Shown: positions 1 through 64,000 of the stretch, in pieces
Layout: each line of letters opens with the position of its first letter
Position numbering within the stretch: position 1 is the first letter of the stretch
DNA from: Octopus sinensis
Taxonomy: Eukaryota
NCBI RefSeq assembly: GCF_006345805.1
Contig: NC_042998.1
Location: forward strand, 80,910,001 to 80,974,000
Length of the DNA: 64,000 bases
Direction: 5' to 3'
Position numbers and translations under genes: made by a program
The notes under the pieces: generated by a model
What the model saw: the letters and a program-made list of their open reading frames with translations, nothing else
Told to the model about the DNA's origin: nothing
Database searches by the model: none

Positions 1-168
1 ACCCTAGTACATGAAGAATGATTTATTTTAACTCCTCCCAACAAAATTAAAAGGAACGTCGTCTATGTAGGATTTCCACTACATAGCTAATAATTGTCTT
101 GTAATATTTCTTGCATTTACTGCAGTTGGCAGTAAATATGACAGATAACCTATGGTATATGACGCATG

Positions 169-277
<109 letters not shown>

Positions 278-1589
278 TTGTTAAACCAGACAACAAACGC
301 TAAGGCAAGACAAGAATCTCAAGTCATATACATTAATACTATTAGAATATACGTAATAATAACGTTTATGACTTGAGATGCTTGTCTTGCCTTAGCGTTT
401 GTAGTCCTATTTAACAAATATATATCCGCTATATTGGGAATCTACAATGGCTCCATAATTCCCGTCTCGGCAATGAGCTTGGGGCCCTGGTAATCCGTTA
501 CAGCACTTACCCAGCGTACGTAGTCGCTTAGATCACCTGTGGACTGAACCCCCCATATTTTGTATACATATATATAATATAAACCTTTGATAATTGACGT
601 GTTTTGATTCTATTCAATGAGCTACAGTGCAGAACTATTCTGTAATATAAATGTGCAGTAATTAATACTACTTGAAGTTATTTTGCTATCCTCGTTCGAC
701 GAGTGGATGTTAGCCTGCATTTCAAGTTAAGTAAATGTTGGTTTACATTTCAAGGCTACAATGTATTTCAAGAACACAACATTGCGAATCTAACTGCGTA
801 GTTTTTTTTTTTGTGGGAATGTTCCTTATACTGGCAAAGAGCTTCAATAAAATCATTGTAAAGCAACGGTAATTAGGTACCTGGTATATAACAAAAGATA
901 TTGTTACTTATACAAAGCTAACTTATTGTTTGCTCCTTTACCAGAAGAAAATTCCAGTCAGAAATGTATCTACTTCTGCTTGCATTTAAGAAATGAAAGG
1001 CGATATTCTTGGGTTGCATAATAAATGACAAAACACCATAAAAAATTGAGTGCAGTATGAAATATTTTGAACGGTTGACTGTGACTCTGTCCAATTTAAT
1101 AGTTGGTTTAAACAATTTGAAATATTACTGTGTACTTGGTGGAGCCATGGTTACTATAATCTTACCTGTAACAACATATAGTGTTGATAGCTACACGAAA
1201 AGGCAGCTCATTAGTATTGAAATAAATTTAATGGAAGACACTATTTACTCATTATAACTATAAGGTATATAATAGGACAAATGTGAGTTTGATTCCTTTT
1301 CTTGTATTACTCAGATAAAAGCGCAGTATAGTCGAATATTTAACAAGTTCACTTCGCAACTACGAGATCTGTGTTCGATTCTCCTACGTGGAATTTGAAG
1401 TGGATGCTATTTTCTATAGCCTCGAGTCGATTTATTCTTGTAAGTGAAATTGGGAAGATTGTGGATTGTACTTGTACACAGTGTGTGTTACACTGATTCG
1501 GTCTGTGAATTACGTTCAGAGTACATTCGTCTGAGAATGCCAGGGAAATTATACCTTAAATCCAGGAGCAATTAATTCGATCGAACGAT

Positions 1590-1705
1590 TGAATGCCGAT
1601 CATTAAACAACAGAAATTCCACCACCACCGCCGTCGCCATCGCCACCACCATCACCACTACCACCAGCACCAGCACCGGTGCCAGCAGCACCACTGCTAC
1701 CGTCA

Positions 1706-1739
<34 letters not shown>

Positions 1740-1860
1740 GCCGTCGTTGTCATCTTCTTCAGCTTCCTTATCCTCATCTTGATCATCCCCCACCACCATC
1801 GTCCTCCTTGCTATCGTCCTCGTTGCCATTGTCTATCTAAACGTTATCATAATGATCAGC
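1590..1860. repeat. Compound (CAC/CAT/CAG)n trinucleotide microsatellite
   Basis: Mixed CAC, CAT and CAG runs that explain the poly-His/poly-Ile ORFs. Confidence 0.9.
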
Positions 1861-1938
1861 ATTTCCATCATGCTATCTTCGAATGTTTTCTTTCTGATGC
1901 CGTCTATAGAAATTCGTTTTCACTTTTTCACTTTATTG

Positions 1939-3693
1939 ATGCCTCCAGTCAAGAAAATTTGTCGACAGTACAGTAGTGATTATTTATCGTTTGGATTTAT
2001 TCCCTCTCATCAGAACTGTCAGTTACCAACGTGCCTTTTTTGCCATCAAACATTGACCAACGAAGCAATGAAACCTTCACGCTTGAAGTATCACTTTGAT
2101 GCAAAGCATTCTGACAAGAAGGACAAGCCGTTATACATTTTGTAACTGAGCTCCTCTTTCAAAAAGCAAATACAAACATTCAAAACGCTACTCCAAGGAA
2201 CTAGTAAACAGGAGAATGACAGGTTGATTGTATCGTACAGCATTGTATTGCTTGTTACTAAATCTGGGAAGTCTCACACAATTGGAGAAACACTACTTCG
2301 CCCAGTTCTCGAATAGGTTTTGTCAACCGTTATGCACGAAAAACGCGATAACATTATGAAGAAAATCCCACTTAATAACGACACAATTTCTTGACGCATC
2401 GATGAAATGGCCAACGATGTCGAACACCAGCTTACTAATATTCTCTAGCATTTTGAATTTTCTGTACAAGTCGATGAGTCATCTGTTGTCGACATTCAAT
2501 GTTTGATGATGGAAGATGTTCAGTATTTCAGCGAAGACCTTCAACCTTGTGAGGAAATACTGTTCACAGTGAAATTGCCGGTTGATTCAAGAGGTGCAAC
2601 TATTTTTCACATTCTCAAGTCTTTGCTTTTTGAACATAATATCCCACTCAGTAGTATTCTTGCCTGTGCGTCTGATGGAGCCCCTTCGATGATAGGAAGA
2701 TACAGATGTTTTTCATCTCTCCTAAAGCGGGAAGTTCCCCACCAGATACTAACTGTTTACTGCTTGGCACACCGGCAGCACTTAGAGGCAAAAAATATGA
2801 ACAGTAGATAGAATGATGCGCTACAGTTAATTATCAAGACTGTGAACAAATTGAAGTCCAGTCCTTTGTTTGATCGAATTTTCCGTCAACTCTGTCTGAG
2901 AAATGATGAGGACTATACTAAACTCTTATACCATACCGAAGTGCGGTGGCTGTCAAAAGGAAACTGTGTTTTACGCTTTGTTGAACTGTTTATATCATCT
3001 TTTTCTTTAAAAATACTCCACTATCCGCTTCATTGATGGCTGCAAGGTGCGATATATTTCTCTTTGTGATATATTCACAAAATTAAATTATTTGAATAAG
3101 CTATTGTAAGGAAACAGAAAACTCTCGTCGATTGTAAATCATTTATCACTACCTTCATTTCGAAATTGGTGTTGACTAACATTTTAAAACGTCAATTCCA
3201 TCAATTTCCTCAACCTGATTCTTTGAAAGATGAATTGATTGATGAGGATTTAACTACTTATCACACCTATTTATAATCATTGCTCGGTAACATGGTGGTG
3301 CGATTTCAAGATGTTATGCGCTAAATATTCCAAATTAGTATAGAGCTTGTTGGAGCCAATTGCGAGGATGACGTTCAGGAGGAATTGATAGAATTACAAA
3401 ATGACAATGACGCCACAATGCGATATCACCGTAATAGCAAAGAAGGTTTGTGGTAGCATCAGAGTATACTGAATTCCTACCCCAATCAGTGGAAACATCT
3501 GAAATTACTTTTGCTTTCGTTTCCTACCTCATACCTGGTTGAATCTGGTTTTAACTGTGTTGGAACTTTATTTTCCCATAAAAGAATTGGACTGGATGTG
3601 GCACAACGAAGAGACTTGCAGCTAAAGTTGACAAGTTTGAAACCGAATGTATCTGCACTAGCTGCATCGCACCAGACACATGGTTCTCATTAA
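1939..3693 (+). pseudogene. Decayed hAT transposase, Buster/Charlie (ZBED8/FAM200-like) group
   Basis: Starts MPPVKKICRQYSSDYLSFGF with a BED-type zinc finger (CLFC...MKPSRLKYHFDAKH). Also has ACASDGAPSMIG, HCxxHR-like VYCLAHRQHL, LLYHTEVRWLSKG and the C-terminal FPTSYLVESGF...HQTHGSH*. Many stops and frameshifts. Confidence 0.92.
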
Positions 3694-4055
3694 AAAGTTT
3701 TATTCTTTTCCTTTATAATACAATTATTAATTATTTTTGCATCGGTACTTCTGATCAATGGTTCATTTGGGGGAAAATGAAACTCAGTGTATAGAGTTAA
3801 CGCTAGAATTTTATTTCCACTAATGGCAAAAATAAACCCCTATAAAGGATTTGTAAACAACCACATATTTAGTCCTAACGGCACAAACAGGGCAACGAAT
3901 CTACGATATAGTGTGTGTGGCAAATGATACAGGGGTTCCCAGGGGAGTTTGTGTTGGGGGGGGGGGGTCACGGTTTTTTTTTACAAAGGATGGAGTATTT
4001 TTGGCTGATAGGTGGGCGATATTGCAATTTGGCGCGAAAAGTTTTGGAAACACTG
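3694..4055 (+). mobile_element. Right end of the hAT/Buster element with terminal inverted repeat
   Basis: AAAAGTTTTGGAAACACTG at 4037-4055 is the reverse complement of CAGTGTTTCCAAAACTTTT, a Buster-type TIR. It is followed by GACTATAC, which fits the nnnTAnnn 8-bp target. No left TIR found. Confidence 0.75.
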
Positions 4056-4083
4056 GACTATACAATCAATTCCATGTAGTCAC

Positions 4084-4865
4084 AACAGAAGTTGCTGGAA
4101 AAAAGTAGGTAGGATTGGCTGATAAAAGAAACCAAGACAAAAGAGACCGAGAGCACTATACTGGGGGGTCAATCTGAGGAGTGAGCAAGTGTCTCCGCTG
4201 TGCCGCATCTGCTATAGAGTGGACGTAACCTTTGTCCATATCAAGACCGAATGCCTTAGACTTTCACCAAACCACTACAATTTTTGGCGACTCGATCAGA
4301 TAGCGAAAGTGCTACACTGGAAACTGTGCGAAAAGTGGGAGCTGGAGAAAGGCAAGACGTGATATGAGCACAAATCGCAGAGAGTGACGGAGTCGGAGAC
4401 TAGCAAAATTGGCTGGGATTTCCCAATCCAAACAGATCAGGTACTTGAGCATAACAGACCGGACCTAGTGGTGGACAAGGTGCACAAAATATGCTATATA
4501 GTTGATGTTGCGCGCCCCTTTGAACAACAAATAGTCAAAAAGGAAGGCGAAAAGATAGATACAACCCTCTTAAGTACGAAATAGCCGGGCTATGGAAAAT
4601 GAAGAAGCTGAAGATAGTGCCAATTATTTTTGGATCTTTGGGGACAGTATCAGAAGGAATCAAGAGGATTATAAAAGAAATTGGAATAGAGTACCAGGTA
4701 CAACTGCTACAAAAGGTTTACCTCCTTGGCACGGCCAGAATAATCAAGTAAGTATTAGATAGTTGAAAAGAACGAATAACATTGTACCGTAGGCTGCAGG
4801 TAGTAAGCCCGCTACGCATGCAAGACTTGAGGAGCTGCACCAAAATCTGTGATTAATAGAAAATT
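4084..4865 (+). mobile_element. 5'-truncated non-LTR retrotransposon with restriction-like endonuclease (R4/Dong-like), ending in (AAT/AAC)n
   Basis: Remnants CRIC...HIKTEC (CCHC), LHWKLCEKW, WDFPIQTD...HNRPDLVV-DK...IVDVARP (PD-(D/E)xK) and VPII-GSLG. A short 3' UTR runs into the AAT/AAC tract. Same family as 41341-42090. Confidence 0.88.
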
Positions 4866-4937
4866 ATAATAATAACAACAACAACAACAACAACAACAAT
4901 AATAATAATGATGATGATGATGATAATAATAATAATA

Positions 4938-5018
4938 AGCGTCATCTTGATCTGTTGGTTGTGGACAGCTGACACTTTCTATCATACTCAATAAAATAAG
5001 CTGAAAGTTTTCATCAAA
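4938..5018 (+). mobile_element. ~80-bp 3'-terminal copy of an RLE LINE inside an (AAT)n tract
   Basis: TGTGGACAGCTGACACTTTC...AAAATAAGCTG...TTTCAT matches the 3' UTR at about 40765-40830. AAT runs lie on both sides. Confidence 0.75.
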
Positions 5019-5048
5019 TAACAATAACAATAATAATAATAATAATAA

Positions 5049-5108
<60 letters not shown>

Positions 5109-5588
5109 CAGCAGTAGTAGTAGTAGTAAAGATAATAACCACTCATTCAATTATCTAGGAAAGACGAAGCAACTAAAATATGGCACACAGAAATGAAATT
5201 AGCAGAGAATATTTCAAATGATTTAGACTAATATTAGAAATAAGATAATAGGGATAAACACGCTAGCCATTCCAGCCATAAATTACAACTTCAACACAAT
5301 AAATTGAAAGATCAGTGAATTGAAGATTCCCTGAAGGAGATAGAAAAACCACAAAAAAAAAAAACATTATTAAATGATATATCGAAGTCACCACCCCGAA
5401 GCTGTCACAGACAGAATATTATTACCCCGCGTAGAAGGAGGTCGCGGCCTGACACAGATAGAGAACTGCGCTATGTAGTTTGAAACGAAAAGTAGAAGAT
5501 TGCTACGTGTAATAACGCAGCGCACAGAGATACACACAGGCACACACAGACACAGACACACACAGACACAGACACAGACAGACAGACA

Positions 5589-5622
<34 letters not shown>

Positions 5623-5689
5623 ACACACACACACACACACAAGAAAACGCTTTTCACTAAATACAAAACAGAAACAAACTATACTGTTA

Positions 5690-7060
<1,371 letters not shown>

Positions 7061-7514
7061 AGTGAAGGGAAAATTTAACTTCGGCGAAATTTGAACTCGC
7101 AACACGAGCAACCGGAAGAAGTACAGCCAACGACCTAGCGAGTCTGCTAGCGATCGCCTGGCGGGTAATTAATATACGAATATCGTATATCAATGATATT
7201 TTGATATCGAGCCCAAATTTGACATTAATTTAATTTATTTATTATATTAGCTCGAATGTTGGCTTCGTTTGTTGAAAAATATGTTATTGATATGATACAA
7301 TTCATTCTTTATTCCTTTGTGTCTCTTACGTGAGTTTCATCATATGAAGAATGATTTCCCAAATATCTTATCTTGGGATTTACCATGAACTATTCTTTGA
7401 CACGATAATGTTATAAGATTTCGATTACATTTTGGCTTTGATTGAAAAGAACTGGCACAAAAGAAATACAAGAAAGGAAACAATATACTCTCGTATGCCA
7501 GATAGTGGAATCTT

Positions 7515-7855
7515 TTGGCAAATATATATTAATTTATATTTTGACAAATATCCTTTATTTTAGGATTGGTTACGAAGCGGGTATTATGACGTTCGTAATT
7601 TTCATGAGTAGGGGAATTGAAAAGGCTTAAGCCGTGAATGCTAATCTCAAAGAATTCGGTTTTATGATAGATATTGGAATCTCTAGACAAATGTTTATTA
7701 ATATTTATATTGACAAACACCCTTTATTTAAGGATTGGGAGATAAAGGGATGTTGTAACTCTCATGATTTTCATGACTAGAGGAATTGAAAAAAAAAAAG
7801 CTTTAAGCTATGCATGCTAACCTTATAATGAATTTGGCTCATCTGAATATATTGC
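7515..7855. repeat. Diverged ~168-bp tandem duplication
   Basis: GACAAATATCCTTTATTTAGGATTGG...TTTTCATGAGTAGGGGAATTGAAAA recurs as GACAAACACCTTTATTTAAGGATTGG...TTTTCATGACTAGAGGAATTGAAAA. Confidence 0.75.
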
Positions 7856-10800
7856 CTGCTTTGCAGTCCAAACGATTATATTTATATAAATAAATAGATA
7901 TCAATCATTGTTGTGACCAAAAGGAAATGGCATCAACTAAGAATCAAAATCCAAATGTAATATCATGTTACAGTAAATAATTTTTTCTTTATTTTATACG
8001 GAAAAATATTTTAAGGAAAGATATATTTTATCCTACACTTTTCAAAGATAGAGCCGATTTAGCAATATATATGTATCTATATGTGATCGATCTGCTCTAT
8101 TGACATTTTCATAGATGAATTTCCAATCGGATAAACGTTCATTAAAGTACACTTTCTAGAAACATGGAGCATCTATCGCAAGCTGAAGTTAGGCGTCGCA
8201 GACTCAAATCTCCAGAAAGCTCATTCTCTATTTTGCTGCGTTTCTTGTTGGTCATTTCGCTATGAATCAATACTTTTATCGGATCTGTATGTTCAAATCC
8301 GACGTGGTCAATTCACCTGTCATAATTCCTGACCAATAAATAAAGTAACAGTTTTGTACTGTAATCAATGAAATAGACTGTATTAGCAGTATCATTCGAA
8401 CGTCGAATGAAGTGCCTTGCAACATTTGTTCCAGTTATTTTCTTCGTGCGTTCAGATCTCCGTCGCAATTAAGTTTGCCTATCCTCCTTCAGAAATCGTT
8501 AAAATAAACTACCAGACAAGTAGTGAGGTTCATTTAATCGATTAACCTCCAGTCATAGATTTTAGGGACAAGACCACAAATTCATGGTTAGAAAGAACTT
8601 AGTAAGAATTACAAATTCTTAGCAGAATATTTATTTCTTTAAGAAACAATTATTTCTTCCACTATTCTTATTTCCTTGAAATTTAGATGGTGGAAGCGAC
8701 AGAGCGGCAACCGAAATAACTTGTTTTGTTTAGTTCAACTCTATTAAATTCCATTGTTTTAAATGTTACCATCTCCCTCTCCGAAGTGGCACAATTAAGT
8801 AACACTCATACACCTGGTTCTGCCCCCCCCCCAATGTTGTGATCTTGTACGTATGTTAAAGATTTTATATTTTTCAAGGGCGATAGATTGGTAGAATCAC
8901 ATTTTTATTTCAAATGAAGCCGAAGTCAACGTTGCCTTTCATCTCTCTGGATTCAATGAAATAAACTAGTTGTGCACCGAAGGTTAATGCAAATCACTGG
9001 CTTCTTTCTCTCAAAATGCTGGCCTTGTTCCTACATAAGATCCTATAATATATTTTCGAGAGGAGTGGGGTAGGTCGTATAAAAACATCCTTACTGGATT
9101 CGGTTCCCAGTCGGATGCGCTATTGTAGCTAAGTCTATAAGACCCTTACGTGTTACGTATATGGACCATGGATAGCATGAAGTGCTTGGACTGCAACTCT
9201 CAACTGATTGTCCATTACCTTTTGATATTCTAATTCGCTCACTCAACATATGACACTGCAGCATGCAGTAAGTATATTAGTCATACTGTCTCTCTTCACT
9301 CATTACAAAATCAGATTTTACTTGTACTGTGTTTCTGTGAGCGATATTAAATTACATTCAACTTATTCAATAAAATCCATTTGTTATTAGATTTAAGACA
9401 TGCCGTTAGAAATATTATAGTATTGGAGAAAATATCTGAATACTCTTATGTAAATACTATCCCTCTGATACCTGACCCGAATACCTCTGCTTCTAGAATG
9501 AAATCAAACAATGTTATGGACATTATTTGACTGCAGATAATATACAAAAGCCAACTGGGTTATTACTTTAGTGATGGCTGTTGTAAAATTCGTCTAGATT
9601 ATATATAATTTTGGTTGTATAATAATATCATCTTGTTATTCATTTAGTACACTACTTCGAGCATGTATAATATATAAATGACATCAAGAATAATAACTTT
9701 CGTTAAAAGTGAGGATGTATGTGTGTGGACGCTCGACCTTCTTGAAATAGCTGTAAAATCTTCCTCATATTATTTGCCACCACATTAAAATGGAGAAAAA
9801 TGCATAGGACAATGTGGTTCTGAATGTACACTGCCTAAAAAAAAAAGACGGGATGTTCACCATTAGAAACTTTTTAAGGTGTACTCCATTAGAACTGGCC
9901 TAGTGCTGAGCAATAACCACAGCATCTTCAGCATATTATCAAGTAGCATCAGTATAGAGAATGTGAGAGTTGGGGAAAGCAGTTAAGAGTTAAATTAAGT
10001 TTAATTATACATCAAGGAGTGATTAGCAGTTCTGTAAAACTGATAGGTTATATGTTGACTCGCAATACTTGGAAATTTGCAACGAATTATTGGCATCCCC
10101 TGAAGAAGGAGGTATACTTCGAATTTGCTTAATGCTTTTACAAATAGGCAACAAAAGCACGGCTTTGCTTTTGTTATTGTTTAGTTCCAGGTCAATTCTA
10201 ATTAAGCACATCTAAGATCAATGAGGTTTCAGTCCTGATAAATAATGTAATTTATTCCCCAAACAAATTCTCTAACTGTTTACTTTCACACACCGAAGCT
10301 GTATGGGAGTAAAAAGTTGCAGTAATTGAAGGCACTGAGATGTATGATGAAAGGGAAAAGAAAAGCATTTGTACAAAATGTTACAAAAGTCTTTATATTT
10401 CTTTTAAAAGCAAGGAGAGTTGGGTTCGGGAAAATAGAAATAATTTGAGGGCCAGGAAAAAAAAGTGAAGTTTGTTGTTTTAGTCTGCTGAAGCGGCCAA
10501 ACTAACGAGTGAAGTGTGCTACACTGGGTCTCTCTATTAGTGGGTGCGTACGCATAGGATACTAGCACCTAAACGCTCTGGATAGAATGGCTTAGTGTAC
10601 AAATTTCATTTCATTGCTCATTTAAGATAACCCTTATGCTGGAGGATTTGTGCATTTCTTTTGATTCACGAAAGGAATACAAATCAATTTCCGTACACGT
10701 GACAGAGTTGAAGAGATTGAAAGAAGGTCATCGCAGTTTTTGTATGAGTAGTGTATGAAGAAAGCACCAAGGTACAAGTGCATACCAGTGGGCTTATAAT

Positions 10801-11419
10801 GTACAATAGGAAAAATGTCATCGACAGAAACGAAAAAAGTCGATAGCGACGATAATGAAGTGTTGTAAATAGTAGACATTCCAAAGCAGGTTGGGAGGTT
10901 TTCACTTAAGGAAAGAAGAAAGTGAATTTGTCTCTATAGAGTCGCCGATATAATAATGTTGCAACGTTGCAATACTGGGGTGGATTTATTAAATTGAGAG
11001 AAAAATAGGTTTTAAAGTAGCCCTCAAAGAGATTAGCATAACTAGGATCCATCATTGTACCCATGATCACATCGATGGGTTGCTGGTAGAACTCACCGTA
11101 GAACGAACAAAATCATGTTCAGTTAAACAATTTAAGAGCGGTGTTGCAAGATCCATGTAAAAGGAAAATCATTATGGGAGACATAAATAACATAGGCGTG
11201 TATAGCATTAGTGTGACAATTACGAGCTTTTGATTTACTTATTGGTTTGGCACAGCAATACTTCGATTTTAGCCATTTGATTATTTGACACTTTTTGTGT
11301 GTCTTATATTTGTCCCATTTGAAAATCTATTCATTCGATATTTATTTACTTGTGTTTTAACGGTTTATTGTTGCTTGTGTTTAGAGTAGATTACTTAATT
11401 ACGAAAATAATTCAATTGT

Positions 11420-12760
11420 GCATTTTCATTTCAGCCACTTCTGACAACAGGGAAAGAGACACTCCGCAGTCGCTAGACCTAGTTGAAATATCTTCCTCAT
11501 ATTTGAAGAGCGAATTTTCACCTATTGCCATGCAAACAAAGTAATATTAGAATAATGACAATAACCAAAATATTGCTAATGTATCTACCACTCGTTGTGC
11601 ATCTACAAATATCAATAGGTCGTAGATAACTTCTGGTGATCTTGGCAAAGTATTTACTGGATTTCTAGGAAAAGGTAGGCTGACTAATATATAACAAATT
11701 TTCTAAAGAACATGAACTAAGGAATAACCGTTTACAAAATGCTTAAACATTGCTTAAACACGAGCTTCTTTATGGTAATATACCTGTTTATAGCAAGGTG
11801 AATGAACGTGTGGGAATGTATAACTCTTGTCATAATGTCCTCGTTATTATGGCAGCATGATATAAGCCATAAGGTTTTGGAATGGCTGTGTGATACTATC
11901 ATTAGTGGCGTTCGAGCAGTGTATCAAAAGTATCACTTCAAGCTTAAAATATTGTCGGGAATAAGGACGGCGAGCTGGCAGGATCGTTAACATGCCGGAT
12001 AAAATGCTTAGCAGCATTTCGTCCAGATTTACGTTTCGAGTTCAGATTTCACCGAGGTCGACTTTGACTTTGCCTTTTCCTTTCAGCCTTTGAAAGTCCA
12101 TGAGATCAGTACTAGGGTTGCTGTAATCGACTTAACACCTCCCCTAAAACTGCAGGCCTTGAGCCTAAATTTGAAATCGATATTATAGGGAGTATAACTG
12201 TCATTGGACTTCATAGAAATGTAGAAAGAAATCTTATAGAAACAATCTCTCTTCATCAAATGCTTACTCGTCTTAAACTGGAAATACGCCAGCATATCAA
12301 AACAACTCCGCCTTCAACTTAATTATATATTTTCTTCAAAGTAAGGAAATTGAGATGTAGTTTTGTTTTGGAGGGTATCTAGAACAAATGGAACAAAACC
12401 ACGTTGAAAATTTATGCCAGATATTATAGCCGACTCAACATTTTTGAGATTAGTAAAAAATTAATAGAAATTTATTACTGGAAGCTGTTCAGAAAACTTT
12501 TGAGAGTTTAATATAGAGAGAAAATAAAGATGAAAAAAGAAAGACTTTTTAGTGAATGATTAAAGAGACTTAAAATGTACAAAATAATCCTGCCAGAAGC
12601 ATGGATTATTACATTCATATTACGAATAAAAATATGAATCCAACAAATGGGTTGCAACAAAAGAAAGAATTGTTTTGTTTTGAATAATATTAAGATTTTG
12701 CTGATGTTTTATATTTGATGTAATTCGAAGTAAATCAACTCTAAACACTTTTCTTTCTTT
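11420..12760 (+). mobile_element. Possible very old hAT (Ac/Tip100-type) transposase remnant interrupted by a SINE
   Basis: Only fragmentary motifs across frames (DLGKVFTG..., YSKVNE-V); no continuous ORF. Confidence 0.3.
11964..12180 (+). mobile_element. tRNA-headed SINE, family A
   Basis: GGCGAGCTGGCAG head, GAGTTCA(G/A)ATT B-box-like motif and GAGGTCGACTTTG core. Other copies at about 17418-17636, 19466-19662, 28133-28310, 53518-53712, 55790-55932 (-) and 63054-63778. Confidence 0.85.
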
Positions 12761-12779
12761 TCCAGCGGATTCATATGTT

Positions 12780-15700
12780 TTCCATCACGGACATTCCAAT
12801 TATGCAAAAATAATACCTTTCATTTTCAATTCCCTGTCCCTACTCCTAATTTTTACATTTTCACTTCTTTCAAAATAATTCCATACTCCTTCCCTAATGC
12901 AGGCGCCGAGCAATCTTTTACATTTCTTCAGGCAATTTCTTACATTTTCAATTCTTTTCAATTTCTTACATTAAGAATAGGGGAATAGGGTACTTGATAC
13001 CGAGCGAAAACACTCCCACTTCTTTCAGTTTTCCTTACTGAAATGCGTGCCATTGCACACATTAAAATTTCACGAGGCTGTTTTATCTTCTTCCTTAATG
13101 TGGACCTGCAGACCTACCAACTTACCTTTAACCATTCCTACACTCACATGCAGCATCAACGGCAGCTTCTGCCCCACGAGCACCACTAAATAAAGCTAAG
13201 CAATTCATCCAATTGCTCTTTCATTAAACTTTCCCTATCCGATCTATACGACAAAGCAGCCATACATTGACAAACAACACCCAAAATTCATGTCCACACA
13301 AACGACAACATCCGCAGCGCAATTCATAACCACTTTCTCATTTGCTCTTACCATTTCTCTTGCCTTGCCTTTCACATCTGTTTCCATTTTCATTTTCATG
13401 TCATAACACTAATATCATCTAATTTTACACATTTACCGTTATATTACCGCAGCAGTTGCAAGTTTGCAACTTATCTACAGTTACATACTAACCCTTCAAT
13501 TAATATTCCATACTTAACAGTGTATCTCACTGCATTTCATCATGCTTAATTTAGATCTGCAAGATCATCAGTAAGGAGAGCCAATGAATCGTCGGTCGAA
13601 ACTGACATTAGACGATCACAAAATGCTAAACGTACAGTCACTTCAAGAGCACTCCAAACAGATCACCAGCGTACACTTCGACGAACTGCAGATGCTGCTT
13701 CAACTGCTGCTGCACGAGCTGCAGAGACTGAACACCACTATCGGATGGGACGGTACGTAAGTAGCAACTAGGCTTTCTGGCGCATCTTTGGCTTTCCACT
13801 TCACCAACGACACCCCGCCATTCAGCAGCTTGCAGTGCACCTGGAAAACGGTCAAAGTGTGTACTTCACCGATGCTAATGCTTCTCTATTGGCAGAGGAA
13901 CCAAGGGATAGCTCACTGCATTCTTCAAGTTTTGTCAAGTGAATCCATTCGCTCAAACCTTACTGTATCTTCAGATTCCATTGTACTACACTTCAAATGG
14001 AAAAAAATGGGCCCCATGGAAAGCAGGTGACAATGTTCATGGATACTCTGGCATTAAGTTTTACACTTGCTTTGGGCGAGTATACACAGTGCATCCCACT
14101 CAACAAGAGTGCTTCTACCTCCGTCCACTACAGCATGAGGTCAGAGGGACAACGTGTTTTCAGGCATTAAAAACCGTTCATGGACATCTCTGCACAACAT
14201 ACAGAGAAACCTGCTATCGACAAGATCTGTTAGAAGATGGTGTACAATGGGATGCAACTTTGGGAGAGGCTGCTTTATCAGAATCACCTAAAAGTCTCAG
14301 GGCACTATTTGCAGTTTTACTACAGACATGCGAACTGTGTGATCCTGCCACTCTATGGCTCAAATACAGAGACAAACCTGGCTGAAGACTTTCAGCGGCA
14401 AGCTCAACTGCTCTATCCTGACATGGAGGGTATTAGCAATGAAGTCTACAACAAAACTATCATTGACACTGAAGACTGAAGAGCTACACTGGGTGGAAAT
14501 GAATTGTCCACGTATGACCTGCCACAAACATTAAGGTCAGGGTCAAATAGCCTTCCCACTGCTGTCATTCGTGAAACATCCTACGACACTCAAGCGGTTT
14601 CAAAGTACATTGTTGAAAATGAGCCTAAATTACTTCCGGACCAGCTGCAGGCCTACAGAACTATTCTTAACAGTGTACGCCAACGCGAGGGACGAATCTT
14701 CTTTCTCGATGCTCCTGGAGGGACAGGAAAAACATTTATTACAAAGCTTCTCCTTGCAGAAGTTAGGCAGCATCAGGGCATTGCAGTAACTGTAGCCTCC
14801 TCTGGCATTGCAGCTACTTTGTTACACGGTGGCAGGACAGCACACTCGACTTTTAAACTCTCTCTCAATTTAGCAGCATCCGAGATGCCTTCATGCAACA
14901 TCAACAAAAGCTCAGATCAGGGGCACGTACTTAAAAGGTGTCATCTAATTGTTTGGGATGAGTGCACCATGGTTCACAAGGGAGCTTTGGAAGCATTAGA
15001 TAGAGCCCTGAAAGACATCCGAGACTGTTATCTCCAATGGGAGGTGTAACGCTTCAGTTGTCAGGGGATTTTAAGCAAACTCTTCCTGTCATTCCGAAAG
15101 GCACTAGAGCAGATGAGGTCCAAGCATATCTAAAGTCCTCTACCCTGTGGCATCATGTTACGATCCTCAGTCTTACTACTAACATGAAAGCTCAGCTACA
15201 AGGCGACCAAATGTCCACAAAGTTTGCACAAGTCATTTTGACACTTGGTGATGGCAAGGTGCCTCTCGACGCTGCAGGACAAATGGAAATGTGGCCGAGC
15301 TCAAACACAAAGTTTTTTCCCAACTTCACAGAAAACTACCAAAATCACAATTGGCTGTGCGAAAAAGCAATATTAGCTCCAAAAAACGTCGCTGTTAAAA
15401 AAATTAATGAACGGCTAATGCATTCTCTTCCCGGCACTATTCACACTTACAAGTCTGTTGATACAATTCCAGATAAAAATGAAGTGGTGAACTATCCTCC
15501 TGAATTTCTCAATTCGTTGGAGCCTCCTCGACTATCTCCCCACATATTAGCACTTAAATTTGGAACTCTTGTAATGCTACTTCGCAATCTGGAACCACCA
15601 CGACTTTGCAATGGAACACGACTGGTGATAAAGAAAATGATGTCACACGTTATCGAGGCGATCATTCTTTCTGGATGTGGGAAAGGCGATGACGTCTTTA

Positions 15701-16068
15701 TTCCAAGAATTCCTCTAACTCCATCAGGAGCAGAAATTCCATTTACATTCAGAAGACTGCAATTCCCCCCTCGTATCAGCTTTGCCATGCCCCTTAACAA
15801 ATCTCAGGGTCAAACCCTCTCTGTAGCTGGTCTTCTCTTGGAAGAGCCCTGCTTCTCGCATGGACAACTGTATGTTGGAGCTCAAGAATGGGAAGCAAAA
15901 GAAACCCCTTTGCATATGCTCCACAAGGAAAAACAAGGAACATTGTTTACAACGAAGTGTTATAATCACAGCAGCCAGGAGGTATGTACATGATCACCTT
16001 TTTGACCAAATTGATGTACTTTCATGTATTTATATTGATATACATACATACATAGATACATACATAGA

Positions 16069-16104
<36 letters not shown>

Positions 16105-16405
16105 TATATATGTATATGTATGTATGTGTGTGTGTGTATCAATATATATATATGTATATGTATGTATGTGTGTGTGTGTGTATCAATATATATATATATT
16201 GCTTGCCAACTAATGTTGGTATCTTTATGTCCCCATAAATTAGCAGCTTCACAAAAGAGACCGATAGAATGAATACTTGGGGTCAATTCGTTCGACTAAA
16301 GGCAATGCTACAGTAACGCCACAGTCAAATGTTTTAAACAAGTAAAAGATAACAATAAACAAATATGCCGTTTCACTCCTGAGCAACGCCGGGTATCTCT
16401 GCTAG
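12780..16405 (+). mobile_element. Helitron (5' boundary uncertain; 3' end at CTAG 16402-16405)
   Basis: The helicase above is followed by a subterminal GC hairpin (CCTGAGCAACGCCGGG), then CTAG, then T. Confidence 0.75.
13553..15993 (+). pseudogene. Helitron Rep/Helicase remnant: PIF1-type helicase present, Rep (HUH) domain absent
   Basis: GRYVSSN*AFWRIFGFPLHQRHPAIQQLAVHLENGQ, GRVYTVHP...CFYLR-L, Walker A FLDAPGGTGKTF, Walker B LIVWDECTM, LSGDFKQTLPV, FAM-LNKSQGQTL and HGQLYV. Several frameshifts. Confidence 0.95.
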
Positions 16406-16718
16406 TATATATATATATATATATGTATATGTATGTATGTGTGTGTGTGTATCAATATATATATATGTATATGTATGTATGTGTGTGTGTGTGTATCAAT
16501 ATATATATATATTGCTTGCCAACTAATGTTGGTATCTTTATGTCCCCATAAATTAGCAGCTTCACAAAAGAGACCGATAGAATGAATACTTGGGGTCAAT
16601 TCGTTCGACTAAAGGCAATGCTACAGTAACGCCACAGTCAAATGTTTTAAACAAGTAAAAGATAACAATAAACAAATATGCCGTTTCACTCCTGAGCAAC
16701 GCCGGGTATCTCTGCTAG
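16093..16718 (+). repeat. Near-identical 313-bp tandem duplication of the Helitron 3' terminus
   Basis: GCTTGCCAAC at 16201 and 16514; CTAG at 16402 and 16715. Confidence 0.95.
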
Positions 16719-16751
<33 letters not shown>

Positions 16752-17037
16752 TACTCGGTTCCGCGGAGAAAGGGCAAAAGCAACTGACCTAGATTCTCGA
16801 AATCCAATCCATTAGTAGCACAGGGAAGACTTGTAAGACATTCCCAAAATTCTCCTTGTGAAATTCTTATGCGAATAGATGCACTCATTTGTGTGTATGC
16901 ATCGAAAGTTCAACTAACAACCCAACAGGAATTCTTTTAATTGAAAAAGTTTTGTCACTTTGTTAGCGACCGGCTTGAACACCCTCAAGAAGAACTTAAA
17001 TAAGACTCAATGGAAATACGTAATACACAAGCTCGCG

Positions 17038-17115
<78 letters not shown>

Positions 17116-17136
17116 TACACACACACACACACACAC

Positions 17137-17170
<34 letters not shown>

Positions 17171-17768
17171 ACGCACGCACACAAGTGTGTGTGTGTGTAT
17201 ACATGTGTATCAATGTACGTATGTATATGGAGGTTGGTCGCTTAGGATGTTCACTGAAGATCATAAAATTGTGGTTTCGAATCCTTGAGCAGGTGATGCG
17301 TTGCGATCTTGGGCAAAGCTCATTATTTTAGGTTGCTGGAGTCCACTCCACTGACAAAAATGAGAAAACCTGGAGCGGACCAGCGTCCCATCAAGGTTGA
17401 GGTAATTATACGACGCAAAGGCGGCTGCTGGCAGAAACGTTAGCACGCCGAGCGAAATGTTTAGCGGTATTTTGCTTGTCTTTACATTCTGAGTTGAAAT
17501 TCCGCCGAGGTCGACTTTGCCTTTCATCGTTTCAGGGTCGATAAATTAAGTATCAGTTCTGTACTGGGGTCGATCTAATCTACTGCCCCTCCCTCCCCCC
17601 AAATTTCGGGCCTTGTATCTAGAGTAGATAAGAATATGTATACCACATAATATCCGAGAAACCGACCATATGGGGCTATAATCCGAGAAGGTTCTTTTAC
17701 TTTTTCTAGATGTATGCATGCATGTGCATGCATGCCTACATATGAATATGAGTATGTGTGTATGTATG

Positions 17769-17868
17769 CTATTCAGTTTATTTCAAGATTTCTTGCCAAT
17801 AGACAGAGAGCCGGTTTCTAACCTAGATCCAAGGCTCCTTCTTTGGAATTTCAACAACACCAACAGAG
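17769..17868 (-). mobile_element. ~100-bp 3'-terminal copy of the (CATA)n-associated RLE LINE
   Basis: Reverse complement matches 38765-38866. (TATG)n lies on both sides. A further partial copy is at 32962-33017. Confidence 0.85.
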
Positions 17869-17924
17869 TATGTATGTATGTATGTATGTATGTATGTATG
17901 TATGTGTGTATGTATGTACGTATG

Positions 17925-18854
17925 AATTTGTTCGTGAAATCCAGGCCATGATTGACAACGATCCCTCCAAATCAATCTATTGCCAGGGACATGGGAGTGT
18001 CTGAGTTTCATATCAGACAGGTAGTACATGTAGGCATTCAGTATTCCTTACACAAGAAGAAAACGGGCCAATTTCTATTCCAAGTCATCAAGAACAAGAG
18101 GGAAGACCATGCTACGAAGCTTTTGAACAAACTCAAGCATCCCCTCCAATCGAACATGATTTAGTTTTTCCCAGACGAGAAATATTTCTGCCAGGAGCAG
18201 ATGGTGGGCACACAGATCAAACGTTGGCTTGCTGTGTCACCAAAACATGTACCGAGAGTGATAAAAATCAAACATCCAGTCAACATCATGGTGTTTGGAG
18301 TGATCACTACTGATGGTGACGTTATGCCTCCATTCATCTTCCCACACCGTCTCAGACTCAACACAGAGGCCTACATCAAGTGCCTGGACCAGTTAGTGCT
18401 GCCCTCGTTCAAAAGGGTGGCTTCTGGGAGATCCTATGTCTGGCAACAGGACTCTGCATCATGCCACACAAGCAGGGAAACCCAGTCATGGCTGTCAGAC
18501 AATTTCTGCTGCCACATCATCCCTAACATCTGGCTACCTATACGTGAGGCTCAGTTGAGCGGGAGTCCAACAAAACTCCTTGTAACACTAAAGATGAAGG
18601 CACGGATTATGGTTACTCTTTGTAACACCAAAGATATAGGCAAGGATTATGGCAGTATTCACCAACTTAAACAAGGAGACCGCCTACAAGAGGTGAAGGA
18701 GATTCTGAAGTCGTCTGAAGGTTGCGGTTGAAGCCAATTGCGATTTTATTGAATAAATTTGCTCTTTAAGATATTTTATATAATTTTGGTAAATATATCC
18801 GTTAAAGTGAGACGTGCGTATTATTTTCATTTTTGCGTAATTCACCGCACCCTG
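17925..18854 (+). mobile_element. 5'-truncated Tc1/mariner, maT (DD37D) type
   Basis: DEK..., MVFGVITTDGDVMPPFIFP and YVWQQDSASCHTS. Ends CGCACCCTG|TA. The sister copy at 37242 keeps SSDCNPLDYY, and combining the two copies gives 37 residues between the second and third D. Confidence 0.88.
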
Positions 18855-19336
18855 TACAAACACACACACACACACAAACACAAACACAAACACACACACA
18901 CAACACACACACACACGCACAGACACACACACACTTGTATATTCGTATATACATATGTTTGTAAGTCGGTAAATATACGCGCACATACACATATATGTAT
19001 TTATAGGTAAATATATATATGGCTGTCTGGTTACGAAGGTCAATTTGCAATCATGTGGTCTTGGGATCAGTCCCATGGCGGAGTCCCTTGGCTTGCTGTC
19101 TTCGACTGCACCGCATGTACCTTTACCCCACTATGTATGTATGTATGTATGTATGTATGTATGTATGTATGTATGTATGTATGTATGTAGACTCACAAAA
19201 TGTGCGATACAATAAGTATCTTTCATTAAATAAGTAATTACCGGGGTCCATCTGTTTAACTAAAACTATTCGACACGGTGCCTGGGTATGGCCGCAGTTC
19301 AATGACTGAGACAAGTAAAAGTAAAATATGCAATAA

Positions 19337-19426
<90 letters not shown>

Positions 19427-19683
19427 GTCTATAAATGATACATTTCAGTATATGCATGTGCAACGGTGGTGAGCAGGCACAATCGTTAGCACGCTAGGCA
19501 AAATGCTTAGCGGTTTTCGTCCGTCCTTACGTTCTGAGTTCCAATTTCGCAGAGGTTGAATTTGTCTTTCAGCCTAAAATAAATACCAGTTGAGTACTGT
19601 GGTCGATGTAACGGACTTTCCCCTCCTCCGAAATTGCTGGCCTTGTGCCAAATTTTGAAACCAATCTATGCATGTATACATAC

Positions 19684-19719
<36 letters not shown>

Positions 19720-19720
<1 letters not shown>

Positions 19721-20030
19721 ATATTTAGGAATGGTCATTTTGCCAGTTTAGCCAATACAAACACACACACTATATATTTGGTGTTACTTTGCTTCAGCGT
19801 TATTCATTTTTTACATTAATCTTAATCTTATTTCGGCCAGAGTTCTTTCGTCACACTCCTGTGACCGCATCAGTGGTCCTTTGCTTTCTTCTTTCTTATT
19901 GGCTAAACTGGCAAAAATGACCATTCCTAAATATAACACCTTTCTTTCCTTCCCTGTGCGTCTGATAATACTTTATATGTACCATGTCTTCGTGTTGTTG
20001 TTTGTTCTTGTTTTTCGTTTTTTTGGGGGG
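19720..20030 (-). mobile_element. Penelope-like terminal repeat with a 38-bp inverted repeat (19720-19757 / 19897-19935)
   Basis: The inverted repeat is directly visible and encloses a hammerhead motif. The PLE assignment is inferred from that association. Confidence 0.6.
19835..19878 (-). ncRNA. Minimal type-I hammerhead ribozyme motif (degenerate)
   Basis: GACCA-CTGATGC-G-GTCACA-ggag-TGTGAC-GAAA-G-aa-CTC/TGGCC. A9 is replaced by C and stem I has one mismatch. Confidence 0.65.
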
Positions 20031-20033
20031 ATT

Positions 20034-20079
<46 letters not shown>

Positions 20080-20584
20080 TTATGCTTCATCTGAACGAAG
20101 CTGTTACATTCAAGACGGCAAATCCATACTTTTGATACGACCTCTTAAAAATCGCATTCTCATCATATTTACACTGTAATCCATTATGTATGCTATTATA
20201 TGTACGTTCTTACCATCATTTCTTGCACTTGTAGAATTTTGTTTATTTTTGCTTAACTTAATTTACTACCAAAGCTATTTAGAAGAATTTTCTCCGTCGA
20301 AGTTGTTCATTTGCATCTTACACAATACAATAATTAACAAGATGTCAGGTAACATGCTAAGTGGCTTTCTAAGCAGATACACAACAACTGATGAAATCTT
20401 AATGACTAATTCAACTGATATTAGCTAAAGGCTTACTACCGTCGCTATTATTGCTATTATAAAATCTCATATTAATCAGAAACGAATAAAATGGTATGAA
20501 ATGAAATAAAAATGAACGAAACCTGAATTTAAAAAATTTAATTGAAGCGTCTCGCAGGATATATCCTGTATTAAAAGGTGCCGA

Positions 20585-20624
20585 TGATTATTATTATTAT
20601 TATTATTATTATTATTTATTATTA

Positions 20625-20667
<43 letters not shown>

Positions 20668-20706
20668 TATTATTATTATTATTATTGTCATTATTGTTAT
20701 TATTAC

Positions 20707-20760
<54 letters not shown>

Positions 20761-20789
20761 CATCATCATCATCATCATCATTATTATTG

Positions 20790-20825
<36 letters not shown>

Positions 20826-20850
20826 TATTATTATTATTATTATTATCATT
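20585..20850. repeat. (ATT/ATC)n compound microsatellite
   Basis: Direct reading. Confidence 0.95.
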
Positions 20851-22108
20851 ATTGCATTAGATCTCATAATCTAGATTACTTTGAATATGAAAAGATTATT
20901 AAAGTTCTATATCTGAAATAAAACTTTCACAGAATTACTGGAAACAGCTGTATTTTCTTGATGACATATTTCTAACGTACACATGCATTAACAGTATAAT
21001 AAAAAGAGATTTTTCCTGATTTTCCTAATACGACTGATATTCATTTTGGTTCAAACAAGAACGTAAGGAATCACATGAAAAGACTCATGATAGTGGTTTT
21101 GTATTTGGTTTTGCAATATCCTTTATTTGAAGTCTTGTGTGGAAATATATTCTGTTGTATCACAGGAGGGTATTGTGCCAATAATAAATTCATGCACAGA
21201 TTCTGTTTCACTTCTTTTATTATTATTACTGTATTGATTAACCAATTAATTAATCCATTATTTGGTTAGAATTTCGGTCAATCAATCGATCAGCTAGGCT
21301 TGTCAAAAATCCTTCAGTAGCTATCCGCGACTTCATCACCGTAATGCCTTTTCTACTCCAGGTCTACTTGGCATAACGACCCTCCCGATATACAACAGAA
21401 TATATAATAGTGATTTCCTATATTGATTCAGAGTTAGAAGTTAGACAGCAATACGGAGAAACCGAGCTGAATGAATTTATTCAGCTCTGAGTATGTTACA
21501 GATATTTGCTTCATAGATCATGCAGTCGGGAAAAGCTGCAGATATGAAATTAGAATATAAAGAGCAGTAACTAAGTATTATAAGATATGTTATCCAAATG
21601 CTCATCGTTTCTACCATTGCCCAATCGGAAGTACCAAAAATATAGCCTTGAATATACCCTCACTGCTTTTAAAGATAATTTCATGAAACAAAAAGGAAGG
21701 AGGAGAATTCCTTGAGGAAAGACTCATTTATTTATAACTGACAGCTTCAGTTGTTTTAGGGACACACTTAATATTCTACAGAGCACACAACAGGCCATTA
21801 CAATTTCATAGAAATTAAAATCTTTCACTTTGAAAGAAAATGTGTTATAGTTAATTGGATAAATGTCGAGTTCTTGTAACACTGCATCTGATAACTACTA
21901 AATGTTTCGAAATACTAAACTAACCAACTGTTATGGTTGTCGTTCACAGTTGCAACTACATAGATTAGCAAAACCGTAAAACAAATGTTTGTACCATTTA
22001 GTTATGTTCCTTTACGATCAGTATTCAAATACATCGCTCTCCCCTTCTCTCTGTATATACGTCTGTCTGTCTCTCTGGTTTTCTCTCTTTCTTCCTTTCT
22101 CACTCACC

Positions 22109-22204
<96 letters not shown>

Positions 22205-23780
22205 TTTATTAAAGCAGCATATAACTTCAGTCAACTTTTCAACATTCACACCAAATGCCGAGAAAAGGATTCCAGAAATTGAATGCTTTATATTTTGTTA
22301 AATAACATCAATAAAAATAATAAAATAATAAACAACCTTCGGAAATCATCGCCCACTGCATTGATCTTCGTAAAATTGTAAACAAGTTCCTAAAACAAGA
22401 GCTAAGAATTGGAGTATGAGTTTTGTCTTGACAGTACTAAGACAAGTTCATTAGTTAAAGAAAATACTTGTTTTTTTCTTTTATATATACTCTTTGCGTT
22501 GATTTTGTTTTACAAAGTAAAAAGAATGACGTGTTATAATTGGAAATTTGGAAGAGTAGAAGTGAAAATACGTTAAAAGAGTGTAGCATTTTCCAAAACA
22601 GAAAAGAAATATTTTCCAATGAAGAAACTTTTGATAACTAATGAAATTTAAAGGTCTGTTGGTTCACAGAAAGAAATATGAAGAAATCTATGAGATTTCA
22701 AACACGTTAATAGTACAAAAGCATTTCTAAATGTCAGTTACACTGTGGTACAAAGATTATGGAAGGGCATTATGTGATCAAACTTAGAATATGTGAACTT
22801 CTTTTTATGTTGGTTGCATTTGGTGAATGGTGCAGGGCTACGAAACTGCTTCAATGCTAAGGTGAATTCATTTAATTTTACGTAAACTCTTAATGTATTT
22901 TGCGAAAGGCACACGCAATTTGCTTCTAATTTCCCTCCTCAACTCAAACATAGCTCCTTTGTGTCCAATGAAAGGGATTCAATATCAAATATTTGAAAAG
23001 AAGAGAGTTCAATAGAGTATGAAGTGAGTTCTTAAAATTTACTTCTTACTGCAGTTTCCATTCCTATCTAAAAAAATTCCTTTACACTAATGCACCTCCT
23101 AGTAAAATTATTCTTCAACTTTCTTTTTAATGAAATCAATAATTGTGATTTGAAAGGCAACGAACATCTTATTTTTACTTAAGCAAAGATGTAGGAGCAG
23201 CGCCTTTCACCTTTGCAGCTTTCACCTATTTCTGAAGGTTCTCCATTGACTACATGGAAAATATGGATACAAAAGAAATCGGTGGTCTGGACTACTTACA
23301 AGAGTAGCCTTATAATGATACAAGACGACCTGGTGTTGTTGTTAAACAAAGTATCGTACAAAACAATCTCTGTTTGGTATAGACGAATAATATTAATTTC
23401 AACTGTTAACTTGAGGTCAATCCATTGCACCTGTTTCGTTGTATATTTACACAATCCATATAATTCAATATTATTTTATTCCACCAGCTACTAGGAATAG
23501 ACATTACATCTCTCCGACTGTTACATATAAAATACCAGTATTTTAACTGGTAGGAAATTTACATATCATCAGCGTATTTCGACAAATACCGCGGTTGAAC
23601 ATTTGATTTCAAAGACGAAAAATTGAATATGTAATGCACGAAGGCATTAAGAATTTAAAGCAGGATTACAAAAGTATATATCTAGGAGGAAAATAGTTAA
23701 TGGTTGATATCTCGTTGATATTTGACAGCTAATATGCGAGACATGTCTAATGGCTTTCTTCTCAGTGGAGCCTTATTGGC

Positions 23781-23864
<84 letters not shown>

Positions 23865-23931
23865 ATGTACTACACGCTAGCATTGTTTGTCAAGCGATGG
23901 CAGTGGTAAAAATACAGACTCATTCACATAA

Positions 23932-23968
<37 letters not shown>

Positions 23969-24122
23969 AAGGCGTGGCTGTGTGGTAAGAAGCTTCCTTC
24001 CCAACCATATGGTCCCGGCTTCACTGTGTGACACCTTGAGCAAATATCTTCCACTATAGACTCGGGCCGAACAAAGACTTGTGAGTGGATTTGGTAGATG
24101 GAAACGCCAAAGAAGCACGTAG

Positions 24123-24168
<46 letters not shown>

Positions 24169-24239
24169 AATTGAGATAGGGGTTGTAAATGCAACCCTCC
24201 ATGGGATAACATATATCCAATATACTGCTAGTGAAGTAC

Positions 24240-25500
24240 CCACCAAAATTAATACATAAATGTTAATGATTGCGATGCAATTAATTCATTTACTGTATTA
24301 TATGGGCAAAGGTAAAATGATTTACCACAAATTACTAATACAAGATAAGTAAATGGAGAAATACATCTAAATCAAATATCAGTTACCAGATAATACTCAA
24401 TCACATACTTTATTAAACCACCACATAAGAGACTGTAGGGTTAAATATAAAAAGCAGAACAAATCAGTGTACATAAAGGAATGTACATAAAAAATTGTAC
24501 ATAAACGAGTAATGTTGTATAATAAGTAGAATATATATAAAAGAGAATATAAATATAAGTAAATATAAATATAAGTATAGATTACATCTTACAGCTGTTT
24601 CGGCCATGTAGATAAGTATGTCTCATTTTACCAATATTAGCCCTTTATGGTTGGTCAATATATAGATATAAATGAGACATTTACAAAAATATCATAAGGC
24701 CTCTTCGGAGATTATGTAATATAAATCAGTCTACATATATACGCACATGGGTGTGGGTGCATACCCATAATACAACATATATATATACATATGAGTGCAT
24801 ATACTCACACTCCTATACATATAAAAATATACATATACATAATTATATAAATAAATAATATAAATTAGTAAACATATATATGTGTTCCACATTCAATGTC
24901 TCAGTTTTTCGACTTAATATTGTGATAATAAACATACACAAATTAGTACCTAGATGCAAATATACATAGTCAATCGTACATTATATTACTTCATAATAAT
25001 TTCTAAAGTGTCTTTAAAGTTAGCATTATTATCGTTGTCAATACCATTAATGTTACCATTATTATTATTCATAATATTATTAATAACGCTTACATTAGGA
25101 TCCAGAACGGTATATATATGTCCGGGTTCAAGTTAGTAATTTTCCTTATGACATAAATACACTATTGGATTTGAATTTAAAATTATCATTATCTTCCTCA
25201 CGGCTGGTCAATTGAGAGCCGCCCGACCCCCACCACACCGCATAAGCAAAACATACACATCCACATCTAACCCTAAACCCACACATCCACACAGAAACTC
25301 ACACACACATGCACACACACATGAATACACCTCGACACATCTCCACACATTCAATAAATTACAGAGTGCATGTCTGTCATCGCATGGCTTATAGATAAAT
25401 CAGTACAGACAGCAGTGTTTAACACTAGCACACACACTCACACGCACATCCGCATATACGCATAAATATTAATACACTTTCCTATACTGTGTCAGGGAAC
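24240..25500 (-). mobile_element. Penelope-like element terminal region
   Basis: Contains a hammerhead motif and an Asn-rich decayed reading frame on the minus strand. Boundaries are approximate. Confidence 0.45.
24581..24720 (-). ncRNA. Type-I hammerhead ribozyme motif with extended stem II
   Basis: ATTAC[ATA]ATCT-CCGAAGA-GGCC...GGCC-GAAAC-AGCT-GTA/AGATGTAAT. An 11-bp inverted repeat (24618-24628 / 24670-24680) lies inside stem II. Confidence 0.75.
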
Positions 25501-25613
25501 TTACGCACACACATATATAGATATTTAAATATATATCTGCGCACTCATACGTACAAATAAAACATATATATATATATATATACATATATACATACATATA
25601 TATATATATATAT

Positions 25614-25661
<48 letters not shown>

Positions 25662-27012
25662 TCTATATATATAAAACTCTAGTTGTGTGAGTGTCTGTCC
25701 CCTTCGATTTAGATTCCTAACTCCTCCCACATTTTGCGGTGCAGTTTAACCAAATTCGGGTATCAAGAAGACAAACAAAATCTGACACGTTGAGGGGAAG
25801 ACAACAGACTATTTTTGTTGAAGATTGCCTTGTTATGTTGTAACCCCGTTATTATTTTCACAGTATTCGTTAAATAATGTCTGGGGAAGATCGCAAGAAG
25901 CTCGATATGACTCCAGAGGAGATGAAACGGTTCGGGGAGGCGATGAAAAAGGAAGAATTCAGAAAATTACTCGCAGAGTATGCCGAAGAAATATCAAATC
26001 CTGAAAACCGCAAAAAATATGAAGAAGAGATTACACAACTAGAAAATGAAAGAGGTATGGATATAAAATTCATTACTCCTGAACCCGGCCATGTTATAAA
26101 ATCACTTATTAATAACAAGAAAAAGGCTTTTATAAATATCTGCAAAAATGAAAACATTGGGAAGCCAACATTTACTAAAGAGAATGGCCCTGACCGTTTT
26201 GGAATCAACTGGGCAATCCCCCATTCTTTAGCTAGACCTCGCGAAGACTTCGATCTCAAAGGTGAAAAATGCTTTGTGTATGATGTCGTGTTTCACCCGG
26301 ACACTTACCGAATGGCACAGTCTAACTCTAAGTTTAAAAAGCTTGTACACGATACAGCGATAGAAGCCATTGAGGAACATTTTAATGTCACATTGGATAA
26401 AAAGATAAGTACACCCAAAGTGAAAAACAATTTCAAAGGAGTTAGAACCCCTACTGTGGTTCGAACCCGGCGAGAAGATGGATCGACCAAAACCGCAGAC
26501 GACTCTGACAGCATTTTGAACAGTATGCCTTATCCATATGACCCTAATAAGACAACCAAAGAATTAACTGAGGAATGGGTGGAAAAAAGGTAAAACACGC
26601 TCGTCCAAGAGACTAGTCGTGATTCATATCGAGCCCGTCTGACTATTAGCGCGCGTCAACGATGAGTCTACGATTTAAAAAATAATTTAACATAATTTTT
26701 TATTCCATTTTAATGCATAAAATGCATCGTGTGTCGATGGCGGCGGAGTTGGCGTCCACGCTCACAGCTGCACCTGTTTGCTTCTCCCCCTTCCCTCCCT
26801 CGTGAAGCTGTGGGGAAGGGAGTGTAAAGAAATCAACGTCGTAATGCGTTGTGAAGGAAACCAGCGTTCTTTTAGAACAACGACTTCATGGCTTGAAGAC
26901 ACCAAAACAAAAATGGCTAAGAAAGCCCGAATTTATAAGGGAAGTAACTCTCTAAAAATGCTTATATAGTTATTTCCCTTACAACCCCGAGCAACGCCGG
27001 GCGATACTGCTA

Positions 27013-27013
<1 letters not shown>
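25662..27013 (+). mobile_element. Non-autonomous Helitron carrying an 850-bp insert (25765-26614)
   Basis: A|TC 5' end at 25662. Hairpin CCCGAGCAACGCCGGG followed by CTAG|T at 27010-27013. Both flanks are collinear with the uninterrupted copy at 50855-51370. Confidence 0.92.
25877..26593 (+). CDS. DNAAF2: N-terminal (PIH1) fragment of Kintoun / dynein axonemal assembly factor 2, 238 aa, truncated
   Basis: EEFRKLLAEYAEEISNPENRKKYEEEITQLENERG, FITPEPGHVIK, AFINIC, W-IPHSL, VYDVVFHPD, TAIEAIEEHF and FKG match the Kintoun/PF13 N-terminus as I recall it from vertebrate DNAAF2. No internal stops. The CS and C-terminal parts are absent from the window's ORFs. Confidence 0.92.
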   Translation: MSGEDRKKLDMTPEEMKRFGEAMKKEEFRKLLAEYAEEISNPENRKKYEEEITQLENERGMDIKFITPEPGHVIKSLINNKKKAFINICKNENIGKPTFTKENGPDRFGINWAIPHSLARPREDFDLKGEKCFVYDVVFHPDTYRMAQSNSKFKKLVHDTAIEAIEEHFNVTLDKKISTPKVKNNFKGVRTPTVVRTRREDGSTKTADDSDSILNSMPYPYDPNKTTKELTEEWVEKR

Positions 27014-27057
<44 letters not shown>

Positions 27058-27097
27058 CATACATATATATATATATATTTGTATATATATATATATG

Positions 27098-27149
<52 letters not shown>

Positions 27150-27156
<7 letters not shown>

Positions 27157-27392
27157 ATTTATGTGAGTGAGTCTGTATTTGTACCACTGCCATCGCTTGA
27201 CGACCAATGCTAGTGTGTTTATGTCCCCGTAATTTAGTTGTTCTGCGAAAGAGACCAATAGAATACATACTAGGCTTACAAAAAATAAGCCCTGGGGTCG
27301 AGTTGCTCGACTAAAACCCTTTAAGCTTTAAGGCGGTGCTCTAGCATGGTCGCTGTGAAATGTTAAAACAAGTAAAACAATAAAAGACTGTG

Positions 27393-27442
<50 letters not shown>

Positions 27443-27658
27443 TCGACCCCAGGGCTTATTTTCTGTAAGCCTAGTATGTATTCTATCGGTATCTTTTGCC
27501 GAACAACTAAATTAGTTGTCAAGCGATGGCGGTGGTACAAGTACAGACTCACTCACATAAACATACACACGCACACACACACAAACACACATATATATAT
27601 ATAGTCTTTTATTGCTTTACTTGTTTCAGCCATTGACTGCGACCGTGCTAGAGCACCT

Positions 27659-27670
<12 letters not shown>
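27150..27670. mobile_element. Two partial family-B SINE 3' halves in inverted orientation (about 27160-27390 + and 27440-27670 -)
   Basis: GCCATCGCTTGAC...AATAGAATACATACTAGGCTTAC...CCTGGGGTCGA appears in both orientations. Confidence 0.8.
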
Positions 27671-27722
<52 letters not shown>

Positions 27723-27726
<4 letters not shown>

Positions 27727-27890
27727 CACAATCAAGGAACGGCCATAATAGGCCATTCACCCACTAGAAATAACAGCCAAAAAGCTTCAACCGCAAAATA
27801 ACATTATTATGTTATTTTGCGGTTGAAGCTTTTTGGCTGTTATTTCTAGTGGGTGAATGGCCTATTATGGCCGTTCCTTGATTGTGATAT
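27723..27890. repeat. Perfect palindrome with 82-bp arms and a 4-nt loop
   Basis: 27723-27804 is the exact reverse complement of 27809-27890; the loop is TATT. Confidence 0.97.
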
Positions 27891-28037
27891 TGAACTTAAA
27901 AATGGTTTATGACTATTTAATTTTTTCCCACTAGGCCGCTGGGGCAAAAGAATTCTACAAAATTTTTTTGCCTCCCTATATTGATTAAATATATATATAT
28001 ATATATAACAAGGGAAAAATACACACATCTATTCATA

Positions 28038-28120
<83 letters not shown>

Positions 28121-28958
28121 ATGTATATATCTGCTTAGCGCTATTTCGTTTGTCTTTATGTTCTGAGTTCAAACTCCGCCATGGTCGACTTTGCCTTTCA
28201 TCCTTTCGGGGTCGATAAATTAAACACCGGTTGCGTACTGGGGTCGATCTAATCGACTGCCCCCTTCCTCCCCCAAAATTTCGGGCCTTGTGCGTAGAGT
28301 AGAAAAGAATATGAGATATCCCATCATCCATTTACTCTAAGCTCCACTTAGACACTATGGCTTGGCTCTATAACCCGCTGAAATAGCTATTGCATCGAAA
28401 AAGTGACGTATAATTTACCAACTAGCAGAGCACTTGCGTCCTACTGATCCCGCACAAGGAATTAAATGCTACAACTTGACGGTAACATAAAAGAGATAAT
28501 CTTTTATTCTCCATCTTTTTTACTTGCTGTGTTTGGGGGATAGAGCAGAACCCATAACTATTGCAGCTTCACCGGTAGGATAAGTGAAAGAGATGCCGTT
28601 AATGTTCCGTTAAAATTATTGCAGCTGGTTACTACAGGTAATCATCTGCAATAATTTAGTTTTAGTCAGTAATAGTGAGTATGTGCTAATTATATTGGCG
28701 AGCTGTCCACGAAGGAAATGTCTTCGTAAATCGGACACAATAATTCAATTTAATGTTTAGGTCACAAAATAGCGTGCCAATGACAGGTTACGAATGATAG
28801 ATCAGGTACGTCTTAATTATGACTTAATTCAGTCGCTGTTACTACTCAATATTGCTTGCTAGAGCACTTTCACACTGATGTCAGGGGTTCATCAATTACT
28901 GTTTTTGTCAGTAAATTTATTTCATAAACAGAAAATAAACAATTCTTATTTGATAGAT

Positions 28959-28959
<1 letters not shown>

Positions 28960-28989
<30 letters not shown>

Positions 28990-28995
28990 ACAGTG

Positions 28996-29034
<39 letters not shown>

Positions 29035-29080
29035 TCAATAATTAATAATGATGATGATGATAATAATGATAATATTAACG

Positions 29081-29117
<37 letters not shown>

Positions 29118-29206
29118 TAATAATATAATAATAATAATAATAATGATAATAATAATAATAACAGTAATTAATAATGATGATGATAATAATGATAATAATA
29201 ATAACG

Positions 29207-29246
<40 letters not shown>

Positions 29247-29330
29247 TAATAATAATAATAATAGTAATAATAATAATAACAGTAATTAATAATGATGATG
29301 ATGATGATGATAATAATGATAATATTAACG

Positions 29331-29383
<53 letters not shown>

Positions 29384-29400
29384 TATTATTATTATTATAA
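28960..29400. repeat. (AAT/GAT/AAC)n compound microsatellite with ~120-bp higher-order units
   Basis: ATTAATAATGATGATGAT...AACGATAAT recurs at about 29041, 29167 and 29285. Confidence 0.85.
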
Positions 29401-30414
29401 TAAGGAAAAACAAAGTAGGTGTGAAGATTACAAACAAATGAATATAACTATTGTGTTAGTTTGTAATTGCTCGGTCGTGATATATTCCATTGTTCTTGGC
29501 CGGACGGAAAGAAAATAATTATGCAATTCTTTATTGAGATATCACCCTATAATTCAATTTGGACATAATATGAAATTACTCTTTCGGTCAATTTAGATGA
29601 AAAGTCATTCCTAGATTAGTCAACCAAGAATCAAATTTCATAAATTACAGAATATTGTTCACTTTACTGTCAAAAGTTTCCCCACACATAGTCTAATATA
29701 GATCATAGGGAAAAGAATAATTAAGTCCAATTCACTATGTACACAGACATTAGGAAGGTATTTTCTCAATTATTTTAACTTTCGATGTGTGGCAGTATCA
29801 ACAGAGCGATCTAATCGATTATGTTATCCCTCAACATTTGTGATTTTCTGCTTTACTGCAAAGATGGTGGAGTGACAGAAAAAACTTCCAAGTTCTGAAG
29901 TTACCTGCAATATTCGCCTGCTAAATAGCGAGTCGAAGAAAATATCATATACACATAAATGTCTACATAAAGTTATCAATAAACTGCAGGAATTTTATTT
30001 GAAATGTTTACAAAATATACGAGGCACATTTAATTCACCTTTAATTACTTCCTCCACCTCTATAGACATTCCTCGCGTAGTTGTGCGTATTATTTAAGCT
30101 GCAAGTATTGTTTGAGTAATTTGTTACTCTATATAATACGCCTTCTAATTAAGAATTCATTGCAATTTTCATCTCATAAATAATGAAATATTCGATGGTA
30201 CAGCGTATGGCTTTCAAAACACTACGTCTATCGTTTGTCTGTTATCTATTGTTCTTGTTTATTATATCTTGTTAATTTTAATTTCGCTTGTCGCTTAATA
30301 TAAATTGTTTGGCTTATATCTATATATTATATTTAGGTATGAAGACTAGTACAGGGTATGTATAAATGGCTCTATAGGTACGTAGGTGCATGCATGCGTT
30401 TATGTGTGCGCGTG

Positions 30415-31228
30415 TACATATTGTCGGCCTTCGGATCACCTGGTTCAGCCGTCTCTGGATTTCATCCAACAGGTGGTCAGTTGGTTTCAAATCCAGGTTG
30501 AGAGCCGGCCATGACATGGTTCCGATGTTGGGCTGACGTAGGATGTCCTTCGTGACCCTCGCCGTGTGGGAGGGAGCATTGTCCCGCTCGAACACGTGGC
30601 GCGAAAAAAGGCATGCTAGGAGGTCTTAGGATCTGGTCAACGTAAGCTGCACTGTGAAGCCATTCCCTCTGCCTGCACCCATATTTTGGAACACATGGTA
30701 CTCTATTCTCTGATTCAGGCCTGTTGCTTTGGCCACCCCACGCATCTCTCCATGACACATGCGTCTTTATAGCGTTCACCCCTCCTACGCCACATCCTCA
30801 CTCTGCCATCCGAGTTGGAAACGCCGTAGCGGTTCTTGTCAGAGAAGACTATTGACCACCATTTTTCATACCGCCAATGTTGGTTCTGTGTAGCCCACTG
30901 TAGTCGTGCCTGATAGTGACGGACGGTGAGGATAAGCCCTCGACCAGGACGACTACAGCGCAGGTTGTTGGCAGCCAGTCGACATCATATCGTGTCGTCA
31001 CTTACGGGTCGCTGTCCAGTGCTAGTGATTTCGCGAGCTGTCACACTGGCTGGTCTGAAGCGATCACGGAAGTGTTGCAGGTGGATGAAGGGGTCCTGCT
31101 TGGGTGTGGCCATCCGGGGGCGCCTTTTGTGGGCACGGTCTGCAGTGCTGTTGATGCTGTTGTGTCGCTCTTGCAGGCGATAAATGGTGCTGACATGGAC
31201 ATTGTAATTTTTTGCAAGCACGCTGCCC
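30415..31228 (-). mobile_element. Decayed Tc1 (DD34E-type) transposase
   Basis: HTH region VSTIYRLQERH...RPRMATPKQD, FERDNAPSHTARVT and WPALNLDLKPTDHLLDEIQRRL. Confidence 0.85.
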
Positions 31229-32961
31229 TGGACTGAGCACTACCTCGAACTGTATGCTACACAGAATGTCGTCACAGACTCGGCCCTCAACGCTATCCCA
31301 GTCCTACCGGTTATGAATGAACTAGACTCTCCACCCACACTGGAAGAGCTCAGCAAGGCAATCGACACATTAGCCTGTGGCAAGGCTCCCGGGAACGATG
31401 GCAACCCATCAGAAATCCTCAAATGTGGGAAACCTGCACTGCTACACTCCCTGCATGATTTACTCTGCCTCTGCTGGGAACATGGTCATATACCGCAAGA
31501 CATGAGAGACGCTAAAATCGTCACCCTGTACAAAAACAAAGGTGATCGCAGCGACTGCAACAACTACAGGGGTATCTCTCTACTCAGTGTAGTCGGTAAA
31601 GCCTGCGCACGAGTCACACTAGCGCGTCTACAAACATTGGCATACCGTGTTTACTCGGAGTCACGGTGTGGTTTCAGAGCAGGACGATCCACAGTGGACA
31701 TGATATTCTCACTACGACAACTGCACGAGAAGTGCCTAGAACAATAGATGCCTCTCTATATAGCCTTCATTGACCTCACCAAGGCATTTGATCTCGTCAG
31801 CAGGAATGGACTCTTTACACTTCTACAAAAGATAGGATGCCCACTGCACCTGCTCAAAGTGATAACCTCATTCCACGACAACATGCACAGCACTGTCTGC
31901 TACAACGGCACAACATCGGAAGCCTTCCCAGTCAACAGCGGAGTGATACAAGGTTGTGCTCTCGCACCAACACTCTTCGGAATATTCTTCTCGCTGCTCC
32001 TACAGTTTGCTTTTAAGACCAGCAAGGAGGGAGTCTACATCCACACCAGGTGCGACGGCAAGCTTTTCAACATCGCCCGTCTACGAGCCAAAACCAAAGT
32101 GGCTAAGGTACTCATTCGAGAGATGCTCTTCGCAGATGACGCAGCACTGACGTCACACACAGAAGCTGGGCTCCAAGAATTTGTGAGCTGTATGTCCCAT
32201 GGTGCAGTGCGCAGAGCATAACCCATCAATCTGCATAGATGGCTACAACCTAGCAGTGGTCGACAACTTCACTTATCTCGCGTCCACTATATCCAACTCT
32301 GTGTCCATCAACACAGAGGTTACGAGCAGAATCGGTAAGGCAACAGTGGTAATGGCCAAGCTTAACAAACGGGTATGGAACAACACCAGTCTTACTCAGA
32401 ATACTAAACTGAGAATTTACCGAGCATGCGTACTGAGCATACTGTTGTACGGAAGCGAGACACCTAAGGTGCCTGCGGCGCATTCTCCATATCAAATGGC
32501 AGGACAGGATCACTAATACAGAGGTTTTGGACCGTGACAACATGTACAGCATGCAAACATCACTCTGCGAGAGGCGTCTTCGGTGGCTAGGTCATGTCAG
32601 CCGAATGGATGCAGGACGGATTCCAAAGGACCTACTGTACGGACAGCTAGCGGAAGGCTCCAGAACAATGGGGCGCCCTAAACTGCGCTTCAAGGATATC
32701 TGCAAGAAGGACCTAAAGCTATGCCAGATCAACACCCAAACGTGGGAATCCGCCGCTGCCAACAGAAGCGCCTGGCGACACAGTGTCAAGCACGGTGCCA
32801 TGACTAAAGAGAACCAGGCGAAAGAAGCAGCAGCAGCAACCACAGCTCGCATCCCTTTTCACTTGTACCAGATGTGGTAGAGACTGCCACTCGATGATTG
32901 GTCTGCACAGCCACACCAGGAAGTGCAGATAAACCCACCACCTTTTCCGAGCTACACCATC
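31229..32961 (+). mobile_element. 5'-truncated RTE (BovB-like) LINE, RT domain with stops and small deletions
   Basis: KAPGNDG, YKNKGDRSDCNNYRGISLLS, CGFRAGRSTVDMIFSLRQL, AFIDLTKAFDLVSR, GVIQGCALAPTLF, LFADDAAL and RRLRWLGHVSRM. Confidence 0.95.
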
Positions 32962-33229
32962 GTTTCTAACCTAGATCCAAAGCTCCTTCTTTGGAATTTC
33001 AACAACACCAACAGAGTATGTATGTATGTAGTATGTATGTATGTATGTATGTATGTATGTATGTATGTATGTATGTATGTATGTATGTATGTATATATGC
33101 ATGTATGTATGTATGTATGTATGTATCTATATCTCTCTCTCTCTATATAATAAATTAATAAATAAAACATATGCATATATACATACATATATGTACTACC
33201 TACCTCTACATGTATATATACATGCATAT

Positions 33230-33790
33230 ATGGGTACAGGACATAAAAAAAACGTCGAACACAATGAGAAACGAAAACATAAACACAAAACCAAGGAACT
33301 GGATATTTTTCTTAAACAACGAACAGATAGAGTACAGGACAAATAACACAAGGAAAATTCTCCTTCTTCAGTCGCCATGGTTTCATCTACTCTGCGTTTC
33401 GAAGGTGAAAACGATACGCATCTTCGATAGAAACTTTCCTTCCCGCGAAAAGCAAATTAAATAAGATTTGAGATCTTTTTGCGGAGGGGTGAAAATTGTA
33501 ATAAAAACAAGACAGTAACGACAGTACAAAATATAAACAGTAAAAGACAGGACAAGGAGAATAACAAGACAAGAAGGGCTGTTAAGCCGAATGAGATAAA
33601 GTGTTACGAACTCTATTTTTTTAGAACGGCGAAGGAGCAACAGAAAATGCCGTCTACACTTCAAGGACGCCAGGCCAGAAAGGCAGTAGCAGAGCTCTCG
33701 TCGCGGGCCAACGACGGGAGGGAGGAGGAGTAGCAAGAGAAAGGGAGAGAAAAAAGGGAATGGTTGTGAGGAAACCAGAAAGAATGAAGG
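33230..33790 (-). mobile_element. Probable Penelope-like terminal repeat
   Basis: Layout resembles 57330-57700, with a degenerate CTTCGAAACG motif on the minus strand. Confidence 0.4.
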
Positions 33791-34609
33791 CTGAGAAAGG
33801 GAGGGACAGAAAGGTTAAGAGTGCGCATCATATATATATATATATAATATATATATATATAATATATATATATATAAGAAGCGAAAATACATGTATATAT
33901 ATATATAGATATGTATATATAAATCTATATTTAAATATATATATATATATATTCACACACACACACACACACACACACACCACACACACACACACACACA
34001 TACACACACATATATATTTATATATATATATGTTTTTATTCATGTATGTTTACATTTACAGAAATACATATGCAAACATTATTTGTGTGTGCGAGTGAGT
34101 ATGTATGACTGTGTGTGTGTGTGTGAGAGAGAGTGTGTGCACATGTGTAATAGGCTTACTCCTTTGAGCTCGTAACACAGGTTTACCGGTGGATGGCTTA
34201 TTTTTCTCTATACCGTAGCACTGCTGTAGCAGTAGTCTGGATGCCAAGTATATGGTCTAATAAGGTTCAGGAGGTCAGGGCTCAAATGGCTAATTTCAAT
34301 ATTCTGGAATAATAGTAAAATCGATAGGTCAGTAGAGGTTATATTTAATCTTTTTAATCTAAAGCTCGAATTTACGTGCATCGGGTAAAAAAAATTTTTT
34401 CAGTATGTTCATATTTTTTCCGACGTCTTCAGACAACAGCTATAGTGTGATTTTGTATTTTGCTGCCTTACTTAGTAAAGTATTGCACTGCACCAATCGC
34501 AAATTGATATATTTAAATTGAATGAATACATAAGTAAATACACAGAATTATATTACGATGAAAGTAAACAAAGTTTACTTTAGAAGCATTAAGATGTATT
34601 GAAAGATAA

Positions 34610-34756
34610 ATGTGTCATCGGCCAGCCATGAGACTCGAACTCACATCCCTGTGATTACGCGTAGCAGTGCTTTACCTTTAAGCTAAACTGACCCAGCACT
34701 GAGATGCGTAATCACAGGTATGTGAGTTCGAGTCTCAAGGCCGGTTGCCGACACAT
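34610..34756. repeat. tRNA-derived fold-back: full cloverleaf (34620-34693, -) plus an inverted 3' part (34695-34756, +)
   Basis: Minus strand gives acceptor GGTCAGT/GCTGGCC, D arm GCTT/AAGC and T arm GTGAG-TTCGAGT-CTCAT, with CGT at the anticodon position. 62-bp imperfect arms surround a 23-nt loop. Confidence 0.8.
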
Positions 34757-35932
34757 TTTTCTGCAAAATATGAGTAGTTTATCCTGTACATGCTATATTA
34801 TTAGCATTATCCTACGTTCGAGAAAAATATTATTTCTTTATCTTACAGAATTATATATTTAATAGTAGGAGAAATAGAGTTGTTCAGTAATAAAATAATT
34901 TAAAGGCATTCCAATGAAAAATGAAGAAAAAAACTTTATGTTAGTGCGTTGCTTGCATTTTTAATGCATGGACAATTAAGAAGCTCAAACTTGTATAAGT
35001 TCCGTGATGGCTCCGTTCTCTGCTTCTTGTATAAAACTGAGATGTTATTGTCTAGTTTCATTTCCTTGCTAGCTTTCTGCCGAACATAGAAATATATCTT
35101 TGTCATCTTTTAGTGAGTATTATTTGATGATTCCTTTTCATTTCCTCTTATTCTATGTTCTTGCCTTCCTTTTAACGCAAATATCTATTATTTTGTGTTC
35201 TATGAATAGCTACCATTTTGAATCTCTCTGTCTACATATGTATGGAGAATAGCTGGTTGAAATGTAATTTAGAATGACCAAGCAAGACTTGTTTGTTTTG
35301 ACGTGAAGCAAGTGATAACACGCATTCCGAACACTCTTCCCGAAACAAGGGAAAAATCTGAATGTAGTTTTAAACTTTTAGCTCGTAGAATAGTAAGCTA
35401 ATACCTTGTGGGAAGTTAAATAAAAGAAACTGTAGTATTCATTGAATTTGTTGCCATTTTCTTCTCACTGTCTGTCTTGTTAGGATCATTTAATCATTGT
35501 TTAAACTAAACATCCCACCCTTTTCAGGATATCAAATTACAACCACTGTCCATCGGATTTAAGACAATTTAAGACTGTTATTTAGTCAAAGCTTCAGTGA
35601 TTCTATACAGTCTATGACACGTGGCAAATGTGCTACGTCACAAACCGTCATAAATAACGGGTTATGGAAATCATCTGTACATATTCTTGCACATACATTG
35701 CAAATCCTCAAAATTATATCTGTCTTGTTGTTCGCAAATGCATTGTGGCTATAGGTGCGGTAAACATCGGCTACGGTACATGAATAAAATCTATTATCTC
35801 AAATTGGAGTGCAGTGTATTACATACACCCTTCCCCACACGTATAAGTGTGTGTGTGTGCATATATATGTACGTATTTCTGTATCTATCTATCTATCTGT
35901 ATGTATATATATATGTTTAGTATAAATGCACA

Positions 35933-36302
35933 CGAAGCGCCTACCTGCTTGAAAGTGGAGTTAAAATCCTCAGTTACATCACCAATGACACTGAAATAAT
36001 TAACAGATAACAACAGTTGTCGGGTGAACTGGTAAAGAATTTAAACATACTATAACAGCTTAATGCTATATAGGTTTGGCATTTAGATACACTTGCATCA
36101 TGATTTCGTGTTCTAGCGAAAAAGCCTTTGCACTCTTCAGCAAGTTTTACCAAGTGAAAAAATTCAACTTGACCCGTTGAAATTAGCTGGCGTTCTGAAT
36201 TACTTTGCGCCAAAATCAGAACAGCTTCAGTGTAAACTTAGTAAGGTGTCATTGGTAGTTTAGGTGAGGTTTTAACTCCACTTCTAGCAGATAGGCGCCT
36301 CG
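35933..36302 (-). mobile_element. Mariner-type MITE or internal-deletion derivative
   Basis: ~60-bp imperfect TIRs (CGAAGCGCCTACCTGC... / ...GCAGATAGGCGCCTCG|TA) and a short minus-strand ORF (MAQSNSERQLI...). Confidence 0.55.
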
Positions 36303-37096
36303 TATCTAACGCTATTTAGCGCTGCAACCACCTATATTAAATCGAGCTTTAGATTAAAAAGATTAAATAAACCTCTACTGACCTATCGATTTTACTATTA
36401 TTCCAGAATATTGAAATTAGCCATTTGAGCCCTAACCTCCTGAACCTTATTTGATCATATACTTGGCTTCCAGATGGCCTCTAGTGCTGCAGCAGTGCTA
36501 CGGTATTATTTATTATTTATATTTATCACAGATGATAACAATAATAACATCTATATAAATATTAGCTTCTGAATATATACACACATATATATATATATAT
36601 GCTAAGCCACAGGTTTTAATTGGCTAGTATCAATTTATACCCTCATTATTTAATTTTTAAATAAGAATGTTCTCTAACCGGTAAATTAGCTGCTGAAATT
36701 TATTAACTGCAGAGTTAGTTCCGGCCTCAGCGCGCCAAAATGAAGACATTTGAAAAATACCCCTAAATATAATTTGCAGGACTTTTTACATGCTCTCTTT
36801 CGGGTGAGCGTTCTGTGTCTAGTTCTGGAAATTGTGTTTTGTAAGCGACGGACTACGCTGATGAGGTTGCAGATATTTACATTTGTAAATATTAACAAGC
36901 GAAACCATGTTACGTAGGTTATCGTTTTTTTTTTATTTCGTATATTTTCATTTGTCTTGCTCATTTTTACATTCTGGCGTTTTGCTGAATTTATTCTTGA
37001 AACCACACTCTTCGTAGTAATGGCGATTTGACGTCTATATTTAGCATATTAGGAGTCCATTTCTGTGGTCATTCCTCTTAATTGTGTATATACACG

Positions 37097-37225
<129 letters not shown>

Positions 37226-37241
37226 CATACATAAATACATA

Positions 37242-37819
37242 CAGCGTGCGATGGGTAAATTGTCGCCATTCTATATTTTAAATTTATGCGCATTTGATAT
37301 TGATTTTGTCGACTACACGATATAGTAGTCTCAGTGGGCACAGTCTGTGAGAAAAACAGCAGCATGACTTAATTCGCTCTGCCAGAAATTTTGAAACGGA
37401 AAGTTGTACTGCATAGCATTCGCAACGGAATCTCCCCTACGAACAATTCAAAGTGATGTGGGTCAATCCGAATCCCCAAAACATATCATGCCTGTCAGAC
37501 AATTTCTGCGACCATATCACCTCTAACGTCATGTCACCTAACTCCTCAGACTGCAACCCACTTGATTATTATATATGGGGCGCAGTTGAGCGAGAGACCA
37601 GCAAAAATCCTTGTAACACCAAAGGCAATGATTATGGCAGCATTGACCGACTTAAACAAGGAGACCGTCCAGAAGAGTTGCAGAAGATTCCGAAGTCGTT
37701 TAGAGGCTGTGGCTGAAGCAAATGGCGATTTTATTGAATAAATTTACTCTTTAGTATTTGAAGATATTTTTATGTAAATTTGGTAAATATATCTGTTAAA
37801 ATGAGTTCACCGCACCCTG
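37242..37819 (+). mobile_element. Internally deleted maT element with both ends
   Basis: TA|CAGCGTGCG ... CGCACCCTG|TA. The N-terminal stub is joined to SDNFCDHIT...SSDCNPLDYYIWGAVER. A further left-end fragment is at about 37980-38007. Confidence 0.85.
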
Positions 37820-38420
37820 TATACACACAAGCACACACACATGTGTGTGTGTGTGCATAAAGGTGTGTGCCCACCACACCACACATACTCGCACACATGT
37901 ATATACGTATATATGTATATATATATAGATATATACCTAAATATATATATATACAGAGAGAGAGCGAGAGAGCGAGAGAGCGTGCGATGGGTAAGTTGTC
38001 GCCATTTATACATGTGTGTGTGTTTGTAAGTAGAGTTCTCTATTTAGATTTGACAATCTGGCCCATCTAGAAGTAGAGCAAAACATCTCACTGTTCCAAC
38101 TACCACCATAACGTCGTTATTGATGGAAGTGACATACAGAACTCGCTTCCTCTACACCTTTCAACAATCCCCTTTCAATGACTGCCTGTAGAGATTCTAT
38201 CGACTAAGCTCAGCTAGAGCACACCGTTTACATTGCATGCCGTTGGTTTTTAGTATTTTTTAGAAATTTAGTAAAAGTAATGTGACAGCTTTTATTAACG
38301 TGACTATCTGATAAATTTATGCACATAAAGCTCTTGACCATTGAGTCATTTATGTTATATTCTGCTAAGTAAAGATGGTATTTTCCCCATAAGATATACA
38401 TACATACATACATACATACA

Positions 38421-38866
38421 TTGCAGTTACTCTATCCAGATTACAAATTCTGTTTTATACTGAAATTAGTGGGGCCCTGGGATATATAACACACTGCTTA
38501 AATACCAGTCTTGAGAAATAAGACTTCTCAAAACGAGGAAGGAGAAAGCTAATTCGAAGACTACAGATCCAATCCATCACTGGGACTGTAAAAATCTGTC
38601 AAACTTTCCAGAAGTTTATCATTTAGATATATATGAGCATGTCAGGATAAGCAACTATATGCATGAGAATACATACATAAAACATACAAATCTGCACAAA
38701 GATAGATAGATAGATTGATAGAAAACTACATACATACATACATACATACATACATACAAAAGTACCCTGTTGTTGATGTTGAAATACCAATGAAGAAGCC
38801 TTGGATCTAGGTTAGAAACCGGTTCGTTCTCTATTGGCAAGAAATCTTGAAATAAACTGAATAATG
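38421..38866 (+). mobile_element. 5'-truncated RLE-type LINE flanked by (CATA)n
   Basis: LQLLYPDYKF...GALGY...LIRRLQIQSITGTVKICQTFQKFII*, a typical RLE C-terminus. The 3' UTR ends AATAAACTGAATAATG|ACATACATAC. Confidence 0.75.
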
Positions 38867-39496
38867 ACATACATACACTCGCTCACATAAAACACACACA
38901 CACATATAACTGTATGTGTGTATATGATAAAATGAAATTCGTTTTCATTGGGATTTAAGCTTTATCTGATCGTTTATTCAGTGAGAATTCAGGCGAAAAG
39001 TAATGTCCCCAGTCGAAAAGAATTTTGCATTAAATTCGATTCTCTTTCCCCCTCTGTGTGTGTGTGTGTCTGCCTGTATGTCTGTGTGTCTGTCAGTGTG
39101 TCTGTCTGTCTGTTTGTGTCTCTCACCATATCTCTCTTTCTTATATGCTTATATATCGTCATGTATGCATATGCATATACTTGTATATAAAGTGTTTCCG
39201 ATTTACTGCTCTAACCACATATATGATGAAATATTTCCATCAATTTCTTCATAGTTTGAAATGCTTTAGCTGAGGAGGTTTTAGGCAAGGCATGCATTTC
39301 CTATTATATATATCACGATATATCACGCAAACCTAAAATGTAGGTATTAAATAATTTCAAAATGTCACTATTTGGTTTGACTCCATTATTATAACTTCTA
39401 CAACTTGATGCCAGTACAAACTATCCGGTCTAGACCTCACTTATGCGGATACTCTAACAACAGTTTGGATTAGTGTGTAGTATTTGACTCGAGCAG

Positions 39497-40033
39497 ATAG
39501 ACTGATAGAAAGATAGATGCAAATAGGCCAGACATCATATTGAAAGACTTCAGACAAAGAAAATGCCTCCTCATTGATATGACTGTCCCAATCGATATAA
39601 ACGTATCAGTCAAGACCTACCAAAAACTGAGCAAATATAAAGATCTTGAAATAGAAATCAGCAAAATGTGGAACCTGAAGACTAAAACAATACCTGTTGT
39701 CATAGGTTCCCTGGGAATGATAGCAAAAGGGGCTGATTGCTACCTAACTCAGATACCAGGAAACCCTAAAATGGCAGAAATTCAAAAGATAGTGCTCATG
39801 GGAACTGCTCATATCCTACGCAAAATACGTTCTATGTAATCTCAAGTTTTAAAACAAACATAATTTTCGTATGTTTTTTTTTAGACATTCACTAGTACAA
39901 CACTAAATACAAAACCAAATATATGGCACACTGGGCATAACAACAACATGAACTTCCAACCTGTTGTCTATTGAGGTCTCTGGGTGAGACTTGGAGCCAA
40001 CTTGTACAAATATAAAGCAAAAGTCAAACATAG
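39497..40033 (+). mobile_element. R4/Dong-like LINE 3' fragment (family 2) with (AAT)n tail
   Basis: TDRKIDANRPDII-KD...LLIDMTVP...KYKDLEIEISKMWNLKTKTIPVVIGSLG...GTAHILRK. Confidence 0.9.
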
Positions 40034-40081
40034 AATAATAATAATAATAATATTAATAATAATAATAATAATAATAATATG

Positions 40082-40142
<61 letters not shown>

Positions 40143-40185
40143 TGATAATAATAATAATAATAGTAATAATAATAATAATAATAAC

Positions 40186-40255
<70 letters not shown>

Positions 40256-40837
40256 GTGAATACAAAAGACTCCATGACAATGTGACAACAATGATCCATT
40301 GGGAGCTCTGTGGAAATCACAGCCTACAAAGACGCGATATGGGCAAACTTCAGAAGGAGTTAGCGAAAATGAAAATTGAAAAATCTTGTAGGATGCAATC
40401 ATCCATTGCGTTCACCCGACCAGACATAGGAAACCGGACATTGTTGTGGTGAATAAAAAAGAAAGAACATGTATGATACGCGACGTAGCATGCTCCGGTG
40501 ACAACAGGATCAATGTGAAAGAAGAAGAAAAAAATGCAACTACGAAGATTTAAAGTAGGAAATACGAAGGTTATGGTCAATGAAGAGAGTAGACGTGATA
40601 CCAATAGTAATTGGTGCACTTGGAAGTATCAGCATTCAGCTACCAACATGGCTGAAAAAGACTGGTGCAAGTGTGAAGGCAGAACACCTAAAAAAATCAG
40701 CATTGTATGGAACTGCAAGAATTCTTCGCAGGGTTTTTGAAGCATGACAAATTAACAAGTGTCACTTTGACTGTGGACAGCTGTCACTTTCCATCATACC
40801 GAGCAAAATAAGCTGTGAGGTTTCATATAATAATCAA
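40256..40837 (+). mobile_element. R4/Dong-like LINE 3' fragment (family 3) between two (AAT)n tracts
   Basis: EYKRLHDNV...IHWELC, HRKPDIVVVNK...DVAC, VIPIVIGALG and GTARILRRV. Confidence 0.88.
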
Positions 40838-40886
<49 letters not shown>

Positions 40887-40983
40887 TACCTGTGAATTTG
40901 CGTGTGTAATCTCTGCCCTAGGTGTACGGAAAACACCCGGCGAGAAATGGAAGAAAATTTCAAGAAAGAAAGAAAAAATGCAC

Positions 40984-41040
<57 letters not shown>

Positions 41041-41268
41041 TAATAATAATAATAATAATAAATAATAATAATAATCCAAGGAAAGATTATAATAATAATT
41101 ATTATTACTCTCTCTCTCGATTGTAATAATCCAAGGATGCAATTCATAAATATTTAAAATATTATTAGATTAATTATTCATATATTAAAATATTTATGAA
41201 TACCAGACCTGGATTATTATTATTATCATCATCATCATGACCACCACCACCACCACCACCATCATCAT

Positions 41269-41340
<72 letters not shown>

Positions 41341-41341
<1 letters not shown>

Positions 41342-42090
41342 TTCTCTTTATCACAGGTTTTGTTGGAGCTCCTGGAGTCTTGCATGCGTAGTGAGCTTAC
41401 TACCAACAACTTACAATACCATGCCATTCGTTCTTTTCAGCTAATACTCTCTTGATTAATTTGGCGATGCCAAGGAAGCAAACCTTTTGTAACAGTTGTA
41501 CTTGGAACTCTATTCCAATTTCCTTTATATTCCTCTTGATGCTTTCTGATACTGTCCCCAAGGACACAACAATAATTGGCATCATCTTCACATTCTTCAT
41601 TTTCCAATGCCAGACTATTTTGTATTTAAGAGTGTTGTATTTATCTATTTTTTCACCTTACTTCTTGAATATTTATGGGTCAAAGGGGCATGCAACATCA
41701 ACTATATAGCACATGTAGTGTATCTTGTCCACCACCACTTAGTCCGGTCTGTTATGCTCTAGCACCTGATCTGTTTGGATTGGGAAATCCCAGAGGATTT
41801 TGCTAGTCTCCGAATCTGCTACTCTTTGCGGTCTGTGCTCATACAATGTCTGACCTCTCTCTAGCTCCCTCTGTCCACTTCAGGACTCCAGCGCCATACC
41901 TAACTACTGCGACTGCACGCGAGTTTATTTCTGAAATTACGTTCCTGGTATTCAGCTTTGAGGTCAATATTTTTCTCATTCGCCGCAGGTACTCTCTTTT
42001 TGTCATTTCCTTTATGTCGTGGTGTTCAATTCTATCAGCCTTAAGTAATTCCCGGGTATCTATAGCTGGATTGAGGTTGAATTGCCTTCA
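41341..42090 (-). mobile_element. R4/Dong-like LINE (same family as 4084-4865) with internal deletion
   Basis: KREYLRRMRKILTSKLN...AVVRYGAGVLKWT is joined directly to YEHRPQRV...KILWDFPIQTD...HNRPD. The (AAT)n tail on the minus strand is at 41312-41340. Confidence 0.88.
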
Positions 42091-42287
42091 TTCTTCTTCT
42101 TCTTCTTCTTCTTCTTCTTCTTCTTCTTCTTCTTCTTCTTCTTCTTCTTCTTCTTCTTCTTCTTCTTCTTCTTTCTTCTTCTTCTTCTTGTTATCGGCAC
42201 AGTTGGAATCACTGGGCCATAGGTCACATAATAACATAGGAGATTTCATGCGTGTTCTTAAAAACGTTACCCGTAAACGAGCTTAAA

Positions 42288-42364
<77 letters not shown>

Positions 42365-42540
42365 ATTATATATATATATATATATAATATATATATATAT
42401 ATATCCTTTATATATATATGTATATATATGTATATATATATATATATATACATATATACATATATATACATATATACATATATACATATATATATATACA
42501 TGTATATACATATATATACGTATATGCATACATATATATC

Positions 42541-42600
42541 ACTTTGATCACTTTGACCGACCAGTCCGTCAGGCGTCCAATTGACACCGCTGGTCACAGC
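42541..42600 (-). mobile_element. 60-bp RTE 3'-terminal copy embedded in (TA)n
   Basis: TTGACCGACCAGTCCGTC-GGCGTCCA-TTGACAC-GCTGGTCACAGC is nearly identical to 51464-51510. Confidence 0.85.
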
Positions 42601-42639
<39 letters not shown>

Positions 42640-43468
42640 CATATATATACGTATTTTATTAACTCCGGATCGATGAAATATAATTTTGACTTCGGTAAGA
42701 TCGAACAATGCATTACGTTCTTAGGATGAGCTACTCATCACCTACGAATACTTTCAGTTATCTTAAACGGAAATTATTTTGCCTTTTACATCTAATGAAC
42801 TTTAAAGTCTAAATAACATATGTTCATGATGATATTTCAACGTAGACGAAAATTTGCTGTCTGGCGTTAGTATTTAGAAACAGATACAGATGAAATTAAA
42901 ATATCAATTTACTACAACAAACTAGGTGTGATAGGATGCTGTAGATGGGGACTGGGGGAAAAGATATACAGTGATCTTTGACTTACACTTTCCTGTTACA
43001 ATTTAGAAACAGCTGCTTCATAAAAGTTTTGTATTCACCTTCAGAAAGCTTAATGATATTGCCGTCAAGATAACTAAAGGTTAAATGATAAAACTCGTCT
43101 GTAGAATATTTTTCTTATCTTTTGCCTTGTGAAAAATTTCAATAGACTACTGATTCTGTAGAGTTTATTTTCTTTTCTGTCAAACTATATCCATTTGAAC
43201 AACGAGTACGTTCACAAAAGAAATGCTACTTGCTGATGATACTGTGCTGCTGCTAAAATGGTTGCATATATTATTATTGTTGTTTGTTAACGTTGATAAC
43301 GGCTTTTGTTGTGTATCGTCGGAAATGTATAGGGAAATTTTAGGAGACCTAAAATGTTTAATACTCCATGTTTCAACAGACGTTATTTAGCATTGTTTCC
43401 TTTTCATATATGTTCATGCAATATATCTATCTCACTCACTGTGATTCTGTCTCGTATACATATTTCTT

Positions 43469-43499
<31 letters not shown>

Positions 43500-44158
43500 A
43501 TGCGCGTGCGTACGCGCAACAAAGGAAAGCAAGGTTATTTTGAATAACAGTCATGACGAATTCTCAATTTATTGGAATCATTTTCGTTTCCAGAGAGGAA
43601 ATAATTATTATTTAGAGGTAAGTTGTAACAACCTAGAACCAAATGAGAAGGTTACAAGAACTCTCTGAGAGTTTACATCCCATTAAGGAGAAGACAATCT
43701 AATTGTCTGGAGCATATGGGACAGCAGTGGACACATATTTCAGCCTTAGAAGTCCTTAGCAGAACAGTTACACTAGCTTAATAGATCGAAATATTCAGGC
43801 AAATAAATATAGAGTAGAACACGTTTATGACCTAAATAACAAAAATGTTACAAGTATTCCACCAGCGAAATTGCAGAGAAAGTCACTAGGTGGCTTTGGA
43901 TAAAGGGAACTGTCCAGGGTTTTGGTGTTACTGGGATTTAAGTTGTAACTTGATCAACTCCGGTGGCTTAAATGGGCAAGGGGTTCTAATGGTGAAACCC
44001 CGTAATTGCCTGAGACGTCAGAAACAACACTAACGATATATTCCAAACCATCTGCCAAATGTATCTCAAAATTATGTATGTATGTATGTATGTATGTATG
44101 TATGTATGTATGTATGTATGTATGTATGTATGTATGTATGTATGTATCTACCTCTCTT

Positions 44159-44204
<46 letters not shown>

Positions 44205-46406
44205 AGTATATGTGTGTGTGTGTGTATGTTTTGTAGTATCTTTCAGGTTTCACTTGTAGATTTATTTATCCATTTATTTCAAACCGGTTCTACTTCAACA
44301 ACGAGATTTCGATAATACATTAGTGGCATTTACTAATTAAAATATATTACTTTATCTGCTAGAATGCCTTTCTTCATTTTTAGGAAATGACAGATCCAGG
44401 AAGACTCTTCAGTGGGTAGGCAATCATAGTATTGTTTAAAGCAGGTTTTTTCAAGGTTTTAGATCGAAACACCTCAAAGTTTTTCTTTTACATAAACCCA
44501 ACTGAAAATTATATTGCATTAATAAAGAATCTATTCAACAACTAAATATCATACAGAATTTAGTCTGCAAATTGGTAGGCATATTTTACGAGCTGCAAAT
44601 ACCTTTTGAAAACAAACCTTCGTGTTTCGAAAAAGAAACACCTACTCTTTGCTGATTTTCAGAGCGGACAGAATTATATTATTAAGCCTCTAGAGTGGAA
44701 AGAATATTTAGGTAGAAAACTCCTGTGATGTTTTAAAACAATTACATGTGGTTGCCACTTTGTTGAGGAAGAAACATTGCAACGACAAAACAGAATTCTT
44801 TAGACAAAGAAATACACTGATAAGCTCTGGTATATTGAAGGTCTGTTGAAGCCACATAGCGTACATAACGCCTGCCATCCATTACATCTGCAAAAAAATC
44901 CCGACCTTAAGCTACAGAATGAGTTCCTGTAGTTTTCTTTTCATTTTTAGAATAGAACCCTTGAACCTTTACAGGACCTCCAATACATATAGAGGGAGGG
45001 ATACGTTATCCTTAAGAAACGAAGCTAATTAATGTTTATTAAAAATATTTTATCAAAATGCAAAAAAAGGTAGCAATTAGTATGATAGTAGTGATCGATT
45101 CCTTATTAAAGCCGATTAATTCACACATTAAATATTTTCGAGAATAATTATCTGCTTTCATAATCCCATTTTATTCAGTCAAAAATGTTGTCTGTTATTG
45201 TGGAAGCAAGAAATCAATAAAAGGTGAATAGGACTGAGAAGGAGAAGTTTAAGTGGGATGTTAAAAAATCTTGTTATGTATTCGCACTTTTAATCTGAAA
45301 TGTTTAGCTGTCATCAAGATGACAAGTTTACCATTTTGTGTAGTTTCGCAAATCAAAGCGATATTGATCATACTGTCATATTCCTGATCTAAACCTATTA
45401 GATTTTAGACGTTTGAAAGAGCTATTCAACATGATGTATTTGTTTATAGTTATTTTATAAGCACGGGAGATGTGAGGACATAGAAAAAACGAAAACGAAA
45501 TAGGATGTGGTTTTATGATATTCAATAGGCGTATAATAATATTTGCTACATCGAGAAATGTTTCTGGAGACATACATTACTAGCCATGGATTTACACTTT
45601 ATATACATATTCTCTTTCTTCCTGTACGTTTTCTCCCAAGAGAGTGTTTGATTTCAATGCCGCGAATGGAAGTAACATGTCAGATATAAACTGACAATGT
45701 CATATACAACAATGGACTGTTTTGCATTAGGCTATCTTCTGTTGCTATGGAAGGGAGGATAATGTCTGTTTTCTAAACCCTTTAACTATCTTTGGAAACA
45801 TTCGAGGTTACAAACCGGTAATATTAATTCGTCGGATTAACTGTGTTTTTGTACATAGGGTTTCTGCCCATGTCTCTCTCTCCCATTTTTTTACATATTC
45901 TTATATAATTGTTATATATAATGAACTATGCACTTGTTGCGCTCGTGTGTGTGTACATTCGTACGTATGTGCGTTCGTGTATGTGCGCGCGCGCGCGTGT
46001 CTGTGTGTCTTTGTGTCTGTGTGTCTGTGTCTGTGTGCGTCTGTGCGTGTGAGAATATGTGTATGTGTGCGTATATCTGTGTGTGTGGGTGTGTTTATTC
46101 AAAGTATTCAATTTCGATATCCGAAAGTATATAAATCATTTTCCATCGGAAAAATATTAATCCGAAGCTTTCCAATTAATGCACATGTGGACTCGTGCAT
46201 TATTTCCGTTACTAATCACTAAGGCTTATCTAGAAAAGTAAAACATGGAAATTTATTACATATGTTTCGTATTTCCAAATGAATCTTTGGAAAAGGACTG
46301 ACGCGAAGAAAATCTGTAGGTGTTTCAATATTTCTTCAAAACAATCTAATTTAGCTTACATCATCGTGTCCTTTGCCTTCCTGAATCGGAAACAAAATAT
46401 GTATTA

Positions 46407-46830
46407 CTCTTTTACTCTTTTACTTGCTTCAGTCATTTGACTGTGGCATCACCTTTAGTCGAGCATATCGACCCCAGGACTTATTCTTTGTAAGCCTACT
46501 ACTTATTCTATCGGTCTCTTTCGCCGAACCGCTAAGTTACGAGGACGTAAACACACCAGCATTGGTTGTCAAGCGATGTTGGGAGGACAAACACAGACAC
46601 ACAAACATATACACACATACATACACACATACACACACACACACACACATATATATATGTATACACATACATACGACAGGCTTCTTTCAGTTTCCGTCTA
46701 CCAGATCCACTCACAAAGCTTTGGTCAGCCCGAGACTATAGTAGAAGACACTTGTTCAAGGTGCCATGCAGTGGGACTGAACCCGGAACCATGTGATTCG
46801 TAAGTAAGCTACTTACCACACACCCACTCA
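46407..46830 (-). mobile_element. tRNA-headed SINE, family B, with internal CA/TA microsatellite
   Basis: Reverse complement of the full copy at 58453-58887. Partial copies at about 1300-1560, 16200-16345, 17240-17400, 19015-19320, 23880-24140 and 57975-58150. Confidence 0.85.
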
Positions 46831-46870
46831 TACGCTATATTCTAAACTCGTCTTTGATTTCTCATCAGTA

Positions 46871-47574
46871 TCTATAAATCTGAAATGCGAAAAGTTGGTT
46901 TGTTTGTCTGGTTTTGGCATTGGAACGGGTTAAAGGGCACTAGATCCCGTCGGATTTGCTCCAAAATTTACAGTGACATGTAAAAAGAGACTAGAATGTG
47001 AGTGGGCTAGGTTAGAAATCCCTATCTCAAAAGCTGTGGTTACTAGGGCAAAAAACCCATCACTTTGACAAGTGTATGTCGTTTCTCCCTTTCTCTTATC
47101 TGCCTGTCTTCCTCCGCCTCTCTCTCTTTCCTCCCTTCCCTTCACTTTCTCTCTATAACGACGTTTGACAACTTCTACTATTTTTACCCCGCCACCTTCG
47201 CTAGCTCTGTCATTTTTTCTCCCTCATCCTCTTTCTCTACGTCTGTCTGCATTCATAGAGAGAGTTATTATCGCCACTACCACCACACAATCACGAGAAC
47301 AATTATTAGAAATTGTCGTTTCTCTGTTTCGCATATCTGCCTGTCTTCCTTCCCTTCCCTCCACATTCGATCTATAACGACGTTTGGCAGCTTCTACTAT
47401 CTTTAACCTGCCACCTTCGCCAGTTTTGTCATTCTTTCCCCTACCTCTCTCTCTCTGTCTCTCTCTCTCTCTCTCTAAAGGTTTGTCTGCATTCATAGAG
47501 ATAATTATTATCGTCACAACCAACACACAATCATGAGAACAAATATTATGAATCAGATATTTATTGGGTTAATT

Positions 47575-47613
<39 letters not shown>

Positions 47614-47754
47614 TATATATATAAATATGTATATATAATGTATATATACAAAGTGTATATATCTATATTTATATCTATATATATATATATAATTTGTATA
47701 CATTTGTATATATAATGCGTACACACACACATACATATATATAATGCGTATATA

Positions 47755-47812
<58 letters not shown>

Positions 47813-48706
47813 AATGTGTGTATTATGTGGTCAGTTGAGCTGAAAATATGCACACCTATGTTAAAAGTGCTGGCGAATTTGCATGGCAACTATTTTTTTC
47901 CTCAAATGAAAGGCGTGATCTCTAGGACAAAATACCTCATCTTTTAAAATGTGGCCCGAGTAGACCCGAATGAAATCGGGTTATATTAACCAAAATGTGA
48001 AAAGAGGTCTAAATGGGGCTGGAAGGGGATTAAAATTTACAGGAGCGGGTGTTTAGGAATTCTCTGTTACATCAAGCTAAAAAATTTGCGCCAGCCTTTA
48101 AATCGTCAATGTGTTGCCGTCCATCATGAAGAAGTTTTGAATGCCTGCCATGGTGAGTCTACTTTCGTGAGAAAGTATCACTTCAAAACTTGGTGTTTAG
48201 GAATTTTCTTTTACATTAAGTTCAAAATTTTGCGCCAGCCGTTAAACTGCCAGTACGTTGCTGTCCGTCGTTAAGAAATTCCAGCTAAGGTGAGTCTACT
48301 ATCCTGAAATTCTAATCCCTTCAAACTTTGGTTTCCAATATTTTAAAATTTTTATTCAGCTCGCAAATTCGTCTTTCCCTTTTAAATGTTAGTGTTTTGC
48401 TGTCCGCCTTGAAGCAGACCTTTCCGTTTTCACTGTCTGATATTTATGATTGATTTTTCAAAATATTTTCTTCCTCAACTTACTTAAGATCTTTTGTTCT
48501 TTATAAATGGGAGAGAGATAGATAGAGAAAGATAAAGAGTAAAAGAAAGCGAGGGAGAGTCCAAGAGAAAGGAAGAGTAAGAGAGTGGGAAAGGGAGAGA
48601 GAAAGGAGAGAGAAACAAAGAGGTAGAATATGGCGATAAGAAACAGAAAGGAAGCAAAAGAAAATAACAACCTCACTTGCGCGTAGAGCGGGTCACCTTA
48701 AGCTAG
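46871..48706 (+). mobile_element. Candidate non-autonomous Helitron with internal tandem duplications
   Basis: A|TCTATAAATCTGAAATGCG... at 46871, and a degenerate hairpin (CTTGCGCGTAGAGCGGG) plus CTAG|T at 48703-48706. Whether the two ends belong to one element is inferred. Confidence 0.5.
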
Positions 48707-49088
48707 TCTTAAATTTTATAACTTTCAGTAAATTTGTTTTAAAGATTTTTTGCTAATAACTTTTTCACTATTTGACACATGACTTTGGATTTTCAAGCTT
48801 TTTGTTTCTCATAACAAGTTCGAGGACATCCTACTATTATCACCATGTTTCCTGTGGATTTATTGTAAATAGGATACGACGTACATTGGATATCTTCTTA
48901 TTATGTTACACCTATTGATGTTAAGTTATTCCGATACATGATTTGAAAATTAGCGAGACCAGAGAATGAACATGCGTTGATACGGAAAACGTCTATCAGT
49001 GTTGTCAGCAAACATTTGAATCTGAATGTTCCTGTGAATACACAAAGTTTGAGAAAAACACACACACACACATATATAAAACCATATG

Positions 49089-49132
<44 letters not shown>

Positions 49133-49261
49133 TATATATATACATAATATATAGTTATATGATATACTTTATATATATATATATATATGATATATATATA
49201 TATAAATCATATTATATATATATGAAGTGCTTTAAATTCCTCAAGTGGTTGTTCATAATAC

Positions 49262-50640
49262 TGCTATGCTTTCTAAATTTAATTATATAAAAGAGAATTG
49301 GAAACGATTCCTGGACGATTGTTTTATACTCTGGAATGAAAACACAGATAAACTCCTAAAATTTAAAAACCTATTGAACAGCATAAACCCAAATATACAG
49401 TTCGCAATGGAATACAACAAAAAGGAGCTCCCATTCTTGGATATACTAATTAAAAATATTAACCTTAAAATAGAAACAAACATTTTTTACAAAGCCGCAG
49501 ACGCCAAACAATACCTTCTTTTTGATTCATGCCACCCAAGACACACTAAAACAAACATCCCCTTCAACCTTGCAAGCAGGATATGCACAATAGTGTCAGA
49601 ACAAAATACCAGGAACTTTAGACTGCAAGGACTCAAAAACACCCTAATTGACAGACATTACCCAGCTCAACTCATAGAGGATGGGATCAGACGTGCAACA
49701 GAAATCAACATAGAAACTTTAAGAAAAGTTCAACACAACAACACACCTTCCCCGAAAATACTACCTTACATATCCACATACAACCCCAGAAACAAAGAAG
49801 CCCTCACCATCATCACCCAGAATTTACCAATACTTCATAAGGACCCCAAATTAAAGGAAATTCTAAACATACACCAAATCATTAAAAGCTACAAACAACC
49901 TAAATCACTTAAAAAGATTCTCACAAAGGCAAAATGTTTTCTGAAATTACGGATGCAAAAGTAAAAAAATGTGGTAGACCGAACTGTGGCAACATGTCCA
50001 AACCTGCTAGAAGGATCAGAATTCCTCTTCAAAGAGGGACAGAAATTCAAAATCAAATCTAATTTTACTTGTGCCTCTGAAAACATAATTTATGTCATAA
50101 AATGCTCGGGCTGCCACCAAGACTACGTGGGATCCACGGGACTATCACTCAGACGTAGATGCACACTGCATCAACAACAGATTGCATTCCCAGAATACAG
50201 AATGATACCCTTTAGTGAGCACATTGAAAAATGCGCAAAGCAACTACTACCATAATTTCTAATCTTTCCATTCTACCAATGTGCTATCGGAACACCAACA
50301 CAAATTAGACTAAACAAGGAAACATTCTTCATTGAAAAATACAAGCCCAAACTTAACCATTCCAACATACTTATACAGAGAAACTCAATCCAAAAGAAAG
50401 GCAAATAATTTTAAGCGATTATCTCCCTTACACCGGAAGAAATCACTTATTATCTAGATCACCGCTCAACGTAAACATAACGTTTTAAGAAATTTGAAAA
50501 GCTGAACGCGAAACCGGTCATTTCTTCTATACTATGTCATTGTATGAAAAAAATGTATAACATTCTTCAGACATATTGACTCAAATATATATTTTTTAAC
50601 CTTTTAAAACAAGCCTTCTGTAGTTTTTTCACTTTTTACT
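49262..50640 (+). mobile_element. 5'-truncated Penelope-like element: RT C-terminal half plus GIY-YIG endonuclease
   Basis: WKRFLDDCF, NSINPNIQF, LPFLDILI, YLLFDSCHP and then C-xx-C...NFTCASENIIYVIKCSGC...YVGST...RRR...H. One frameshift near 49950. Confidence 0.93.
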
Positions 50641-50641
50641 A

Positions 50642-50726
<85 letters not shown>

Positions 50727-50854
50727 TATATATTATATATAAATCATATTATATATATAAATACATATAAAGCATATTATATATATATAAGTTTATATAT
50801 ACACAATATAATGTATATATACAATATAATATATGTAATATATTTATATATATA

Positions 50855-51370
50855 CTAGCAGTATCGCCCGGCGTTGCTCGGGTTTGTAAGGGAAATAACT
50901 ATATAAGCATTTTTAGAGAGTTACATCCCTTATAGATGCCAATTCGGGCTTTCTTAGCCATTTCTGTTTTGGTGTCTTGAAGCCATGAAGTCGTTGTTCT
51001 AAAAGAACGCTGGTCTCCTTGACAACGCTTTACGACGTTGATTTCCTTACACTCCCTTCCCCACAGCTTCACGAGGGAGGGAAGAAGAGGGAGAAGCAAA
51101 CAGGTGCAGGTGTGACCATGGACGCCAACTCCGCCGTCATCGACACACGAAAAATTATGCATTAAAATGGAATAAAAAAATGATGTTAAATTATTTTTAA
51201 AATCGTAGACTCATCGTAGACGCGCGCTAATAGCCAGACGGGCTCGATATGAATCACGACTGTAAGATACCCGAATTTGGTTAAACTGCACCGCAAAATA
51301 TAGGAGTAGTTAGGAATCTAAATCGAAGGGGACAGACACTCACACAACTACAGTTTTATATATATATAGA
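50855..51370 (-). mobile_element. Uninterrupted 516-bp non-autonomous Helitron (same family as 25662-27013)
   Basis: On the minus strand, A|TC at 51370 and hairpin plus CTAG|T at 50855, inserted in TA-rich DNA. Confidence 0.92.
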
Positions 51371-51411
51371 TTATAATATATATATATACATAATATATAG
51401 TTATATGATAT

Positions 51412-51449
<38 letters not shown>

Positions 51450-51453
<4 letters not shown>

Positions 51454-52646
51454 CTTGAACACCTTGACCGACCAGTCCGTCGGGCGTCCATTTGACACTG
51501 CTGGTCACAGCACGCTGTCCTCTCCTCTCTGGATCGCGCCTTTCTCATCCACGTGATCCCAATCGTCCTCCTGAAATCGTAACTCCACCGTTGTGGAGGC
51601 CTTCCGAGTGGTCGTTTCCGCTTGCGTGGGTACCACTCAACAACTGCGCGGGACCACCGATTATCGGTGAGCCGGGTTACGTGTCCAGCGCATCTATAAA
51701 TGCTACGGGTGTATTCTGCGATGACATCCCTCTTCCCATCGATGACGACCCTCGCCCTCACCAGACGATGATCGCTGTCGGTGTTGAATGGCGTCACGAC
51801 GGAGACGTCATGTAATATGCGTCGCTTATCAACCAGTATGTAGTCGATCTCGCTTCGGTGCTTAGAGTTCGGCGATATCCAGGTCCATCTCTTCCTCTCC
51901 CTCTTCCTGAATAGGCTGTTTCCGATGTAGAGCCGCCTCGCCTCTGCAATGGTAACCAAACATTCTCCTCTCTCGTTTCTCTCTCCTATGCCAAATCTCC
52001 CGACGTACTCCTCCCTTTGTCGTCCATGTCCTACCTTTGCGTTGAAGTCTCCAATCACGACAGTGTAAGTGGACTTCATAGCCAACCCTTTGTCTAGTTG
52101 TCGATAGAATTCTTCCACCTCGTCATCGTCGCTGGAACTTGTGGGAGCATAGGTCTGGACAATCTTGAGGGTGGTCTTCCCTGAGAGGTTCACATTCAAT
52201 ACACCAATCCGTGATGATATGAACTGGCAAGAAGCGACCCCCGAAGCCCATTCCATACTTACGATGAAGCTGATACCTCCGACCGATCTAGTACCTTCTG
52301 CTCTCCCTAATCTCACAGCGCATCCATCTTGCCATCGTATACTCGCTTCCTTCTTCCAGCGTGTCTCGCACAGCCCTAACACGTCGCAACTGATCAACTT
52401 CCTCTCCTCCATTAGGTGGTTCAGTTCTCGCCACCCTGCCAAGGACCTGCAGTTGTAGGTGCATATGGCAAGGTTAGTCCTGTTCCATGACGGCCCACGG
52501 GAACCTGTGATTCTTAGCAGCCTCTCGTCGCTCGGGTTGCACTCCGCCGTCATAGAGTGGCCCGATTGACGTGCAGGGTACTGAGGCCCTTTTCCTTTTC
52601 TCTTCGTTCTTCGTGCTGTTTTAGCCATACGATGACGCCATCCCAC
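51450..52646 (-). CDS. RTE LINE ORF with apurinic-like endonuclease fused in frame to the post-RT C-terminus (RT missing), 398 aa
   Basis: YNCRSL, LCETR, YAPT, GDFNAKVG, IDYILV and SDHRLV are followed directly by DVIAEY...AGHVTRLTDNRW...RPLGRPPQRW. Confidence 0.9.
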
Positions 52647-52823
52647 TGGCTGGGCGGGCAGGCTGGCATTTTGATGGATGGCCGTTGCCTGTTCAGGAGT
52701 TTATCTGATTTTTCATCCCAGAGCGAACCTGGTGGAGTTGTCAGTTTAGTCGCCGACGACCCCACCATGCAACAGGTTGTACTGGATTACATGTTACCAG
52801 TAGCACTCTAGAGCGACCTGACA
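51450..52823 (-). mobile_element. Internally deleted RTE element flanked by (TA)n on both sides
   Basis: ~180-nt leader, the ORF above and a TCAAGGTG repeated tail. TA runs at 51417-51450 and 52824-52850. Confidence 0.85.
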
Positions 52824-53718
52824 TAATATATATATATATATATATATACACATACATATATATACAACATTTAATATATATATTCTATATGTATATAATA
52901 TAATAAAATGTGTATATATGTGTGTATGTGTATACACAACAATAAAAAGGACAGGTAGATGTCTTATATGATTTGATAGACTGAAGGTAATTGAGGAAGA
53001 CTTTCTAAAGGTTATTAATAAACTCTCAACAGGAATGAAACAAAACTTGTCACACCTGAGATGTCGCTGACTGCACGTTTGTGTCATTTAAAGATATCAA
53101 CGAAGGACGAATGCTCTGTGTTTGGGATATAATTGTAAAAAAAAAGAAAATACGAAGCTTTTTATATAGATAAGGCAGATCTGTCATGACATTCTTTGAG
53201 AGATCGGATATAGATATAGAAGACTTGAACTATTCGTTTTTCATCTTCATAGTTCCAGAACTTTTGATACTTAAATATTCCACAGTAGATATTGATGATC
53301 GACGCAGAGCCAGAAATAAACTTCCTGAGCAGAAACTGCAATGTAGTGTGTTGAAGCTTTGAGGCTTGTCCTCTTCACTGACATTTCTAATTTTCGTGCA
53401 ACTGGAAAGAAAGTAAAAGCTTCCGATTTCATCTCTCTTAAAATATAGTTTCTTTTAAACAACTCAGAAGTTAACACTTCTCATGGAAATAAAGCAGAAA
53501 TGATAGTGTTGGGACTAAAAACGAAATGCTTAGCGGTATTTCGTCTGTCGTTACATTCTGGTTCAAATTCCGCCGATGTCGACTTTGCCTTTCATCCTTT
53601 CGGGGTCGATAAATTAAGTACCAGTTACGCACTGGGGTCGATATAATCGACTTAATCCCTTTGTCTGTCCTTGTTTGTCCCCTCTATGTTTAGCTCCTTG
53701 TGGGCAATAAATAAATAA

Positions 53719-53762
<44 letters not shown>

Positions 53763-55597
53763 GATTTTCGGGCTAAATTTGACGATATTTTATGTTTCTT
53801 CTGAGAAAGAGTGTGACGTATTAATAGTCAATGGCGTTGGAGAGTATAAAGATTAAACTGGTACTTGAGAAAACGTTAGCTGACATGGAGGTCTAGAAAC
53901 CACCTGGATATTGGAAAAGAGTTGTATCACGATGATTCGTACCGAGTATCAAAATGCTGAAATCATGACTGCTGCTTAGTGTTCGGTAAACACCGTAAAG
54001 GCTGTCAGGCGTGACACGCACAGCTGCAACGGAGAATACTAGGCTGTAACCGGCAGAAAGGGACACAGTAGGTGCGTTTCATGACTGAAACAAGTAAATG
54101 ATAAGAGATAAAGAATCTGCTGAAGGCCTCCCGTTGGGAGAAGAATATAGTAAACACCAATAGGAAAGACACAACAACCACAAGGTTTTGAACTCTCCTC
54201 GCACGCGCAATGACGGACAATTTCTACTCATCGTAAATAAACAATAATGTATATAGATTTATAATTCTATGGAACAGCATGCATCACCCCTTAGCAACAA
54301 CTCTATAATCGACCAGGCCACCATCACTACCCCACCCGACCGCTAGCAGACATTTCAATGAAAACAATCACATCTAGAACAGAAACGCCATTGCAAGAGG
54401 TGACGGAATTACGCAAGAACAGTGTTTCGCAAGGAAATGAATTAACAATTTTAAACTGATCCCATTGATGCTTCCCAGATAAGCTTTTGTTATTATGTCG
54501 TGAACGAATTATTGCTAAAAGCATCTAATTAATCTCATCAATAATTTTTAATTCGGTACATTATGATAAAATCAAAGGTTGTGAAGAGGTTTACTCTATA
54601 TCTGCACTTCAAGTATTTCATTGTTTTTTTAAAAAATTTTATTATTGATTTTTCTCTTTAAAGGTTCATTGTAATCATTCAACAAAAAAAGTGTTAAATT
54701 TTAACAAAAGAAAATTGTTAAAATAAATATTCTTAGTAATTAAATCGTGGCAAATATATTATTCTTAAAATGGGATTTAATTATTTACGCTGGTAAATTA
54801 GATTATATTTCATTCTAATGTGAGTTTCCTGTTTCTCATATAACTTTCGCTTTTATCATCTCATTCAAGTAGAGAGACTTCTACGATCGTTCATCATATG
54901 CTTTTTATTTTGTTTAGAGTTTGGAAAGACACCCCTCCCCTTAAAACAGCCACTGAAACAATAAAAACAGTTAAAATAATAACTACATCAAACGTCATTA
55001 AGTATTCAGTTCAGAAGATATCAAATTATAACCATAGAACGAATATTGTATCTGCGGTTGCTCATAGAGGTGATGATGATGATGGTGATGATGCTGATAT
55101 TGTCTTCTTTCATTTAGACATCATTATGTTTCCAGAGTAGGTTTACTCTGAATAAATTACAGAATCATTCTTTATATGATGATTATATCGAACCCTGAAG
55201 GAATCTTTTGTAAGGTTTCTATTATTTTCGAACTCTATATATTTTCCACTGATATTTTTTTTACACCCTGATATTTTTTTTTCTGTTCATCATTTTAGAG
55301 CATCTAATTTGTTCTTCTCCGCTAATTTTTCTTTTTTATATGTAATACCATTTTCATGACCTTTTACCATATTCAAGTTTTCTTTAGAGGAATTTTTTTC
55401 TGTAGGTTCATATTTTTTCACCTTTCATTTTATATTTAACATTTTATAAAGCAACCCTACATTTTCCATTCATTTCCACCCTCCATTCCATTAATTATTC
55501 TTAGTCAGCCCCGCTACCCACACGCTCATCACACACACTACTTCTCTCATACAATAAGTAAAACACCTGCACATTCCAATGTACTCGTACTTACAAA

Positions 55598-55631
<34 letters not shown>

Positions 55632-55748
55632 CGTACCCATACATTTAGATGCAGACACAAGTTATACACTATTATATTTACCTCTTTATTTTCTCATTCC
55701 TTCACCCACTTATTCACGCAATGGTAGTGAGCACATGAATAAATGAAT

Positions 55749-55784
<36 letters not shown>

Positions 55785-55939
55785 CTATCCTTTTCTACTC
55801 TAGACACAAGGCCCGAAATTTTAGGGGAGGGCGCCAGTCGATTAGATCGACAACAGTACGCAACTGTTGCTTAAATTATCCCGAAAGGGATGAAAGTCAA
55901 AATTAAACTCGGCGGAATTTGAACTCAGAACTTAAATAT

Positions 55940-56860
55940 ATATACACTCACACAAACATACACACACACATACTTACACACACACTCGCCTGCACGCGCA
56001 CACACATGCATGACAAACACCCATACACTCACACTCACATACGCACACACCAACATAAACACGCACACGCACACACACACCTACACTCCCACACACATAC
56101 ATACGCACCTACATACACACACGCACGCATACACACGCACACACACGCATACACACATACATTACACACGTACACACACACCTACATACACATGCATACA
56201 CACACACACACAAACATGCACGGACACACCCAGACATACATACACACACCTATACACACACGCCCACACACCTACATACACACACATACACGGACACACC
56301 CATACATACTTACATACATACACCTATACACACACGCCTACACACCTACATACACACACATGCATACACACACACACATGTACGCACATATACACACATA
56401 TACGCACATACATATATACCCATACACATGCACACACACACACATACGCACATGCATGCATGCATGCACACGCGCACACCTACACGCATACATGCATACA
56501 CACACACACACGCACGTACACATACATACATGCACACACACATAATACACCCATACACATACATGCATCCTACACACACATACATACACACTCACACATA
56601 CATACACACACACACACTCACTCACACACCTGTATGTACGCGCACACACATACACATACACACACTTCCACACACCCACACGTACATACATACACACTCA
56701 TACACTTACACACACACACACACACGGACATACATCTATGCACACACATATATACACACATACTCACCTACATTCATTGGACACACTGACACCCAGACAT
56801 ACACACAGACACACTCACACATCCACACACATACATACTTACGCTCACACTCGCAGGCGC
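55940..56860. repeat. ~0.9-kb compound (CA/TA/CG) purine-pyrimidine alternating tract
   Basis: Direct reading; it explains the His/Thr-repeat ORFs. Confidence 0.95.
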
Positions 56861-56899
56861 GCGCACACGCGCGCTTGCGCCGGTTCACGTACGCATACA

Positions 56900-57700
56900 C
56901 GCATGCATGCACCTCGCTCGTGGACCCGGCTGGACCTCCCGCTCGTTCCTGGGGCCGTCGCTTGTCCTTGGGTTCTCCCACGCCCGTCTCCGCGGGACCA
57001 CTCTTCCATCTTCCCCTCAGCTGGAGTCCTTTTTCCTTATAACCCCCCCTTTTTTGTTACACACACGCGCACACATACATACACCCACTCACACACACAC
57101 ATTGCTTAAATATATACATTACTCTTACACACCCTTCAAATCTACTCGCCATTAATACAACCACGACACTGGACACACACACACACACTACTACTCAACA
57201 CACGCTGGCACGTTACATACGCCCCCACCCCTTCCCCTCCCTCCCTTCCTCCTTCCTTCATTTTCTTACTACTGACCACTGTCTGCTGCCGACTACTGTT
57301 CGCCCTACCTCACACGCCTACACACAGACGCATACACTAACATATACATATATTTTTTGTTTTTTATCTCGCCTCACACACACATACACACACATCTGTT
57401 GCGTTACCAACCCTGTCTCCACTCTTTTGGCTTTAAAAACCTACTTTGCTCTTGTTATCGTAAACTTCCGCCTTTCACCATGTGTACTTCGTAAACACCA
57501 GTCGTTTTTTTCTCCATCTCTTGTTGCCCACTTTGGGATCTTTCTTTCCTCTCTCTTCCTTCTTTATGTTTCCGACGAAGAGCTCCGCTCGAAACGTCAT
57601 ACCTTCCTGCTTCCATATTTCCTGAGCGCCTATTAATAATAATACTGTAATTGTTCCACGTGTTGTTGTTTTTTTGTTTTCCCGTTTGGATTAAAATTAT
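56900..57700 (+). mobile_element. Probable Penelope-like terminal repeat
   Basis: Pyrimidine-rich tract with a hammerhead motif at 57572-57598, ending in (TA)n. Confidence 0.5.
57566..57602 (+). ncRNA. Minimal hammerhead motif with a zero-loop palindromic stem III
   Basis: GTTT-CCGACGA-A-GAGC-tcc-GCTC-GAAAC-GTC. Confidence 0.6.
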
Positions 57701-57738
57701 ATATATATATATATGTATATATTAATAATATTAATATA

Positions 57739-57860
57739 CGAGGTCTGATTGAAAACTATCGGGACTGTTGCTATGGTAATGAAGCTTATGTACACATATG
57801 AAACTCTATTGCGCATGCACACCAAGCTATAGCGTTTTCGCTCACTTCCGTTTTATATGG
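57739..57860 (+). mobile_element. Mariner-type left end fragment
   Basis: TA|CGAGGTCTGATTGAAAACTATCGGGACTG resembles mariner TIRs. No matching right end seen. Confidence 0.5.
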
Positions 57861-58139
57861 GCATAATCATATATTTAGTGAGAATATATTCCTTTACAAC
57901 TTTTTCAAAAATTCATCGTCTGGAAATTCTGAATGAACTACGACAACCTCAATATTCTTCACTTAGAATGATCAGACTGAGGGGTGGCTGTGTGGTAAGA
58001 GGATCGCTTCCTAACCATAAGGTTCCCTGTTCAGTCTCGCTACGTGGAACGTTGAGCAAGAGTCTTTTAATAGAGCCCTCGACCTGCCAAACCGTTGAGT
58101 GGATCTTTTAGACGGAAACCAACGGAAGACCGTCGTATG

Positions 58140-58175
<36 letters not shown>

Positions 58176-58452
58176 TATATCAATTCTGACAAAACCAGCA
58201 CATCGGAAAGTTATAACCGCTAAAATGACTGGAGAGCTACAACACAGATCAGAGGTTATACTTTCTATCCAAATCCTCGAGGAGACAACCACAAGTTTCA
58301 TACTAACAAGCTATATTAATTAGGCGTCTACAGTTCAGAAATCAATAATGTTTTGAAGTTTCATCTTTTAAATGTCATCTGTCAGACATCGCCCAACGCT
58401 CTTTTATACTATATACTTCTGTCTTAATTACAGCATTTTTTTTTCTATATTT

Positions 58453-58614
58453 AGGAGTGGCTGTGTGGTAAGTAGCTTGCTTACGAACCACATGGTTCTG
58501 GGTTCAGTCCCACTGCGTGGCACCTTGGGCAAGTGTTTTCTACTATAGCCTCGAGAGGATTTGGTAGACGGAAACTGAAAGAAGCCCGTCGTATGTATAT
58601 ATATATATATATAT

Positions 58615-58690
<76 letters not shown>

Positions 58691-58887
58691 TTGTGTGTCT
58701 GTCTGTCGCCCCCAACATCACTTGGCAACCGATGCTGGTGTGTTTACGTCCCCGTAACTTAGCGGTTCGGCTAAGGAACCGATAGAATAAGTACTAGGAT
58801 TACAAAGAATAAGTCCTGGGGTCGATTTGCTCGACTAAAGGCGGTGCTCCAGTATGGCTGCAGTCAAATGACTGAAACTAGAAAAAG
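58453..58887 (+). mobile_element. Full-length family-B tRNA-headed SINE
   Basis: AGGAGTGGCTGTGTGGTAAG (A-box-like), GGTTCAGTCCC (B-box-like), GGCACCTTGGGCAAG core, internal TA/GT tract and GAAA tail. Confidence 0.85.
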
Positions 58888-60382
58888 AAAGAAAGAAGAA
58901 AGAAAGAAAGAAAGAATGTAGTTATACTTCTCCAGAAAAAATATTAAATACTTTCTTTTCATTCTGCTCTACTTTCCTTAGTATTATTTTAATATCTTCT
59001 ACACTGTCTTTCTTGTGTATGTATTTTTGTGCAACGTTTCAAAGAGGCTAGAGCATAATTTGTACATAATTTAGCTATTGAAAACATACGCAAAGAAAAT
59101 AACTGAATCTTATCAAATTATATATAGAATATAAATAGATGGGGGAAATGAAAGTTTTGAAACAGGTTTACGGCATTTAAATATGTAGCACGCTGATAGT
59201 AATAAATCTGACAAAACAGTTTTGTCTCGCCTCTAACTTAGTATAGTCACAATCATGTCCAAGGATGAAACACGAACTTGCAATCCTCCTGGGTGAAGGA
59301 TAGATAACGTAATCGTTTGACAACGATATTACTTGTATAAATATGACACGTAATTATTCTAAAGATTATCAAACATTATAAATATATGGATGCTTTCAAA
59401 GATTCGTCAAAATCTACTCTACACACTTTCGGTTTATTCACTGTTTCAATGAATGCCATCTTTATAGTTAAATGAAACTTATTCACTTGAGATAATGGTA
59501 ATTGTATCTTAAAAGATTTTTAGGATATTTTCGAAATGAGCAGTGATCAATAATTTTGAAATATTTCCGACAATATTATATGTAATCTGTCAAGCATTTA
59601 TTGATCTGTGCATTATATCCATAGAATTCAAGCTGGAAATTACATGAAATGATTAATAGACCAAAGCAAGCATATTCTCAGTTAGTCTTCGGTACGAATG
59701 GAAAACATGATTTATATATTATCAAATGCAAAGAGTAACACAGAAGAACTACGCAACGTAGCATCCTGTAAATATACAATATTGCCATTCAATAGATGTA
59801 GATGATATATTAAGTCTTTGTCACAGAGAAAGAGGAAACAAAGCTGATTTGGTTCCATTAGTCAGTACACCAATGTTTTCATGAAAGGAAACATAATCGT
59901 TCGGAGCCAATGCTATTTGAACTCACTGCTGCTATATACCCTCAGGTAAGCAAGTTGTTAGTGACAAAGGCGATTGTATTTGGCAACAAATGAGATGAAT
60001 TTAGATAAGATAGTTAGTGTAATTATTTATTTTATTGGACAGCTCATCACAATTGAGGCTTAAAATATGTTTGTAATCATGAAAGTATCATATATATATT
60101 TATACTACTTTTCCTTTGAAGAGTTTTAGAAATAGTGGAATAAATAACATCAATAAAGCATAGACAAACATCCCCAAAAGATGAGGAAAATAATGGATTT
60201 ACTTCAATCGCATAAAACATTTTATAATTGCACTCTACATTACACCGATACTAAACTGCATAGTTTAGTATCGGTGATAGGGTACTATTTATATCAGTAT
60301 TTACAATATCATCATCTTTCCAATCATGCGCATTATGAACAAGAACAAGACCAATAATAATAATGATAATGATAATAATAAT

Positions 60383-60417
<35 letters not shown>

Positions 60418-60453
60418 TAATAATAATAGTCTGGTAATATGCCATACGGTTGA

Positions 60454-60840
60454 TTATTATTATGAAACCGCATAGCATATTACTAGTCAATGTACACCAC
60501 TAGCACAGAAAGAATATAAGAGACGTCATGACAAGGATTGTTCATTGGGCACTTTGCAACAAGTATTGACTTGACAGAGCAAAAATGTGGCAGGAGCATA
60601 AGCCCGAAGGCATCATCGAAATTGATAATGTAAAGATACTATGGGATTTTATGATTCAATGTGGACCATGAGATAGAGAATAGAAAACCAGACATAGTGT
60701 TAATTGAGAAAGAAAACAAACGATGCTGGATCAACTCAGTATGCAATAAGGAAGGGAGAAAAGTCGATAGATATAACAGGTTAGCTTGGGATGTTAAGCA
60801 ATTGTGGTCGCTGAAAAAGGTGGTCGTAGTATCAATTATT
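60454..60840 (+). mobile_element. R4/Dong-like LINE fragment next to an (AAT)n tract
   Basis: ETA*HITSQCTPLAQKEYKRRHD, VKILWDF and HEIENRKPDIVLIEK...KQLWSLKKVVVV. Confidence 0.85.
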
Positions 60841-61030
60841 AATACACATTTACAAAATATCTTACTGTTAACTTTTATTTGATGCTACACCTCATTTGAC
60901 TTTGTCGTTTTAAGCCAAATACCTCTTTTAAGCTTTCAATACATTTTTCCGCATTGTAAGATTACTTTCTAAGCTTTATATGTTACGGCAATACTGTATA
61001 GATGAAATTTCCAAGTATTTTAGTAACCTA

Positions 61031-61146
61031 CTAGCAGTATAACCCGGCTTTGCCCGGGATTAAGTTAGGATTATTAAGCTAATCAAGTTCTTTATTTCAA
61101 ACCAAACTAACATTGACGTCAAATTTGGGCGAAATCTATTGAAATT

Positions 61147-61181
<35 letters not shown>

Positions 61182-61610
61182 GCAACACACACACACATAC
61201 ATACACACACGTACGTACGTACACCTATTGCAATTATGATTTTTGTACGCATACATGTTCGTGTGTGTGTGTGTGCGTGTTTCCCGTATATCAACAAAAC
61301 ACTCGATGGAAAAAACAACAAAAGTCTTAACAAAATGTTATTCGTCGCTAGACGGGGACATAACTCCTGTTTGCAAACAATGGTGATTTCTCCGACTTGA
61401 AAATTGTTTTGGTTGAAAATTTATTTTTACTGCTATTCGCGGGAGCCTCTGGTAAAAATAAGTTGACGAAAATACAACTAGGATCATGACGAATGTCCTC
61501 CTAAAATTGGAGCGCCATGCGTGCTAATTTGTGGACGTGCATAAATTACATTCACGTACACACACGCACACATACATACACACAGAGATCCTGCCTTTTA
61601 TATATACAGA
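61031..61610 (-). mobile_element. 580-bp non-autonomous Helitron (second family)
   Basis: On the minus strand, A|TCTGTATATATAAAAGGCAG at 61610 and hairpin CCCGGGCAAAGCCGGG plus CTAG|T at 61031. Confidence 0.8.
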
Positions 61611-63053
61611 TACTCTCTGCAATTACATCGAAATACGCCAGTTCGGCTTCCAAAATAGTTTGCACAGTTCTGTATGTCACGTCTGTAGACAATCTGGTGT
61701 GTATAACAAACATTTGATGTCTGCTTAATTTACTACATTTTAGGTTCAAACTGAAATCAAACGACATGCAGCTGTTTAAACGCAAAATTGGGATTTCTCC
61801 CCGATATTTATCCAATATATAACATTACTAACTTATCATGAACAAATAAAATACATTATTTCTTTTTTCAACTTATGGAAAGCATTTCAACGTAAGAGTA
61901 CTAATGCATAAGAAAATATTTTAAAATGTCAACAAAAAAGATATCCAGAAGTTATTTATCGTTACTTTGTGACAAAATAAGTTGGAAATTATTTTTTAGT
62001 ATTTAGATACCATATTTGCTTGAAGGTGGTTGTTTGTAATCCTGAGAAAAATAATCGGATCGTGCGTGACAATCTGTTTATTACTTTCACAGTGTCTGTA
62101 GCAGTTTTCTGATTTTATTGTAGTGAATTTGAACAAAAAGCTGTCTTGCTTTGCATTGATACGTAAATATTTATTGATCAAGATATAAAGAATTCTATTT
62201 TCATTGATATAAAATACTTGTAATTGCATTAACAATGGATTGATAAAAACACAATTTATGTTTCAAAAGCTCCTGCATAAGACTATTTTATCTAAAAGCT
62301 AAATTTTCATTGGAATATTAAATGGATCCAATGGCAAAGAAGTAGCAGAAGCACTATAGTAATGATTAAATTCCTCATAATTTGTAGATGTGTCATTCTA
62401 GTTTCAAAGTTCAAATTCTACCAAGTCGATGGCTAAGTCATTCACATAAATAAAATCAGGTATACATAAGATAAGGAAATTGATTCATTCGTCCATACTT
62501 TTTCTACTTAAGAACTGCTTTTGTCAAATAAAATATGTAGAGTACATCGAAAGTATTGTAAGAAAACGATCTTAATCCTCTCAAACTTGGGCCTCCGTGT
62601 CAAACTTAACACTCCACCTGGGCTCACGGGCAAAAAGAAATTGAATAGTTGCATATAAAGCTCAAAAGTAACGATTGCCGGCAAACTAATGGACAGAATA
62701 TTCTTCTTCTATGTGTGTTTTTCGTTACTGCTTTGCTTGGAATCCAGCGAAGATGATGTTTAATCTATCTCCACAATGGTGGAAATAGGGTGTGGCTGGG
62801 CTAACGAAGCATAGTCGAATAGTATTAATTTAAGTGTTACTATTTCTGAGTGTGTACTGTGACATCTGTATATTTTTGCCTATTTAGTGAATTGTCAGGA
62901 AATGAGAAGCTGGGCCCATATGCCTTGTGGGCGAAAATGAAGTGTGATTCCCTAAAGACTACAACTCTGGGAGAAATTTTTAGAGTGAAATTCGGAGGTG
63001 TAACGCCGGCTCTTAGTTGAGCTTCGTAAAGATCAGCAATTGATGAGGAATGT

Positions 63054-63778
63054 AATATTCTTTTCTACTCTAGGCACAAAGCTCGAAATTTTGGGGGAGG
63101 GGCCCAGTCGATTAGATCGACACCAGTATGCAACTGGTACTTAATTAAACTGCCCCGAAAGGATGAAACGCAAAGTCAACCTCAGCAGAATTTGAACTCT
63201 GAACGTAAAGACAGACGAAATACCTATTTCTTTACTACCCACAAGGGGCTAAACACAGAGAGGACAAACAAGGACAGATAAAGGGATTAAGTCGATTACA
63301 TCGACCCCAGTGCGTAACTGGTACTTAATCTATCGACCCCAAAAGGATGAAAGGCAAAGTCGACCTCGGCGGAATTTGAACTCAGAACGTATAAGGCGGC
63401 GAGGTGGCAGAAACGTTAGCACGCCGGGCGAAAAGCGTAGCCGTATTTCGTCTGCCTTTACGTTCTGAGTTCAAATTCCGCCGAGGTCGACTTTGCCTTT
63501 TATCCTTTCGATAAATTAAGTACCAGTTACGCATTGGGGTCGATGTATTCGACTTAATCCATTTGTCTGTCCTTGTTTGTCCCCTCTATGTTTAGCTCCT
63601 TGTGGGCAATAAAGAAATAAGAAACGTTAGCACGCCGGGCGAAATGCATAGCGGTATTTCGTCTGTCTTTACGCTGGGGTCGATACATAAAGAACTGGTT
63701 GCGTACTGGGATCGATCTAATCGACTGGCCCCCTCCCTAAAATGTTTGGGGTTTGTGCCTAGAGTAGAAAAGAATATT
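63054..63778. repeat. Quasi-palindrome of four family-A SINE units (two minus, then two plus)
   Basis: The ends AATATTCTTTTCTACTCTAGGCACAA and TTGTGCCTAGAGTAGAAAAGAATATT are exact reverse complements. Inner arms at about 63225-63391 and 63460-63620 also pair. Confidence 0.88.
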
Positions 63779-64000
63779 GTATGATCCTGAAAGGAAAGCC
63801 TGATCTATTGAGATGCAAATTTTGCTCATATTATGTATTGCAGATCATCACAACTGAAAAACAGAGTTAGGGAGAACAAGTATTTGAAGAGATCTTCTGG
63901 ATTATATTTGTGCATAATTTTTGTGTAAATGAAATGTATTTGAAACTATTTCCTTATTATGTGTAATGACTGTGTGCTGGCATGGTTAAAGATGACCAGG

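What the first reader, a model, noticed from the sequence alone, without database searches (positions are those of the whole stretch)
25662..27013. A ciliary gene fragment (Kintoun/DNAAF2 PIH1 domain) sits inside a non-autonomous Helitron
Seen in sequence: the uninterrupted Helitron at 50855-51370 reads ...CCAAATTCGGGTATC-TTAC-AGTCGTGATTCATATCGAGCC.... At 25764 the same element stops after GGGTATC and resumes with AGTCGTGATTC at 26615. So 850 bp of foreign DNA replaces about 4 bp, with no target-site duplication and no poly-A. Both Helitron termini (A|TC, and hairpin plus CTAG|T) are intact. The insert holds 112 bp of upstream sequence and a stop-free 238-codon ORF that keeps the Kintoun motifs I can recall. 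Established: Helitrons capture host gene fragments, and DNAAF2 is a dynein pre-assembly co-chaperone needed for motile cilia and sperm flagella. Inference: this is a recent gene-capture event that made a potentially mobile PIH1-only paralog. It could encode a truncated competitor of DNAAF2 or produce regulatory RNA against the parent gene.
Basis: partly seen in the sequence, partly recalled or inferred. Interest (0 to 1): 0.92.

Follow-up and report, generated by a model that had tools for sequence, protein, structure and literature searches.

The report
Kintoun gene fragment inside a young Helitron
A very recent, one-off copy of the first 850 bp of the cilia-assembly gene kintoun (DNAAF2) has been pasted into the middle of a small rolling-circle transposon; this is a clean example of a known process (Helitron gene-fragment capture), with no sign yet that it spreads or functions.

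Summary
Window 25662-27013 is a ~505-bp non-autonomous Helitron. It has a 5' TC, a 3' hairpin plus CTAG, an A|T target and no target-site duplication, and the family has thousands of copies. It is interrupted by 850 bp that the intact copies lack.

The insert matches one other place in the 2.72-Gb genome, the 5' end of a full-length kintoun/DNAAF2 gene on contig C6 (PIH1 + PIH1_CS domains). It differs from that donor by two synonymous CpG-to-TpG/CpA changes and a 2-bp loss in an A8 run. That frameshift, not the native gene structure, ends the 238-codon PIH1-only ORF.

The junctions show loss of TTA, one filler base, a 3-bp TAG microhomology, no duplication and no poly-A. These are the marks of a templated "filler-DNA" insertion, one of the published models of Helitron capture.

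The host copy and the insert are equally young (about 0.2% private change each). So it cannot be decided whether capture happened at transposition or afterwards.

The chimera is single-copy, so mobility is unproven. Two synonymous changes cannot test selection. Nothing supports the proposed competitor-protein or regulatory-RNA role.

Verdict: real, recent, and a new member of a known kind. Interest is moderate to low.

The parts
25662..25764 (+). Helitron 5' arm (103 bp). It starts TCTATATATATAAAAC directly after a host A, inside a (TA)n tract.
   Evidence: Alignments to 28 and 12 other copies; terminal motif scan
25765..25765 (+). Single filler base (A), found in neither the Helitron consensus (T) nor the donor (T)
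25766..26616 (+). Copied 5' fragment of the kintoun/DNAAF2 gene (851 bp, counting the shared TAG). The donor is G000:C6:109026395-109027247.
   Evidence: Only two genomic copies exist. Pairwise alignment shows 2 substitutions and a 2-bp indel.
25766..25876 (+). 111 bp of donor sequence upstream of the ATG. It is either 5' UTR or the end of an intron: it finishes with an acceptor-like TTATTATTTTCACAG 13 bp before the ATG.
   Evidence: Direct reading. Whether it is UTR or intron was not resolved.
25877..26593 (+). ORF of 238 codons plus TAA. Residues 1-237 are identical to the parent protein.
25991..26473 (+). PIH1 N-terminal domain (residues 39-199)
   Evidence: Pfam PF08190, E 8e-57. The genome scan places it at the same coordinates. 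It is similar to solved PIH1D1 N-domains.
26035..26035 (+). Substitution: copy ACA, parent ACG (Thr53, synonymous). CpG in the parent became CpA in the copy.
26047..26047 (+). Substitution: copy AAT-G, parent AAC-G (Asn57, synonymous). CpG in the parent became TpG in the copy.
26583..26588 (+). A6 run where the parent has A8. The 2-bp loss shifts the frame and creates the TAA stop at 26591-26593.
26614..26616 (+). TAG microhomology shared by the donor (GAGACTAG) and the acceptor (CTTATAG) at the 3' junction
26617..27013 (+). Helitron 3' arm. It carries one private substitution (26985 C, consensus A) and ends CTAG, followed by a host T and (TA)20.
   Evidence: 99% identity to at least 40 other copies; alignment
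26986..27001 (+). Subterminal GC-rich hairpin CCCGAGCAACGCCGGG, 12 nt before the 3' end
   Evidence: DNA folds. The same position and stem occur in a second family. The energy alone is not significant against shuffled sequences.
50855..51370 (-). Uninterrupted copy of the same family (a different subfamily), used as the reference for the empty state
61031..61610 (-). A third Helitron-type element. It shares only the ~15-nt 5' end and ~30-nt 3' end (hairpin + ATACTGCTAG) with the other two. Its interior is unrelated.

Best explanation
A double-strand break or template switch inside one copy of a young, abundant non-autonomous Helitron was healed by copying about 850 bp from the 5' end of the kintoun/DNAAF2 gene on another chromosome. 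The copied stretch runs from 111 bp upstream of the ATG to codon ~244, all within the long first coding exon. It was rejoined through a 3-bp microhomology. This is the 'filler-DNA' route of Helitron sequence acquisition.

Shown:
- donor, acceptor and product sequences
- junction anatomy
- single-copy status of the chimera
- near-identity to the donor
- intact Helitron termini

Inferred:
- The template was DNA.
- The event is well under a few million years old.
- The 2-bp homopolymer loss arose during or after copying, or is a sequencing error.
- The product is at present a neutral, decaying, unamplified fragment, not a working gene.
For: The insert is absent from copy B and from 12 subfamily copies whose sequence at the site is GGGTATC-TTA-TAG-TCGTG.

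The whole-genome search finds only the window copy and C6:109026395-109027247. The C6 locus reads on in frame for 577 codons with PIH1 and PIH1_CS domains. Its best named relatives are mollusc 'protein kintoun'.

The product junctions are GGGTATC|A|AGAAGAC and GAGAC-TAG-TCGTG. That means TTA lost, 1 filler base, 3-bp microhomology, no TSD and no poly-A. The acceptor and donor flanks at the left junction match 8/10 (GGGTATCTTA vs TGGTACCTTA), a level reached by 2.6% of random window positions.

Both substitutions are CpG losses in the copy.

No exact (or, in the 10-kb stretch holding the gene, near-exact) copy of this family's end motifs lies within 10 kb upstream or 17 kb downstream of the donor fragment. 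This argues against read-through transduction.

The filler-DNA model predicts exactly such internal inserts with short junction homologies (PMC6544945).
Against: Templated insertions made by end joining are usually much shorter than 850 bp.

The left junction is not a clean product of priming from the 8/10 homology: the expected CTTAG reads CAAG. That homology is only weakly beyond chance.

No reads were available, so the junctions rest on one assembly.

The arms (1 private change in ~500 bp) and the insert (2 in 849 bp) are equally young. Capture during the transposition that created this copy is therefore as compatible with the data as later repair.
Confidence: 0.75

Rival explanations
1. 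The fragment was picked up during rolling-circle replication or transposition. The chimera was born as a new Helitron variant that inserted here, and it is a mobilisable PIH1-carrying element.
For: Both termini and the hairpin are intact. The subfamily is 99% homogeneous with thousands of candidates, so it was active very recently. RepHel reading frames up to 1846 codons without stops exist in the genome. The arms and the insert show the same tiny divergence.
Against: There is only one chimeric copy in 2.72 Gb. No source copy of the chimera exists elsewhere. The junctions need no transposase. No autonomous partner with the same ends has been shown.
Confidence: 0.25
2. The template was kintoun RNA or cDNA captured at a break (a templated-sequence insertion of the kind described in human genomes), not chromosomal DNA.
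For: The fragment starts 111 bp before the ATG, a plausible 5' UTR length. It lies wholly within one exon, so it shows no intron that would exclude RNA. There is no poly-A or TSD, as in non-LINE templated insertions (my own knowledge).
Against: The leader ends in a strong acceptor-like tract (TTATTATTTTCACAG) 13 bp before the ATG. If that is a real splice site, the first ~98 bp are intronic and the template was DNA or pre-mRNA. The 8/10 flank similarity lies upstream of the copied part, so the template reached further 5'. Neither point is decisive.
Confidence: 0.15
3. The ORF is a functional PIH1-only paralog (a dominant-negative competitor of kintoun), or the locus is a source of regulatory small RNAs against the parent.
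For: A complete PIH1 N-domain with ATG and stop, 237/238 residues identical to the parent. 111 bp of native upstream sequence was carried along.
Against: Two synonymous CpG decays give no power to detect selection. The stop arises from a frameshift. The sequence upstream of the fragment in the parent was not copied; it contains a CCAAT motif and what I recall as a half X-box-like GTTGCTAT. No expression data exist. The CS domain, which defines kintoun together with PIH1, is missing.
Confidence: 0.07
4. Assembly artefact: a chimeric read or a mis-join placed kintoun sequence inside a repeat.
For: The host is a high-copy repeat flanked by (TA)n. The A8-to-A6 difference is a typical long-read homopolymer error. 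No allelic contig is available as a check.
Against: Both flanks continue the same Helitron copy in register with only 3 bp missing. The junctions carry biological signatures (filler base, microhomology). Two transition differences from the donor are not typical assembly errors. There are no gaps in the window.
Confidence: 0.05

Closest known systems
Helitron gene-fragment capture (maize, Myotis bats, silkworm, fungi), in particular the filler-DNA model of internal acquisition
   Same: A host gene fragment sits internally between intact 5'-TC and 3'-hairpin-CTAG ends of a non-autonomous Helitron. Short homologies occur at the junctions with an identifiable donor locus. There is no TSD and no poly-A (model as described in PMC6544945).
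   Different: Published cases are normally recognised because the chimera has amplified. Here there is one copy only, about 99.7% identical to its donor. It is at most the first step. No chimeric transcript is known.
Templated insertions at double-strand breaks (filler DNA in end joining; human templated-sequence insertion polymorphisms)
   Same: A small deletion at the target, a non-templated base, microhomology, an ectopic template from another chromosome, and no TSD or poly-A.
   Different: 850 bp is long for polymerase-theta-type filler. The target being a Helitron may be coincidence, since such repeats fill much of this genome. The human cases often derive from RNA, which is unresolved here. 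The comparison rests on my own knowledge, not on a tool result.
Kintoun / DNAAF2 (PIH1-family dynein pre-assembly co-chaperone)
   Same: The N-terminal 237 residues are identical to this genome's kintoun orthologue. The PIH1 N-domain is complete.
   Different: It lacks the PIH1_CS domain and everything downstream. It is a fragment, not a member with the family's full architecture.
LINE-mediated processed retrocopy
   Same: An intron-less copy of coding sequence at an ectopic site.
   Different: It holds the 5' end of the gene, not the 3' end. It has no poly-A and no TSD, it includes sequence upstream of the ATG, and the target lost 3 bp.

Membership tests
Helitron (non-autonomous) | 5' end begins TC | tested here: met
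   TCTATATATATAAAAC begins the element in copies with non-repetitive flanks
Helitron (non-autonomous) | 3' end is CTRR | tested here: met
   CTAG in 27 of 28 copies and in all 13
Helitron (non-autonomous) | Insertion between host A and T without target-site duplication | tested here: met
   A precedes the TC in all copies with unambiguous flanks. The base after CTAG is an invariant T. The flanks are unrelated between loci and show no duplication.
Helitron (non-autonomous) | GC-rich hairpin about 10-12 nt upstream of the 3' end | tested here: met
   A 6-bp stem with one bulge ends 12 nt from the terminus. It is conserved in place in a second family with an unrelated interior. The fold energy itself is not distinguishable from shuffles (z -0.7 to -1.4).
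Helitron (non-autonomous) | No terminal inverted repeats | tested here: met
   Only (TA)n self-complementarity was found at the ends
Helitron (non-autonomous) | An autonomous RepHel element with the same termini in the same genome | tested here: inconclusive
   At least 150 strong Helitron_like_N matches, with open frames up to 1846 codons, and a very large PIF1-helicase repeat family. The 10 Rep loci held lack the terminal motifs within 1.5 kb.
Amplified gene-carrying Helitron (completed capture) | The same chimera present at two or more loci | tested here: not met
   The insert has exactly two genomic copies, the donor and this one
Amplified gene-carrying Helitron (completed capture) | Chimeric transcript or other expression | not testable with these tools
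   No read data. The exact-product look-up found nothing.
Kintoun / DNAAF2 | PIH1 N-terminal domain | tested here: met
   PF08190, E 8e-57, profile positions 1-162 of 166
Kintoun / DNAAF2 | PIH1 CS-like domain following the N-domain | tested here: not met
   Absent from the 238-residue ORF. Present in the parent at residues 293-392.
Kintoun / DNAAF2 | Orthology of the donor gene to named kintoun proteins | tested here: met
   The best named hits at 40-44% identity over 97-100% of the query are 'protein kintoun' of gastropods, bivalves and a brachiopod. All carry PF08190 + PF18201.
LINE-mediated retrocopy | Poly-A tail, target-site duplication, 3'-anchored copy | tested here: not met
   None of the three is present

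The most novel reading that the evidence does not exclude
This is a Helitron capture caught at step one. The chimeric element is still mobilisable by an active RepHel in this genome, and it is transcribed in ciliated or germline tissue. There it would yield a PIH1-only protein that titrates kintoun partners, or antisense/small RNAs that dampen the parent gene. That would make the birth of a transposon-borne regulator of ciliary dynein assembly directly observable.
Probability: 0.05. Interest if true: 0.65.

Novelty: new member of a known kind. Interest (0 to 1): 0.3.

Why it matters
Helitron gene capture is well documented, but its mechanism is still argued from old, amplified and diverged chimeras. 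Here the donor, the unbroken acceptor consensus and the product are all available at about 99.7% identity. The junctions can therefore be read base by base, and they favour templated repair (filler DNA) over read-through.

As a single unamplified event in a mollusc genome, it is a useful worked example and a possible presence/absence marker. It does not change what is known, and nothing yet links it to cilia biology.

Tried and rejected
1. Age test. I expected the Helitron arms to be much older than the insert, because they differ about 4-5% from copy B. That would have placed the insertion after transposition. The test failed. Copy A belongs to its own subfamily with at least 40 copies at 99% identity and has only one private change. 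The ages cannot be told apart.

2. Left-junction homology. I first counted 9/10. The script gives 8/10, and 2.6% of random window positions do as well. It is suggestive only.

3. Autonomous partner. A helicase-protein search returned places but no sequence. The ten Rep loci already held have no terminal motif. The helicase fragment in the window (14480-15990) has no detectable Rep domain in neighbouring frames and no family terminus near it.

4. Independent support for the copy. The exact-product look-up found no record. Records of this genome or close relatives appear to be withheld, and the best kintoun hit is only 60% identical.

5. Empty-site allele. A 5-kb query across the locus found no second full-length match, such as a haplotig.

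6. Read-through or transduction from a Helitron next to the donor. No family terminus lies in the 27 kb around the donor fragment.

7. dN/dS. It is not meaningful with two substitutions, both synonymous CpG transitions.

8. Native-exon reading. Rejected, because the ORF is bounded by Helitron sequence on both sides and the full gene lies on C6.

Full report
**1. What is in the sequence**

Window 25662-27013 (+) and 50855-51370 (-) are two copies of one repeat. They align from the first base to the last, except that copy A carries 850 extra bases (25765-26614) where copy B has TTAC.

The extra DNA holds 112 bp followed by an ATG-to-TAA frame of 238 codons (25877-26593). Residues 39-199 of that frame are a complete PIH1 N-terminal domain (PF08190, E 8e-57). 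They resemble the solved N-domain of PIH1D1.

No duplication of target bases and no A-tail flank the insert. The window has no assembly gaps.

**2. The carrier is a Helitron-type element**

A genome search with copy B gave more than 1000 first-look candidates. All 40 that were scored were full-length and 97-98% identical.

I aligned 28 copies with 80-bp flanks. Similarity starts at TCTATATATATAAAAC directly after a host A. It ends at ...CCCGAGCAACGCCGGGCGATACTGCTAG directly before a host T. The flanks are unrelated between loci and show no target duplication.

A 6-bp GC stem with one bulge lies 12 nt from the 3' end. There are no terminal inverted repeats.

Some copies lie head to tail, or abut a related element.

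A third element in the window (61031-61610, -) has an unrelated interior. It shares only the 15-nt 5' end and the 30-nt 3' end, including the hairpin and ATACTGCTAG. This is what one expects if only the ends are the cis-acting signals.

The genome also holds many Rep (Helitron_like_N) matches, some in open frames of 1700-1850 codons. It holds a very large family of PIF1-type helicase repeats, one fragment of which lies in this window.

I could not show that any RepHel element carries these particular ends. That one criterion stays open.

Recently active Helitron families have been reported in a curated repeat annotation of Octopus vulgaris (PMC13282606). I suspect this genome is an octopus because of its size, its 30 chromosome-scale contigs and its mollusc best hits. 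That is an inference, not a tool result.

**3. The donor**

The 850 bp occur only twice in 2.72 Gb: here, and at C6:109026395-109027247.

At C6 the same ATG opens a frame of 577 codons that ends at a GT donor site. It contains PIH1 and PIH1_CS domains. Its relatives that carry names are 'protein kintoun' or 'dynein assembly factor 2' of molluscs and other lophotrochozoans, at 40-44% identity over the full length.

So a full-length parent exists, and the window copy is the derived fragment. The fragment lies wholly within the first coding exon plus 111 bp upstream of it.

A further, diverged kintoun-like gene lies on an unplaced contig (40% identity in the PIH1 domain). It is not involved.

**4. 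Differences from the donor**

There are two substitutions, at 26035 and 26047. Both are third-position and synonymous. In both, the parent has CpG and the copy has CpA or TpG. This fits decay in the copy.

There is one 2-bp loss in an A8 run (A6 at 26583-26588). It shifts the frame onto TAA. With A8, the frame would run across the junction into the Helitron and stop after 255 residues.

The '238-codon ORF' is thus an accident of truncation plus frameshift. The frameshift may come from error-prone copying, later slippage or a homopolymer sequencing error. I cannot tell which.

**5. The junctions**

Copy A's own subfamily reads GGGTATC-TTA-TAG-TCGTG at the site. It has at least 40 copies at 99% identity and 2517 first-look candidates.

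The donor reads ...GGTACCTT|AGAAGAC......GAGAC-TAG|CTGAAG. The product reads GGGTATC-A-AGAAGAC......GAGAC-TAG-TCGTG.

So TTA was lost, one base (A) is untemplated, and TAG is shared by donor and acceptor.

Upstream of the left junction, acceptor and donor match 8/10 (GGGTATCTTA vs TGGTACCTTA). Resampling window positions reaches this in 2.6% of trials, so it is only a hint. The product is also not the clean outcome of priming from that homology.

A small deletion, a filler base, microhomology and an ectopic template are the signature of templated break repair. This is what the filler-DNA model of Helitron acquisition proposes, as opposed to end-bypass read-through, which places captured DNA at the 3' end (PMC6544945).

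No family terminus lies within 10 kb upstream or 17 kb downstream of the donor fragment. This also argues against transduction.

**6. Timing**

I tried to date the insertion relative to the Helitron copy.

Against its own subfamily, copy A has one private change in about 500 bp (26985 C). The insert has two in 849 bp. Both are about 0.2%, so the order of events cannot be resolved.

The O. vulgaris paper equates a Jukes-Cantor distance of 0.09 with 25 My. With that calibration, 0.24% would be under about 1 My, with a Poisson range up to a few My. This assumes the calibration applies to this species.

**7. Function**

Nothing here bears on expression.

The copied upstream 111 bp may be 5' UTR, or may include the end of an intron, since an acceptor-like TTATTATTTTCACAG sits 13 bp before the ATG. 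The parent's sequence further upstream was not copied.

The fragment lacks the CS domain.

Two synonymous CpG decays cannot test selection.

The competitor-protein and regulatory-RNA ideas remain speculation, and I give them low probability.

**8. Verdict**

This is a real, very recent, single-copy templated insertion of the kintoun 5' end into a young non-autonomous Helitron. It is a new instance of a known phenomenon.

Its value is that donor, acceptor and product can all be read. The chimera has not amplified, and there is no evidence of function. An assembly artefact is unlikely but was not excluded with reads.

Noticed in passing
window 14480-15990 (+): Two adjacent open frames encode a PIF1-like helicase (PF05970, E 2e-39 and 7.5e-19) plus a Pif1 2B domain. 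They are split by a frame change. The protein has at least 9290 first-look matches in the genome at 62-88% identity. It looks like a decayed Helitron helicase. No Rep domain was found in neighbouring frames.
   Followed up: partly
window 61031-61610 (-): A second non-autonomous Helitron family. It has the same 5' (TCTGTATATATAAAA) and 3' (hairpin + TTATACTGCTAG) ends as the studied family but an unrelated interior, which includes (GT)n and (TA)n tracts.
   Followed up: partly
window 24134-25638 (+): The 1.5 kb directly upstream of the chimeric Helitron is itself a high-copy repeat (dozens of scored copies at 91-97% identity). It ends in the (TA)n tract into which the Helitron inserted.
   Followed up: no
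L010, L020, L028, L035, L047, L050 and G000:C9:12712035-12713057: Copies of the Helitron family often lie head to tail, or directly abut a related element (CTAG followed at once by TATATATATAAAAC or TCTTTATATATAAAAGTGAAG). Such tandem arrays are typical of rolling-circle elements.
   Followed up: partly
G000:C9497:150589-152019 (L038 1399-2829): A second, intron-less kintoun-like gene of 476 codons with PIH1 and PIH1_CS domains. It is 40% identical to the C6 gene in the PIH1 domain and lies on an unplaced 892-kb contig. It could be an old paralog, a retrogene or foreign DNA; this was not resolved.
   Followed up: partly
window 31208-31744 (+) and 51453-52700 (-): A reverse-transcriptase fragment (RVT_1, below Pfam's cut-off) and an endonuclease/exonuclease/phosphatase frame of 416 codons. 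These are LINE remnants. The second lies immediately beside Helitron copy B.
   Followed up: no
L004 2300-2395 (G000:C6, upstream of the donor fragment): Just upstream of the copied segment, the parent has CCAAT and a GTTGCTAT half-site. From memory, the half-site resembles an RFX X-box of ciliary gene promoters. Neither was carried into the Helitron.
   Followed up: no
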